From IMG/VR virus record IMGVR_UViG_3300032335_000094, positions 1-37,839 of that record: a DNA stretch of 37,839 bases, one strand, 5' to 3'. Origin of the DNA: a virus. Lineage: Duplodnaviria; Caudoviricetes. The notes below the pieces were generated by a model. That model was not told the DNA's origin. It made no database searches and was given only the letters and a program-made list of their open reading frames with translations. This document shows positions 1 through 37,839 of this stretch, piece by piece. Both the position numbers and the translations under genes were made by a program. Every line of letters starts with the position of its first letter. Positions within the stretch are counted from its first letter, which is position 1.

Positions 1-425
1 CTATCCATAGCCCCGTACCACGCTCCAAGTTGCGCCAACATCAACTCAGCAAGCTCTTTGTCTACGGGTTCATCTTCGTTGACGGAACCATATCGAATCT
101 GGTCACCTTCAATGAAGTAAAACATTGCAGGGATGGGGCGCAAACGTGTTCCAGATGGGCCTTTCCACATGGACACAGAAATACCCTCGTCTGGGTCTTC
201 TCCCGCCACCAGCATCAAAACCTCGTAGCTTGGGTGGTGGCTTGTCTTACCCTGCCACGCAACAAAACATTTGTTGAACGGTGGTCTATGCGTCATCACC
301 GGATCAAGGTTGGCTCTTTGCTTATCTCCAACTGCGCCAGTCATGTCAAACCATTTCATGTCAACAATATCGACTCCAGCGTCAGCCATCAATTTCATTG
401 AGGAACGAATAAGTTGGGTGGTCAT
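1..425 (-). CDS. Hypothetical phage protein, partial (runs off left edge)
   Basis: Hand translation MTTQLIRSSMKLMADAGVDIVDMKWFD...; ATG at 425 overlaps the stop of the upstream ORF (ATGA); no stop before base 1; absent from the ORF track. Confidence 0.8.
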   Translation of the reverse strand, partial: MTTQLIRSSMKLMADAGVDIVDMKWFDMTGAVGDKQRANLDPVMTHRPPFNKCFVAWQGKTSHHPSYEVLMLVAGEDPDEGISVSMWKGPSGTRLRPIPAMFYFIEGDQIRYGSVNEDEPVDKELAELMLAQLGAWYGAMD

Positions 426-571
426 GTGTTCCCCCTAAAGTATTTCCAGACTTTGAACACGGTGTACGGGATAAACCAGATTGGCAGTGTCAAGAGAACC
501 AAGCTCACAATGACCATAAGCCACGCATACTCCATGAACCACAAAACTGTTTCGGTAAAAGTGTCGGTCAT
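422..571 (-). CDS. Small membrane protein (49 aa)
   Basis: MTDTFTETVLWFMEYAWLMVIVSLVLLTLPIWFIPY..., hydrophobic; ATGA overlaps at both ends. Confidence 0.7.
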   Translation of the reverse strand: MTDTFTETVLWFMEYAWLMVIVSLVLLTLPIWFIPYTVFKVWKYFRGNT

Positions 572-1164
572 GTGTTGAGTTCCTTGAGTTTGGCTAAAGC
601 CCAGCGCACTGCGCATTCACGATCTCCAGTCGAACATTCTCCAGTTACAGGGTCAATATAGCTTTCCCAGCAAGCCTCATGAATCTGCTCGTCCGTCAGG
701 TGTACCCATGTGCGCTGTGCTGCGGGTGGGGTGGTCAGTTGCAAATGGCAATCGTCCTCCGCTGCGACCAGCGCAACCCAGCGGCCAGACAATTCCTTCG
801 GCAGACTATTGATGCACACGCCATATGGGGACTCGGACGTTTTGAACCGTGTACCGTTGGCAAGGAACTTCACCGGCTCCTGCGCAGGTGCTGACCTGCC
901 CCACCGCTCCAGCGGTACGCCTTTGGGGTGCTGGTCATCAACAACGGTAACTTTGTAGTCAGGCTCATAGTCCAGCCCCAACTCTCTGGCGTTCTCTGCC
1001 TTTTTGTCGAGGGCTTCGTTCCGCAGCGCTGCTTGCTGCACGTCGTAGTCGCTCTTCCAGTTCTTGTACCGCACCTCGCACAAAGCGCAGCCGCACTTCC
1101 AGTCGTATTCGTCAGGGTCAGAGATCATCCCCTCGCCCTTGATGGGTGCTTCGTCTTTGGTCAT
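568..1164 (-). CDS. Hypothetical mosaic phage protein
   Basis: Start MTKDEAP at an ATGA overlap; CxCxxC, ALDKKAENARELGLDYEP, PAQEPV and RTWVHLTDEQI segments. Confidence 0.8.
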   Translation of the reverse strand: MTKDEAPIKGEGMISDPDEYDWKCGCALCEVRYKNWKSDYDVQQAALRNEALDKKAENARELGLDYEPDYKVTVVDDQHPKGVPLERWGRSAPAQEPVKFLANGTRFKTSESPYGVCINSLPKELSGRWVALVAAEDDCHLQLTTPPAAQRTWVHLTDEQIHEACWESYIDPVTGECSTGDRECAVRWALAKLKELNT

Positions 1165-1370
1165 TTGGCATCCTTCCATTTCCAGCCAAGCAACTGCTCG
1201 GTGTTTTTGATCTGTTCATCAGTTGGCTTGCTATACATTGCAAATTGCGTGTTCCATACGCCTTGCGGGTCAAGTATCCAATAACCAACTGGCTCTGGCG
1301 GTTTGGCAGAAGTGTATTCACCAACGGGCGCTGCGATTGGCTTGTAGCCTTTCCAAAAGTCATTGCTCAT
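1161..1370 (-). CDS. Hypothetical protein
   Basis: MSNDFWKGYK..., ATGA-coupled at both ends. Confidence 0.75.
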   Translation of the reverse strand: MSNDFWKGYKPIAAPVGEYTSAKPPEPVGYWILDPQGVWNTQFAMYSKPTDEQIKNTEQLLGWKWKDAK

Positions 1371-1699
1371 ACCCCACCCCCTCTTCTCTTTGCGCACGGC
1401 CACACCGGCTCCAAAATGGAATAAATGATGATGTCGGCAGGGAGATGCCGGATGGCTGGGGTATCAACCAGCCTGTTCCGTACCATGTCGCTTATCTGCC
1501 CCGCCGTTACGTTTGACGGAGGGCAGAAGTTCACGCCGTTGCCAGCGTCAGTGACCCCCATGACGTAACCCATAGCCAACCCACTCCTGTAGTTGGCGGG
1601 TTCTTGCATCTCCGTCAGGAGCTGGTTTCCCGTCCTGAACTGCGCCTGAGCAGAGCAAGACAGCAACAGCCCTGACAAGATCAGCGCTGCGGCTTTCAT
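1367..1699 (-). CDS. Rap1a/Tai-family immunity-like secreted protein
   Basis: Signal peptide (MKAAALILSGLLLSCSAQA), then TGNQLL, GYVMGVTD, FCPPSNVTAGQI, P-x-x-RHLPA and C-terminal WPC, matching the Rap1a family pattern. Confidence 0.8.
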   Translation of the reverse strand: MKAAALILSGLLLSCSAQAQFRTGNQLLTEMQEPANYRSGLAMGYVMGVTDAGNGVNFCPPSNVTAGQISDMVRNRLVDTPAIRHLPADIIIYSILEPVWPCAKRRGGGV

Positions 1700-1977
1700 G
1701 CTGCGTGCTCGATGGCTTGGAGTTCAGAGATCCGTGCGTTGATCTCGGTCACGGTCTTCTGGTAGTCAGCCATGATCTTTTGCTTATGCTTTTGCAACGC
1801 CTCGATCTTCTGTGCGCGAGGATCGTAGTTGTCAGGCACATTGATCTCGATCTCTTGCTCACCCACGTAGGTGCGATGCTCGGTGTCGGAAGTTTTGAAC
1901 GACAAAACTTCGTAGATGCCACTTTCATCCCAAGAATACTGGGTGTGGTAGATGTGAATGATGGTTTTGATCTTCAT
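1696..1977 (-). CDS. Hypothetical protein with C-terminal coiled coil
   Basis: 93-aa ORF, RBS AAGGAG, ATGA-coupled downstream. Confidence 0.8.
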   Translation of the reverse strand: MKIKTIIHIYHTQYSWDESGIYEVLSFKTSDTEHRTYVGEQEIEINVPDNYDPRAQKIEALQKHKQKIMADYQKTVTEINARISELQAIEHAA

Positions 1978-1991
1978 GATTGCTCCTTGAT

Positions 1992-2005
1992 GGGGCCGAA
2001 GCCCC
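1992..2005 (-). other. GC hairpin with cUUCGg tetraloop, no U-tract
   Basis: Minus strand GGGGC-TTCG-GCCCC between a stop codon and the next RBS; more likely an RNA stability or processing hairpin than a terminator. Confidence 0.6.
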
Positions 2006-2011
2006 GTGGGT

Positions 2012-2308
2012 TTAACGTGTGGTGGTTTTGACAGAGAAGACAGCAGTGATCTTGGTGTTGTCGATGATTACGTCCTCAGGGATGTTGCAGATCTTCTGGA
2101 TGGCTTTCCAGTCAACAGTCTTGCGGTTAGCCTCGACCACCGTAGCCTTGAAGAGGTTGCCCTCAAACACGTTGCTTGCGCCAGCGAGTGTGGCGGCGTC
2201 TTTGATGCTGGCCTTGATAGCGTCAGCCTTTGCTTCCAGCTCTGCGATTTGAGCCAAGATCAAACCCAGTTGGTCAACTTGGGTCAGAGCGATGTCGTTT
2301 GCGTTCAT
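2012..2308 (-). CDS. Hypothetical protein (98 aa)
   Basis: Start MNANDIALTQVDQLG with RBS GAAAGGA; the longer ORF-track start crosses an intergenic promoter region and the upstream gene. Confidence 0.8.
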   Translation of the reverse strand: MNANDIALTQVDQLGLILAQIAELEAKADAIKASIKDAATLAGASNVFEGNLFKATVVEANRKTVDWKAIQKICNIPEDVIIDNTKITAVFSVKTTTR

Positions 2309-2340
2309 GATCAGGTTCCTTTCAGTTACACAGCGTCTTT

Positions 2341-2401
2341 GCTGTAGGTGTATTTGAACACAAAATTCAAGATACAACAATACCCACACAAAATATTGGG
2401 T
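2341..2401 (-). promoter_or_regulatory. Putative promoter region with operator-like palindrome TTGAA-N7-TTCAA (2354-2370) and ACCC-N12-GGGT box (2381-2401)
   Basis: AT-rich intergenic DNA; both motifs recur at 7509-7568; exact -35/-10 boxes ambiguous. Confidence 0.6.
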
Positions 2402-2673
2402 TATTGGTTCATCAGCCTCTCGATGGTGACGTTCAGCGCCTTGAGTTCGTCCATCTTCCGAACGAGCCATGCGCGTTTTTGCCCGTGGATTCCAAGAAGG
2501 CTCCCTCTGTGACAATCAGCGCAAAGTGGCATTGAAGTAAACCACTGCCCCTGATTGATCTCGTGGCACTCGCTGGGACCAGAGGCACCGCACACAACGC
2601 AGTCCATCTCCTTGAGCTGAGCAACATGCCTACGCTCTGCTGCCGTCATGGTTGGTTTATTTTTACTCTGCAT
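2401..2673 (-). CDS. Ref/DUF968-like small zinc-binding HNH-type nuclease
   Basis: AERRHVAQLKEMDCVVCG...ECHEI...MPLCADCHRG..GIHG. Confidence 0.7.
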   Translation of the reverse strand: MQSKNKPTMTAAERRHVAQLKEMDCVVCGASGPSECHEINQGQWFTSMPLCADCHRGSLLGIHGQKRAWLVRKMDELKALNVTIERLMNQ

Positions 2674-3181
2674 TTAAATGCCTCCAACTCTCTCTGTTGA
2701 TTATTCTTTTTGCATTGGTCAGACTCAAGCCATATTGCTGAACAGCTTGTTTTGGACTCAGGCCGAGCCTTCTTATTGAGAGAACAACCTCGCTGGTCAA
2801 TTTGACGTTGTTGGCCCTCTCGCCAACTTGCCATGTGCCGTGCAGTTTTTTATCTTGGTGGTTGCCAGATCTTGTGTCCCACCGAAGGTTGCCGACATTG
2901 CAGTTCAGTCGGTTGCCATCGTTGTGACAGGCCTCCAACCCATCAGGCCTCACGCCTTTGAAGGCTTCAAGAACAACCTTGTGCAGAAAAATTTGTTTTC
3001 TTTTCCCGGGGCTAGTCAAGTTGACAACGTAATAACCTCGACTCCCGAGTATTGGGGCAACAATCGCTCCCCCCATCCATTTTTTGTTTCTGCTGTTTTG
3101 GCGTGCAAAAGATCTGACTTTGCCGTCAAAGCTAACCTCATAAAACTCTTCAAAACCCAAGACAGGTTTCCAAATTTCCAT
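2663..3181 (-). CDS. NUMOD4-HNH homing endonuclease
   Basis: MEIWKPVLGFEEFYEVSFDGKVRS (NUMOD4); LHKVVLEAF...ACHNDGNRLNCNVGNLRWDTRSGN (HNH); C-terminal KLT..V..IR DNA-binding helix; RBS GAGG. Confidence 0.92.
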   Translation of the reverse strand: MEIWKPVLGFEEFYEVSFDGKVRSFARQNSRNKKWMGGAIVAPILGSRGYYVVNLTSPGKRKQIFLHKVVLEAFKGVRPDGLEACHNDGNRLNCNVGNLRWDTRSGNHQDKKLHGTWQVGERANNVKLTSEVVLSIRRLGLSPKQAVQQYGLSLTNAKRIINRESWRHLNAE

Positions 3182-3211
3182 GTTGAACCTCACATGCGAA
3201 CCAAAAAGAGT

Positions 3212-3259
3212 GTGGCAGGCAGTGGTTCAATCTGCTTTTCCCCCGCTAAAGGTAGCCAC
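3212..3259 (-). ncRNA. Putative structured cis-regulatory RNA, copy 1 (leader of the HNH gene)
   Basis: GTGGC-TA-CCTT-TAGC-GGGG-GAAAA-GCAG-ATTGAACCA-CTGC-CT-GCCAC; three stems covary with the copy at 7225-7280. Confidence 0.75.
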
Positions 3260-3267
3260 GTTGAATT

Positions 3268-3615
3268 CTACAGCGTAGCCTTCATGATGTTTCGGCTGCT
3301 AGTTTCTTGTGATCGCCAAACCTCGATTCGGGCTTGGGCGGCTATCAGCATCCACCGCAGGCGTTCGCGCCTCTCTACGGCTTGTTTGAGGGCTTCTAGA
3401 TGGTTCTTGTACCGCTCACTGGCGTAAGCCTCACGCTCTTGCATGACAGCGGTCTTGCAGTCCCCTTCTATCTCCGCAATCCGCATCTGTTCGGCTTTGA
3501 TGGTCTTGCGCATCTCTTCCATGTAGATCTTTTCAGCCTCAGCCTGCGCATACTCGCCGGACTGCGCAATCATGTAGTCAACGGCGGCTTGTGGGTCAAT
3601 CAGTTTTTCGCTCAT
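3268..3615 (-). CDS. Hypothetical helical protein (weak UvsY-like resemblance)
   Basis: 115-aa coiled-coil-like ORF, ATGA-coupled upstream. Confidence 0.8.
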   Translation of the reverse strand: MSEKLIDPQAAVDYMIAQSGEYAQAEAEKIYMEEMRKTIKAEQMRIAEIEGDCKTAVMQEREAYASERYKNHLEALKQAVERRERLRWMLIAAQARIEVWRSQETSSRNIMKATL

Positions 3616-3788
3616 TTGGGGACCGCCTTGCTGTACACGGTGAACTTGCGGGACTTCTGCATTTGGGTGTTGCGCTTGGCAGCAACCGATGCCTTGAATT
3701 CCTTGGTGGCAGTTACCTCGCTGGGTCTGCGCCAGTCAAAAGCGTTTCGGGTGCTCTTGACTATCTCTGTTCCGGGCCAATAGTTCAT
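3612..3788 (-). CDS. Hypothetical basic protein (58 aa)
   Basis: Hand translation MNYWPGTEIVKSTRNAFDWRRPSEV...KAVPK; fills the gap with ATGA overlaps at both ends; below the ORF-track cutoff. Confidence 0.75.
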   Translation of the reverse strand: MNYWPGTEIVKSTRNAFDWRRPSEVTATKEFKASVAAKRNTQMQKSRKFTVYSKAVPK

Positions 3789-4255
3789 GCTGTCTCCTTC
3801 ATGGTTCTCATGCGTTTGTTGGTCAATTTCTTTCTCACAATCTCGTTGGCTTTTTCCATGTCTCTGACGGTGATCAACTCCAACTGCTCGTCATTGATCT
3901 GAATCAGCAGGTTGATGGCGCTCATCTCTTCCGCCTTCAAGATGAAACTTCCCGTATTTGATCCACGTCGCCCAACCTCAAGCAAAGCGTCCGACCCATC
4001 AAGAATCAACTCTACATATTCTTGTTTGAACCCCATGATGCACAGCGCTTCTGCTGCGTTGGCCATGTTGATCAAAAAGTTGATCTGGTCTTTGTCAGCC
4101 TGACCTCTTGTCAGAGCCGTCATGGCTCCGTGGTTTTTTATCTTGAGGTCCATGAGGTAGCTGTCATGCTCCTTGACAGGCTTGAGCCCTTCAATAACGT
4201 AAGCTACAGGGTTGATCAGCTTTGGCCTTGGCCGGTAGCTGCTCTTTTTTCTCAT
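3785..4255 (-). CDS. Hypothetical protein
   Basis: 156-aa ORF, RBS GGAGG, coupled at both ends. Confidence 0.8.
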   Translation of the reverse strand: MRKKSSYRPRPKLINPVAYVIEGLKPVKEHDSYLMDLKIKNHGAMTALTRGQADKDQINFLINMANAAEALCIMGFKQEYVELILDGSDALLEVGRRGSNTGSFILKAEEMSAINLLIQINDEQLELITVRDMEKANEIVRKKLTNKRMRTMKETA

Positions 4256-4602
4256 GCGACCTCCACGATCATCTTCCCGGGCTTGGCTCCGTACTCGCGG
4301 TAGATGGTCACAGGCTGGAACTGGCGGTCGTTGATGCCCAGCGCATCAGCCATCCCATCCAGCCCAGCCTTTGCCGCAGCGAGGCAGTTGTCGGTGTCTC
4401 TCAGGCGTTTGTCGGGCATGATGAAGGTGATAGTCAGGGCAAGGCTCTGGTCGGTGGGCTTCCAGTCCTTGAGCTGTCCCTTGGTCAGCCATGCGCTGTT
4501 GTCACGGTACAAGGTCTTGGCTTTGTGCGTCACAGTCCAGTGAGTCCCCTTGGACCTGTTGGGAAACAGGCAGGCAGGGGGGAAGTCGAGTTCGATCTTC
4601 AT
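4252..4602 (-). CDS. rusA: RusA-like Holliday junction resolvase
   Basis: MKIELDFPP...PN; PDKRLRDTDN..AAAK..LDG.ADALGINDRQF carries the RusA acidic catalytic pattern. Confidence 0.8.
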   Translation of the reverse strand: MKIELDFPPACLFPNRSKGTHWTVTHKAKTLYRDNSAWLTKGQLKDWKPTDQSLALTITFIMPDKRLRDTDNCLAAAKAGLDGMADALGINDRQFQPVTIYREYGAKPGKMIVEVA

Positions 4603-4877
4603 CACCGCATCCGGTTCATGATGGCGATGGAGGCGTTTACAAGGGCTGTAGACAGCTCTCCCTCGTCCTCTTGCTCCGCAAGGCGCTTGCACACCTCGGC
4701 ACAGGCTTGGCGCTCCATGTAGATGGCTTGCTTGGTGGTTTCAATTGCCACCTGCATGATCTCTGCCTTGCCCAGCGCCAGCGCCTCATCAAACTCGGCT
4801 TGGGTGAACATGGTGACGTGACCACCACCGGACAGAATCTGTCGAGCCAGTTGGCTCATTTCTTTTTTCTCAGACAT
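4602..4877 (-). CDS. Hypothetical protein
   Basis: 91-aa ORF with ERQACAEVC motif, RBS AAGGAG. Confidence 0.75.
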   Translation of the reverse strand: MSEKKEMSQLARQILSGGGHVTMFTQAEFDEALALGKAEIMQVAIETTKQAIYMERQACAEVCKRLAEQEDEGELSTALVNASIAIMNRMR

Positions 4878-5151
4878 TTGCTTTCTCCTTGTTCATACGC
4901 TGCCGCAGGTCATCGAGGGCGGCTTTGCCTCGTCGTTTTTCGATGTCATCGCAGACTTGCAGCCACCAAGATCTGGCGGCTGCGGACCCGACCTCGCCAA
5001 TCTTTTTCTTGTGCCGCGAGATCCACTCCCGGGCTTCGCAGTTCTTCATGTGATCTAAGGTCTCCGGTGACCCAAAGGGATCGTCGTACTGCGGACGAGG
5101 AGACGGGGCGACCCTCACGAACTGCATCGAGGTTTTTCTTGGCTTCTTCAT
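4870..5151 (-). CDS. Hypothetical protein (CEAREW...IEKRRG type); start uncertain
   Basis: Stop overlaps the start of the next gene; ATG overlaps the methyltransferase stop. Confidence 0.65.
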   Translation of the reverse strand: MKKPRKTSMQFVRVAPSPRPQYDDPFGSPETLDHMKNCEAREWISRHKKKIGEVGSAAARSWWLQVCDDIEKRRGKAALDDLRQRMNKEKANV

Positions 5152-5158
5152 AGGTCAT
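4946..5158 (-). CDS. Hypothetical protein overlapping the previous ORF in another frame
   Basis: MTYEEAKKNLDAVREG...LWVTGDL, preceded by GAGGAG. Confidence 0.5.
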   Translation of the reverse strand: MTYEEAKKNLDAVREGRPVSSSAVRRSLWVTGDLRSHEELRSPGVDLAAQEKDWRGRVRSRQILVAASLR

Positions 5159-6038
5159 AGCACTCCTCGAATAAGTCCATGGTTTTAGGGCAGCGTTGTG
5201 GAGTGACAACCTTTTTCGGCTTGACTGGCGGTTGAAGGCGCTGCTCTTGAAGCGCACCGTATTCAGGATTCAACTCGCAGCCAAGATACTGCCGTCCGTG
5301 TTGAACTGCCACGGCTGCGGTTGTCCCACTTCCCATGAACGGGTCGAGAACGATGTCGTTTGGACGACTGCCAGACAATATGCACGGCTCGATCAGCGCA
5401 GGCGGGAACGTGGCAAAGTGAGCACCCTTGTAGGGTCGTAACGCCACCTCCCATACGGACCGCTTGTTTTTCCTGCCATCAGCGCCCCAAACCCTCTCTC
5501 CCTCAGAGAATCTGTCGCCCTTGGGGTAGTCGGCGTGATAACCCTCGGCGGATTTGTTGCGCAAAGCTGGGGGAGTCTTTGCCTGCTCCTTGATTGCCTC
5601 GCTGTCAAAAAAGTATTTCCCCGACTTCGACAACAGGAAGATGTATTCATGCGCCTTGGTGCAGCGGTCACGCACTGACTCGGGCATGGGGTTGGGCTTG
5701 TGCCAGATGATGTCTTGGCGCAGCACCCAATTGTCTGCCTGCAAAGCAAGCGCCATTCTCCAAGGAATGCCAAGCAGTTGCTTCCCACTGCCATAGCTGT
5801 CCCCGATGTTCAACCACAGCGTCCCATCGTCAGCCAGCACATCCTTGACGCAGCGAAAGACCTCGACCATTGCAGCGATGTATTGCTCGGGCGTCTGTTC
5901 AAGTCCAATCTGACCTTTGTGACCGTAGTCACGCAAGCCAAAGTAAGGTGGGCTGGTCACGCAGGTTTGCACCTTGACGCCCTCAGCAGCCCACTTGCGC
6001 ATCGTTTCGCGGCAGTCACCAAATTCAATTTTGTTCAT
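5148..6038 (-). CDS. Orphan DNA methyltransferase, N6_N4_Mtase (beta class), probably N4-cytosine
   Basis: GDC, VTSPPY (motif IV) before HFATFP and VLDPFMGSGTT (motif I), then GCELNPEY. Confidence 0.95.
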   Translation of the reverse strand: MNKIEFGDCRETMRKWAAEGVKVQTCVTSPPYFGLRDYGHKGQIGLEQTPEQYIAAMVEVFRCVKDVLADDGTLWLNIGDSYGSGKQLLGIPWRMALALQADNWVLRQDIIWHKPNPMPESVRDRCTKAHEYIFLLSKSGKYFFDSEAIKEQAKTPPALRNKSAEGYHADYPKGDRFSEGERVWGADGRKNKRSVWEVALRPYKGAHFATFPPALIEPCILSGSRPNDIVLDPFMGSGTTAAVAVQHGRQYLGCELNPEYGALQEQRLQPPVKPKKVVTPQRCPKTMDLFEECYDL

Positions 6039-6444
6039 CACTGCCCCTTGTTAAGTTGGCTTTTATGTCCCGCTTGAGTTCAGCCAGCTTGGCAAGAGCC
6101 TCAGACTTGAGCATCTCCGTCCGTGCCTTCTCGTACTGGGTCTGCTGGCGCTCAATACGCATCACAGGCTTGGCAGGGATCTCAGGGCCAGCGTTGCAGG
6201 CTTTCTTGAAAGCAATGGCGGATGGAGGCATACTGATCGGTAGCTGCTCAATGGCGTACTCCAGCGAAGGTTTGTACGTCAGGAACTTGCCCAACTCCTT
6301 GCGCCAGACCGAGCGCACCAACTCAGGGTCAACTTGCTCCCAATGACGGGTGAAGCTGGCCCCGTAAACGGCACTCATGTAGCCAAAGATGTAGTCCAAA
6401 CCCTCCTCGGGCTCACAAAAATCAGTTTCCAAGTAATTTGACAT
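6025..6444 (-). CDS. Putative helicase loader, lambda P-like replication protein
   Basis: Directly downstream of the initiator; YGASFTRHW...W..EL...PPSAIAFKKAC pattern; RBS GGAGG. Confidence 0.55.
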   Translation of the reverse strand: MSNYLETDFCEPEEGLDYIFGYMSAVYGASFTRHWEQVDPELVRSVWRKELGKFLTYKPSLEYAIEQLPISMPPSAIAFKKACNAGPEIPAKPVMRIERQQTQYEKARTEMLKSEALAKLAELKRDIKANLTRGSDEQN

Positions 6445-7189
6445 TGCTGCCTCCACCGATAAGTCCACGGGTAAGGCCACTCATGACCTTTGCGTTACGG
6501 TCGCCTTGGGTCTCGAAACCACCAGAAGGCACTTTCCCGGCCTGATCTTGAGCTTTGGACAGCCAAGCATTCACAAACCTCGCAATGCCAGCGGAGGTCT
6601 TCTGCTTGGTGGGGTTTGACAAAGACCAGACCCGCATCTTCTGCAACTCAGCAACAACGTCAACGGCTGGGTAAGCCTTGGACCACTCATTGACCATCTC
6701 TTGGCTGACACCAAAACCCTTGTTGCCAAGAACGGGAACTTCGACAACCGGCTGAGAGACGCTTTGCGGCTCGACGCTAGTTTGTGTCTTGGGTTTTGTG
6801 TCTTGTGTCTTGGGTACTGTGTTATGTGTAGCATTGCGTTCGGATTGCGCTTGCAATGCGTTCGCATCACTCTTTTCCTTTTGCCAACGGACCTTTGCAC
6901 TTTCGGAGGCCTTGCGGGACTTCTCCCCAGTCTTCTCGATCTCCTTGCTGATGCGCTCTTTCCACCACCCATCAGGGGTGCGGTCGAAGAACTCTTGCAG
7001 TACGGACGCTATGCAGTCGCTATGCGAACGCATACGGATCAACTTGGAGATCTGCTCGATGTCGTCAGGGAGGGGGCGTTCGTGGAGGTAGCACCAGTCG
7101 AGCAGTCGCCGATAGGCGAGGTCTTCCAATGGCTCAAGGTGAGCTGTGTGCGACTGATAGTCGCCAATGTTGAACTGGTAATAGTGCAT
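6422..7189 (-). CDS. YdaU/DUF1376-family replication initiator (lambda O analogue)
   Basis: MHYYQFNIGDYQSHTAHLEPLEDLAYRRLLDWCYLHERPLP signature; internal iteron-like repeats. Confidence 0.9.
   Translation of the reverse strand: MHYYQFNIGDYQSHTAHLEPLEDLAYRRLLDWCYLHERPLPDDIEQISKLIRMRSHSDCIASVLQEFFDRTPDGWWKERISKEIEKTGEKSRKASESAKVRWQKEKSDANALQAQSERNATHNTVPKTQDTKPKTQTSVEPQSVSQPVVEVPVLGNKGFGVSQEMVNEWSKAYPAVDVVAELQKMRVWSLSNPTKQKTSAGIARFVNAWLSKAQDQAGKVPSGGFETQGDRNAKVMSGLTRGLIGGGSNVKLLGN
6782..6863. repeat. Putative replication origin: seven degenerate 7-mers followed by three 11-mers
   Basis: TTGTGTC TTGGGTT TTGTGTC TTGTGTC TTGGGTA CTGTGTT ATGTGTA (6782-6830); GCATTGCGTTC GGATTGCGCTT GCAATGCGTTC (6831-6863). 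Confidence 0.7.
7004..7036. repeat. Second 11-mer iteron-like array, inverted relative to 6831-6863
   Basis: GGACGCTATGC AGTCGCTATGC GAACGCATACG on plus, versus GAACGCATTGC AAGCGCAATCC GAACGCAATGC on minus in the first array. Confidence 0.55.
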
Positions 7190-7224
7190 TTTTAACCTTA
7201 CTTCATCGGTTCACTTCACTGAAG

Positions 7225-7280
7225 AAACATTGGCAGGACGGTGAAGAATCGTCTTTTCGGGAGCTACCCTAGCCACGTTT
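7225..7280 (-). ncRNA. Putative structured cis-regulatory RNA, copy 2 (leader of the replication initiator)
   Basis: AAACGTGGC-TA-GGG-TAGCT-CCC-GAAAA-GACG-ATTCTTCAC-CGTC-CT-GCCAATGTTT; same architecture as copy 1. Confidence 0.75.
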
Positions 7281-7286
7281 CAAAAA

Positions 7287-7316
7287 ATCATATCACCCAA
7301 ACAGGTCCGGGCGCAA
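7287..7316 (-). promoter_or_regulatory. Putative sigma70 promoter just upstream of RNA copy 2
   Basis: TTGCGC-N18-TATGAT with extended -10 TGn. Confidence 0.5.
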
Positions 7317-7493
7317 GTCCTTGCGTGTCACCAAGCGACAGGTGGCATCTTCAATCGCCCGGGCAAGCACAGGGCTTGGCTTGACCTTCTTGGCGATCAG
7401 CTTGGACATCCACTCAGCAGTAATCCCAAGATGTCGTGCCATCTCAATTTTTGCGCCACGGGGCTCTTCGGAAAAATACTCTTGTAGGGTCAT
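7293..7493 (-). CDS. Cro/YdaS-like HTH transcriptional regulator (66 aa)
   Basis: MTLQEYF...EMARHLGITAEWMSKL...PSPVLARAIEDAT..LVTRKDLRPDLFG; LRPD tail typical of YdaS-like Cro proteins. Confidence 0.9.
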   Translation of the reverse strand: MTLQEYFSEEPRGAKIEMARHLGITAEWMSKLIAKKVKPSPVLARAIEDATCRLVTRKDLRPDLFG

Positions 7494-7581
7494 AGCGGTA
7501 AGTATACCTTGAAGAGACGATTCAACAAGACCCCATGTTTTACTCGGGTACTTGCACAAGAAATTCAAGTTGTGATGTAAT
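7494..7581. promoter_or_regulatory. Divergent promoter region with two operator-like palindromes
   Basis: Leftward -10 TATACT (7501-7506); rightward TTGCAC-N18-TGTAAT (7552-7581); TTGAA-N7-TTCAA at 7509-7525 and TTGCA-N7-TTCAA at 7552-7568. Confidence 0.75.
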
Positions 7582-7619
7582 GCAGCTACGCCATGTGGCG
7601 TGTAACTCGAAAGCAGATC

Positions 7620-7841
7620 ATGAAACAGAAAGCCAGCCACGTTCCATACACCACCAAGACAGGTCTCAAGATCGGTCTTGCGTATCAACCAAAACCTCAA
7701 GAACTCACACCTGATGGTGAGTTCATCCAGTCAGTCCTCCTTGGACGCAAGACCTCCCTGATCCGTCGTAACGGCATGATGCTCTACACAGTGCTGCTTG
7801 CTGCTGTGTTTGCGCTTATCACAGTGGTGGTGAACAAATGA
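7620..7841 (+). CDS. Hypothetical protein with C-terminal transmembrane helix
   Basis: MKQKASHVPYTTKTGLKIG...; hydrophobic C-terminus; ATGA-coupled downstream. Confidence 0.75.
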   Translation: MKQKASHVPYTTKTGLKIGLAYQPKPQELTPDGEFIQSVLLGRKTSLIRRNGMMLYTVLLAAVFALITVVVNK

Positions 7842-8068
7842 AAGTCAAAGACGCACACATGCAAGCCTACCCGTTCATCGAGCCTGAGAAGGACGACAAC
7901 ATCAAGGCCTACCACCCCGGCATGACCATGCGTGATGAGTTTGCCAAAGCAGCCATGCTTATTTTTTTTCAAGGTCCAGACGACGCCAATGATTATCTTC
8001 ACAGCCCTGAAGATATTGCAAATTGGTGCTACATCATGGCCGACGCAATGATGAAAGCGAGGAAGTGA
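7838..8068 (+). CDS. Conserved small phage protein (GMTLRDYFA...ADAML type)
   Basis: GMTMRDEFAKAAM...CYIMADAMMKAR. Confidence 0.85.
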   Translation: MKVKDAHMQAYPFIEPEKDDNIKAYHPGMTMRDEFAKAAMLIFFQGPDDANDYLHSPEDIANWCYIMADAMMKARK

Positions 8069-8361
8069 TGGACTATGACGTTGAACTGATGGCAAAGACA
8101 TCCGAGCGGATCTCTGAAGGCCTTGCAAAGCAGCTTGAGTCTCTCGTCAATTCGCACGGCCCCAGCTTCACTGCAAACGTGATGGGCAACGTAGGCGTCT
8201 ACCTGCTGACCGGTCTCTTGGCCTCGGCTAAGGATGACGAGTCGCGCTTCATGACGTTGATTGCAGTCGTCCACTCACTGAGCGCCAACGTGAAAATCGA
8301 GATGGCTGGATACGAAACAGAGCAGCTCCTTGAGCGCTTGAAGAAAGGCACGAAATGCTGA
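8068..8361 (+). CDS. Hypothetical protein
   Basis: Start MDYDVELMAK at a TGATG overlap, RBS GAGGA. Confidence 0.75.
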   Translation: MDYDVELMAKTSERISEGLAKQLESLVNSHGPSFTANVMGNVGVYLLTGLLASAKDDESRFMTLIAVVHSLSANVKIEMAGYETEQLLERLKKGTKC

Positions 8362-8666
8362 CACCAGTGAGATGTATTTGGTTCAACGGTCGCGGGACTG
8401 TTGGAATTGTTATGGCCGAGGATGAACTCGGTGAAATCTTTTACATGATCGGAGCAGGCGATGGCCTCAATGAAAACATCGACGTCAACCTCATCACATC
8501 ATTCGGGGCACTATTCCCTCGGACCATTGGAGATGTCCTCTTTGGAAGAGCAGCACCAACAGTGGCTAAACGACCCGCAAGCGCAAAGCGAGTATCAACA
8601 GTGGCTAAGAAAGGAGCACCAGCGAAGAAAGCAATTACCCGATCCCCTAGAAAGTCTGGAAAGTAA
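8355..8666 (+). CDS. Hypothetical protein with Ala/Lys-rich tail
   Basis: IWFNGRGTVGIV...YMIGAGDGLNENIDVNLITSFGALFP core; RBS AAAGG. Confidence 0.7.
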   Translation: MLTPVRCIWFNGRGTVGIVMAEDELGEIFYMIGAGDGLNENIDVNLITSFGALFPRTIGDVLFGRAAPTVAKRPASAKRVSTVAKKGAPAKKAITRSPRKSGK

Positions 8667-8697
8667 GTTCATCGAAATTTTTGGAGAAATCAAATGA
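8533..8697 (+). CDS. Hypothetical protein overlapping the tail of 8355-8666
   Basis: MSSLEEQHQQWLNDPQAQSEYQQW...; stop is ATGA-coupled to the next gene. Confidence 0.45.
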   Translation: MSSLEEQHQQWLNDPQAQSEYQQWLRKEHQRRKQLPDPLESLESKFIEIFGEIK

Positions 8698-9347
8698 GTT
8701 TTTTTGTTGAAAGCACAGGAAATAAAGAGTTCAAGATGGTCCCGCCCGGGAGTCATCTTGCCCGTTGCTACCGCATCGTTGACGTGGGCACGCAAGCCAC
8801 CGAGTGGCAAGGTCAGCAGAAGTTTCTGCGCAAGGTCATGGTCGGCTGGGAGATCCACAGCGAAGAGGAAGACGGCACTCCGTTGTTGACGGACGAAGGT
8901 GAACCGCTGGCGATGTTCAAGAACTACACCTTGAGCTGGTCCGAGAACGCCAACCTGCGCAAAGACTTGCAAGGCTGGAGAGGAACCCCTTGGACAGACG
9001 CAGAAGCCAACCGCTTTGACCTGAAGAACATCTTGGGTCAGTGGTGCATGTTGAACGTCATCCACGCTGAGGGCAAGAACAACAAAATTTATGCAAACGT
9101 AGCAGGCATCACACCTGTCCCCGGCATCATCAAGAAAGCTGGTCTTCCAGAGGGCGTTAACGCTCTCCAGATGTTCCGCTTGGCAGAGCCTGACTGGGCG
9201 TTGTTTGACACTTTCAGCAAGGGTCTGAAAGCCAAGATCGAGGCATCGCCCGAGTTCAAGGCTCTGAAGAACCGTGTAGCGTCTCAAGCCCCCGCAGCGC
9301 CATCCAGCGGGTTTGATGACATGGACGACAGCGATCTGCCCTTCTGA
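8694..9347 (+). CDS. Phage single-stranded DNA-binding-like protein
   Basis: PPGSHLARCYRIVDVGTQ N-terminus; acidic tail DDMDDSDLPF resembling the SSB C-terminal peptide; next to an exonuclease. Confidence 0.7.
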   Translation: MSFFVESTGNKEFKMVPPGSHLARCYRIVDVGTQATEWQGQQKFLRKVMVGWEIHSEEEDGTPLLTDEGEPLAMFKNYTLSWSENANLRKDLQGWRGTPWTDAEANRFDLKNILGQWCMLNVIHAEGKNNKIYANVAGITPVPGIIKKAGLPEGVNALQMFRLAEPDWALFDTFSKGLKAKIEASPEFKALKNRVASQAPAAPSSGFDDMDDSDLPF

Positions 9348-9349
9348 TC

Positions 9350-9673
9350 ATGCAACAAGATCTTTTCAGCGCATCTGAGAAGGGGCACGCCGCAGCGAAA
9401 GCAGCGGCTGCTCGTGCAGACCGTGAGATTGATGAATGGACTGATAAGGCGGTGGCCTTGTTTGCTACGTTTGCAAAAATTACATCGTCTCCATTCCTCA
9501 CGGAAGAGGCTCGGCAGTTTGCTGAGTCTTGCGGACTCTCCAGCCCTCCTGACGGCAGGGCTTGGGGGCACGTAGCCAAGCGTTGCCAGCGTGCTGGCTT
9601 TGTCATCTCCGCTGGATTTGGCGCTGCCAAGTCATCCAACGGGTCCCCCAAAGTTTTATGGAAAAGAAAATGA
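9350..9673 (+). CDS. Hypothetical protein, possible winged helix
   Basis: 107-aa ORF with PPDGRAWG motif; ATGA-coupled downstream. Confidence 0.75.
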   Translation: MQQDLFSASEKGHAAAKAAAARADREIDEWTDKAVALFATFAKITSSPFLTEEARQFAESCGLSSPPDGRAWGHVAKRCQRAGFVISAGFGAAKSSNGSPKVLWKRK

Positions 9674-10440
9674 TCGCAGCAAGACCATCAGAATCGAACC
9701 ACTGGTACGCCAAAGACGGCACGCCAGCCTACACCGTCACCGCAAAGAACGGAGAGCAGCGCTCTACGACCCTCAGGGACGCCAAAAAGATGGGGCTTCT
9801 ACCCTCGGTCACCACCATCATGAAAGCCGCTGCAAGCCCCGGTTTGGAGGCTTGGAAGATCAATCAGATGATGCTGGCTGCTCTGACCCTTCCCCGGGCG
9901 GACGGAGAGAGCGAGGAATCGTTCATCAAACGAATCCAAGCCGACTCCAAGGACCAAGCACGCAAGGCGGCAGAACGGGGTACGCAAGTCCACACAGCCA
10001 TCGAGCAGTTCTTTGACGGACAGATCAACGCCAACGACCTGCCCTACCTTGAGCCTGTTTACAAGGCTGTCAACGACACGTTCGGAAACCTCATGTGGGC
10101 TGTTGAGAAGTCATTCGCTCACACCTCCTCACCCTACGGCTTTGCAGGAAAAATTGACCTGCACAGCTTGGAGGGTGACGGCGTGGTGATCGACTTCAAG
10201 ACGAAAGAGTTCACCTCGGAAACACTGGAAAAGGTCGCAGGCTTTGACGAGAACGTCATGCAACTGGCGGCTTACAGGACGGGCTTGGTCAAACCCCAAG
10301 CACGGTGCGCAAACGTCTTTGTCTCGGTCACTGAGCCGGGGCTGGTCGTGGTCAAAGAGTGGACCCAAGAAGAACTGTGGCGTGGCTGGTCCATGTTCGA
10401 CGCACTCAAGACTTTTTACTACGCCAAAACCAACCTGTAA
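9670..10440 (+). CDS. PD-(D/E)XK family exonuclease
   Basis: LPSVTTI, RGTQVH, VEKSF, FAGKIDL, VIDFKT, QLAAY motifs. Confidence 0.9.
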   Translation: MIAARPSESNHWYAKDGTPAYTVTAKNGEQRSTTLRDAKKMGLLPSVTTIMKAAASPGLEAWKINQMMLAALTLPRADGESEESFIKRIQADSKDQARKAAERGTQVHTAIEQFFDGQINANDLPYLEPVYKAVNDTFGNLMWAVEKSFAHTSSPYGFAGKIDLHSLEGDGVVIDFKTKEFTSETLEKVAGFDENVMQLAAYRTGLVKPQARCANVFVSVTEPGLVVVKEWTQEELWRGWSMFDALKTFYYAKTNL

Positions 10441-10449
10441 GGAATTCCC

Positions 10450-10599
10450 ATGGGCTGGATCATCGGACTCACATGCTTTGCTGCATGGCTGAATCACGTC
10501 TTCACCTGCTTCAGTGACGGCCTGTGGGGCTTTCTTCTGGCAGGCGCAATCTTTTTTCCACTTGGCATTCTCCACGGCGCTTGGCTGTGGTTTCAATAA
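10450..10599 (+). CDS. Small membrane protein (49 aa)
   Basis: Hand translation MGWIIGLTCFAAWLNHVFTCFSDGLWGFLLAGAIFFPLGILHGAWLWFQ; RBS AAGGA. Confidence 0.8.
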   Translation: MGWIIGLTCFAAWLNHVFTCFSDGLWGFLLAGAIFFPLGILHGAWLWFQ

Positions 10600-10608
10600 G
10601 GAGTTATC

Positions 10609-10965
10609 GTGAAAGAAATTCAAATGCGCGAACTGCAACGCGCCGTAAAATTCATCGAAGCACTCGGGTGCGACTTCAAAGTTATCACCCCAGAAGGCGA
10701 TGAGTTTGGAAAACTTGAGGTCAAGGTTGCAAAGAACAGGACCAGAGCGCCACTGCGGTACGCCTACGGCGAGATCGCAAAGTTTTACAAGCCGCAAGTC
10801 AACCTGCAAGCCGAGATCGGTGACGTGCAAGAGATTGCGGCCGGGAAGTTCAACTCTGAGGACATCCGTAGCGGGGTTTGCAGCTTGCTCACCAAGGAGT
10901 GGGGTAAGGACTCTTACACCACCAGCATCAGCGAACACAGCGTTGAAGTTCTTCGCATCGCATAA
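10609..10965 (+). CDS. Hypothetical protein
   Basis: GTG start with RBS AAGGAG; 118 aa. Confidence 0.8.
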   Translation: MKEIQMRELQRAVKFIEALGCDFKVITPEGDEFGKLEVKVAKNRTRAPLRYAYGEIAKFYKPQVNLQAEIGDVQEIAAGKFNSEDIRSGVCSLLTKEWGKDSYTTSISEHSVEVLRIA

Positions 10966-10971
10966 AACACC

Positions 10972-11211
10972 ATGAACAATCCATACCTGACCAAAGACGA
11001 AGTCGTCAAAACATTCCTGAGCAAGATTGCCGTTCACCTTGACGAGATCCACGAGTTCTCGCCAGAGGATCTGGAGAAGATTGCTACAGGCTTCATCATG
11101 GAAGCGATGCCCAAGATCGTTCAAACAGAACGAGCCATGTGCATTGAGTTTGTGAAGAGCCTCAACCGTTTCGTTGGCGACAAGCTGGAAGAGAAACGGG
11201 GAGACCTGTAA
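10972..11211 (+). CDS. Hypothetical protein
   Basis: 79-aa ORF ending just before the terminator hairpin. Confidence 0.75.
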   Translation: MNNPYLTKDEVVKTFLSKIAVHLDEIHEFSPEDLEKIATGFIMEAMPKIVQTERAMCIEFVKSLNRFVGDKLEEKRGDL

Positions 11212-11235
11212 AAAATGCCCCCATCACTGGGGGCA
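11210..11235 (-). terminator. Intrinsic terminator between convergent operons
   Basis: TGCCCCCA-loop-TGGGGGCA stem followed on the minus strand by TTTTTT. Confidence 0.85.
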
Positions 11236-11256
11236 AATCCCTTGCATGGCAACTGC

Positions 11257-12519
11257 TTAGGGTCTTGCGTATCTGAAGGCGGGTCTCTGTGCCTCAAACA
11301 TCTCTTGCTCGGTTGGGTCAGGCATTGGGGTTTGGTTTTTCAGGTTTTCCCGCAGGTAAAGAGTCAAAGGCGATGCGGCAGAGATCAAAGCACCAATGGT
11401 CTTGAGTTGTGGGCTGGGCATCATCTGCATGGCTCCACCCAAGCCGCCAGTGCCTGCAATCATGGCTCCGGTGGTGTCACCCGCTTGAACGCGCTTCTGA
11501 GCCTCCTGACCGCTCTCAGCCATCGAAAGACCGCCAAGAGCACCCGAGGCTATGGGTGAGCGCAAAACAGCGCCTACGCCTTGTTTTACAGCGCCAGCAG
11601 CTTGCGACAGCGGACTTGGGGGTGGAGGTGGTGGTGCAACACTTGGTTGCCCCGAGATTGAAAGCTGTCCACCCGTGAACACCCCCGGCTGCACAGGCTG
11701 AGGGGTGATCAAGCCCTTCTTTGCCAGCCCCTGCATGATTTGACCTTGCGGCTTCATCTTGTTGTACTGAGCCGCACCCTCTGGAACGCCTCCAGAAAAA
11801 CCTTCCTTGGAAATTCCACCCCAGTTCTGAAGCCACTTTGCCCCAGAAGAGACGGGTCCGCCAACGGGTCCAGCAGGTCCGCCAGCAACTGGTCTTGCAG
11901 CAGACAAGGCACCGGGTAACTGACGGATGGCTTCGCCCGTTTTGCCGATGTTTGATGCGACATCCAAGCCCTTTGACAGGGCAGCCCCAGCACCAATACC
12001 CGCAACGTCGGTGGCAATGCGTGCCTTGTTCGCCATGAAGTCGGTTTCAGAAGCTGGCGTCACCACGGGCTCGGGAGGTGCCTCTTGAGCCTCGGGCTCA
12101 GCAAAGCCGCCCATGCCGTTAATGTCTCTCAGGTAGTCCTTGGTGGACGCAGGCAGAGCGTTCTTTTCGGGGTCTGTGAAATAGGGATGATTGTGCCCAG
12201 CGTTGTACCCGGCAACAGCCAGCATAGGGTCACCAAACTTGTCGAGACCTTGCTTGAGATAGGTCAGACCGATCTCAATGTTCTTGGCTGGATCTCGCAA
12301 ATCTTCAACCGAGAACCCCATCATCTCGGCTGTCTTTGGCATCACTTGCATCGTGCCGATCTCGCCACTTGACCCCTTGGCGTCAGGCTTGAGTCCGCTT
12401 TCGCGGTAAGCCAAGATCACGGCAAGTTTTGGGTCAATGCCCATCTGCTTGGCCTTGCGTGCAATCTCAAGCGCAACTTGCGCCTGATCTTCGCTTAACT
12501 TGTTCAAAAATTCATCCAT
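11257..12519 (-). CDS. Virion ejection protein with lytic transglycosylase (SLT) domain
   Basis: AYRESG...GEIGTMQVMPKTA...NIEIGLTYLK...AGYNAG; last gene of the structural operon. Confidence 0.9.
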   Translation of the reverse strand: MDEFLNKLSEDQAQVALEIARKAKQMGIDPKLAVILAYRESGLKPDAKGSSGEIGTMQVMPKTAEMMGFSVEDLRDPAKNIEIGLTYLKQGLDKFGDPMLAVAGYNAGHNHPYFTDPEKNALPASTKDYLRDINGMGGFAEPEAQEAPPEPVVTPASETDFMANKARIATDVAGIGAGAALSKGLDVASNIGKTGEAIRQLPGALSAARPVAGGPAGPVGGPVSSGAKWLQNWGGISKEGFSGGVPEGAAQYNKMKPQGQIMQGLAKKGLITPQPVQPGVFTGGQLSISGQPSVAPPPPPPSPLSQAAGAVKQGVGAVLRSPIASGALGGLSMAESGQEAQKRVQAGDTTGAMIAGTGGLGGAMQMMPSPQLKTIGALISAASPLTLYLRENLKNQTPMPDPTEQEMFEAQRPAFRYARP

Positions 12520-14021
12520 TATTGACCTCTAAGCTCTTCACGAAGTTTTGAGGCTGCTGGACCGTAGTTGCCAGTAGCAGAGCGCTGATTTGACCTTGCA
12601 GGGGCTCTGACGCCCATGTTGGAGGCGATGTTTGAGATCTGGTTCAGGTACTCTTGAGACATACGTTGACCTTCAGGAGTGTCCATAAAATCATCCGCAT
12701 CCATCTTGGTCTTGCGAAGGGCGGCAGCACGTTGTTTGTCAAAGTTTGCCCGAGCCTCAAGCATACTGAGTTTTGCCAAGATTGTGCCGGGGTTGTCCTT
12801 TGGTGACAGCGTGGCACTGGCGAACAAGTCTCGCTCGAAGTTGGAGATTGCGCCTTGACCAGCAGCCAACTTGGCTTGCTGAAGCTGGATGTTCGCCATG
12901 ACGGACAAGCCAAAGCGGTAGCGGTCAATCTGATCTTGCGACAAGCCGATGTTCCTCAGGCTGTCTTCCAAAGCACCAGCCTGAATAGAAGTCTGTCCGG
13001 GGGTTTTGACGCCCTCTTGGATGAGGTTGAGCAACGCACTGCCGAAGTCTGGACGGTTGAAGATACCGAAGATCTCCTTGGCATCGGGACGAGCAGCGAT
13101 TGAGCGCAGGGCGGAATACGAAGCCAAACGACCAGATACATCCTTGCCAGCGTCGATCATCTCTTGCGTGCGACCAACTTCTGCCTTGGTGGTGTCAACA
13201 GCCCTAGTCTCTGCGCCTTTAATCTCTGCGGCAGATTCCGCAACAGTCGGACGAACTGTTGGCTTGGTAGGGGCACCAGAAGGCGCAACCCCACGGAATT
13301 TGTCAATCCACTGTTTTCCCTGTCCTGCCGCCTCAGCCTGTTTGTATTGGCTGTACTCGTAGGGCGTCATCTCATAGGTGCCGAACTGAGTTGTGAATCT
13401 TTCTTGCTTCTGACCCGGAATCTCAAGGTTGAGGTACTGCTGCGTGTCTTTGTCAAACACGATGCCGTTCATGGAAATGCTGAAGCGATCTCGATCAGAC
13501 TTGATCATGTCGCTCAGGATTTTGGCCCTGCCTTCCATACCCGGCTGACTGGCAAGCAGTGCGATGTCGGCGGACGTAACCGGACGCATTTGCTGGGCGG
13601 CTGGAGCGCCGGGAGCAGCAGGCGTACCGGGCGCTCTGGGAGTAGCAGCGCCTGATTGCCCCCCAATCCGAGGCAGCATCTGTTGAAACATGGCTTCGCC
13701 ACGGGTTGCTTGACGCTGGGCAAGCTCACGCTGGGCCAACTCCATCTTCATGGAGGCAATCTCTTGGGCACGTTTTTCTTGAGCCTCCTGAGCGGGACCA
13801 ACTTGAGCGGCCACGTTGCCAAGAGCCTCACCAAAAGAGCCGGTCTTTGTGGGCGCAAGAAAGCCCTGAGCCATAGCCAGCAGTGTTGGATCAAATAACG
13901 GTTTTTGACGAGCCTCAAGGGATTCACGCAACTTTGCGTATGTTCCCTTGATCTCATCAACCAGAGCTTGTTCTTCTGGACCTTCAGCGTATAAGGAGCC
14001 AAGCGGTGCTTTGGTTGCCAT
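12519..14021 (-). CDS. Putative internal virion/ejection protein
   Basis: 500 aa, helical and Ala/Gln-rich; position in the ejection cluster. Confidence 0.7.
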   Translation of the reverse strand: MATKAPLGSLYAEGPEEQALVDEIKGTYAKLRESLEARQKPLFDPTLLAMAQGFLAPTKTGSFGEALGNVAAQVGPAQEAQEKRAQEIASMKMELAQRELAQRQATRGEAMFQQMLPRIGGQSGAATPRAPGTPAAPGAPAAQQMRPVTSADIALLASQPGMEGRAKILSDMIKSDRDRFSISMNGIVFDKDTQQYLNLEIPGQKQERFTTQFGTYEMTPYEYSQYKQAEAAGQGKQWIDKFRGVAPSGAPTKPTVRPTVAESAAEIKGAETRAVDTTKAEVGRTQEMIDAGKDVSGRLASYSALRSIAARPDAKEIFGIFNRPDFGSALLNLIQEGVKTPGQTSIQAGALEDSLRNIGLSQDQIDRYRFGLSVMANIQLQQAKLAAGQGAISNFERDLFASATLSPKDNPGTILAKLSMLEARANFDKQRAAALRKTKMDADDFMDTPEGQRMSQEYLNQISNIASNMGVRAPARSNQRSATGNYGPAASKLREELRGQ

Positions 14022-14030
14022 GGTTGCCCC

Positions 14031-15011
14031 TTAAATTATTGGAAACGGGTTGAATTCATCGCTTGCGGCAGATCCAGCTTCACCATAACCAAGATTTTCC
14101 CCGCCAGTCACAAGAGTAGATCCGCCTCGGAGGTCTCCGGTTGATCCTCTGTAGTTGAGTCCGCTCAAAAATTTCGATATGTCGCTTCCTGAGCTGCCTT
14201 TCCCAACAGCACCAACCAGCGTACCCAAGCCAGCAATCTGTTGCAACGGAGAAGGTGCAAATGCCCCGGGAAGGGCTTCTTTGGTCTCTGCCGTGGTCAT
14301 GGGGTACGTGTATCCACGCATGATCTGAGCCACGTTCTGAGCACGAGTCAGTGGAGCCTCAATTTTCGACTGTTCGTAGCCCAACTCCTGAGCGCCGATG
14401 TCGCCCAAGGTCTTGAGTCCTTGAGTCCCAGCTTGAGACTCGGCTTGACCCAAGCCATAAAGACTCTGACCCGCTTGAATGTCATAGCCGCGATCACGCA
14501 AGGCAGCATCCAAGGCGGTCTTGTAGCCCTCGGAGCGCAGCTTGGCTTGATTGCCGAACAGGTCCGACTGCACGTTGCCCATGGCCTGCCCCATTGCCCC
14601 GGCGTACCTTTGGCTCCCGAAGCCACCCTGACCAGCGAATGCAGCACGCAAAGCGGGAAGCATGCTTTGCTGGACGTTTAGGGCGCTCTGACGACCCATC
14701 TCATTAACCACGTCTTGCTCATACGGGTTGTAGAACTGAGAGATGTCCTGAGCAGATACGCCTTTTGCAGCGCCTTGCAGAGTCGACAAGGACTCGTCCA
14801 TGGGGGTTTGGTAGCGCTCCAAAGTGTCCCGAGCCCCACCGTACAGATCCTGAAGGTTTTGATTCAGTGGAGCAATGCTGGCTGCACCCAACTGCTGTTG
14901 ACCAGTCTGGGCCAGTGAAGACAGGTAGTCCGTCAGGTACTGCGGGGCGGTTTGAGTGGTGCTACCCTTTAACTCCACTTTCCGTGGATCTGGCGCGTCA
15001 AATAAGCTCAT
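14031..15011 (-). CDS. Putative DNA transfer/ejection protein
   Basis: Gln/Gly-rich, FYNPYEQDVV, GGFGSQR, SPLQQIAGLG segments typical of podovirus pilot proteins. Confidence 0.7.
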   Translation of the reverse strand: MSLFDAPDPRKVELKGSTTQTAPQYLTDYLSSLAQTGQQQLGAASIAPLNQNLQDLYGGARDTLERYQTPMDESLSTLQGAAKGVSAQDISQFYNPYEQDVVNEMGRQSALNVQQSMLPALRAAFAGQGGFGSQRYAGAMGQAMGNVQSDLFGNQAKLRSEGYKTALDAALRDRGYDIQAGQSLYGLGQAESQAGTQGLKTLGDIGAQELGYEQSKIEAPLTRAQNVAQIMRGYTYPMTTAETKEALPGAFAPSPLQQIAGLGTLVGAVGKGSSGSDISKFLSGLNYRGSTGDLRGGSTLVTGGENLGYGEAGSAASDEFNPFPII

Positions 15012-18000
15012 GAGGTGCTCCTTTTGCTAGATTTTAAGTAATCCAGCGGGGATTTCAAAGCGGGAGGGGGAAGATCCTTCGGACCCTTAGATCTGGCGCG
15101 GTCACGGATGCCGTGCATCATCTCGTACAACTTGTCGGTTCCAGCCTTTGTGGAGCCGTTACCAAGGGCAGAAACCACGTCGGCAGGGAAGACAAACTCC
15201 CCGTCAGCCAGCCATGCTGGGATGTCGTCCGACTGTCCGTCACCCTTACCAGCAACGTGCTTGCCTTCTTTGAAATTCTCACGTCCTTGGTAATGACCCA
15301 GAGCGCCACCGGACTTTGCCAGCAGAGGAAGCGCCATAGAACCGCCAGAAGCCTTCAGGGGCTCCACGTAGCCGCCCTCCTTGTAGTTTGCTGCCCTGCC
15401 CCCAAGGATGTCGTCGATGCTGTCCTCGGAACCGTAGGAGTAGTAGTTGCTGGTGTTCGGGGCTTCGGGTTCGCCGCCCAAGAGTCTTGCCAGCGCACCG
15501 ATGTCTTTGTCGAACTGTTGTGACTGCTGTTGAGGGTCTGAACGCTGCTGCAAGATTTGCATCAGGCGGGGGTCTACGTTTTGGATCATGGCGTCTCTTT
15601 CAAATTCAGCTTGTATCTCTTTTACCCGAGCAAGTGGGTCGATGGCCTTTTGCGTCTCGCGTGAGCGCAGGGAGGCTGGTTTTAAGTCCATACCAACAGG
15701 CAAACCAACCCCATTAGCACCAACTCTTGATTCTTCCGTGAGTTTAGGTGCAAGTTTTGGAGCTGCTGCAACTTGATTGACAACGGTCGCTGGAGGAGTG
15801 GCCTCTGGAGACACAACTGTTGGAGGCGTAACCGATTGTGGAACAACGGGAGTCTCAACAACAGGCTGCTTCCAGTCTGGAGGAATCTCTGCCTCTTTGA
15901 CTTCAATCACATCACCCGTGTTGACATTCAACTTCACTGTTGTCTGTGTATTGTTGTTGGTGTCAGTCAAGACAGTTGTCTGTGTGTCTTGATTGATTGT
16001 GGTTTGAGTGGTTGTATTGTTGTTGGTGTCAACAGTAGTCGAGGTAGTGGTGTTGGTCTTGGTGTCAACAACCGTCTCGGTGTTTGTGTTTGTGGCGGCG
16101 TCAGCAACAACTGTTGTCTGGGTGTTATTGGCGGTGTCAACGGTAGTCTGTGACGTGGTATTGGTGTTCGCGTCAACAACAGTTGTGGTGTTGCCATCCA
16201 CCACCGTGGTCACGTTGTTGGCGTTGTCCACCGTAGTGGTGACGCCAGTGGCTGCATCAACGGTGGTGTCAGTGTTGGTCGTGGCATTGTTGATCGTGAC
16301 CGTATTAGCGTCTGATGTAACCGTCACATCGTTGCCAGTGCTGACCGCTGCATCCGTTGCCGCCTGAACCACCGTGTTGACGTCAGCACCAGCGTTAACA
16401 GCAGAAGACACGGCGGAGGCCAGTGTTGTGTCTACACTTGCGCCAGCATTTACAGCAGCAGTTACGGCAGAGTCAATAACTACGGCTGGATCTCCACCGG
16501 CATTTAATGCAGCGGTTATTGAAGAATCAACAGCAACAGCCGCTTCAGATCCTGCATTAACCGCAGAAGTGATTGTTGATGCAACCACCTGAGATGTGTC
16601 AGCACCGTTTTCAATCGCAGTGGTCACCACGTTATCAATTGACACGGCAGCGTCCGCGCCATTGGTGATCGCTGCACCAACAGTATTTCCAACGGCAACC
16701 TCAACAGAAGCGCCGCTGTTCAGCGATGTCTGCACAGAGTTTGTGATGACCGAGTTGACGGTCTCTGGATTGTTGGAAGCAACAGCGGTTGAGATGATGT
16801 TGTTGATTGAATCGGTCTGCGCGGCGTCGATGCCAGAGGTTGCGGTTGCCGCACCCTTGCTTACGGCAGTCCCCAAAACGCCCTGCGTGATAGCCTTGTT
16901 GACGTCGATAGCGTTGCCCAAAGCAAGATCCACAGCAGCAGATGAACCCGCCTCTTGAGTTCCACCAACAACGCCCTCAGAGCCTATTTTTGTGGTTCCC
17001 TTTGACAAGACGTTGTCGAGCTTACCAGCGGCAAAATCACCGAGCTTGCCCATCGTTGCTTGAATGACGGCTTCAGTTGCAGCGGCGGCAGCGCCAGCTT
17101 TACGTCCAGCAGACAAACCTTCGGCATGGGTTCCGCCTTTTTTGACAACGTCATCGTATGCCTCAATAACAGCAGCGCCACCCGTGTCGGCAACATCAAT
17201 CAAACCACTGGCAATCATGGTTGGTCTCAACAAGCCGCCACCCAAAAAGAGAGCCGGGATTTCTTGGCGAAGCTCAACGCCAATTTGCCTTGCAAGCCCG
17301 CTTGTCCCGTCCATGATGCGACCAGCCAGAACAGCCAGCTTCTCTGTTCCTTTGGCTTTGCTAATCAGATCAACGGTATCGTTCCAATTTTTGGTGTCCT
17401 GCGGACCATCTCCAAGCGACTGACCCAGTGCTTGCAACTTACTGCCGCCACTGATAATAATGTCAGCAAGAGGCTTGTTGTCAAAAGCCAAGGGTATGCC
17501 GCCCAAGTTCTTTTGAAGCTCACCAGCAGCCTCAAATGCCGAGCTGACGCTCTGAGTAATTGGGCTGTTGGGATTGTTCTTCAGGTACTCGTTTGCAGCA
17601 ACGCCTTGAAGCCTGAATTGCTCGTTCAGGTCTTTGTAAATTTGACCAAGGAAGCCGGTCTTCTCCATCGACTTCAAACCTGCATTCAGGTTGGCGAGTC
17701 GAGCAGTCTCTGCCGCGCTCTGGTCTGGCGCGTTGCCCGTAACCAAGGCGGTATTCTGAGCTGTCAGGCGTGCAGTCTCTGCGGCGCTCTGATCCGTTGC
17801 TGGCTGCACCTTTGGCGCAGATAGATCTGGACGCTCCTCTGCAGTGGCTGTGCTGTACTGCTTGCCGTTCCATGTGAACGTCTGGTTTGGTCCAAGCAGC
17901 TCACGAGCTTGGCTGTAGGCGTCACTGAATCTTGGTGCTTGACTGATCAGATCTAGCCTGTCAGCACGCATGGCGTCGTTTATTGCATTGGTTTCAATCG

Positions 18001-20071
18001 CGCCTTGCAGATCACCAAAGTTTGTGTCAACAGTAGCAGCCCGTGGGTCATACGTTGTCGTGGTGGACAGGTTAGGACCACCAGCATCAATTGGGTTGAT
18101 CTGCACACCCGTTACGGCGTTGGCAGCATCCATGGCGTCTTCATCGGAAGCACCAGCCTCTTTCGCCCTCAAGAAGGCATCAGCACCAGCCTGAGTGATG
18201 GTGTCGTCGTAAGTGCGGTTGGTGATACCGCCAGTTGTACCGCCAGCCGAAGTCCTTGCGGCAACCGTGCCAGCCCTGACAGCAGCATTGATCAGGTCCT
18301 GCTGACTCAGATCACCATCCCGCAGTGTCGATGCTATTGCGTTGTTGACAAATTCTTTCCCGAACGGGGGTAAGTCTTCGTAGCCGGGAATCATGGACTG
18401 AATTTCCGGCATGACTGCGCCAACACCGCCCGTGAGCAGCGTTTGAAATGCCCCATCTTTGCCACCGCCAGTCACCACAGAGCCAGCAACACGACCAGCA
18501 ATGTTTGCACCGGTTTGCCCCACAGCATCAATCACGGATGGCGCACCCGATACAATTTTGCCGACCTCTCCGGCAACCCATGAAGTCAATGCAGCCTTTG
18601 CCACATCCTCAGGCTCCCTGCCAGCCGCCAAGTTCAGTGCAGCAGTTCCAAGTGGTCCACCAAAATATGAAGCCGCTGCTTGCACAACGGTGCCAATAAT
18701 CGGGTCTTCCATGAGCTGCGCAAGGTCGTTGCTTGAGCCGCCGTATGCCGTGTAAAAGTACGGCGTTCCATCATCAGCAAACTGAACGCCATAACCCGTT
18801 CTGCCTTTGCCAGCAAATGTTCCGCTGAAAATGTTCCCACCAGCAAAAGCGTAGTTCGGGTCCAACGCCTCACCAGTTACCTTGTTGCCAAAGGTTTGAC
18901 CAGTTTTAATTACAGGCTTGCCGTCAACAATGGTGACGTCCGAAGAATTTACGGGGGTAAGCGTGCCATAGTCGTCCCCAGCGGCTTGTAGTTCTTGCCC
19001 GTATATGGTTTCAAGTTTCGCGCCAGCCGGAACTGGTATCCAGCCTCTGTCGGGGTCATAAGTCGCATCAATGAGGTTGCCATCTTCATTTGGGTCGATT
19101 TTGCCAACACGTTGACCATTGTAAGTTTTGCCCATCTCATAAACATTTTGATAGGCGTCCACTTTGCCGAACTGATTGATGTCGGTAATGCCAATACTGT
19201 CCAATCTTTTCGCTATGTCCTCAGCAGTTGCAGCGGCAGATCCAAAAGCCTGACCCGTCCACTTATCTGTTATGCCCTGCCCCAAAATTTGGGAAGTCAA
19301 TTTATCAACAGTATTGCCCTGACCTGTGCCTGCACGGTATTCATTGGCGCTAACTTCCTTGCCTGTTGTTTTGTCAAAATATCTGGTGACATCAGGACTA
19401 TATACAGCCGGACCCCCTTCATACTCTGTGTGCGAGTAGGGTCCTTGCTCAGTGCGGACTTCGTACCTGTCGAGGTTCGTTGGTGCGAGGCTGTCGTTGG
19501 GGTGCGACATGGCGTCATCGCCACGAACGCTGGTGACTTGCGAAAGCGCACCCGAAACTGCATCCGCATTTACCTGCTGCGGCTGTGCGAACTCGTTATA
19601 CGCTTGCCCAATAGTTGGCGCAGCAATCCCACGGCTTTCAAGGAATTCACGGGCTGCATCTTGGTTGGCTTTCGTATCACCACCAGCACCCCCAACAAAT
19701 TGGGCATACGCTTCGGCAATTTGTTGTGGAGTGCTTGAAGCTGTCAGGCTTGAATACAGCGGCTCCGAAACGCCCCCGAGAGGGCTGGGCGTAGCGCTTA
19801 CGCTTGGCTGCACAAAAGAAAGTGGCGCAGGCTGGGAATAAACAGGATCGGGGGTGTAGACGGGCGGGGTGTAAACAGGTTCAGGAGCGTAAACGGGAGC
19901 GGGTGCAGCGGCCTCAAAGCGGGACTGTACAGCGCCTACATCAAGACCAGTGACCTGCGCCATCTGTGCAGGCGTCACCCCAAACTGGCTCATGGCCGCA
20001 GCAATGTCCGCATCACTCAGGTTAGAGTTCGATGCTAAATAAGAAGCGACTTGCTCGTTTGTTACGGCCAT
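15008..20071 (-). CDS. Giant 1687-aa virion-associated repeat protein
   Basis: Uninterrupted ORF; 18-aa and Thr-rich repeats; C-terminal GDGQSDDIPAWLADGEFVFPADVV motif. Confidence 0.85.
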   Translation of the reverse strand: MAVTNEQVASYLASNSNLSDADIAAAMSQFGVTPAQMAQVTGLDVGAVQSRFEAAAPAPVYAPEPVYTPPVYTPDPVYSQPAPLSFVQPSVSATPSPLGGVSEPLYSSLTASSTPQQIAEAYAQFVGGAGGDTKANQDAAREFLESRGIAAPTIGQAYNEFAQPQQVNADAVSGALSQVTSVRGDDAMSHPNDSLAPTNLDRYEVRTEQGPYSHTEYEGGPAVYSPDVTRYFDKTTGKEVSANEYRAGTGQGNTVDKLTSQILGQGITDKWTGQAFGSAAATAEDIAKRLDSIGITDINQFGKVDAYQNVYEMGKTYNGQRVGKIDPNEDGNLIDATYDPDRGWIPVPAGAKLETIYGQELQAAGDDYGTLTPVNSSDVTIVDGKPVIKTGQTFGNKVTGEALDPNYAFAGGNIFSGTFAGKGRTGYGVQFADDGTPYFYTAYGGSSNDLAQLMEDPIIGTVVQAAASYFGGPLGTAALNLAAGREPEDVAKAALTSWVAGEVGKIVSGAPSVIDAVGQTGANIAGRVAGSVVTGGGKDGAFQTLLTGGVGAVMPEIQSMIPGYEDLPPFGKEFVNNAIASTLRDGDLSQQDLINAAVRAGTVAARTSAGGTTGGITNRTYDDTITQAGADAFLRAKEAGASDEDAMDAANAVTGVQINPIDAGGPNLSTTTTYDPRAATVDTNFGDLQGAIETNAINDAMRADRLDLISQAPRFSDAYSQARELLGPNQTFTWNGKQYSTATAEERPDLSAPKVQPATDQSAAETARLTAQNTALVTGNAPDQSAAETARLANLNAGLKSMEKTGFLGQIYKDLNEQFRLQGVAANEYLKNNPNSPITQSVSSAFEAAGELQKNLGGIPLAFDNKPLADIIISGGSKLQALGQSLGDGPQDTKNWNDTVDLISKAKGTEKLAVLAGRIMDGTSGLARQIGVELRQEIPALFLGGGLLRPTMIASGLIDVADTGGAAVIEAYDDVVKKGGTHAEGLSAGRKAGAAAAATEAVIQATMGKLGDFAAGKLDNVLSKGTTKIGSEGVVGGTQEAGSSAAVDLALGNAIDVNKAITQGVLGTAVSKGAATATSGIDAAQTDSINNIISTAVASNNPETVNSVITNSVQTSLNSGASVEVAVGNTVGAAITNGADAAVSIDNVVTTAIENGADTSQVVASTITSAVNAGSEAAVAVDSSITAALNAGGDPAVVIDSAVTAAVNAGASVDTTLASAVSSAVNAGADVNTVVQAATDAAVSTGNDVTVTSDANTVTINNATTNTDTTVDAATGVTTTVDNANNVTTVVDGNTTTVVDANTNTTSQTTVDTANNTQTTVVADAATNTNTETVVDTKTNTTTSTTVDTNNNTTTQTTINQDTQTTVLTDTNNNTQTTVKLNVNTGDVIEVKEAEIPPDWKQPVVETPVVPQSVTPPTVVSPEATPPATVVNQVAAAPKLAPKLTEESRVGANGVGLPVGMDLKPASLRSRETQKAIDPLARVKEIQAEFERDAMIQNVDPRLMQILQQRSDPQQQSQQFDKDIGALARLLGGEPEAPNTSNYYSYGSEDSIDDILGGRAANYKEGGYVEPLKASGGSMALPLLAKSGGALGHYQGRENFKEGKHVAGKGDGQSDDIPAWLADGEFVFPADVVSALGNGSTKAGTDKLYEMMHGIRDRARSKGPKDLPPPALKSPLDYLKSSKRSTS

Positions 20072-20334
20072 TATCTTCCACCATTCATGACATTCAACAC
20101 AGCAGAAGCCCAGTCCTGCCAGTCTTCAAAACTATACGGACTTGGGATGTTTTGGTTGATGAACACATCAATCGCCAACAACCCCGCTGCCCAGCTCTTC
20201 CATTCAGTCTGAGCGTCCGGCACAGGCAACTGCTGCGCTGAATACTGCTCACACATGAGAGAGGCCCACTGATCAAATTCCATGTACCTCGGGTCATAAA
20301 CCAGAGCACTCTGTAAATTAGGTGCTGTAGCCAC
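20071..20334 (-). CDS. Small virion-associated hypothetical protein
   Basis: YDPRYMEFDQWASLM...WKSWA...WQDWA; probable GTG start after GGGGA; coupled at both ends. Confidence 0.75.
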   Translation of the reverse strand: MATAPNLQSALVYDPRYMEFDQWASLMCEQYSAQQLPVPDAQTEWKSWAAGLLAIDVFINQNIPSPYSFEDWQDWASAVLNVMNGGR

Positions 20335-22594
20335 GAACATCCCCAAGATCTGCGTTGACGATCACTTTACCCATCTGGAAATTGCCGCCAGCAACGTTGG
20401 ACACGAACTTCAATCTCAGCTCCCGTCTTTGCTCTCTAAGGTCAATTTTCGTTGTTCCGGGCTCAAAAGGATAGGGGCCAGTCGTTTTATCTTCAGCCTG
20501 AGCGAAGGGTCGACCGGTCACAAACAGCTCCATGGTCCCGCTTTGGATAAAGTCTGGCTCCAACCGCTCAACGTGCAACCATCGGTTCTCACCCACGGGG
20601 GAGGGCTGCGAAGGGCCACCAGCCACCCAGCCAAGGTCACTGGTCTCAATGAATGCTTCAATCGCGTTGGATTGGGTGAACTTCACCTCATCCGTGCCAA
20701 TCTCGTGCTGCCACAGGCTCACGAAGTTGATGGTCGTATTTACGGTGAACTGGAAGTTAGATCCAGAACCAAAGGTGGCGGTCAAGGTGTTGCCTACAAC
20801 ATAACCAGATCCACGGTCGTTAATCACGATGGACGTAACTGCCCCTCCAGTGACCGTGATCGTGGCTGTAGCACCCGATCCTGAGCCTCCTGTGAGGGGT
20901 ATGTAGGAGTATGTGGCGTTGGTGTAGCCAGAACCAGCGTTTGTGATGGAACCGTTCAGCAATCCGCCCACAGCGTTAATCTCAACCCCGCCGTTAACGG
21001 GGAAGCGGAAGACCTGTGAGAAGTAACCGGCAGTCCTACGTGCACCCAAGGCCTGACCGGCATCGTACCAAGCGTTCTCGCGCACGTTGTAGATGATGCA
21101 ATCGTTGCATTCAGTTGAGTTCCCGCGAGGGTAGAACCACCAGATTTCGCCATAGCGAGGTACCTTGGTAGCGTAGACTTTTTGACGCTGGGTGTAATTC
21201 AGGTTATCGAAGAACCAGTTCTGGTTCATAGAGTTGGGGATCTCCTTGACCACACCGTTGTACAGCAAGAAGCGATCCACGCCACACCAGTAGTAGATGC
21301 CATCGTACTCAATCACGGACTGGCTCGACAGCATGGAAGATTGACTGGAGATGATGTCGTAACGCCAGAAAGTTGGAGCCGCGAAGTTTGCCGTGCCGCC
21401 GATACCCAAAGTGGTGGGGGCGAAGGACACACGGATCAGGCTGTCAAGGCTCCAAAACAGCCCAGAAGGAGCGTTGGAGCCACCACGGACAGGGAAGCCC
21501 TGAACGATCTTGCCGGTGGACATGTTCACGGCGTTGGCTTCAGCAGAGACCCAGTCCTCCAGATTCCCAGAGGCGCAGTTGCGGATCAAACCATCGTTGC
21601 CGTAAACAAAGACATAGGGGTGCAAAGACACCACACCACCAGAGATTGAGACCTCGTTGTCAAACGTCAATGTGGCTGTTGCTGATGTTGCGGTGGCGTT
21701 CTTGGTCAGCACCATGGCGGTCACGGAGATAGACAGCACACGGGTGTCCGCAGGGATTCCGGGGCCAGTCACCAGTTGACCGGCTCCGACGCTGAAGTTT
21801 GCAGCCGCAAGGGTGACGTTTGGAGAACCGCTTGCCGTGGCTCCAACTTGCGTAAAAACTCCCACAGGGTTCAAATTTGTGCCGCTGATAGGGCCAGCCA
21901 GAAGTCGAGTATTGGTCTCGTTGTCGATGTCGCTCAGATCCCTTGAGGGGTGGGCCAACAAGAGGTTGTTACCCGAACCAGAGGAGTCGGTAAACGTGTC
22001 GAACTGCCAGAGATTCTCATCCGATGGGACGAACGCAGAGGCTGTTGTCAGGACTTGAATGGAAAAGCCTGAGCCAGATCCACCAAGCTGGGCAGCGGTG
22101 GCGGTGAGCTTTTCGTACTGGTTGTAGCCGTAGCCACCCCCGGTGATCGTCACCGAGGTCACAGCGCCACCAGAAACAACCACGGTGGCCGTTACGCCAG
22201 ATCCATTTCCGGATGTCACGTAAGACAGGGCAACAGCGGTGTAAGTGGCGTTAACGTAGCCAGAACCCCCAACAAGAGCGTTGACAGTCAACACAGACCC
22301 GCCGAAAGTGTAGTCGGTGATGCCGGAACCCACACCGTTGCTATCAACAGGAATCACTTGAAGGCCGTTTGCGTGGCCGCTGTAGACGTTGTTGAAATTA
22401 CTTCTTGGAACAACGAAAATGCCCCGCGAGGGGCCTGCAAGGGATTCGGTGATCTGTCGGTAGCCCCCGATCTTGCGGGGGCGTCCACGCTGGAATCTAA
22501 CCCACTGACCATCGACATACACCTCTTTGTCAAACAAGGTTCCGTCCCGCTGGATTCCGGGCTTCGTGTCTAGGGCGAAAACCTTTTTTGTCAT
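20318..22594 (-). CDS. Putative tail nozzle (tubular protein B / P22 gp10-like) with inserted beta domains
   Basis: 758 aa; PGIQRDGT, WVRFQRGRPRKIGG, EIWWFYP, IYNVRENAWY; position before the ejection proteins. Confidence 0.7.
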   Translation of the reverse strand: MTKKVFALDTKPGIQRDGTLFDKEVYVDGQWVRFQRGRPRKIGGYRQITESLAGPSRGIFVVPRSNFNNVYSGHANGLQVIPVDSNGVGSGITDYTFGGSVLTVNALVGGSGYVNATYTAVALSYVTSGNGSGVTATVVVSGGAVTSVTITGGGYGYNQYEKLTATAAQLGGSGSGFSIQVLTTASAFVPSDENLWQFDTFTDSSGSGNNLLLAHPSRDLSDIDNETNTRLLAGPISGTNLNPVGVFTQVGATASGSPNVTLAAANFSVGAGQLVTGPGIPADTRVLSISVTAMVLTKNATATSATATLTFDNEVSISGGVVSLHPYVFVYGNDGLIRNCASGNLEDWVSAEANAVNMSTGKIVQGFPVRGGSNAPSGLFWSLDSLIRVSFAPTTLGIGGTANFAAPTFWRYDIISSQSSMLSSQSVIEYDGIYYWCGVDRFLLYNGVVKEIPNSMNQNWFFDNLNYTQRQKVYATKVPRYGEIWWFYPRGNSTECNDCIIYNVRENAWYDAGQALGARRTAGYFSQVFRFPVNGGVEINAVGGLLNGSITNAGSGYTNATYSYIPLTGGSGSGATATITVTGGAVTSIVINDRGSGYVVGNTLTATFGSGSNFQFTVNTTINFVSLWQHEIGTDEVKFTQSNAIEAFIETSDLGWVAGGPSQPSPVGENRWLHVERLEPDFIQSGTMELFVTGRPFAQAEDKTTGPYPFEPGTTKIDLREQRRELRLKFVSNVAGGNFQMGKVIVNADLGDVRGYST

Positions 22595-23832
22595 CAGAAT
22601 GCTCCGCCAGAGATGCCTGCCGTGAAGTTTCCAGTGCCGGTGACGTCGATTCCAGTTGCCTCAACATCCACAATCAAATTGCCCAGCACGGAGATGCCAA
22701 AGCGTCCAGCGCCGGGGCGGTAGATGCCGGTGTTGGTTTCTGAGCCAAAGTTCAAAGATGGAGACGCAGCGGAGCCGTTGACCAGACTGATGGCCGTGCC
22801 GCCAGCTTGGGTGGTGTTAGCGTTCAGAATGTTCGTTGCATCACAGATCAGGGTTGCCTGACCAGAGGCAGGGACTGTAGCTGTGTTGGCTCCGACAGCG
22901 CCAGTGGAGATCGTCAGAGTGAAAGCCCCGGCAGCGCACTGGTTAGAGATCACGTACAGGTTCACCACCGGGGGTACGATGACCGTGACGTTGCCCGTCA
23001 GTGTCCCAGTGTAGATCTGGATCGTGTTGGCGGCTTCACTGGCCGTCAGTGTGACGGTTCCCGTGGTCACGGGCTTGGTCAGGACGCCAAACTCAAATTG
23101 AGTGCTGACGCCGTAACCCACGGTGATGTACTCAGTGCCGGTGGAGACAATGAAAGCCGACTCGCCGGGGGCAAATGCTTTTGTGACCGCCCCGTCAATA
23201 AGTTGGCTACTTGTTGTTCCGACCGTAACAGTCCCAGTGCCGTTGTTTTTGAACAGGACAAACCAGTTGTCGCCCGTAGCCGTAGCCAAAGGCAAGGTGG
23301 CTGTTGTTGTTCCGCCAGACCAGATCTTGGTGTTGGCTCTGTCGCTCGTCAAGAAGGTGTACGCAGCGGTCAGCGAACTTGATGGGTGGCTTTGGTTTAG
23401 CGTAGAGCCAGAAGCCAAGAGTCCAGCGCCAGCAAGTGATGCGGAATCTGCTGAAGACGTTCCAACACCAAAAGCAATGTTGCCCCAAGTGCCTTGTTCG
23501 TTGGCATTGGTCTTGATGTAGACGTACTTGGCCTCACCGGGGGCAATCGTGATGATCGTTGAAACTCCGTTGAAAGTCTTAACCGTGAAGGTGTTGCCCC
23601 CCACGTTGCGGATCAAGGAATCATTACCGACCGAGGCTTGGTTCGCTGGAGGCATGAACAGCGACAAACCAGCAGATGACGCCGTGACGTCCATGATCCG
23701 AGCAATGTAGTCGTCCGTGGCGTTGCCGTTGATCGGCCACTCCAGTTGAGTGTTAGCCGCAAGGGTGACAGAACGGTACGAAACGTCTGTTGGCTGGATG
23801 ACGTTTCCCGTGAAGGGGCTGTTGTAAGTCAT
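22594..23832 (-). CDS. Tail structural protein
   Basis: 412 aa, Thr/Gly-rich beta composition, NGSAASPSLNF..TNTGIYRPG fibre motif. Confidence 0.75.
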   Translation of the reverse strand: MTYNSPFTGNVIQPTDVSYRSVTLAANTQLEWPINGNATDDYIARIMDVTASSAGLSLFMPPANQASVGNDSLIRNVGGNTFTVKTFNGVSTIITIAPGEAKYVYIKTNANEQGTWGNIAFGVGTSSADSASLAGAGLLASGSTLNQSHPSSSLTAAYTFLTSDRANTKIWSGGTTTATLPLATATGDNWFVLFKNNGTGTVTVGTTSSQLIDGAVTKAFAPGESAFIVSTGTEYITVGYGVSTQFEFGVLTKPVTTGTVTLTASEAANTIQIYTGTLTGNVTVIVPPVVNLYVISNQCAAGAFTLTISTGAVGANTATVPASGQATLICDATNILNANTTQAGGTAISLVNGSAASPSLNFGSETNTGIYRPGAGRFGISVLGNLIVDVEATGIDVTGTGNFTAGISGGAF

Positions 23833-23841
23833 GATTGATCC

Positions 23842-24477
23842 TTAGCTGTCTATCGCCACCGCTTGACGGTCGGCCACACGAAGTTTGTCTTCCGCCACCA
23901 GCACATCCATGGACTGCTGATACAGCGCTTGCCACAACTGCACACGGTCGTCGTTCTTCAGGAACGGCATGGCTTGAAGCAGCGTGCCGTACAGGAGGGC
24001 TTGAGGGGCGTAGATGGTGAACCAGTTGGTCTGGTTGGATGAGTCAAGCGGCTGGAGGCGCTCGTAGTACAGAACCTCAAAGGTGTAAGCGGTATCCGGT
24101 GTTGGAGCCACCATCCAGTGGGTGTAGTCGTAGTCGCAGTAAAACTTGGGGACGCCTGTCAGCGTTGGGTCAGGCCAATACTCGCGCAGGTACTCGTACT
24201 TGCGAAGCAGCACAGGGTAGCGCTTGCCTGCGACCGTGATGTTCATGGAGACCGTCTTGTGCCAGCGTGCAGGCTTGTCAATCACGTTCTCGTTTGCCGT
24301 CATGGTGCTGGCGTTGACCGTCAAGTTGCCCAAGAACTTGATCTGCGCAGCAATGGTCTGCTCTGCCAGCATGATAAACAGCGGGATCTTCTCAATGGTG
24401 GCTGTGTCGGTACGCTCCAGATAGGACTGGACGTTCTCGACCAAGCTGTCGTAAGTCATCACACTTGCAGTCGTCAT
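23842..24477 (-). CDS. Putative head-tail adaptor (tubular protein A-like)
   Basis: MTYDSL...YLER, FIMLAE, GVPKFY, APTPD..Y..E..YY, TNW...APQALLYG pattern. Confidence 0.75.
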   Translation of the reverse strand: MTTASVMTYDSLVENVQSYLERTDTATIEKIPLFIMLAEQTIAAQIKFLGNLTVNASTMTANENVIDKPARWHKTVSMNITVAGKRYPVLLRKYEYLREYWPDPTLTGVPKFYCDYDYTHWMVAPTPDTAYTFEVLYYERLQPLDSSNQTNWFTIYAPQALLYGTLLQAMPFLKNDDRVQLWQALYQQSMDVLVAEDKLRVADRQAVAIDS

Positions 24478-24497
24478 TCCAGATGCCTTTCGGTTAT

Positions 24498-24533
24498 TGC
24501 CTGAATTCTAAATTCATGGCAGGTATTTGTCAC
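24498..24533 (-). promoter_or_regulatory. Putative internal promoter overlapped by an operator-like palindrome
   Basis: GTGACA-N17-TAGAAT (24533-24505); TGAA-N7-TTCA at 24502-24516 inside a longer inverted repeat TGCC...GGCA. Confidence 0.6.
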
Positions 24534-24535
24534 TT

Positions 24536-25084
24536 TTACATGGGCTGGATGGCCGATTTTTGCTGGATTTCACTCAAAAACAGCGCCTTCTCGGCTACCC
24601 GGCGCTTGACCAGCCCCGGCAAAACCTTGCCCCCGCCCTTGGTCCAGACCATGAACGCCTCGGCAGCGCCCTCCCAATCCCCTCGGTTGGCCCTCATGCG
24701 GATGGTGGACCGCTGGAGGTTGCCTAGCCCGAAATTGAAGGATATAGAGACCAGAGCGTCAAAGCTGCCTTGACGGCCAACACAGCCGGGAACAAGTCGA
24801 AGAACACCACGTTCAAAAGACGCGACGTCAGCGCGGAATAGTTCGTCGATCTCCGTTTTTGTCCAGACACGGTTGTCCTCCGGTTTGAGTGGGAACTCGC
24901 TGCGAATCATGGGAATGTCGTCTTTGGTCTTGCCGGGTGGCCTGACCACGGGAAGCCTGATCTGCTCTTGGTACAGGACGTGGCCGTAGCCAATCGTCCA
25001 GATGACTGCTGGGCAAAGGTAAGGCCGAGAGCGAAAGCCCTCGTACCTGTGCATCAGGTCTTCACCTGCCTTGCTCAGTTTCAC
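24536..25084 (-). CDS. Endolysin, phage lysozyme (GH24)
   Basis: YEGFRSRPYLCPAVIWTIGYGH catalytic region, FDALVSISFNFG, GLVKRRVAE; GTG start overlapping the holin stop. Confidence 0.93.
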   Translation of the reverse strand: MKLSKAGEDLMHRYEGFRSRPYLCPAVIWTIGYGHVLYQEQIRLPVVRPPGKTKDDIPMIRSEFPLKPEDNRVWTKTEIDELFRADVASFERGVLRLVPGCVGRQGSFDALVSISFNFGLGNLQRSTIRMRANRGDWEGAAEAFMVWTKGGGKVLPGLVKRRVAEKALFLSEIQQKSAIQPM

Positions 25085-25584
25085 TTCTTGCTCCAAGTTC
25101 TTGAGCCGAACCAGAAGCCCAAAATTCCACCAAGCATGGCCGTCTCGTCGCTGGAGAAAATCAGGTCCGAGTAGCGGATAACGTCATCCATGCTCTGGAT
25201 CAACTGGGGGTGATGCCAGAGGTAGAAGCACATGAAAGCGTTGACCGCCACAAGCTCCAAAACGAAGATGTAGGTCACCGTAGGGCGTACTGTGCCAACG
25301 TAGCTGGAAACCCACGTAGCAGCCTTCTCAAGCACCTTGGCGTCATGCTCAAGCGCTGCCTCGGTCATTCGGGCGTCAGTCTCCATTGCCACCTGCTCGG
25401 TGCGGATTTCCTCGACCTTGGCTTGTGCGGCAAAGCCAGCAGCAGCCAGAGCCAGTTCGCGTTCCGTCTGGACAGCAGCCAAGGCAAGTTCGTGCTTCTG
25501 GTCAGCCTTGTTCTGGAAATACTCCAGCAGCTTGGGCAGACCGGAGATCAGCAGACCCCCAAGAGTTGAAAATAGTGAAAGCAT
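25081..25584 (-). CDS. Putative holin (3TM-holin-like)
   Basis: Hydrophobic N-terminus, VRPTVTY, C-terminal GFWFGSR; adjacent to the endolysin. Confidence 0.7.
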   Translation of the reverse strand: MLSLFSTLGGLLISGLPKLLEYFQNKADQKHELALAAVQTERELALAAAGFAAQAKVEEIRTEQVAMETDARMTEAALEHDAKVLEKAATWVSSYVGTVRPTVTYIFVLELVAVNAFMCFYLWHHPQLIQSMDDVIRYSDLIFSSDETAMLGGILGFWFGSRTWSKK

Positions 25585-26192
25585 CAGTTACCCCTTTTTG
25601 TCAACATGGCGCTGGCGATCTCCAGCATGAATTTTACTTGTTGGATGTCTTGCGGTGGCTCTGTCCAACCCACCGTAATCTGACCAACAAACCGATAACT
25701 GTCCGGCGGTACGCTCACCCGGCAGGTGTACCCCACGCCCTTTTCCAAGTACCACAGGCCCACTTCTGATTGAGCGTAGCGGTACTCCCCGCAAGGTATC
25801 TCATTGGTCATCAGCTTGACCACATCCGAGTTGTTGGCTGAGTTCTGGCTAAACAGCCCAACGTCAATGTCCTCGATGCTCTTGTCCCGGCCATCTTTTG
25901 TGTAGGCCCGGTACACCGTCCGGCTGTTGAACAACGGGTTGACCTTGAACACCGCCACCACCGTGGCCCCCGTCTTCTTCATCAACATAGAACCTGCGTC
26001 GTCGGCGCGACTGGTATTGATCTCCGGCAGCTTCTTGGACTCTTTGTAAGCGTCCAGCATGAAGGTTTGGTTTTGCCAGAGGAAGTAACCAGAAAACGCA
26101 ATCACGCCCATCAAGATGATGGCAAACAGCTTAAACGGCGAGTCCACATAGGACAGCACCTTGTCAACAATGGACTCTGGTTTGTCGCTCAT
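25584..26192 (-). CDS. Single-pass membrane protein resembling T4 holin T (TM plus GAF-like domain)
   Basis: One TM then W....F...YKESK, ATVVAVFKVNP, FVGQITVGW; lies in the lysis cassette. Confidence 0.6.
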   Translation of the reverse strand: MSDKPESIVDKVLSYVDSPFKLFAIILMGVIAFSGYFLWQNQTFMLDAYKESKKLPEINTSRADDAGSMLMKKTGATVVAVFKVNPLFNSRTVYRAYTKDGRDKSIEDIDVGLFSQNSANNSDVVKLMTNEIPCGEYRYAQSEVGLWYLEKGVGYTCRVSVPPDSYRFVGQITVGWTEPPQDIQQVKFMLEIASAMLTKRGN

Positions 26193-26635
26193 CGCAGGTG
26201 CAGCATATACAAGATGATGCCGTAGATCAGCAATACAGAAAGAACCAACGACGCCACGCCAACCGCGATGTACTCCACAAGCTGGGCAAGTTGCTCCTTG
26301 CGTCTTTGTGCTTCACGCTCGGCCTCTTCCTTGGCCTCCCTGCGCTTACGGGCGGCAGCGGCTTGGAACTTCTGCCAGTCACCCCACATGCCCGGACGGC
26401 CAGCGTAGACCATCCGCTCACGCAGCTCTTCTTCTTGTTGCTTGAGTTGCTCCAGCGCCATGAATTCTTCAAGGTCAGAGCCGCCACCTTTCTTGGTGAC
26501 GTTTTCCTGAATCTTGGCCTTGTTGTCAAAGTAGTCGAAGACCCGTGATCCGAGCTGGTGCAACTCCTTGCCGTTCGCCAGTGCGCCTTTGATTACTGCG
26601 AAGGCTGCATTCGCTGCTGCAATTTCGGCGATCAT
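26189..26635 (-). CDS. Coiled-coil protein with C-terminal TM helix
   Basis: 148 aa, RBS GAGGTG, coupled at both ends. Confidence 0.8.
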   Translation of the reverse strand: MIAEIAAANAAFAVIKGALANGKELHQLGSRVFDYFDNKAKIQENVTKKGGGSDLEEFMALEQLKQQEEELRERMVYAGRPGMWGDWQKFQAAAARKRREAKEEAEREAQRRKEQLAQLVEYIAVGVASLVLSVLLIYGIILYMLHLR

Positions 26636-26724
26636 CTCAACACCTCAATAAATATCTTGGCGCACCAGACGACAAGCCCAATAACGAGGACCGCAGCGAC
26701 AAAGCTGACGGCCCAGTCTTTCAT
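26632..26724 (-). CDS. 30-aa transmembrane peptide
   Basis: Hand translation MKDWAVSFVAAVLVIGLVVWCAKIFIEVLR; fills the gap, ATGA-coupled downstream. Confidence 0.65.
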   Translation of the reverse strand: MKDWAVSFVAAVLVIGLVVWCAKIFIEVLR

Positions 26725-26726
26725 GG

Positions 26727-26933
26727 TCAGATCCCAAAGAGCTTCTTGACCAACTCAGCCGCAACACCGGGGCCAAGCAAAACGGCAGCGATCACTGCGT
26801 AAAGCAGATACTCGATCTTGGTCATGCGCTTTGAGCCTTCGTCAAAACGCGCTTGAATGCCCTCGTACCGCTGTGCGCAGACAGCTTCATGAACAGACAG
26901 GCGTGCGTCTGTTGCGTCAATTTGATCAGCCAT
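26727..26933 (-). CDS. XhlA-like small membrane protein
   Basis: HEAVCAQRY coiled coil plus C-terminal TM. Confidence 0.7.
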   Translation of the reverse strand: MADQIDATDARLSVHEAVCAQRYEGIQARFDEGSKRMTKIEYLLYAVIAAVLLGPGVAAELVKKLFGI

Positions 26934-27094
26934 CACTCGTCCTTTTTTGCATCCTCGGGAGGAGCAAGTTGCGCGTCGGCTTGGGTCTTGATCTTCATCG
27001 CCACAGGGTAGGCCCCTGACTTTGTTGGTAACTCACTGAGCCCAGCAAGAATCAAGTTGATGTCGTCGATGGTGAGGTTTTCAAGTGTGATCAT
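26933..27094 (-). CDS. Hypothetical protein (53 aa)
   Basis: MITLENLTIDDINLILAGLSELP...KIKTQA; coupled at both ends. Confidence 0.75.
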   Translation of the reverse strand: MITLENLTIDDINLILAGLSELPTKSGAYPVAMKIKTQADAQLAPPEDAKKDE

Positions 27095-27573
27095 GGTTGT
27101 GTAGGCCAGTTGATAGTCCAAGGGAAGCCAGCTTGTGTCGTGATATCACGCAGGGCTTGGCGGTGTGCAGCCCATGCAGTCTTGTCTGCGGTGCTGTCGG
27201 CAATCTGTGTCCAGTCGCTGTCTTTCAGCTTGTCGGTGCGTTGTTGACGCACAGCTTTGGCTTGCTCCGCATCTTTGGCAGCCTTGTAAGCAGCCTCCTG
27301 CTCGGCAGCGGTTGTTTCTCCGTCGGTGAAGACAGGGCCAAGCACGTACTTGGTGTACCACTTGCCGTCAGCTTGCTCCACGCCAGCGGCTTGGCTGTAC
27401 TGATACACCGTGCCGCCTGTTGCCTGCGGTCCTTCAAAGACAACATCAGCGCCCAAGCTGTTCAGGATTTCTTCTGTGGTCTGTCCCCATGTAGGTCCAC
27501 CGTTGGCTTGCTGGTACGCACGGAACTCCGCCTCGTACATCACTGCACCTGTTTCTCTGATTCGTACTTGCAT
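27091..27573 (-). CDS. Tail fibre assembly chaperone
   Basis: C-terminal VRQQRTDKLKDSDWTQIAD...WAAHRQALRDIT.Q.GFPW.I.WP; RBS AAAGGA. Confidence 0.85.
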   Translation of the reverse strand: MQVRIRETGAVMYEAEFRAYQQANGGPTWGQTTEEILNSLGADVVFEGPQATGGTVYQYSQAAGVEQADGKWYTKYVLGPVFTDGETTAAEQEAAYKAAKDAEQAKAVRQQRTDKLKDSDWTQIADSTADKTAWAAHRQALRDITTQAGFPWTINWPTQP

Positions 27574-27583
27574 GATTTTTCCT

Positions 27584-28102
27584 TTAGGTAAGGTAGGCAA
27601 AGCCCAGTTTATTGTTTTTGCAGCGCCATTCAACGGTTGGCTTTGGAATTCCAATGCACTTTGCTGCCTCGGTTGCGGATGTCCAGATTCCATGCGGAGT
27701 GGCGACTATCTTTGCGCGGTAGTGTTTGCCACCACTGGTTGCTGCGCTGATCTTAGCCTTGACTTCTGGCCTGTGCATTACGTTTCTTTCGCCAGCAGAC
27801 CACGGATGCGGCTTGCCTGTGTTGGCCTCTGAAATCAGCGCTTTTGTCTTGTCGCTCATCACTTTGCCGAGGTTGCCATCCCGCAGATTGTCTTCATTTG
27901 TTCCGCAGAAAACATTGTCGAGGCTGTACGGGCCAACATCACCATGACGCCTCATGCAGAACTTGCCGCGACCGCGACCGCGCTGCCCCCATTTATTAGT
28001 CGCCATCCACCAGTCGCGCCACTGTTCAAACGTGAACAAGAACTCGACACCGCGCTGCTTTGCGTTGCTCTTGTGCTGTGTGAATGCTTTTCTCATGCTC
28101 AA
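27584..28102 (-). CDS. Free-standing putative homing endonuclease (HNH-like core plus NUMOD3-like repeats)
   Basis: AKQRGVEFLFTFEQW..WW, CMRRHGDVGPYSLDNV...TNEDN, GKVMSDKTKALISEANTGK, EVKAKISAA, C-terminal HTH-like segment. Confidence 0.75.
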   Translation of the reverse strand: MSMRKAFTQHKSNAKQRGVEFLFTFEQWRDWWMATNKWGQRGRGRGKFCMRRHGDVGPYSLDNVFCGTNEDNLRDGNLGKVMSDKTKALISEANTGKPHPWSAGERNVMHRPEVKAKISAATSGGKHYRAKIVATPHGIWTSATEAAKCIGIPKPTVEWRCKNNKLGFAYLT

Positions 28103-30048
28103 CTCACGGCAAGGAAAATGTACGAAACGCCGTTACTGTTAGCCAAGTTGCCGCCAGCGTTGCTCAATTCAAAACCAGAAGAGGCAGTGTCCACCCAGTC
28201 GGTCCCAGTGACTTCAGCGGCTGTTGTGTTCAGTGTGAGGTAGGGGTCGTTACCAGACACGATGCCGCGAGCAGAGTCCCACACCAGCCAGTTGCCCGTG
28301 GTGCTGGCAGCCTTGATAAGCACGAACCTTGCACCACCTGTGAAGCCGCAGTCGATCACCTGTGTTGCGCCTGTGCCTGTAAATGTACCAACTTTGCTCA
28401 CGCCGGGGCAGGTTGCAAAGAGGTAGGCAACATAGGTGCTACCCGCATTGTTTGCCAACTGTCCTGACGCACCAATTAACGTAAACGAACTGGCAGTAGG
28501 CTGCCCTGTTAAAAACCCTTGATTTGCATACGTATCAGAAGGCACGGTATTTGTTAAATCCAACCTTCCAAAACGCATAGTGGTGGAGGTTAAATTAGCA
28601 AACACAGCCCAACCAGCCGCACCACCTCTTTGTTTAATAATCATCAACTCAGGTATTGCTTGCAAATTGTGAGCAACAGTAAGGTTTGGGGTTGTCCCCG
28701 TATAGCAAACTTCATCAAAGAAGCCGGGGGCGCGTTGGAATACCCAGTTGGCATAGGATGAACCGGAATAGTTCACAAACGCATCCGGGTCGCTTCCAAC
28801 AGCAACACTTCTGTTATTTAGCGCATTTACGCTGTCTGTTGCCACGTACTCAGATGATGTGTTAGTAGAAGAAATGGTGCGGGGCAGGCCACGGAGACGG
28901 TCGTACCACTGCACCCCCGTTCCAAACGTATTTAATAAATTTTTACTTATAAAAAGATCGGGCGCAAATGGAACTGAGATATTTGCGTTACTGCCAGTAC
29001 CTGCCCAAACCCCGGGGTTGAACACACTAGTCCCCGTTGTCGGCACTTTCATCGGGCCACGGCGTATGGCGATGTAGATGAATGTTCCGGAAGCAGAAAA
29101 TCCAACAGCAGAAAAACCTGTGGCCGTTGGGTTTCCTTGGGCAAACGTAGTCTCTGAATTTGGTAAGTTTGCAAACAAACGTGCATCGTCAGAAAGTGAC
29201 CACCCGCGCATGATGTCCAACATAAACCAAGACCCGGTGTCGTCAGTCTGTTTAATCATTACCCATTGAGGCTCGTACCCGAGATTCACTGTTGCATTAC
29301 CGCTGCCGTCAGCGGTAAACGACCCACACGAAATCACATTGTCCGTACCCGTCAGGCCAAAACCTCCTGCGTCATGGGCAAAAAGGTAGGCTACATATGT
29401 ACCGCCCGAAGCGTTGACTGTTGTGTCAGTGCCGAGGCTAAACACTGTGCTTGTCGGTGTTGTGCTATTCCAGCGCGTAGCGCCTGTGGCTACCGCTGCT
29501 GTGGAGTTCAACACCATGTATTCGGTGTTGGCAAGGCTGCGGTGGTACACCTGCCAATCGGCTGTAGTGTCCGTGCGCTTAACCATGATACACCCCGGCA
29601 CAGAGCCAAGATTGTGCGCAATAGTTCTGTTTGAACCCGTCCCTGTATACGTCACAACATCAAAGAATTTTGCTTGCTCTCGGAGTGTCCATGAGACGTA
29701 GTTAGCGGCGGAAGAATTGACGTTTGCGCCTCCAGTAAAGCCGTTGGAGTTAAAAGCATTGACAAACGTAGAGCCAGATAGCTGTTGGTTGGTGCTATTT
29801 GATGAAATGTAGTTGACGCCACGAACGGTATCAGTCCAAACCCAATTTACCCCGCCAGCGCGGTTCATCACAACCACCAATCCGCCCTTACCCGCCAGAT
29901 CAATTCCGTTGGTAATGGTCTGAGTACCGCCGTTGCCCACGTACAGCCAAGTGCTGAATACGTCTTCGATGTAATTGGCAACTGTCGTACCAAGCGTCAA
30001 GCCAAACCCCTGTGCCGAGGCCGCGCCTTTTGTTTCAAGTAATGGCAT
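28099..30048 (-). CDS. Tail fibre / receptor-binding protein with about six repeated beta domains
   Basis: Repeats of Y/F-x-G-x-G...H.LG..P....IK...W; upstream of the chaperone. Confidence 0.8.
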   Translation of the reverse strand: MPLLETKGAASAQGFGLTLGTTVANYIEDVFSTWLYVGNGGTQTITNGIDLAGKGGLVVVMNRAGGVNWVWTDTVRGVNYISSNSTNQQLSGSTFVNAFNSNGFTGGANVNSSAANYVSWTLREQAKFFDVVTYTGTGSNRTIAHNLGSVPGCIMVKRTDTTADWQVYHRSLANTEYMVLNSTAAVATGATRWNSTTPTSTVFSLGTDTTVNASGGTYVAYLFAHDAGGFGLTGTDNVISCGSFTADGSGNATVNLGYEPQWVMIKQTDDTGSWFMLDIMRGWSLSDDARLFANLPNSETTFAQGNPTATGFSAVGFSASGTFIYIAIRRGPMKVPTTGTSVFNPGVWAGTGSNANISVPFAPDLFISKNLLNTFGTGVQWYDRLRGLPRTISSTNTSSEYVATDSVNALNNRSVAVGSDPDAFVNYSGSSYANWVFQRAPGFFDEVCYTGTTPNLTVAHNLQAIPELMIIKQRGGAAGWAVFANLTSTTMRFGRLDLTNTVPSDTYANQGFLTGQPTASSFTLIGASGQLANNAGSTYVAYLFATCPGVSKVGTFTGTGATQVIDCGFTGGARFVLIKAASTTGNWLVWDSARGIVSGNDPYLTLNTTAAEVTGTDWVDTASSGFELSNAGGNLANSNGVSYIFLAVS

Positions 30049-30057
30049 CGTGGCCCC

Positions 30058-31002
30058 TTATGCAAAGCGTGTCTGGGAGGCAAACACAGAAAATGTAGCG
30101 CTGGCTGTTTTGATGATCGTGTAAACATACACGTCTACGCCGCTGGCGTTACCTGCTGCGGGGGCTGTGCCGCCTTGCCATCTTGTGGTCACACCGGATG
30201 TCGTGCCGTCCACCTGAACTGCGCTGTTGAAGTATGCCGTGGCACCTTGGGTCACAAGGAAAGCTGCGGTCACCGATTGCCCGATTGCCAGTGCAGTGTT
30301 CAGTGATGTGCCGCTTGAGGCCCTGAAGTTCACCGTCCAGTTTGCTGATGCGTTTGTCGTGTAAAACAGCACCGCCTGAGTGGTGATGTCGTAAGCAATG
30401 GTTCCTGTGGCCGCTGTGGCCGAGACGGTCACAACCTCTGCCGCATCGTTTAGAACCACGGCCAACTTGGCGCTTGTGCCAGAGAAGGTCTGTGTGCCTG
30501 TAAAGGTGTTGTCTGCGGAAGTTGAAAACCCTGCGGGCAAGGCTGCGGATGACCAAGTTGTGCCGGTTGATGTCAACACGTTTCCAGCAGTGCTTGGGGC
30601 TAAAAAAGCCACTTGACCCGCTGCGTTGCCTACCAAAAGGCTGTTGTTGGTTAGCGTTGCTCTGCCCGTGCCACCGTTTGCAACCGGAAGAATACCGGTT
30701 ACCTGCGTTGTTAGGTCCACACCAGACAGTGTTCCGCCCAGAGTCAAGTTGCCGGAAGATGTTACCGTTCCTGTCAGAGTGATGCCGTTGACCGTGCCCG
30801 TGCCACCAACGCTTGTGACGGTTCCTAAAGCACCCGTGTTTGACGCCAACAGCTTGACTACGCCTGCGGCGTTTTTAAAGTACAGCCGCTCGTCCGTCAA
30901 GTTGATGGCAAGTTCGCCATCAGCAAGGTTTCCTGCCGTTGGAGCCGCAGACGCTGTGGTCGTGCGATAGAGTTGGATTGGTGTGAAGCCTGTTGCAGCC
31001 AT
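30058..31002 (-). CDS. Tail fibre protein
   Basis: N-terminal LADGELAINLTD.RLYFK, GTVTSV and LPVANGGTG fibre motifs. Confidence 0.8.
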   Translation of the reverse strand: MAATGFTPIQLYRTTTASAAPTAGNLADGELAINLTDERLYFKNAAGVVKLLASNTGALGTVTSVGGTGTVNGITLTGTVTSSGNLTLGGTLSGVDLTTQVTGILPVANGGTGRATLTNNSLLVGNAAGQVAFLAPSTAGNVLTSTGTTWSSAALPAGFSTSADNTFTGTQTFSGTSAKLAVVLNDAAEVVTVSATAATGTIAYDITTQAVLFYTTNASANWTVNFRASSGTSLNTALAIGQSVTAAFLVTQGATAYFNSAVQVDGTTSGVTTRWQGGTAPAAGNASGVDVYVYTIIKTASATFSVFASQTRFA

Positions 31003-34000
31003 TAGAAAGTTCCCCCGTTGATGCTTGCGGTCAGCGCATTGGTTGATGGATTGTAAGTAATGCCTGCATTAACTCCAAGCGCCTGATTGCCCGTTGTGGA
31101 CGCAGCCACGAAGGGAATGAAGAAGTTGGCGTTCGTGCCCGTCGCCGTAGTGGCTACGTTGGTTGCGTTCGTGGCTGTGGTGGCTGTGGTGGCCGTAGTG
31201 GCAGAAGTTGCATTCCCACTCAAAGCGGCTGTGATCGTGCCTGCGGTGAAGTTGCCAGAAGCATCTCTGGCAACGATGGCGCTGGCGGTGTTTGCGCTCG
31301 TAGCTGTTGTTGCCGAGTTCGGGATGCTCGTCAAGCCTGCGCCAGATCCAGTGAACTGCGTGGTGGCTGTGATGGTTGTGCCGCGCACCGTAGAAGCGGT
31401 TGTTGCGCCAACAGAGGCTCCGTCAATCGTGCCGCCAGTGATCGCCACGGAGTTGGCGTTCTGCGTGGACATTGTCCCCAGACCAGTGATGGCCGTGTTG
31501 GGAATGGTTGTCGAGGCGGTCATGGTGCTCGTGCCGTTGCCGAACACGTAACCTGTAAGCGTCGTAGCCCCTGTACCGCCGTTTGCGGGGACCAAAGTAC
31601 CGCCGAGGGTCAGAGTGCCGGAAACGGTGATCGGCCCACCTGAGAGCGTCAGACCGGTTGTTCCGCCAGATCCACTCACGCTGGTCACCGTACCGCCAGC
31701 CGCAGGGGTGGCATTGATCGTGATGCCGCCAGCCGAGTTGCTGATTGAGACGTTTGTGCCAGCAGTCAAAGTCGCCAGCGAGTAACCTGTGCCGTTGCCA
31801 ATTGCCAGTTGACCGTTCGTTGGTGTCGCGGTCAAGCCCGTTCCACCGTAAGCCACGCCAATTGCTGTTGCATTCCAAGTTCCACCAGTCAGAGTTCCAA
31901 CAGCGGTGATACCAGTGTACGAACCGCTCAAACGACCCGTTGGAAGAGTTCCAGAGGTGATGTTGGTGGCGTTGGTGGTGTCTGTCGTTGCGGAGGCTGC
32001 AAGGCCCGATACAGCTCCAGAGGCGATGGCAATCGCGGTGTTGGTGACGGAAGTCACCTGTCCTTGCGCGTTGACAGCAAAGACTGGAACCTGTGAGGCA
32101 GAACCGTAGGTGGCCGCAGACACCCCAGAGTTGGCGATGGCAACCGTAACTGCGGAAGACCCGTTGTAGCTCGTACCGCTCAAGCCCGTGCCTATTGTTA
32201 AAGCGTTGGGGTTGACGGCGGTAATCGTTGCCGAACCACCCAAAGAGATCGCCGTACCGTTGACGGTGATTGAGCTGTTTGTTAACCGCGAGTTCGGGAA
32301 TGTTCCGGAGGTGACTTGAGAGGCAGCAATTGCGATTGCAGTGTTGCTGGCACTGGTCACCTGACCCTGAGCGTTGATCGCAAGGGTTGGAACGTTTGAG
32401 GCTGTACCGTAGCTTGCCGCAGTCACACCGGTGTTGGTGATGCTGAACTGAGTGCCTGCAAGGGTTAGGCCAGTCCCTGCCGAGTAGATTTGCGCAGAAG
32501 AGATCTGGGCAAATGTGATGTTGGTCGTGCCAAACGTGATCACGCCGGAAGTGTTGCAGGTGTAGGTCTCACCCGCTCCGGTTGCGCCTTGCTGCACAAA
32601 AACCGTGGAGCCTTCGCTCAATCCGGCTGCGCTGCTGATGACGTAGGTGTTTGCATCGCTGGCTCGGGTCAAGACCCAATTGGTCGAACCAGAGCCCACG
32701 CTTGTGACCACGTAGATGCCGTTTTGCGTCTGGTTGACTTGTTGATAAATCAACACTCGGTCAGCCACCGCCATAGTGATGCCGTCGATCACCAGAGCAG
32801 CTTGAGCGCCAGCGTTGGTCAGTGTTGCCCCAACTCCGGAAGCGCCGTTGTTGTACGTTGCAGTCAGGGCAATCGGCGATTCAACACGAACCGGTTGATG
32901 GAAGTGGATGCCACTTGCAATCAGTCCGTCAACGTAGGTCTTATTGACGATGTCGGTCGCATTGACAGGTGTAGTGCTGATCGTTCCGGTGGTGGTCGTC
33001 AACGAGGTAAAAGTACCCGCAGCAGCCGTGGATGCGCCAATTGCTGTGCCATTGATTGCGCCACCAGTGATTGCCACGCTATTGGCGTTCTGGGTTGACA
33101 TCGTGCCAAGGCCAGAAACCTGAGTGTTGGCGATTGCAATAGGCGTTGCCGCCAAAGCCGACAACTGACCACGAGAATTGACTGTAGCAGTCAACGTGTT
33201 GCTTGCAGAGCCATACGCGCCAGCAGTCACACCAGTGTTGGTGATGCCGATGGTCACAGCAGTTGAGCCGTTGTAGCTTGTGCCGCTCAGTCCTGCATTG
33301 ATAGTCAGGGCGTTGGGGGCTTGCGCAGTGATCGTTCCGGATGCGCCCAGCGAGATAGACGTGCCGTTGATGGTCACGGCGCTGTTTGCCAACTGTGCGT
33401 TGCTGATTGTGCCACTTAGATCCGATGTTGGGACTGTTGCGCTAGCCGTCATAACTGACGTGCCGTTGCCCTTGACGTACCCGGTCAACGAGTTCGCACC
33501 AGTTCCGCCGCTTGCGGCATTCAATACGCCACCCAATGTCACAGCGCCAGTTGCAGCGGTTGAGGGGGTAAGACCTGTGCTACCCGCACTAAAGCTGTCA
33601 ACGCCAGCACCGAGGGAAAAAGAAGCCCAAGTCGAGCCGTTGTAGCCATCAAACGTATTGGTCGTGGTATTGAACCGGAACTGGCCGGGAGCGCCAACGG
33701 GCTGCTCGACATCCGACCCTGAAGGGATCGTCATGGCTGCAGTACCGGGCAACACCACGTTGTTGAAAATAGAAATTGTCGGGTCTCCGCTGCCATTTCC
33801 ATCGGTCACGCTGATCTGGTTGACTGTGCCTGTGATCTGACGACCAGCAATCGTGGCTCCACCAACAACAGCAAGCATGCCGGTGCCGCCCATGTTGGCA
33901 ATGGCTGCTGCAAGGCCAGTCAACTGGAATGTGGGGTCTCCGCCTGTTCCGTCACCATTTGACACACCAATGCCAGCACCGGATGTTTGAAGGGTTCTTG

Positions 34001-34322
34001 CAACAACCGTGGTCGAGCTGTCCTTGACGATAACGCCAGCGCCAGCCGCTTCAAGGCTCCCAGAAGCCCCGTTGAGCGAGATCCGATAGAACGACGTGGC
34101 TCCGCCATCAGTCAAACCCAAACCCGTCCCCGTGGACAGGAATCGGCTGTTTGGCAGCGTCAATTCCTGATTTTTGGTCAGGAAGGTCTGGTTCTGCGAT
34201 GGGCTGGCAGAGATGGCCGCAGTCGTGGTCTTGTACGTCCCGCCGTTTTGAACGATAGGAACAAGCTCCGTGCCCGTGATAGGGCCTGCGTCTGGCAGTT
34301 GGGTGATGGTTTGATTTGCCAT
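31002..34322 (-). CDS. Long tail fibre protein (1106 aa)
   Basis: ITQLP N-terminus, GQFRFNTTTNTFDGYNG, DRVLI..Q..TQNGIYVV, NGGTG repeats, internal duplications. Confidence 0.85.
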   Translation of the reverse strand: MANQTITQLPDAGPITGTELVPIVQNGGTYKTTTAAISASPSQNQTFLTKNQELTLPNSRFLSTGTGLGLTDGGATSFYRISLNGASGSLEAAGAGVIVKDSSTTVVARTLQTSGAGIGVSNGDGTGGDPTFQLTGLAAAIANMGGTGMLAVVGGATIAGRQITGTVNQISVTDGNGSGDPTISIFNNVVLPGTAAMTIPSGSDVEQPVGAPGQFRFNTTTNTFDGYNGSTWASFSLGAGVDSFSAGSTGLTPSTAATGAVTLGGVLNAASGGTGANSLTGYVKGNGTSVMTASATVPTSDLSGTISNAQLANSAVTINGTSISLGASGTITAQAPNALTINAGLSGTSYNGSTAVTIGITNTGVTAGAYGSASNTLTATVNSRGQLSALAATPIAIANTQVSGLGTMSTQNANSVAITGGAINGTAIGASTAAAGTFTSLTTTTGTISTTPVNATDIVNKTYVDGLIASGIHFHQPVRVESPIALTATYNNGASGVGATLTNAGAQAALVIDGITMAVADRVLIYQQVNQTQNGIYVVTSVGSGSTNWVLTRASDANTYVISSAAGLSEGSTVFVQQGATGAGETYTCNTSGVITFGTTNITFAQISSAQIYSAGTGLTLAGTQFSITNTGVTAASYGTASNVPTLAINAQGQVTSASNTAIAIAASQVTSGTFPNSRLTNSSITVNGTAISLGGSATITAVNPNALTIGTGLSGTSYNGSSAVTVAIANSGVSAATYGSASQVPVFAVNAQGQVTSVTNTAIAIASGAVSGLAASATTDTTNATNITSGTLPTGRLSGSYTGITAVGTLTGGTWNATAIGVAYGGTGLTATPTNGQLAIGNGTGYSLATLTAGTNVSISNSAGGITINATPAAGGTVTSVSGSGGTTGLTLSGGPITVSGTLTLGGTLVPANGGTGATTLTGYVFGNGTSTMTASTTIPNTAITGLGTMSTQNANSVAITGGTIDGASVGATTASTVRGTTITATTQFTGSGAGLTSIPNSATTATSANTASAIVARDASGNFTAGTITAALSGNATSATTATTATTATNATNVATTATGTNANFFIPFVAASTTGNQALGVNAGITYNPSTNALTASINGGTF

Positions 34323-34663
34323 TATGGTGTCACCGATATTCCGTCAAGGTTGCCGTTGTTCTCGGGCGTCTGGGTATTACCCTCGGTCGAGATCGTGAAG
34401 TTCCCCTGATTGTCCGTCACAAGGTTGTTCGGGTCCAGAGCCACAGACACATCTGGGCGAGGAAATCGCAGGTTGATGCGCTCGGTTTTACGAGCAGGAA
34501 GGCGATACGGGTCTTTTTGGTCAGCGCAGCCCTGCTGGCAGACGCGCAAACCCGCAAAGTTGGGGTCTGACATCTGCTCGTCTATAGGCCTCTTGAACCT
34601 ACAACGGTCGCAAATAAAGATTGCGAGGCTTGCGTTCCCAATGGTGTCAAGAAACATCGGCAT
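34322..34663 (-). CDS. Cys-rich virion-associated hypothetical protein
   Basis: ICDRC...GLRVC..GC.D.KDP, PRPD. Confidence 0.8.
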   Translation of the reverse strand: MPMFLDTIGNASLAIFICDRCRFKRPIDEQMSDPNFAGLRVCQQGCADQKDPYRLPARKTERINLRFPRPDVSVALDPNNLVTDNQGNFTISTEGNTQTPENNGNLDGISVTP

Positions 34664-35285
34664 GGTTTACCACCTTGGAGACAAACCCAATTGAGCAGCC
34701 AACCGACTGCATAATCTCGCTGTATTTTTTGCCTTCAGCTCTCATAGCAAGTATTTTCTCAGCCTTCGCGGAAGATCTCAACCTGACCGATGCGGCGCTT
34801 GCCTCTTGAGCCTTGGCCCTGTTTTTTGAAATTTTTGAAGCAAATTCACTGTCAGCAATGAAGCGTTCTTTGAATTTCTCTCCAGCCGCAGCTTGATAGC
34901 CCTCAACTCGGTGCTTTGTCGCATCGGACCTCACCTTGTTCATGTAGGCATCAAATGCTGGGTCGTTCAGCCTTTTTTTCTTGATCAGCTTCTCTCTTTC
35001 AAAAAAAGCGTGCCGTCTTGCAATCTCAAACAATCGGCTGTTGCAGTATCTGTTCTTGCCACCCTTCATGACAATCACTGCCTGCCACATGATTCCGCCA
35101 TGAATTTTCGCAAGAAGCACATGCGCAACAAAATGCTCCTTGGCAGTGAGCGCCACAAGATTTGAGCTGTCATCAGTGCCGCCCAAAGCCTTAGGAAGAA
35201 TGTGATGGCGCTCAACGTAACCTTCCGGGCACACTCTGGCCTTTGCTTTCGCAATCAAGCGCTGATATGCCAGAAAATAGTTCAT
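34647..35285 (-). CDS. Free-standing HNH homing endonuclease with C-terminal HTH
   Basis: YVERHHILPKALGGTDDSSNLVALTAKEHFVAHVLL; GKKYSEIMQSVGCSIGFVSKV. Confidence 0.9.
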   Translation of the reverse strand: MNYFLAYQRLIAKAKARVCPEGYVERHHILPKALGGTDDSSNLVALTAKEHFVAHVLLAKIHGGIMWQAVIVMKGGKNRYCNSRLFEIARRHAFFEREKLIKKKRLNDPAFDAYMNKVRSDATKHRVEGYQAAAGEKFKERFIADSEFASKISKNRAKAQEASAASVRLRSSAKAEKILAMRAEGKKYSEIMQSVGCSIGFVSKVVNHADVS

Positions 35286-36352
35286 TTTGTGTATACCGAA
35301 ATATTCGGACTGAAAAAAATTGGCGAACGATCTCTTTCTTCAGCCTCAGCCAAAGCCAAAGTCTTCTCCGCCTGCGCCTCAAGGTACTGAACACGGTCCA
35401 TGGGCACCTGTGGCAGTTCCATGGACATCTGGTGAGCCAGCATGTTGATCACAGCCAGATACCAGCGCTGCGGGATCTGCAATTCGTTGGTCAAATCGCC
35501 CACATTCATCACTTGCTTGCTGTACCAGATCGTCATTTGGACGAATGGGTCGCTTGGAGTGGGCCAGAGGTAGATTTCAGGGTTCGGAACCGTGCGGTTG
35601 AACCAAAACTGGTACGGCTGGTTGGCTGTGAAGTTCTTGTTGGGCAGGTTTGTGTAGTCGTCACGGTTCAGGCGAGACATTGTGATCTCTCGGCTGTTGG
35701 TTCCAACGTAAAACTCGCGCAAAGCAAGGGTTGAGCCGCCAGAAATGCGCACTCGGTAGAACTGAACGCTCTGACCGGGGTCAATATCGGTCCAGATCCA
35801 CTGTTTGTCAGACGCAACCACTGTCCCAAGGTCTTGCAGGGTGTTCCAAGTGACGTTGTCGGTCGAATATTCGAGGGTCAAAGCCCAATTAGCACTCCCG
35901 CCGCCAGCAACGTAAGGCATAAGGCCAATCGAGCCAGCATAAATCGGGTTGTCAGTGCCAAAATTGATCGAAATGTTGCCATTTGGGGATGCTTGCTGGC
36001 AGAAGGTGTTGATGTCGTTGTCGCCAACCAGCGCAACAACACCACCAGCGCTTGATGTGTAGCTGCCGTTGGGTCGCTCCATGGTGCGATACAAGGCGTT
36101 CAGGACGTCATTGGAGCCCGTTGGCAGGGTGTAGATGTACTTCTCAGGGGTAAGCCCCACAACCTGCTTCTCAATCGCCCAATACTGGATGCCGATGTTG
36201 ATCAGGTTGCTCATCACAAAGCCCAAAGACTCCCGGGCGCTCAAAAGCTGCTCGGAAGTCAGCTCTTCAGCCAACTTACCGCAGCGGCGTGCTCCGTGAT
36301 CTATGAGCGTTTGGACGTTGTAGACCTGACCATAGGTATCCGAGTAAGCCAT
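35282..36352 (-). CDS. Putative head-tail adaptor with an inserted carbohydrate-binding-like beta sandwich
   Basis: RRCG...ARESL; LNRDDYTNLPNK; YLWPTP; IPQRWY; insert LEYSTDNVTWNTL...FYRVR resembles discoidin/F5-8 domains. Confidence 0.7.
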   Translation of the reverse strand: MAYSDTYGQVYNVQTLIDHGARRCGKLAEELTSEQLLSARESLGFVMSNLINIGIQYWAIEKQVVGLTPEKYIYTLPTGSNDVLNALYRTMERPNGSYTSSAGGVVALVGDNDINTFCQQASPNGNISINFGTDNPIYAGSIGLMPYVAGGGSANWALTLEYSTDNVTWNTLQDLGTVVASDKQWIWTDIDPGQSVQFYRVRISGGSTLALREFYVGTNSREITMSRLNRDDYTNLPNKNFTANQPYQFWFNRTVPNPEIYLWPTPSDPFVQMTIWYSKQVMNVGDLTNELQIPQRWYLAVINMLAHQMSMELPQVPMDRVQYLEAQAEKTLALAEAEERDRSPIFFSPNISVYTK

Positions 36353-36353
36353 A

Positions 36354-36881
36354 TCAGCACTTCCATCTGTTTAAAGCAGCCGCCTTGCGGGTTGGCTGAC
36401 CTTTTTCATCCTTCATTGGTCCGGGCATACCTGACATACGTGCGCAGAACGAGTCCTTGCGAGGTCCTCCTTGGGGCTGTGGAGCTTTCAAGTTGGAGCC
36501 GGTCTCACGGTTGTACTTCTCACGCCCTTTGGCTGTCAAACCAGCCCCTTTGCTGACTGGCAGCTTCTCACCGCGACCGATAGAGAGGCTTGGACCACCG
36601 TCCTTCATTTTGGCTGTTCTGGCGGCTTGCTTGAAGGCTTTAGCCGTTGGCGCACCTTCGCTGCCAACTCGCCGCATTTTCTCGCCAGAGCCTTCAGCGA
36701 TTCTTTCGCGCTTTGCATGAATGTTGGCATACAGACCTCCGCCATCTTTGAACTTCTTGCCTTCGTCAGCACGAGCAAACTCTTTGCCGACTTTTTGGGG
36801 AACGCCAACTTTTTTGGCGAACGCAGGGTTGTGCGCAACCGCTTCCATCAATTTGTGCTGGGCTGGTGATTTGCTTGGCAT
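36354..36881 (-). CDS. Basic multi-module protein (C-terminal DUF6321-like)
   Basis: Three segments joined by FKDGG and MKDGG; the last has GLTAKGREKYN...NLKAP...RKDSFCARM...WKC. Confidence 0.8.
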   Translation of the reverse strand: MPSKSPAQHKLMEAVAHNPAFAKKVGVPQKVGKEFARADEGKKFKDGGGLYANIHAKRERIAEGSGEKMRRVGSEGAPTAKAFKQAARTAKMKDGGPSLSIGRGEKLPVSKGAGLTAKGREKYNRETGSNLKAPQPQGGPRKDSFCARMSGMPGPMKDEKGQPTRKAAALNRWKC

Positions 36882-36883
36882 GA

Positions 36884-37288
36884 TCAACCGTAAGATTTAA
36901 CCATCTCAAGGACGATGGTGTAGAAGTCACCCGCAGAAGCATCAGCAGTGCTGAACAAAACATCACCAGTTACGCCAGTGCCTGCGTTGTTAGTCAAACC
37001 GCCGAACTTTTCAAAATCCATCGTGTATTCAGAATTTTGTGGCACACACCAGCAAAATACATCTGTGGTTGCATCCCAATAAATCTGTACTTCCAAACCA
37101 TGCGTTGCGGAATAAATCTTTGTAATAGTTACACCAGTGCAGGCTAAACCAGATGCACTTGATGTCAAAGCAGAAACATCCACTTTCAGAACTTTGCTTT
37201 CACCAGTACCGTCAGAGAGGTTGGTGAATTTCATGATTGCAAGACGCTCACCATCCAGAAGCGTTTGACTTGTAACTGCATCAGCCAT
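36884..37288 (-). CDS. Virion structural hypothetical protein (head region)
   Basis: 134 aa, beta-rich, RBS GGAG. Confidence 0.8.
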   Translation of the reverse strand: MADAVTSQTLLDGERLAIMKFTNLSDGTGESKVLKVDVSALTSSASGLACTGVTITKIYSATHGLEVQIYWDATTDVFCWCVPQNSEYTMDFEKFGGLTNNAGTGVTGDVLFSTADASAGDFYTIVLEMVKSYG

Positions 37289-37302
37289 TTTTCATTCTCC
37301 AA

Positions 37303-37330
37303 TTAAAAGTGGGAGCCGAAGCCCCCACTT
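37303..37330 (-). terminator. Putative intrinsic terminator with UUCG loop
   Basis: AAGTGGGGGC-TTCG-GCTCCCACTT-TTAATT just after a stop codon. Confidence 0.7.
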
Positions 37331-37334
37331 AGGT

Positions 37335-37839
37335 TCAGCACTTGACTGATCCACCGCGCTTCTTGGCAGGCTCGACCGTCACAGACTTTTCAGTCTTGGT
37401 CACAGCGCCAGCCTCGGGTTTCTTGTCCATGCCAATCAGACTCTTTGCACCACGGAACAACTTGCCCGGGATGTCACGAATCGTCTTTGCCATGTCCATT
37501 TCTTCCTTTGACGGACCGATGCTCTCGTTGTAAGCCTTTTCCAAGGCTTTCTGAGATGCACCGCCACCAGCCATCTTTCGACCATACTTCTCGTTGCTGT
37601 AGGCTTTCGCCTGCTTCATCGCAGTAGCATTCTCAGACTTGAAGTTAGCTTGGAGCTTCTTCTCGGCTGGGGTCACGCTGCCACCCTTTTTGAAGGTGCC
37701 AGATTGACGGTCGTTGGAGACAGGTTGAGACGCAGCCTTCTTGGGCATTGCCACGGCGTGGCCGCTGTTGTTAACAGCTCCCCCCGTGGCGTAGTGCTTT
37801 TTTGTAGCACCGCCTTTTTTGTAGCCGCCAGCGTTACCC
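37335..37839 (-). CDS. Lys/Gly-rich protein with repeated xxxGG motifs, partial (start beyond right edge)
   Basis: Frame open to the edge: GNAGGYKKGGATKKHYATGGAVNNSGHAVAMPKK...KKRGGSVKC. Confidence 0.8.
   Translation of the reverse strand, partial: GNAGGYKKGGATKKHYATGGAVNNSGHAVAMPKKAASQPVSNDRQSGTFKKGGSVTPAEKKLQANFKSENATAMKQAKAYSNEKYGRKMAGGGASQKALEKAYNESIGPSKEEMDMAKTIRDIPGKLFRGAKSLIGMDKKPEAGAVTKTEKSVTVEPAKKRGGSVKC
37750..37816 (-). other. Putative programmed -1 ribosomal frameshift signal
   Basis: SD-like AAGGCGGT, in-register A_AAA_AAG (37803-37797), 6-nt spacer, hairpin GCCACGG...CCGTGGC with inner stem GCTGTT/AACAGC. Confidence 0.65.

Follow-up and report, generated by a model that had tools for sequence, protein, structure and literature searches.

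Our analysis identified an RNA leader of the int-alpA type directly in front of an HNH endonuclease gene on the minus strand of the window, i.e. the whole 37,839-nt stretch of Caudoviricetes DNA under study (IMG/VR record IMGVR_UViG_3300032335_000094). The variable loop of this leader covaries with two downstream sites, the second of which overlaps the initiation region of the nuclease gene; a -10 box recurs at a conserved position before its first stem, and the leader moves together with nuclease genes. The reading that we favor, with a probability of about 0.45, is that an int-alpA-type leader was inserted together with the HNH gene and acts in cis as a two-state limiter of its translation. 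That translation of the nuclease is restrained by the leader is the natural reading of the sequence and is likely. The stems, loops and both sites that a preliminary description had proposed for this leader (copy 1) are present base for base (Table 1), as are the overlap of site 2 with the Shine-Dalgarno sequence before the ATG and the -10-like hexamer upstream of P1, and the gene behind the leader, which had been called an HNH endonuclease, carries NUMOD4 and HNH_3 domains by Pfam. This description of the element stands, but it had missed the hairpin P4 that displays site 2, the travelling of the leader with the nuclease gene and the fact that replication initiators are the commonest partners.

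Table 1. Features of the two leader copies and of the adjacent genes in the window.
Feature	Position	Strand	Remarks
-10-like hexamer TAGAAT	3265..3270	-	five bases before P1
Three-way junction	3212..3259	-	Rfam int-alpA alignment, model positions 1-71, 29 bits
P1, GTGGC/GCCAC	3259-3255/3216-3212	-	followed by TA before P2
P2, CCTT/GGGG	3252-3249/3244-3241	-	loop TAGC
GAAAA between P2 and P3	3240-3236	-
P3, GCAG/CTGC	3235-3232/3222-3219	-	followed by CT
P3 loop ATTGAACCA, variable recognition loop	3223..3231	-	103 distinct loops among 157 viral homologues
G-free pyrimidine-rich linker with weak U run	3204..3211	-	not convincing as terminator
Site 1 TGGTTC, predicted decoy	3198..3203	-	pseudoknot register with 3' part of loop
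Hairpin P4, CATGT/ACATG	3196-3192/3183-3179	-	site 2 and Shine-Dalgarno sequence in loop, start codon in stem
Site 2 GGTTCAA	3183..3189	-	overlaps Shine-Dalgarno GAGGT 3191-3187
NUMOD4-HNH endonuclease gene, 172 aa, free-standing homing-endonuclease type	2663..3181	-	open frame; Pfam PF07463 6e-13, PF13392 5e-9
Upstream flanking gene, 115 aa	3268..3615	-	no family match
Downstream flanking gene, 90 aa	2401..2673	-	phrog_1588
Second leader copy	7187..7292	-	Rfam int-alpA 39.5 bits on 7279-7212, above cut-off
Copy 2: TATGAT; junction; site 1	7292-7287; 7279-7228; 7219-7214	-	loop ATTCTTCAC
Copy 2: P4 AACC/GGTT; site 2; ATG	7211-7208/7197-7194; 7205-7201; 7189	-
DUF1376 (YdaU-like) replication initiator gene behind copy 2	6422..7189	-	downstream of YdaS/Cro-like gene

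Identity of the element and its second copy

The preliminary description had recognized no named Rfam family; in the Rfam scan, however, positions 3262-3195 matched int-alpA (RF02996) with 29.0 bits, which is below the gathering cut-off of 35.8 (E = 0.036 over all families and 8.3e-6 for this family). Copy 1 shows the same three-way junction, with all three stems and the consensus junction bases, over all 71 positions of the model. Of 20 homologous loci that were tested, 18 match int-alpA and 14 do so above the cut-off; locus L042, whose 44-nt core equals that of copy 1 except for one loop base, passes with 39.0 bits. On the basis of these alignments, copy 1 is to be regarded as a sub-threshold homologue of int-alpA and not as a formal member. 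The element is a variant of a catalogued motif without explained function, and the family itself is not new. The int-alpA model stops approximately at site 1, its printed structure contains neither the loop-site pairing nor P4, and Rfam types the family as “Gene; sRNA.” The motif was reportedly first described by Weinberg et al. in 2017. From the family name, int-alpA is expected in front of phage or mobile-element DNA-handling genes, and the genes behind the leaders belong to this kind, namely the HNH nuclease here and initiators, primases, antirepressors and an integrase in homologues. A literature search conducted mostly outside the subscription papers found no described function or two-site design, whereby the supplement of PMC5737381 may describe pairings. 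The available part of its main text does not name alpA (PMC5737381), int-alpA appears only as a genome-scan match in the available part of PMC12370729, “int-alpA” denotes a gene order in excerpts of PMC13612085, and RF02996 was recovered eight times in viral DNA according to parts of supplement 3 of PMC10690425.

Thermodynamic folding was rejected as a proof of structure (z from -0.55 to +1.16 across both copies). In copy 1 the junction alone is no more stable than shuffled sequences (z = +0.30 for 3170-3270 and +1.16 for 3195-3262), so that the structure rests on comparison and not on energy, and the minimum-energy fold is a competing one, in which the site 2 region takes up the loop and P3 instead. 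Only 41 of 136 leaders show P3 at more than 50% in ensembles of nested structures. The junction pattern gives two matches in the window and none in 100 shuffles; since it was built from these two copies, independent support comes from the Rfam match and from the covariation in homologues. RNA run X20 (word share 0.06) yielded only 151-nt contigs with a depth of about 3 over the element, which show neither transcription nor ends.

The two copies of the window do not cross-match (4 nt compared to 6-7 nt for their own sites). A search of 50 fetched loci revealed five other records with two separate copies, all with unlike loops, whereby the six two-copy records in all are too few to test for loop avoidance.

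Covariation of the loop with two sites and with hairpin P4

By a strict junction pattern, which matches about 3,200 viral stretches, the leader is widespread. From 121 fetched loci and the two matches of the window, 124 matches in total were examined; 111 of these carry the stems, and removal of the 13 without stems and of four duplicates left 107 homologues. The homologues are mutually related, so that all counts given here overstate the number of independent events. The junction letters formed the search pattern and their invariance in these sets is no evidence; strong conservation of the junction bases is shown independently by the Rfam consensus. A Watson-Crick run of at least 5 between the loop and the next 45 nt was found in 93 of the 107 homologues (swapped loops: mean 18, maximum 30) and a loop match in the upstream 45 nt in 9. 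Two separate downstream runs of at least 4 are present in 92 of 107 (swapped-loop mean 24, maximum 37), so the loop-target complementarity that the preliminary description had expected of true homologues is there, as are covarying stem pairs in P1 and P2. Likewise, 6-nt loop matches occur in the downstream 45 nt in 94 of 116 cases compared to 7 in the control, whereas the 300 nt upstream (28 of 116 vs. 25.7) and the gene itself (22 of 116 vs. 27.0) are at control level. Among 120 pattern matches in prokaryote genomes, 12 have stems, and 10 of these 12 have both sites (control 0.6); the remaining 108 without stems were discarded as chance level (42 vs. 33.8, maximum 48), and because of them an estimate of 7,900 prokaryote stretches is mostly noise.

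In an alignment of 22 close relatives, 97% of the cells of site 1 and 89% of those of site 2 are paired, and 4 of 6 and 3 of 6 pairs, respectively, have changed on both sides. The pairing percentage of either site was reached by none of 500 shuffles, and slid controls gave 14-55%, whereby both kinds of control leave the relatedness in. Changes on both sides also occurred in 2 of 5 pairs of P1 and in 3 of 4 pairs of P2, while P3 is invariant among the 22 relatives through the search pattern. At the edge of site 2, G-U pairs are enriched (33 of 58 vs. 22.3 expected, p = 0.003), which points to pairing as RNA; at site 1 there is no such enrichment (26 of 69 vs. 26.2 expected). The G-U counts of alignment A1 were not used, as they stem in part from a misalignment of site 2 in five rows. 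Both sites covary with the loop and the leader is conserved, which supports the earlier reading that its loop pairs with the initiation region; judged by this covariation, the element is real and functional.

Sites 1 and 2 are direct repeats, the loop is the inverted copy of both, and the junction alone folds no better than shuffles, all of which would also be seen if these were DNA-level repeats, such as operator or origin sites, or a non-functional relic. Such an origin is very improbable in view of the compensatory changes in P1, P2, P4 and both sites, the G-U enrichment at site 2 and the fixed place in the 5' leader. Moreover, the same loop is found with unrelated proteins, and different loops are found with homologous ones.

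The two sites differ in their geometry. In copy 1, the loop bases GAACCA form six Watson-Crick pairs with site 1, plus one G-U pair, and the loop bases TTGAACC form seven with site 2, the ATG of the nuclease being located at 3181. Of the 107 homologues, 96 with both sites were compared, and in 90 of them the offset from the junction to the start of site 1 is 10-16 (search range 6-20). Site 1 is flush with the 3' end of the loop, with no unpaired loop base there, in 86 of 96 and leaves 2-3 free bases on the 5' side of the loop in 69 of 96; a flush 3' register with free 5' loop bases is that of an H-type pseudoknot. Site 2 pairs more centrally in the loop and is flush in only 28 of 96. It overlaps the predicted Shine-Dalgarno sequence by at least 2 nt in 86 of 136 homologues and in 134 of 136 no more than 13 nt separate its end from the start, whereby the site search required the start. 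In three sets of two-site loci, a P4 that scores above the threshold encloses site 2 in 58 of 92, 36 of 49 and 8 of 11, compared to 20.5 (maximum 31), 14.9 (maximum 23) and 3.3 (maximum 8) in swap controls. Its stems comprise 63 distinct 5' strands among 102, its loop measures 6-10 nt in 89 of 102, and it begins 0-2 nt after site 1 in 87 of 102. In 85 of 89 cases, the start codon lies within P4 or 0-13 nt beyond its end. By gene class, P4 is present before 26 of 42 initiators and, in two HNH clusters, before 19 of 23 and 11 of 12 genes. Pairing of the loop with site 2 would be a loop-loop contact that locks initiation. The leaders of a primase-like class (L005, L014, L015, L017, L060, L088, L096, L120 and L121) have two strong sites and no P4 (0 of 11), and possibly constitute a subtype with a different mechanism. 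Compared to its closest relative, L327, the window is shorter by three bases between site 1 and P4 (at 3196-3197, minus strand); both sites and P4 are intact despite this difference.

The median site strengths are -7.75 (site 1) and -6.8 kcal/mol (site 2) overall, with site 1 being stronger in 79, both being equal in 32 and site 2 being stronger in 43 of 154 leaders. Before replication initiators, site 2 is weaker by a median of 2.9 kcal/mol (by more than 1 in 32 of 42), and before HNH nucleases both sites are about equal (-0.5 and +0.5), a difference between the gene classes that has a p of 0.06 on distinct loops. Site strengths that are similar overall and vary with the gene class would also suit a static rheostat in cis, where the loop interconverts fast between its sites and the balance, not the order, of the pairings sets a low translation rate; site 1 pairing may in addition hide a ribosome standby stretch. 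We consider this rather unlikely, as P4 alone could set a fixed level, for which a junction and two covarying sites would be costly. With regard to the two-state limiter, site 2 of copy 1 is the stronger partner (-9.3 compared to -8.1 kcal/mol for site 1), as a final lock needs. The main difficulty of the limiter is the weak site 2 before initiators, where the flip would be uphill unless loop-loop stacking pays for it; P4 is also missing in one class.

Nuclease cassette, putative promoter and linker

The record that forms the window is linear and represents an about 68% complete phage. Its minus strand carries a replication/recombination block with a YdaS/Cro-like gene, the DUF1376 initiator, a DNA methyltransferase, a RusA-like resolvase, small genes and the HNH nuclease (NUMOD4 and HNH_3 domains; PHROG 1492 and 59). 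Mobility was assessed in the best 80 of 307 relatives of the upstream flanking gene, of which the close relatives are IMG/VR contigs. In 37 of these 80 the site is empty and the downstream gene is directly coupled to the upstream gene, 40 show other arrangements, and in 3 (L327, L362 and L363) a leader follows directly after the stop. L327 has the same nuclease as the window, L362 and L363 have a different loop, L362 also has a different HNH protein, and two of the three leader-bearing relatives carry another nuclease. The empty-site relatives read GTGA at the coupling sequence, which is replaced by a TA(G/A)AAT hexamer in the window and in the three leader-bearing relatives; in the window, the TAG of this hexamer doubles as the stop codon of the upstream gene and marks the left boundary of the insertion. 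Contigs of two DNA runs match the upstream gene and the leader up to the ATG and then diverge, and in DNA run X10 the contig rejoins at 2457 with 743 other letters between. The leader thus belongs to the inserted cassette, and it can persist when the gene that follows it is replaced.

At the intergenic site of the window cassette, L362 carries another HNH nuclease (L362:2840-3430, plus strand), which likewise has an int-alpA-type leader and a -10 hexamer of its own, and a site shared by two nuclease cassettes suggests an insertion hot spot. A further optional insert of the window is the DNA methyltransferase gene (5148-6041, minus strand), which is skipped in contigs of three DNA runs (joint from 5158 to 6055, with about 16 other letters between). 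Imperfect repeats of 30-36 nt (families D1 and D2) at 15936-16192 lie within a 1,687-aa gene (15008-20071) and are probably coding repeats.

A called gene follows the leader in 145 of 157 homologues, and the largest clusters, formed by similarity and labelled from representative members, are initiators (43), HNH nucleases (24, 12 and 5) and primase-like proteins (15); antirepressors and an integrase were found among 58 scanned proteins. A BLAST search of cultured phages with copy 1 returned three short matches; homologues of other members are present in such phages, and 57 of 5,426 E. coli genomes also have them. One homologous leader region, which is unannotated as RNA, is located in Enterobacter phage Tyrion (KX231829; L436:1501-1606, plus strand), and similar matches occur in Edwardsiella GF-2, Vibrio, Klebsiella and Pseudomonas phages. 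Tyrion and the other cultured-phage and E. coli homologues are useful for experiments.

Among 157 viral homologues, 82 have a -10 match at a distance of 5-12 nt upstream of GGCTA, most often 8 nt (7 nt in copy 1), whereas control windows 21-107 nt further upstream give 7-13 matches, so the position of the hexamer pointed out in the preliminary description is a conserved one. A family-wide artefact of stop codons was rejected, since 54 of the 82 boxes do not overlap the upstream stop, whereby the overlap in copy 1 is real. A -35 match is present in 27 of 80, compared to 13.4 in displaced controls. A sigma-70 scan, which needs a -35 box, found no promoter at copy 1, and as there is no good -35 box, copy 1 may depend on activation or read-through. 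The transcript is predicted to begin approximately with the first base of P1. In 74 of 157 homologues, the stop of an upstream gene is found 10-19 nt ahead of GGCTA. A stop at such a distance, together with the strongly conserved junction bases of the Rfam consensus, which would be expected of a binding pocket, might indicate a triggered switch, in which the loop is moved between its two sites by a metabolite, an ion, a protein of host or phage or a ribosome that halts at the upstream gene. This seems quite unlikely to us, because the unrelated partner genes argue against autoregulation by a product, the context suggests no ligand and the stop spacing may reflect insertion at gene ends.

The linker behind the junction is nearly free of G (15 G among 785 positions at 7-11 nt after the junction), and the Rfam consensus of int-alpA has a U run after P1. 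However, at least six T within the 8 nt after P1 are present in only 12 of 157 homologues, the linker begins with TTT in 2 of 96, and no intrinsic terminator is listed at copy 1; a terminator model was thus rejected as not general for the family. These data bear on the possibility of a trans-acting self-repressor in the manner of P1 C4, P4 CI or IsrK, whereby site 1 masks the loop in cis and a short junction RNA without site 1, released when transcription terminates or the RNA decays within the U-rich linker, accumulates and binds to site 2 on leaders of full length. The flush 3' pairing and the fixed spacing also fit such a trans partner, a target displayed in a hairpin loop, as in P4, is typical of antisense recognition, and the large number of distinct loops suggests a diversifying specificity. 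The lack of cross-match between the two window copies and the unlike loops of all five other two-copy records are in line with this, and the short isoform of IsrK acts on its own long transcript (PMC4825925, in part). On the other hand, unlike loops in six two-copy records are mostly expected by chance, and the loop ATTCGTTAC serves initiators and HNH genes in different phages. Because upstream targets and a general terminator are missing, antisense action in trans is less likely than the limiter in cis and on the whole unlikely.

Comparison with known systems and proposed mode of action

The C4 RNA of P1/P7 (Rfam RF01695) and the CI RNA of P4 are likewise small branched phage RNAs, the unpaired parts of which match their own locus, and, similar to C4, some homologues of the present leader precede antirepressor genes. 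No match to Rfam C4 was found in the window (E up to 5) or in 20 homologous loci (E up to 1). The C4 antisense RNA is treated in PMC2864571, and the CI RNA is cut from a precursor and pairs with upstream and downstream sites (PMC4825925; parts of both papers). In contrast to CI, the present leader has one loop with two targets within 45 nt downstream and none upstream, and the -10 box, which is placed for a start at P1, argues against a long 5' precursor. A processed antisense RNA of the C4/CI type, which the preliminary description had considered, has thereby lost ground, as there are no upstream targets, the RNA seems to begin at P1 and a general terminator is missing. IsrK of Gifsy-1 is also a structured 5' part of a phage transcript that controls a potentially harmful product, but it has a terminator and activates in trans (PMC4825925, in part), whereas the present leader lacks a general terminator; the Rfam scan gave no match to the IsrK family in the window.

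Closer in context are the nuclease cassettes of the T4 type (I-TevI, segB and mobE), which possess their own promoter and an RNA structure over the RBS and provide a precedent for RBS-hiding hairpins on homing endonucleases (PMC2988022, in part). These simple hairpins are bypassed by a late promoter inside them (PMC2988022); here, in contrast, the putative promoter precedes the entire structure, and the hairpin would be acted on by a separate loop that has two alternative partners. The functional analogue is the leader of the Levivirus (MS2) maturation gene, whose transient permissive fold delays the anti-Shine-Dalgarno pairing and allows brief translation (PMC4615214, in part). It is a precedent for such a fold, but it is unrelated in sequence and structure and belongs to an RNA phage, with nested pairing instead of a pseudoknot and a loop-loop contact (PMC4615214).

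A two-state limiter acting in cis is the simplest model, since the loop can occupy only one of its sites at a time, site 1 being transcribed before site 2 and site 2 being located on the initiation region. Transcription would start at P1 from the -10 box, and the junction would fold and present its P3 loop. Site 1, which is made first, would capture the loop as a pseudoknot and serve as a decoy, leaving only the weak P4 over the initiation region, so that ribosomes could load on the young transcript. The loop would subsequently shift to site 2 in the loop of P4, whereby the loop-loop contact would lock the Shine-Dalgarno sequence and the start codon. In this way, each transcript would yield a short burst of protein.

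For a family that was catalogued without a function, the comparison gives a precise and testable design with many natural loop codes, and the model gains precision from P4, from the statistics on the promoter and from the comparison with empty sites. A wider reading, which we put forward only tentatively, would see int-alpA as a portable RNA timer that needs no protein and is in use in many phyla of bacteria, with a fixed scaffold, a recodable loop of 6-8 nt, a decoy and a lock displayed in a hairpin. It is equally tentative that such a timer would let the transcripts of initiators and selfish nucleases be translated only briefly, with the loop codes keeping the genes independent and the nucleases carrying the device along with its promoter. 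If the timer or the trans model is true, it would explain how phages adjust the dose of their replication initiators and how free-standing nucleases come to be under restraint from their arrival on, and it would offer a small orthogonal RNA switch for engineering.

Follow-up and report, generated by a model that had tools for sequence, protein, structure and literature searches.

An int-alpA family RNA before a phage replication initiator, with a variable loop and matching sites downstream, as a possible translational switch in cis

The C4 antisense RNA of phage P1 is a phage RNA whose short loop can pair with sites on the transcript to which it belongs. The CI RNA of phage P4 is of the same kind; as described in parts of PMC4825925, it undergoes processing and, acting in trans on upstream and downstream sites, terminates transcription. 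In the env8 cobalamin riboswitch an upstream loop kisses a small hairpin at the ribosome binding site (RBS) through 5-7 pairs (the L5-L13 contact), and this occlusion represses translation (passages of PMC10907184). In the repZ/Inc RNA system of ColIb-P9 a hairpin further upstream pairs through its loop near the hairpin-masked Shine-Dalgarno (SD) sequence of a replication initiator, and two partners compete for the loop; there, according to sections of PMC4705826, the pairing activates and depends on a leader peptide, with an antisense RNA as the competitor. Hairpins over the RBS also brake the translation of homing nucleases in phage T4, where promoter choice removes the hairpin (parts of PMC2988022). 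The phage locus analyzed here resembles each of these systems in part. In contrast to the CI RNA, both of its loop-complementary sites lie at most 35 nt downstream. In contrast to the cobalamin riboswitch, it has no Rfam match to a cobalamin aptamer and no related genes, and a competing site takes the place of the known ligand. Whereas the competitor in repZ is an antisense RNA, here it is a repeat in cis, and the predicted RNA start, unlike that of the T4 messages without hairpin, would include the whole structure, control being exerted by one loop with two targets.

The window, a stretch of 37,839 nucleotides, is a whole virus record that is 68% complete, and its near relatives were found in freshwater and aquatic DNA runs. 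Relatives of the element also appeared in contigs from four DNA runs. At E<=1 it contained two Rfam matches, both to int-alpA (RF02996); C4 and PK-repZ were not matched. The first match, at 7279-7212 on the minus strand, covered the full model (1-71) with 39.5 bits against a cut-off of 35.8. The element had been put forward in an earlier note as a candidate for an undescribed system, and this match shows that it is already catalogued; it is a new member of a known, unexplained RNA family. The second match, at 3262-3195 on the minus strand, reached 29 bits and was under the cut-off. Among 20 relatives compared with RF02996, 16 passed the cut-off, two were below it and two had no match.

The window copy shares with int-alpA the three-way junction, the junction bases, the P3 loop and the 3' tail. 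The joining strands UA, GAAAA and CU and the paired P1-P3 were all present, and the alignment contained no flagged non-standard pair. The context is also that of a phage or mobile element, since the source is a virus record and the relatives occur in viral contigs and cultured phages. The consensus of RF02996 already has a pyrimidine loop and a purine tail able to pair. The 71-position model stops at the first of the two sites described below (t1), and contains neither the second site (t2) nor the hairpin P4, the SD or the promoter. A hammerhead-like order of the joining strands was considered and rejected, as the catalytic core and any such Rfam match were absent.

The name int-alpA presumably implies neighbouring integrase or AlpA genes, which is a naming context and no structural criterion. 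The flanking genes here are YdaS-like and DUF1376 genes, and an integrase was found in only one of the 83 downstream genes scanned. Rfam lists the type of RF02996 as 'Gene; sRNA', whereas the comparative data below point to a cis leader rather than an sRNA. The motif was reportedly first described in the 2017 survey of Weinberg et al. We found no functional study of int-alpA in the literature searched; the term 'alpA' was absent from the main text of PMC5737381, whose supplement may already draw the pairing of loop and t1 or discuss function. In the parts of PMC12370729 consulted int-alpA is a table entry that is not studied further, and in those of PMC13612085 'int-alpA' is used as a gene-order term. 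The accession 'RF02996' was not found in the literature searched.

The element occupies 7190-7292 on the minus strand, and all features described in the earlier note (scaffold, stems, loop, repeats, TAAGG and ATG) were recovered at their positions. The three-way-junction core (7281-7224; P1, P2, GAAAA and P3) is supported by its int-alpA membership, by the minimum-energy fold and by compensatory P1, P2 and P3 variants in relatives. P1 is formed by the 5' strand GAAACGTGGC (7281-7272) and a 3' strand at 7234-7224. TA joins P1 to P2 (GGG/CCC, 7269-7259), followed by the GAAAA joining strand (7258-7254) and P3 (GACG/CGTC, 7253-7237), which CT joins to the 3' strand of P1. By sequence and Rfam alignment, the variable loop L3 is ATTCTTCAC at 7249-7241. 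Site t1, GTGAAG (7219-7214), is a 6-bp complement of the 3' part of the loop, with which it is predicted to form a pseudoknot, and is likely a decoy. The last repeat, ATGAAG (7206-7201), contains site t2, TGAAG (7205-7201), a 5-bp loop complement abutting the SD-like TAAGG (7200-7196), which lies 6 nt before the ATG at 7189. Two occurrences of the scaffold pattern were found in the window and none in 100 shuffled versions of it.

Two features go beyond the earlier description, namely a promoter-like box and a hairpin around the last site. The hairpin, P4 (AACC/GGTT, 7211-7194), appears in the minimum-energy fold; its 10-nt loop holds t2 and its stem pairs part of the SD. P4 alone is weak (-1.7 kcal/mol), yet it forms within the minimum-energy fold, in which the loop, t1 and t2 are all open. 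This fold is the model fold, but its stability is that of shuffled sequences (z = -0.18). The structure therefore rests on comparison and not on energy, since z is near zero and the sister copy folds otherwise by nested prediction; thermodynamic stability was dropped as evidence for the element. A third repeat, GTGAA (7214-7210), had been proposed as a further target. It is incidental: by eye it was present in three of the eight elements inspected with the loop ATTCTTCAC (the window, L051 and L257) and absent in L087, L263, L314, L334 and L340.

The sister copy extends over 3179-3270 on the minus strand and was identified by the scaffold pattern, which matched at 3262-3207; its core lies at 3262-3209. 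Its sequence contains the -10-like TAGAAT (3270-3265), the loop ATTGAACCA (3231-3223) and t1 TGGTTC (3203-3198). Its P4 (CATGT/ACATG, 3196-3179) holds the SD GAGG and t2 GGTTCAA in the loop and the ATG in the stem. The model fold of this copy was not reached by nested prediction. The gene behind it (2663-3181, minus strand) encodes a NUMOD4-HNH endonuclease of 172 aa starting from the ATG at 3181 (PF07463, PF13392).

Relatives were searched with a pattern of fixed scaffold and free loop, which returned 120 viral loci, with about 700 estimated in the collection. From 109 unique elements 99 were used, carrying 51 different loops; ten were dropped for missing stems (P2 or P3) or short flanks. A match was a loop complement of at least 5 nt lying at most 45 nt downstream. 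In this check, which follows the one proposed in the earlier note, 97 of the 99 elements had at least one site and 69 had two. With swapped loops (200 swaps) the means were 20.7 (maximum 31) for one site and 4.6 (maximum 12) for two, and control windows upstream and far downstream gave 11 and 18 loop complements. Counting one element per loop, 49/51 had a site and 39/51 had two. Replicates agreed: viral elements with another P1 end had one site in 83/92 and two in 54/92, and those from bacterial genomes in 23/29 and 16/29. A subtype with a long P2 had one site in 93/96 and two in 39/96, where swapped loops gave 27 and 4. Stemless chance matches, used as a control, had one site in 19/83 and two in 3/83. 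The proposal that the scaffold is fixed while the loop varies together with its complements downstream was thus upheld in four sets of relatives.

Site t1 was also located by position and a GT.A anchor, in the 77 elements whose 9-nt loops end in AC. It was the exact loop complement in 73/77 elements and 20/23 loop types, the exceptions being two loop types that were not located and one that was mis-anchored. In the same set t2 was taken to be the repeat that best fits t1, and its final four bases also followed the loop. All of these counts are sequences and not independent events. However, the 220 well-formed relatives carried 131 distinct loops, and shared descent cannot explain a match of loop and site across more than 130 of them. 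The search patterns fixed the junction bases, and so their constancy in these sets is no measure of conservation.

The same data bear on whether the repeats could be DNA-level protein-binding sites, two direct and one inverted, that replace CII-type control. The t1 and t2 repeats do lie about 14 bp apart beside a promoter-like box, at a position that matches ydaT in Rac-like prophages. However, stems P1-P4 vary in a compensating fashion with G-U pairs tolerated, and the repeat differs in more than 100 ways yet always fits the loop. Covariation largely refutes binding sites in DNA, and we regard them as very improbable.

The arrangement of the two sites was analyzed in the 131 loop types. At the threshold used, t1 was present in 117 and both sites in 100, one site being missing in 31. 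Site t1 started 10-20 nt after the core, and t2 mostly lay 12-16 nt after t1 with its register shifted by about one base; the pairing of t1 reached the last base of the loop in 90/100, while that of t2 was shifted. The mean duplex energies were nearly identical, -7.29 kcal/mol for t1 and -7.32 kcal/mol for t2, t1 being the stronger in 40 and t2 in 44. Among the 95 relatives with a start codon, a P4 of at least 4 bp enclosed t2 in 75, against 38.2 (maximum 48) in a spacer-swap control, and a 4-bp P4 was absent in 20. Site t2 overlapped the SD in 64 of these 95, abutted it in 13 and lay 3' of it in eight, while ten had no clear SD. Within P4, 81% of the t2 bases were unpaired. A hairpin at the RBS with a loop able to pair with another loop further upstream, as found here, is also the platform of kissing-loop riboswitches.

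At the level of sequence, comparison of the relatives demonstrates a three-way junction and co-variation of the loop with both t1 and t2, a P4 that presents t2 and lies over the RBS or start codon, and a promoter-like box that would start the RNA at P1. From these features we consider it somewhat more probable than not that the element is a 5' leader acting in cis, a self-contained two-state translational brake on the next gene, here the DUF1376 initiator. Site t1 would be transcribed first and capture the loop as a pseudoknot. With the loop on t1, only the weak P4 would cover the RBS and translation would be leaky (ON). When the loop instead kisses the P4 loop at t2, P4 would be locked and the ribosome blocked (OFF). 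We infer this assignment of ON and OFF from the overlap of t2 with the SD. As t1 and t2 are of near-equal strength, folding kinetics and equilibrium would determine the output, and dose-sensitive DNA-acting proteins might be kept scarce without a dedicated regulator. The kissing-loop occlusion in the cobalamin riboswitch (PMC10907184, in part) and the brakes on T4 homing nucleases (PMC2988022, in part) provide precedents. Against a switch in cis stand the weak t2 and P4 of the window copy (t2 has 5 bp and -3.5 kcal/mol, and abuts the SD without overlapping it), a promoter that fails the consensus scan, the different fold that nested prediction gives for the sister copy, the 31/131 loop types without one of the sites and the 20/95 relatives without a 4-bp P4.

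The polarity could also be the opposite, as in ColIb-P9 repZ, with loop:t2 pairing that opens P4 and activates translation and t1 as the OFF sink. The gene is a replication initiator, and t2 lies just 5' of the SD in the window copy and in 13/95 relatives, which is the repZ arrangement (parts of PMC4705826). However, t2 overlaps the SD in 64/95 relatives and lies between SD and start in eight, it is mostly in the loop of P4 and not in the stem, and a leader peptide between loop and t2 is absent. In addition, antisense -10 boxes showed no enrichment in the relatives (7-18 of 131 in every bin). Activation by t2 thus seems to us a poor prospect.

Upstream of the core, the window copy has a predicted -10 hexamer TATGAT (7292-7287, minus strand; 5/6) directly after the stop of the ydaS-like gene; from this box the RNA would begin at about 7280, where P1 starts. 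A predicted -35-like hexamer TTGCGC (7316-7311, minus strand; 3/6) lies 18 nt from it, inside the 3' end of that gene. These boxes fail the threshold of a consensus promoter scan. Among the relatives, a -10-like box 7-14 nt before the core was found in 120/205, versus 4/82 stemless chance matches, and it was also present in 45/87 relatives without a near stop codon. TTG at -35 spacing occurred in 40 of the 120, against 5-12 at other spacings. A terminator-like hairpin at 7313-7294 was at chance level (one found, 0.6 in shuffles).

The upstream gene ended 5-25 nt before the core in 118/205 relatives and in 7/82 controls. This enrichment speaks for a ribosome that ends the upstream gene and shifts the loop between t1 and t2. 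More generally, the same switch in cis could be set by an outside signal, which might also be a metabolite, an ion or a host or phage protein at the junction. The balanced energies of t1 and t2, the junction bases kept in the Rfam consensus and the likeness to the kissing-loop expression platform of cobalamin riboswitches (passages of PMC10907184) agree with this, and a junction that is invariant across phyla could equally be a pocket for a ligand or protein. However, the distances to the stop vary from 8 to 25 nt with no tight phasing and 87/205 relatives have no near stop, so that a tight coupling to the upstream stop was rejected, and the downstream genes have no common metabolic theme. An outside signal is in our opinion a minority option, though one to be taken seriously.

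The genes behind the element were classified by a scan of 83 proteins out of 139 encoded downstream, a selection that omitted most of the DUF1376-like repeats. Nucleases (HNH, endonuclease VII and GIY-YIG) accounted for 29 and replication initiators or primases for 14. The others were three methyltransferases, two Rha-like regulators, the integrase already mentioned, one PAPS reductase-like protein and one tail chaperone; 32 had no known role (six unknown families and 26 proteins without family). By these assignments, the downstream genes are mutually unrelated and mostly DNA-acting. An ORF count of 212 of 220 relatives is without a control and was not used as proof. The carriers included records of Proteobacteria, Firmicutes, Planctomycetes and Bacteroidetes as well as cultured phages such as Enterobacter phage Tyrion. 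A form of the element was present in 51 of 5426 E. coli genomes. Unrelated downstream genes and spread over several phyla argue against a dedicated phage protein. The unrelated genes also suggest that the element moves as a cassette of promoter, leader and RBS. Since this cassette moves between unrelated genes and hosts, a self-contained throttle is favoured over an outside trigger. An orphan Rfam motif would then be a very common phage leader with a testable design, in which a single loop faces a decoy and, at the RBS, a kissing target; this would explain a portable expression brake of replication initiators and mobile nucleases among unrelated phages and offer a small reprogrammable translation part.

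In the window the gene behind the element is a DUF1376/YdaU-like replication initiator of 255 aa (6422-7189, minus strand; PF07120, E=5e-23; PHROG primosomal protein), the putative regulated gene. Upstream lies a YdaS/Cro-like gene (7293-7493, minus strand; PF15943) of 66 aa from the ATG at 7493, whose stop is just before the -10 box; the phrog_35 match to this gene starts at residue 70 of a longer ORF. In Rac-like prophages the CII-like ydaT occupies the corresponding slot. The earlier placement of the element between ydaS-like and ydaU-like genes, in the ydaT slot of Rac, is correct, but the element shows no tie to CII function, because the same element precedes unrelated genes and is not bound to that slot. 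Opposite the YdaS/Cro-like gene no repressor of the CI type was detected, and the small divergent ORFs there (7593-8361, plus strand) had no Pfam family.

Three search patterns gave estimates of about 700, 1400 and 2200 stretches in the viral collection, some of them by chance. The long-P2 subtype (L714-L833, e.g. L714, L717 and L746) has a P2 of 17-26 nt, a 3-bp P3 and C-rich loops, and accounts for the estimate of about 2200. It is the commonest form before DUF1376-type initiators and makes up 69% of the weighted pool. RF02996 detected 8 of 13 members, all eight below the cut-off (25-35.4 bits). The outer P1 is often TTTGAAAC/GTTTC in this subtype, as it is in the window copy.

The different loops of the two window copies had been taken to keep each copy specific to its own gene, and genomes with two copies bear on this. 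Two copies were present in 13 of 100 whole viral records; together with those from three further scans directed at the loop or P2, there were 26 distinct sets (the window not counted) that included 19 pairs of a replication gene with another gene. Identical loops occurred in none of the 26 sets. However, none in the 19 pairs is uninformative against an expectation of 0.59, and cross matches of 5 nt were not depleted (9 versus 6.2 expected), so that specificity between same-genome copies does not go beyond chance. HNH cassettes beside long-P2 replication leaders looked striking as a case of orthogonality, but the effect was gone once the long-P2 leaders were seen to outnumber the others. Three of the four cross pairings between the two copies of the window were negligible.

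These counts are relevant to a guide acting in trans, in which a short core without t1, freed when the RNA terminates or is cleaved in the U-rich linker, would occupy the second site on cognate transcripts, leading to negative feedback and a phage incompatibility defined by the loop. Each transcript has two sites but one loop, loop diversity is high (131/220), and the CI RNA of P4 is cut from its own target transcript (parts of PMC4825925). A U-rich run before t1, which could release such a core, was present in 37/100 relatives, versus 8 and 4 of 100 in controls. However, it was missing in 63/100, and 5-7 bp are short for action in trans. The elements almost always bring their own targets, one clade has a loop core common to adjacent copies, and the window loop binds the t2 region of the sister copy (-3.4) as well as its own t2 (-3.5). 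A guide in trans is accordingly held to be improbable. Also improbable, in our estimate, is a counting of loops, by which one loop per message would leave the gene on and accumulating free-loop fragments would fill the second site and turn it off. If it were true, phage replication initiators and homing nucleases would fall into incompatibility or superinfection groups according to their loop, and the element would be a programmable 60-nt regulator with more than 160 natural specificities.

Some individual loci are of note. One phage (L378, G084) had two copies with loops one central base apart (ATTCTTCAC and ATTCATCAC), and in each copy both sites fitted the copy's own loop. In L279 (6001-6631), L316 and L318, tandem elements lie 585 nt apart and have the common loop core CCTTG with t1 TCAAGG; the t2 of the second element is unusually distant, at about 45 nt. 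In L264 (4566-4660, plus strand) t1 is followed by a terminator-like hairpin and a T run, with neither t2 nor gene, possibly a stand-alone small RNA form. The element in L371 (G043:C1:6216-6285, minus strand) precedes an ORF starting MLKAFKFRLYP, a start which we take to resemble the N-termini of IS200/IS605 TnpB. An enterobacterial form with the loop CATCGTCA (L834:2501-2591; L005, L035) was located before many unrelated small hypothetical genes, and in Salmonella phage BIS08P22 it is flanked by a KilA-N gene and the terminase region. Among L009 (2272-2506), L731 (1883-2060) and L033 (2368-2452), two related loci had group I introns and the third had a DUF3800-VII RNA, in each case near the gene of the leader. 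The window contained no tRNA genes; further genes in it (4252-6041, minus strand; 9562-10440, plus strand; 11257-15011, minus strand) encode a RusA resolvase, an N6/N4 DNA methyltransferase, a PD-(D/E)XK exonuclease and podovirus-like proteins of the internal-virion or ejection type.
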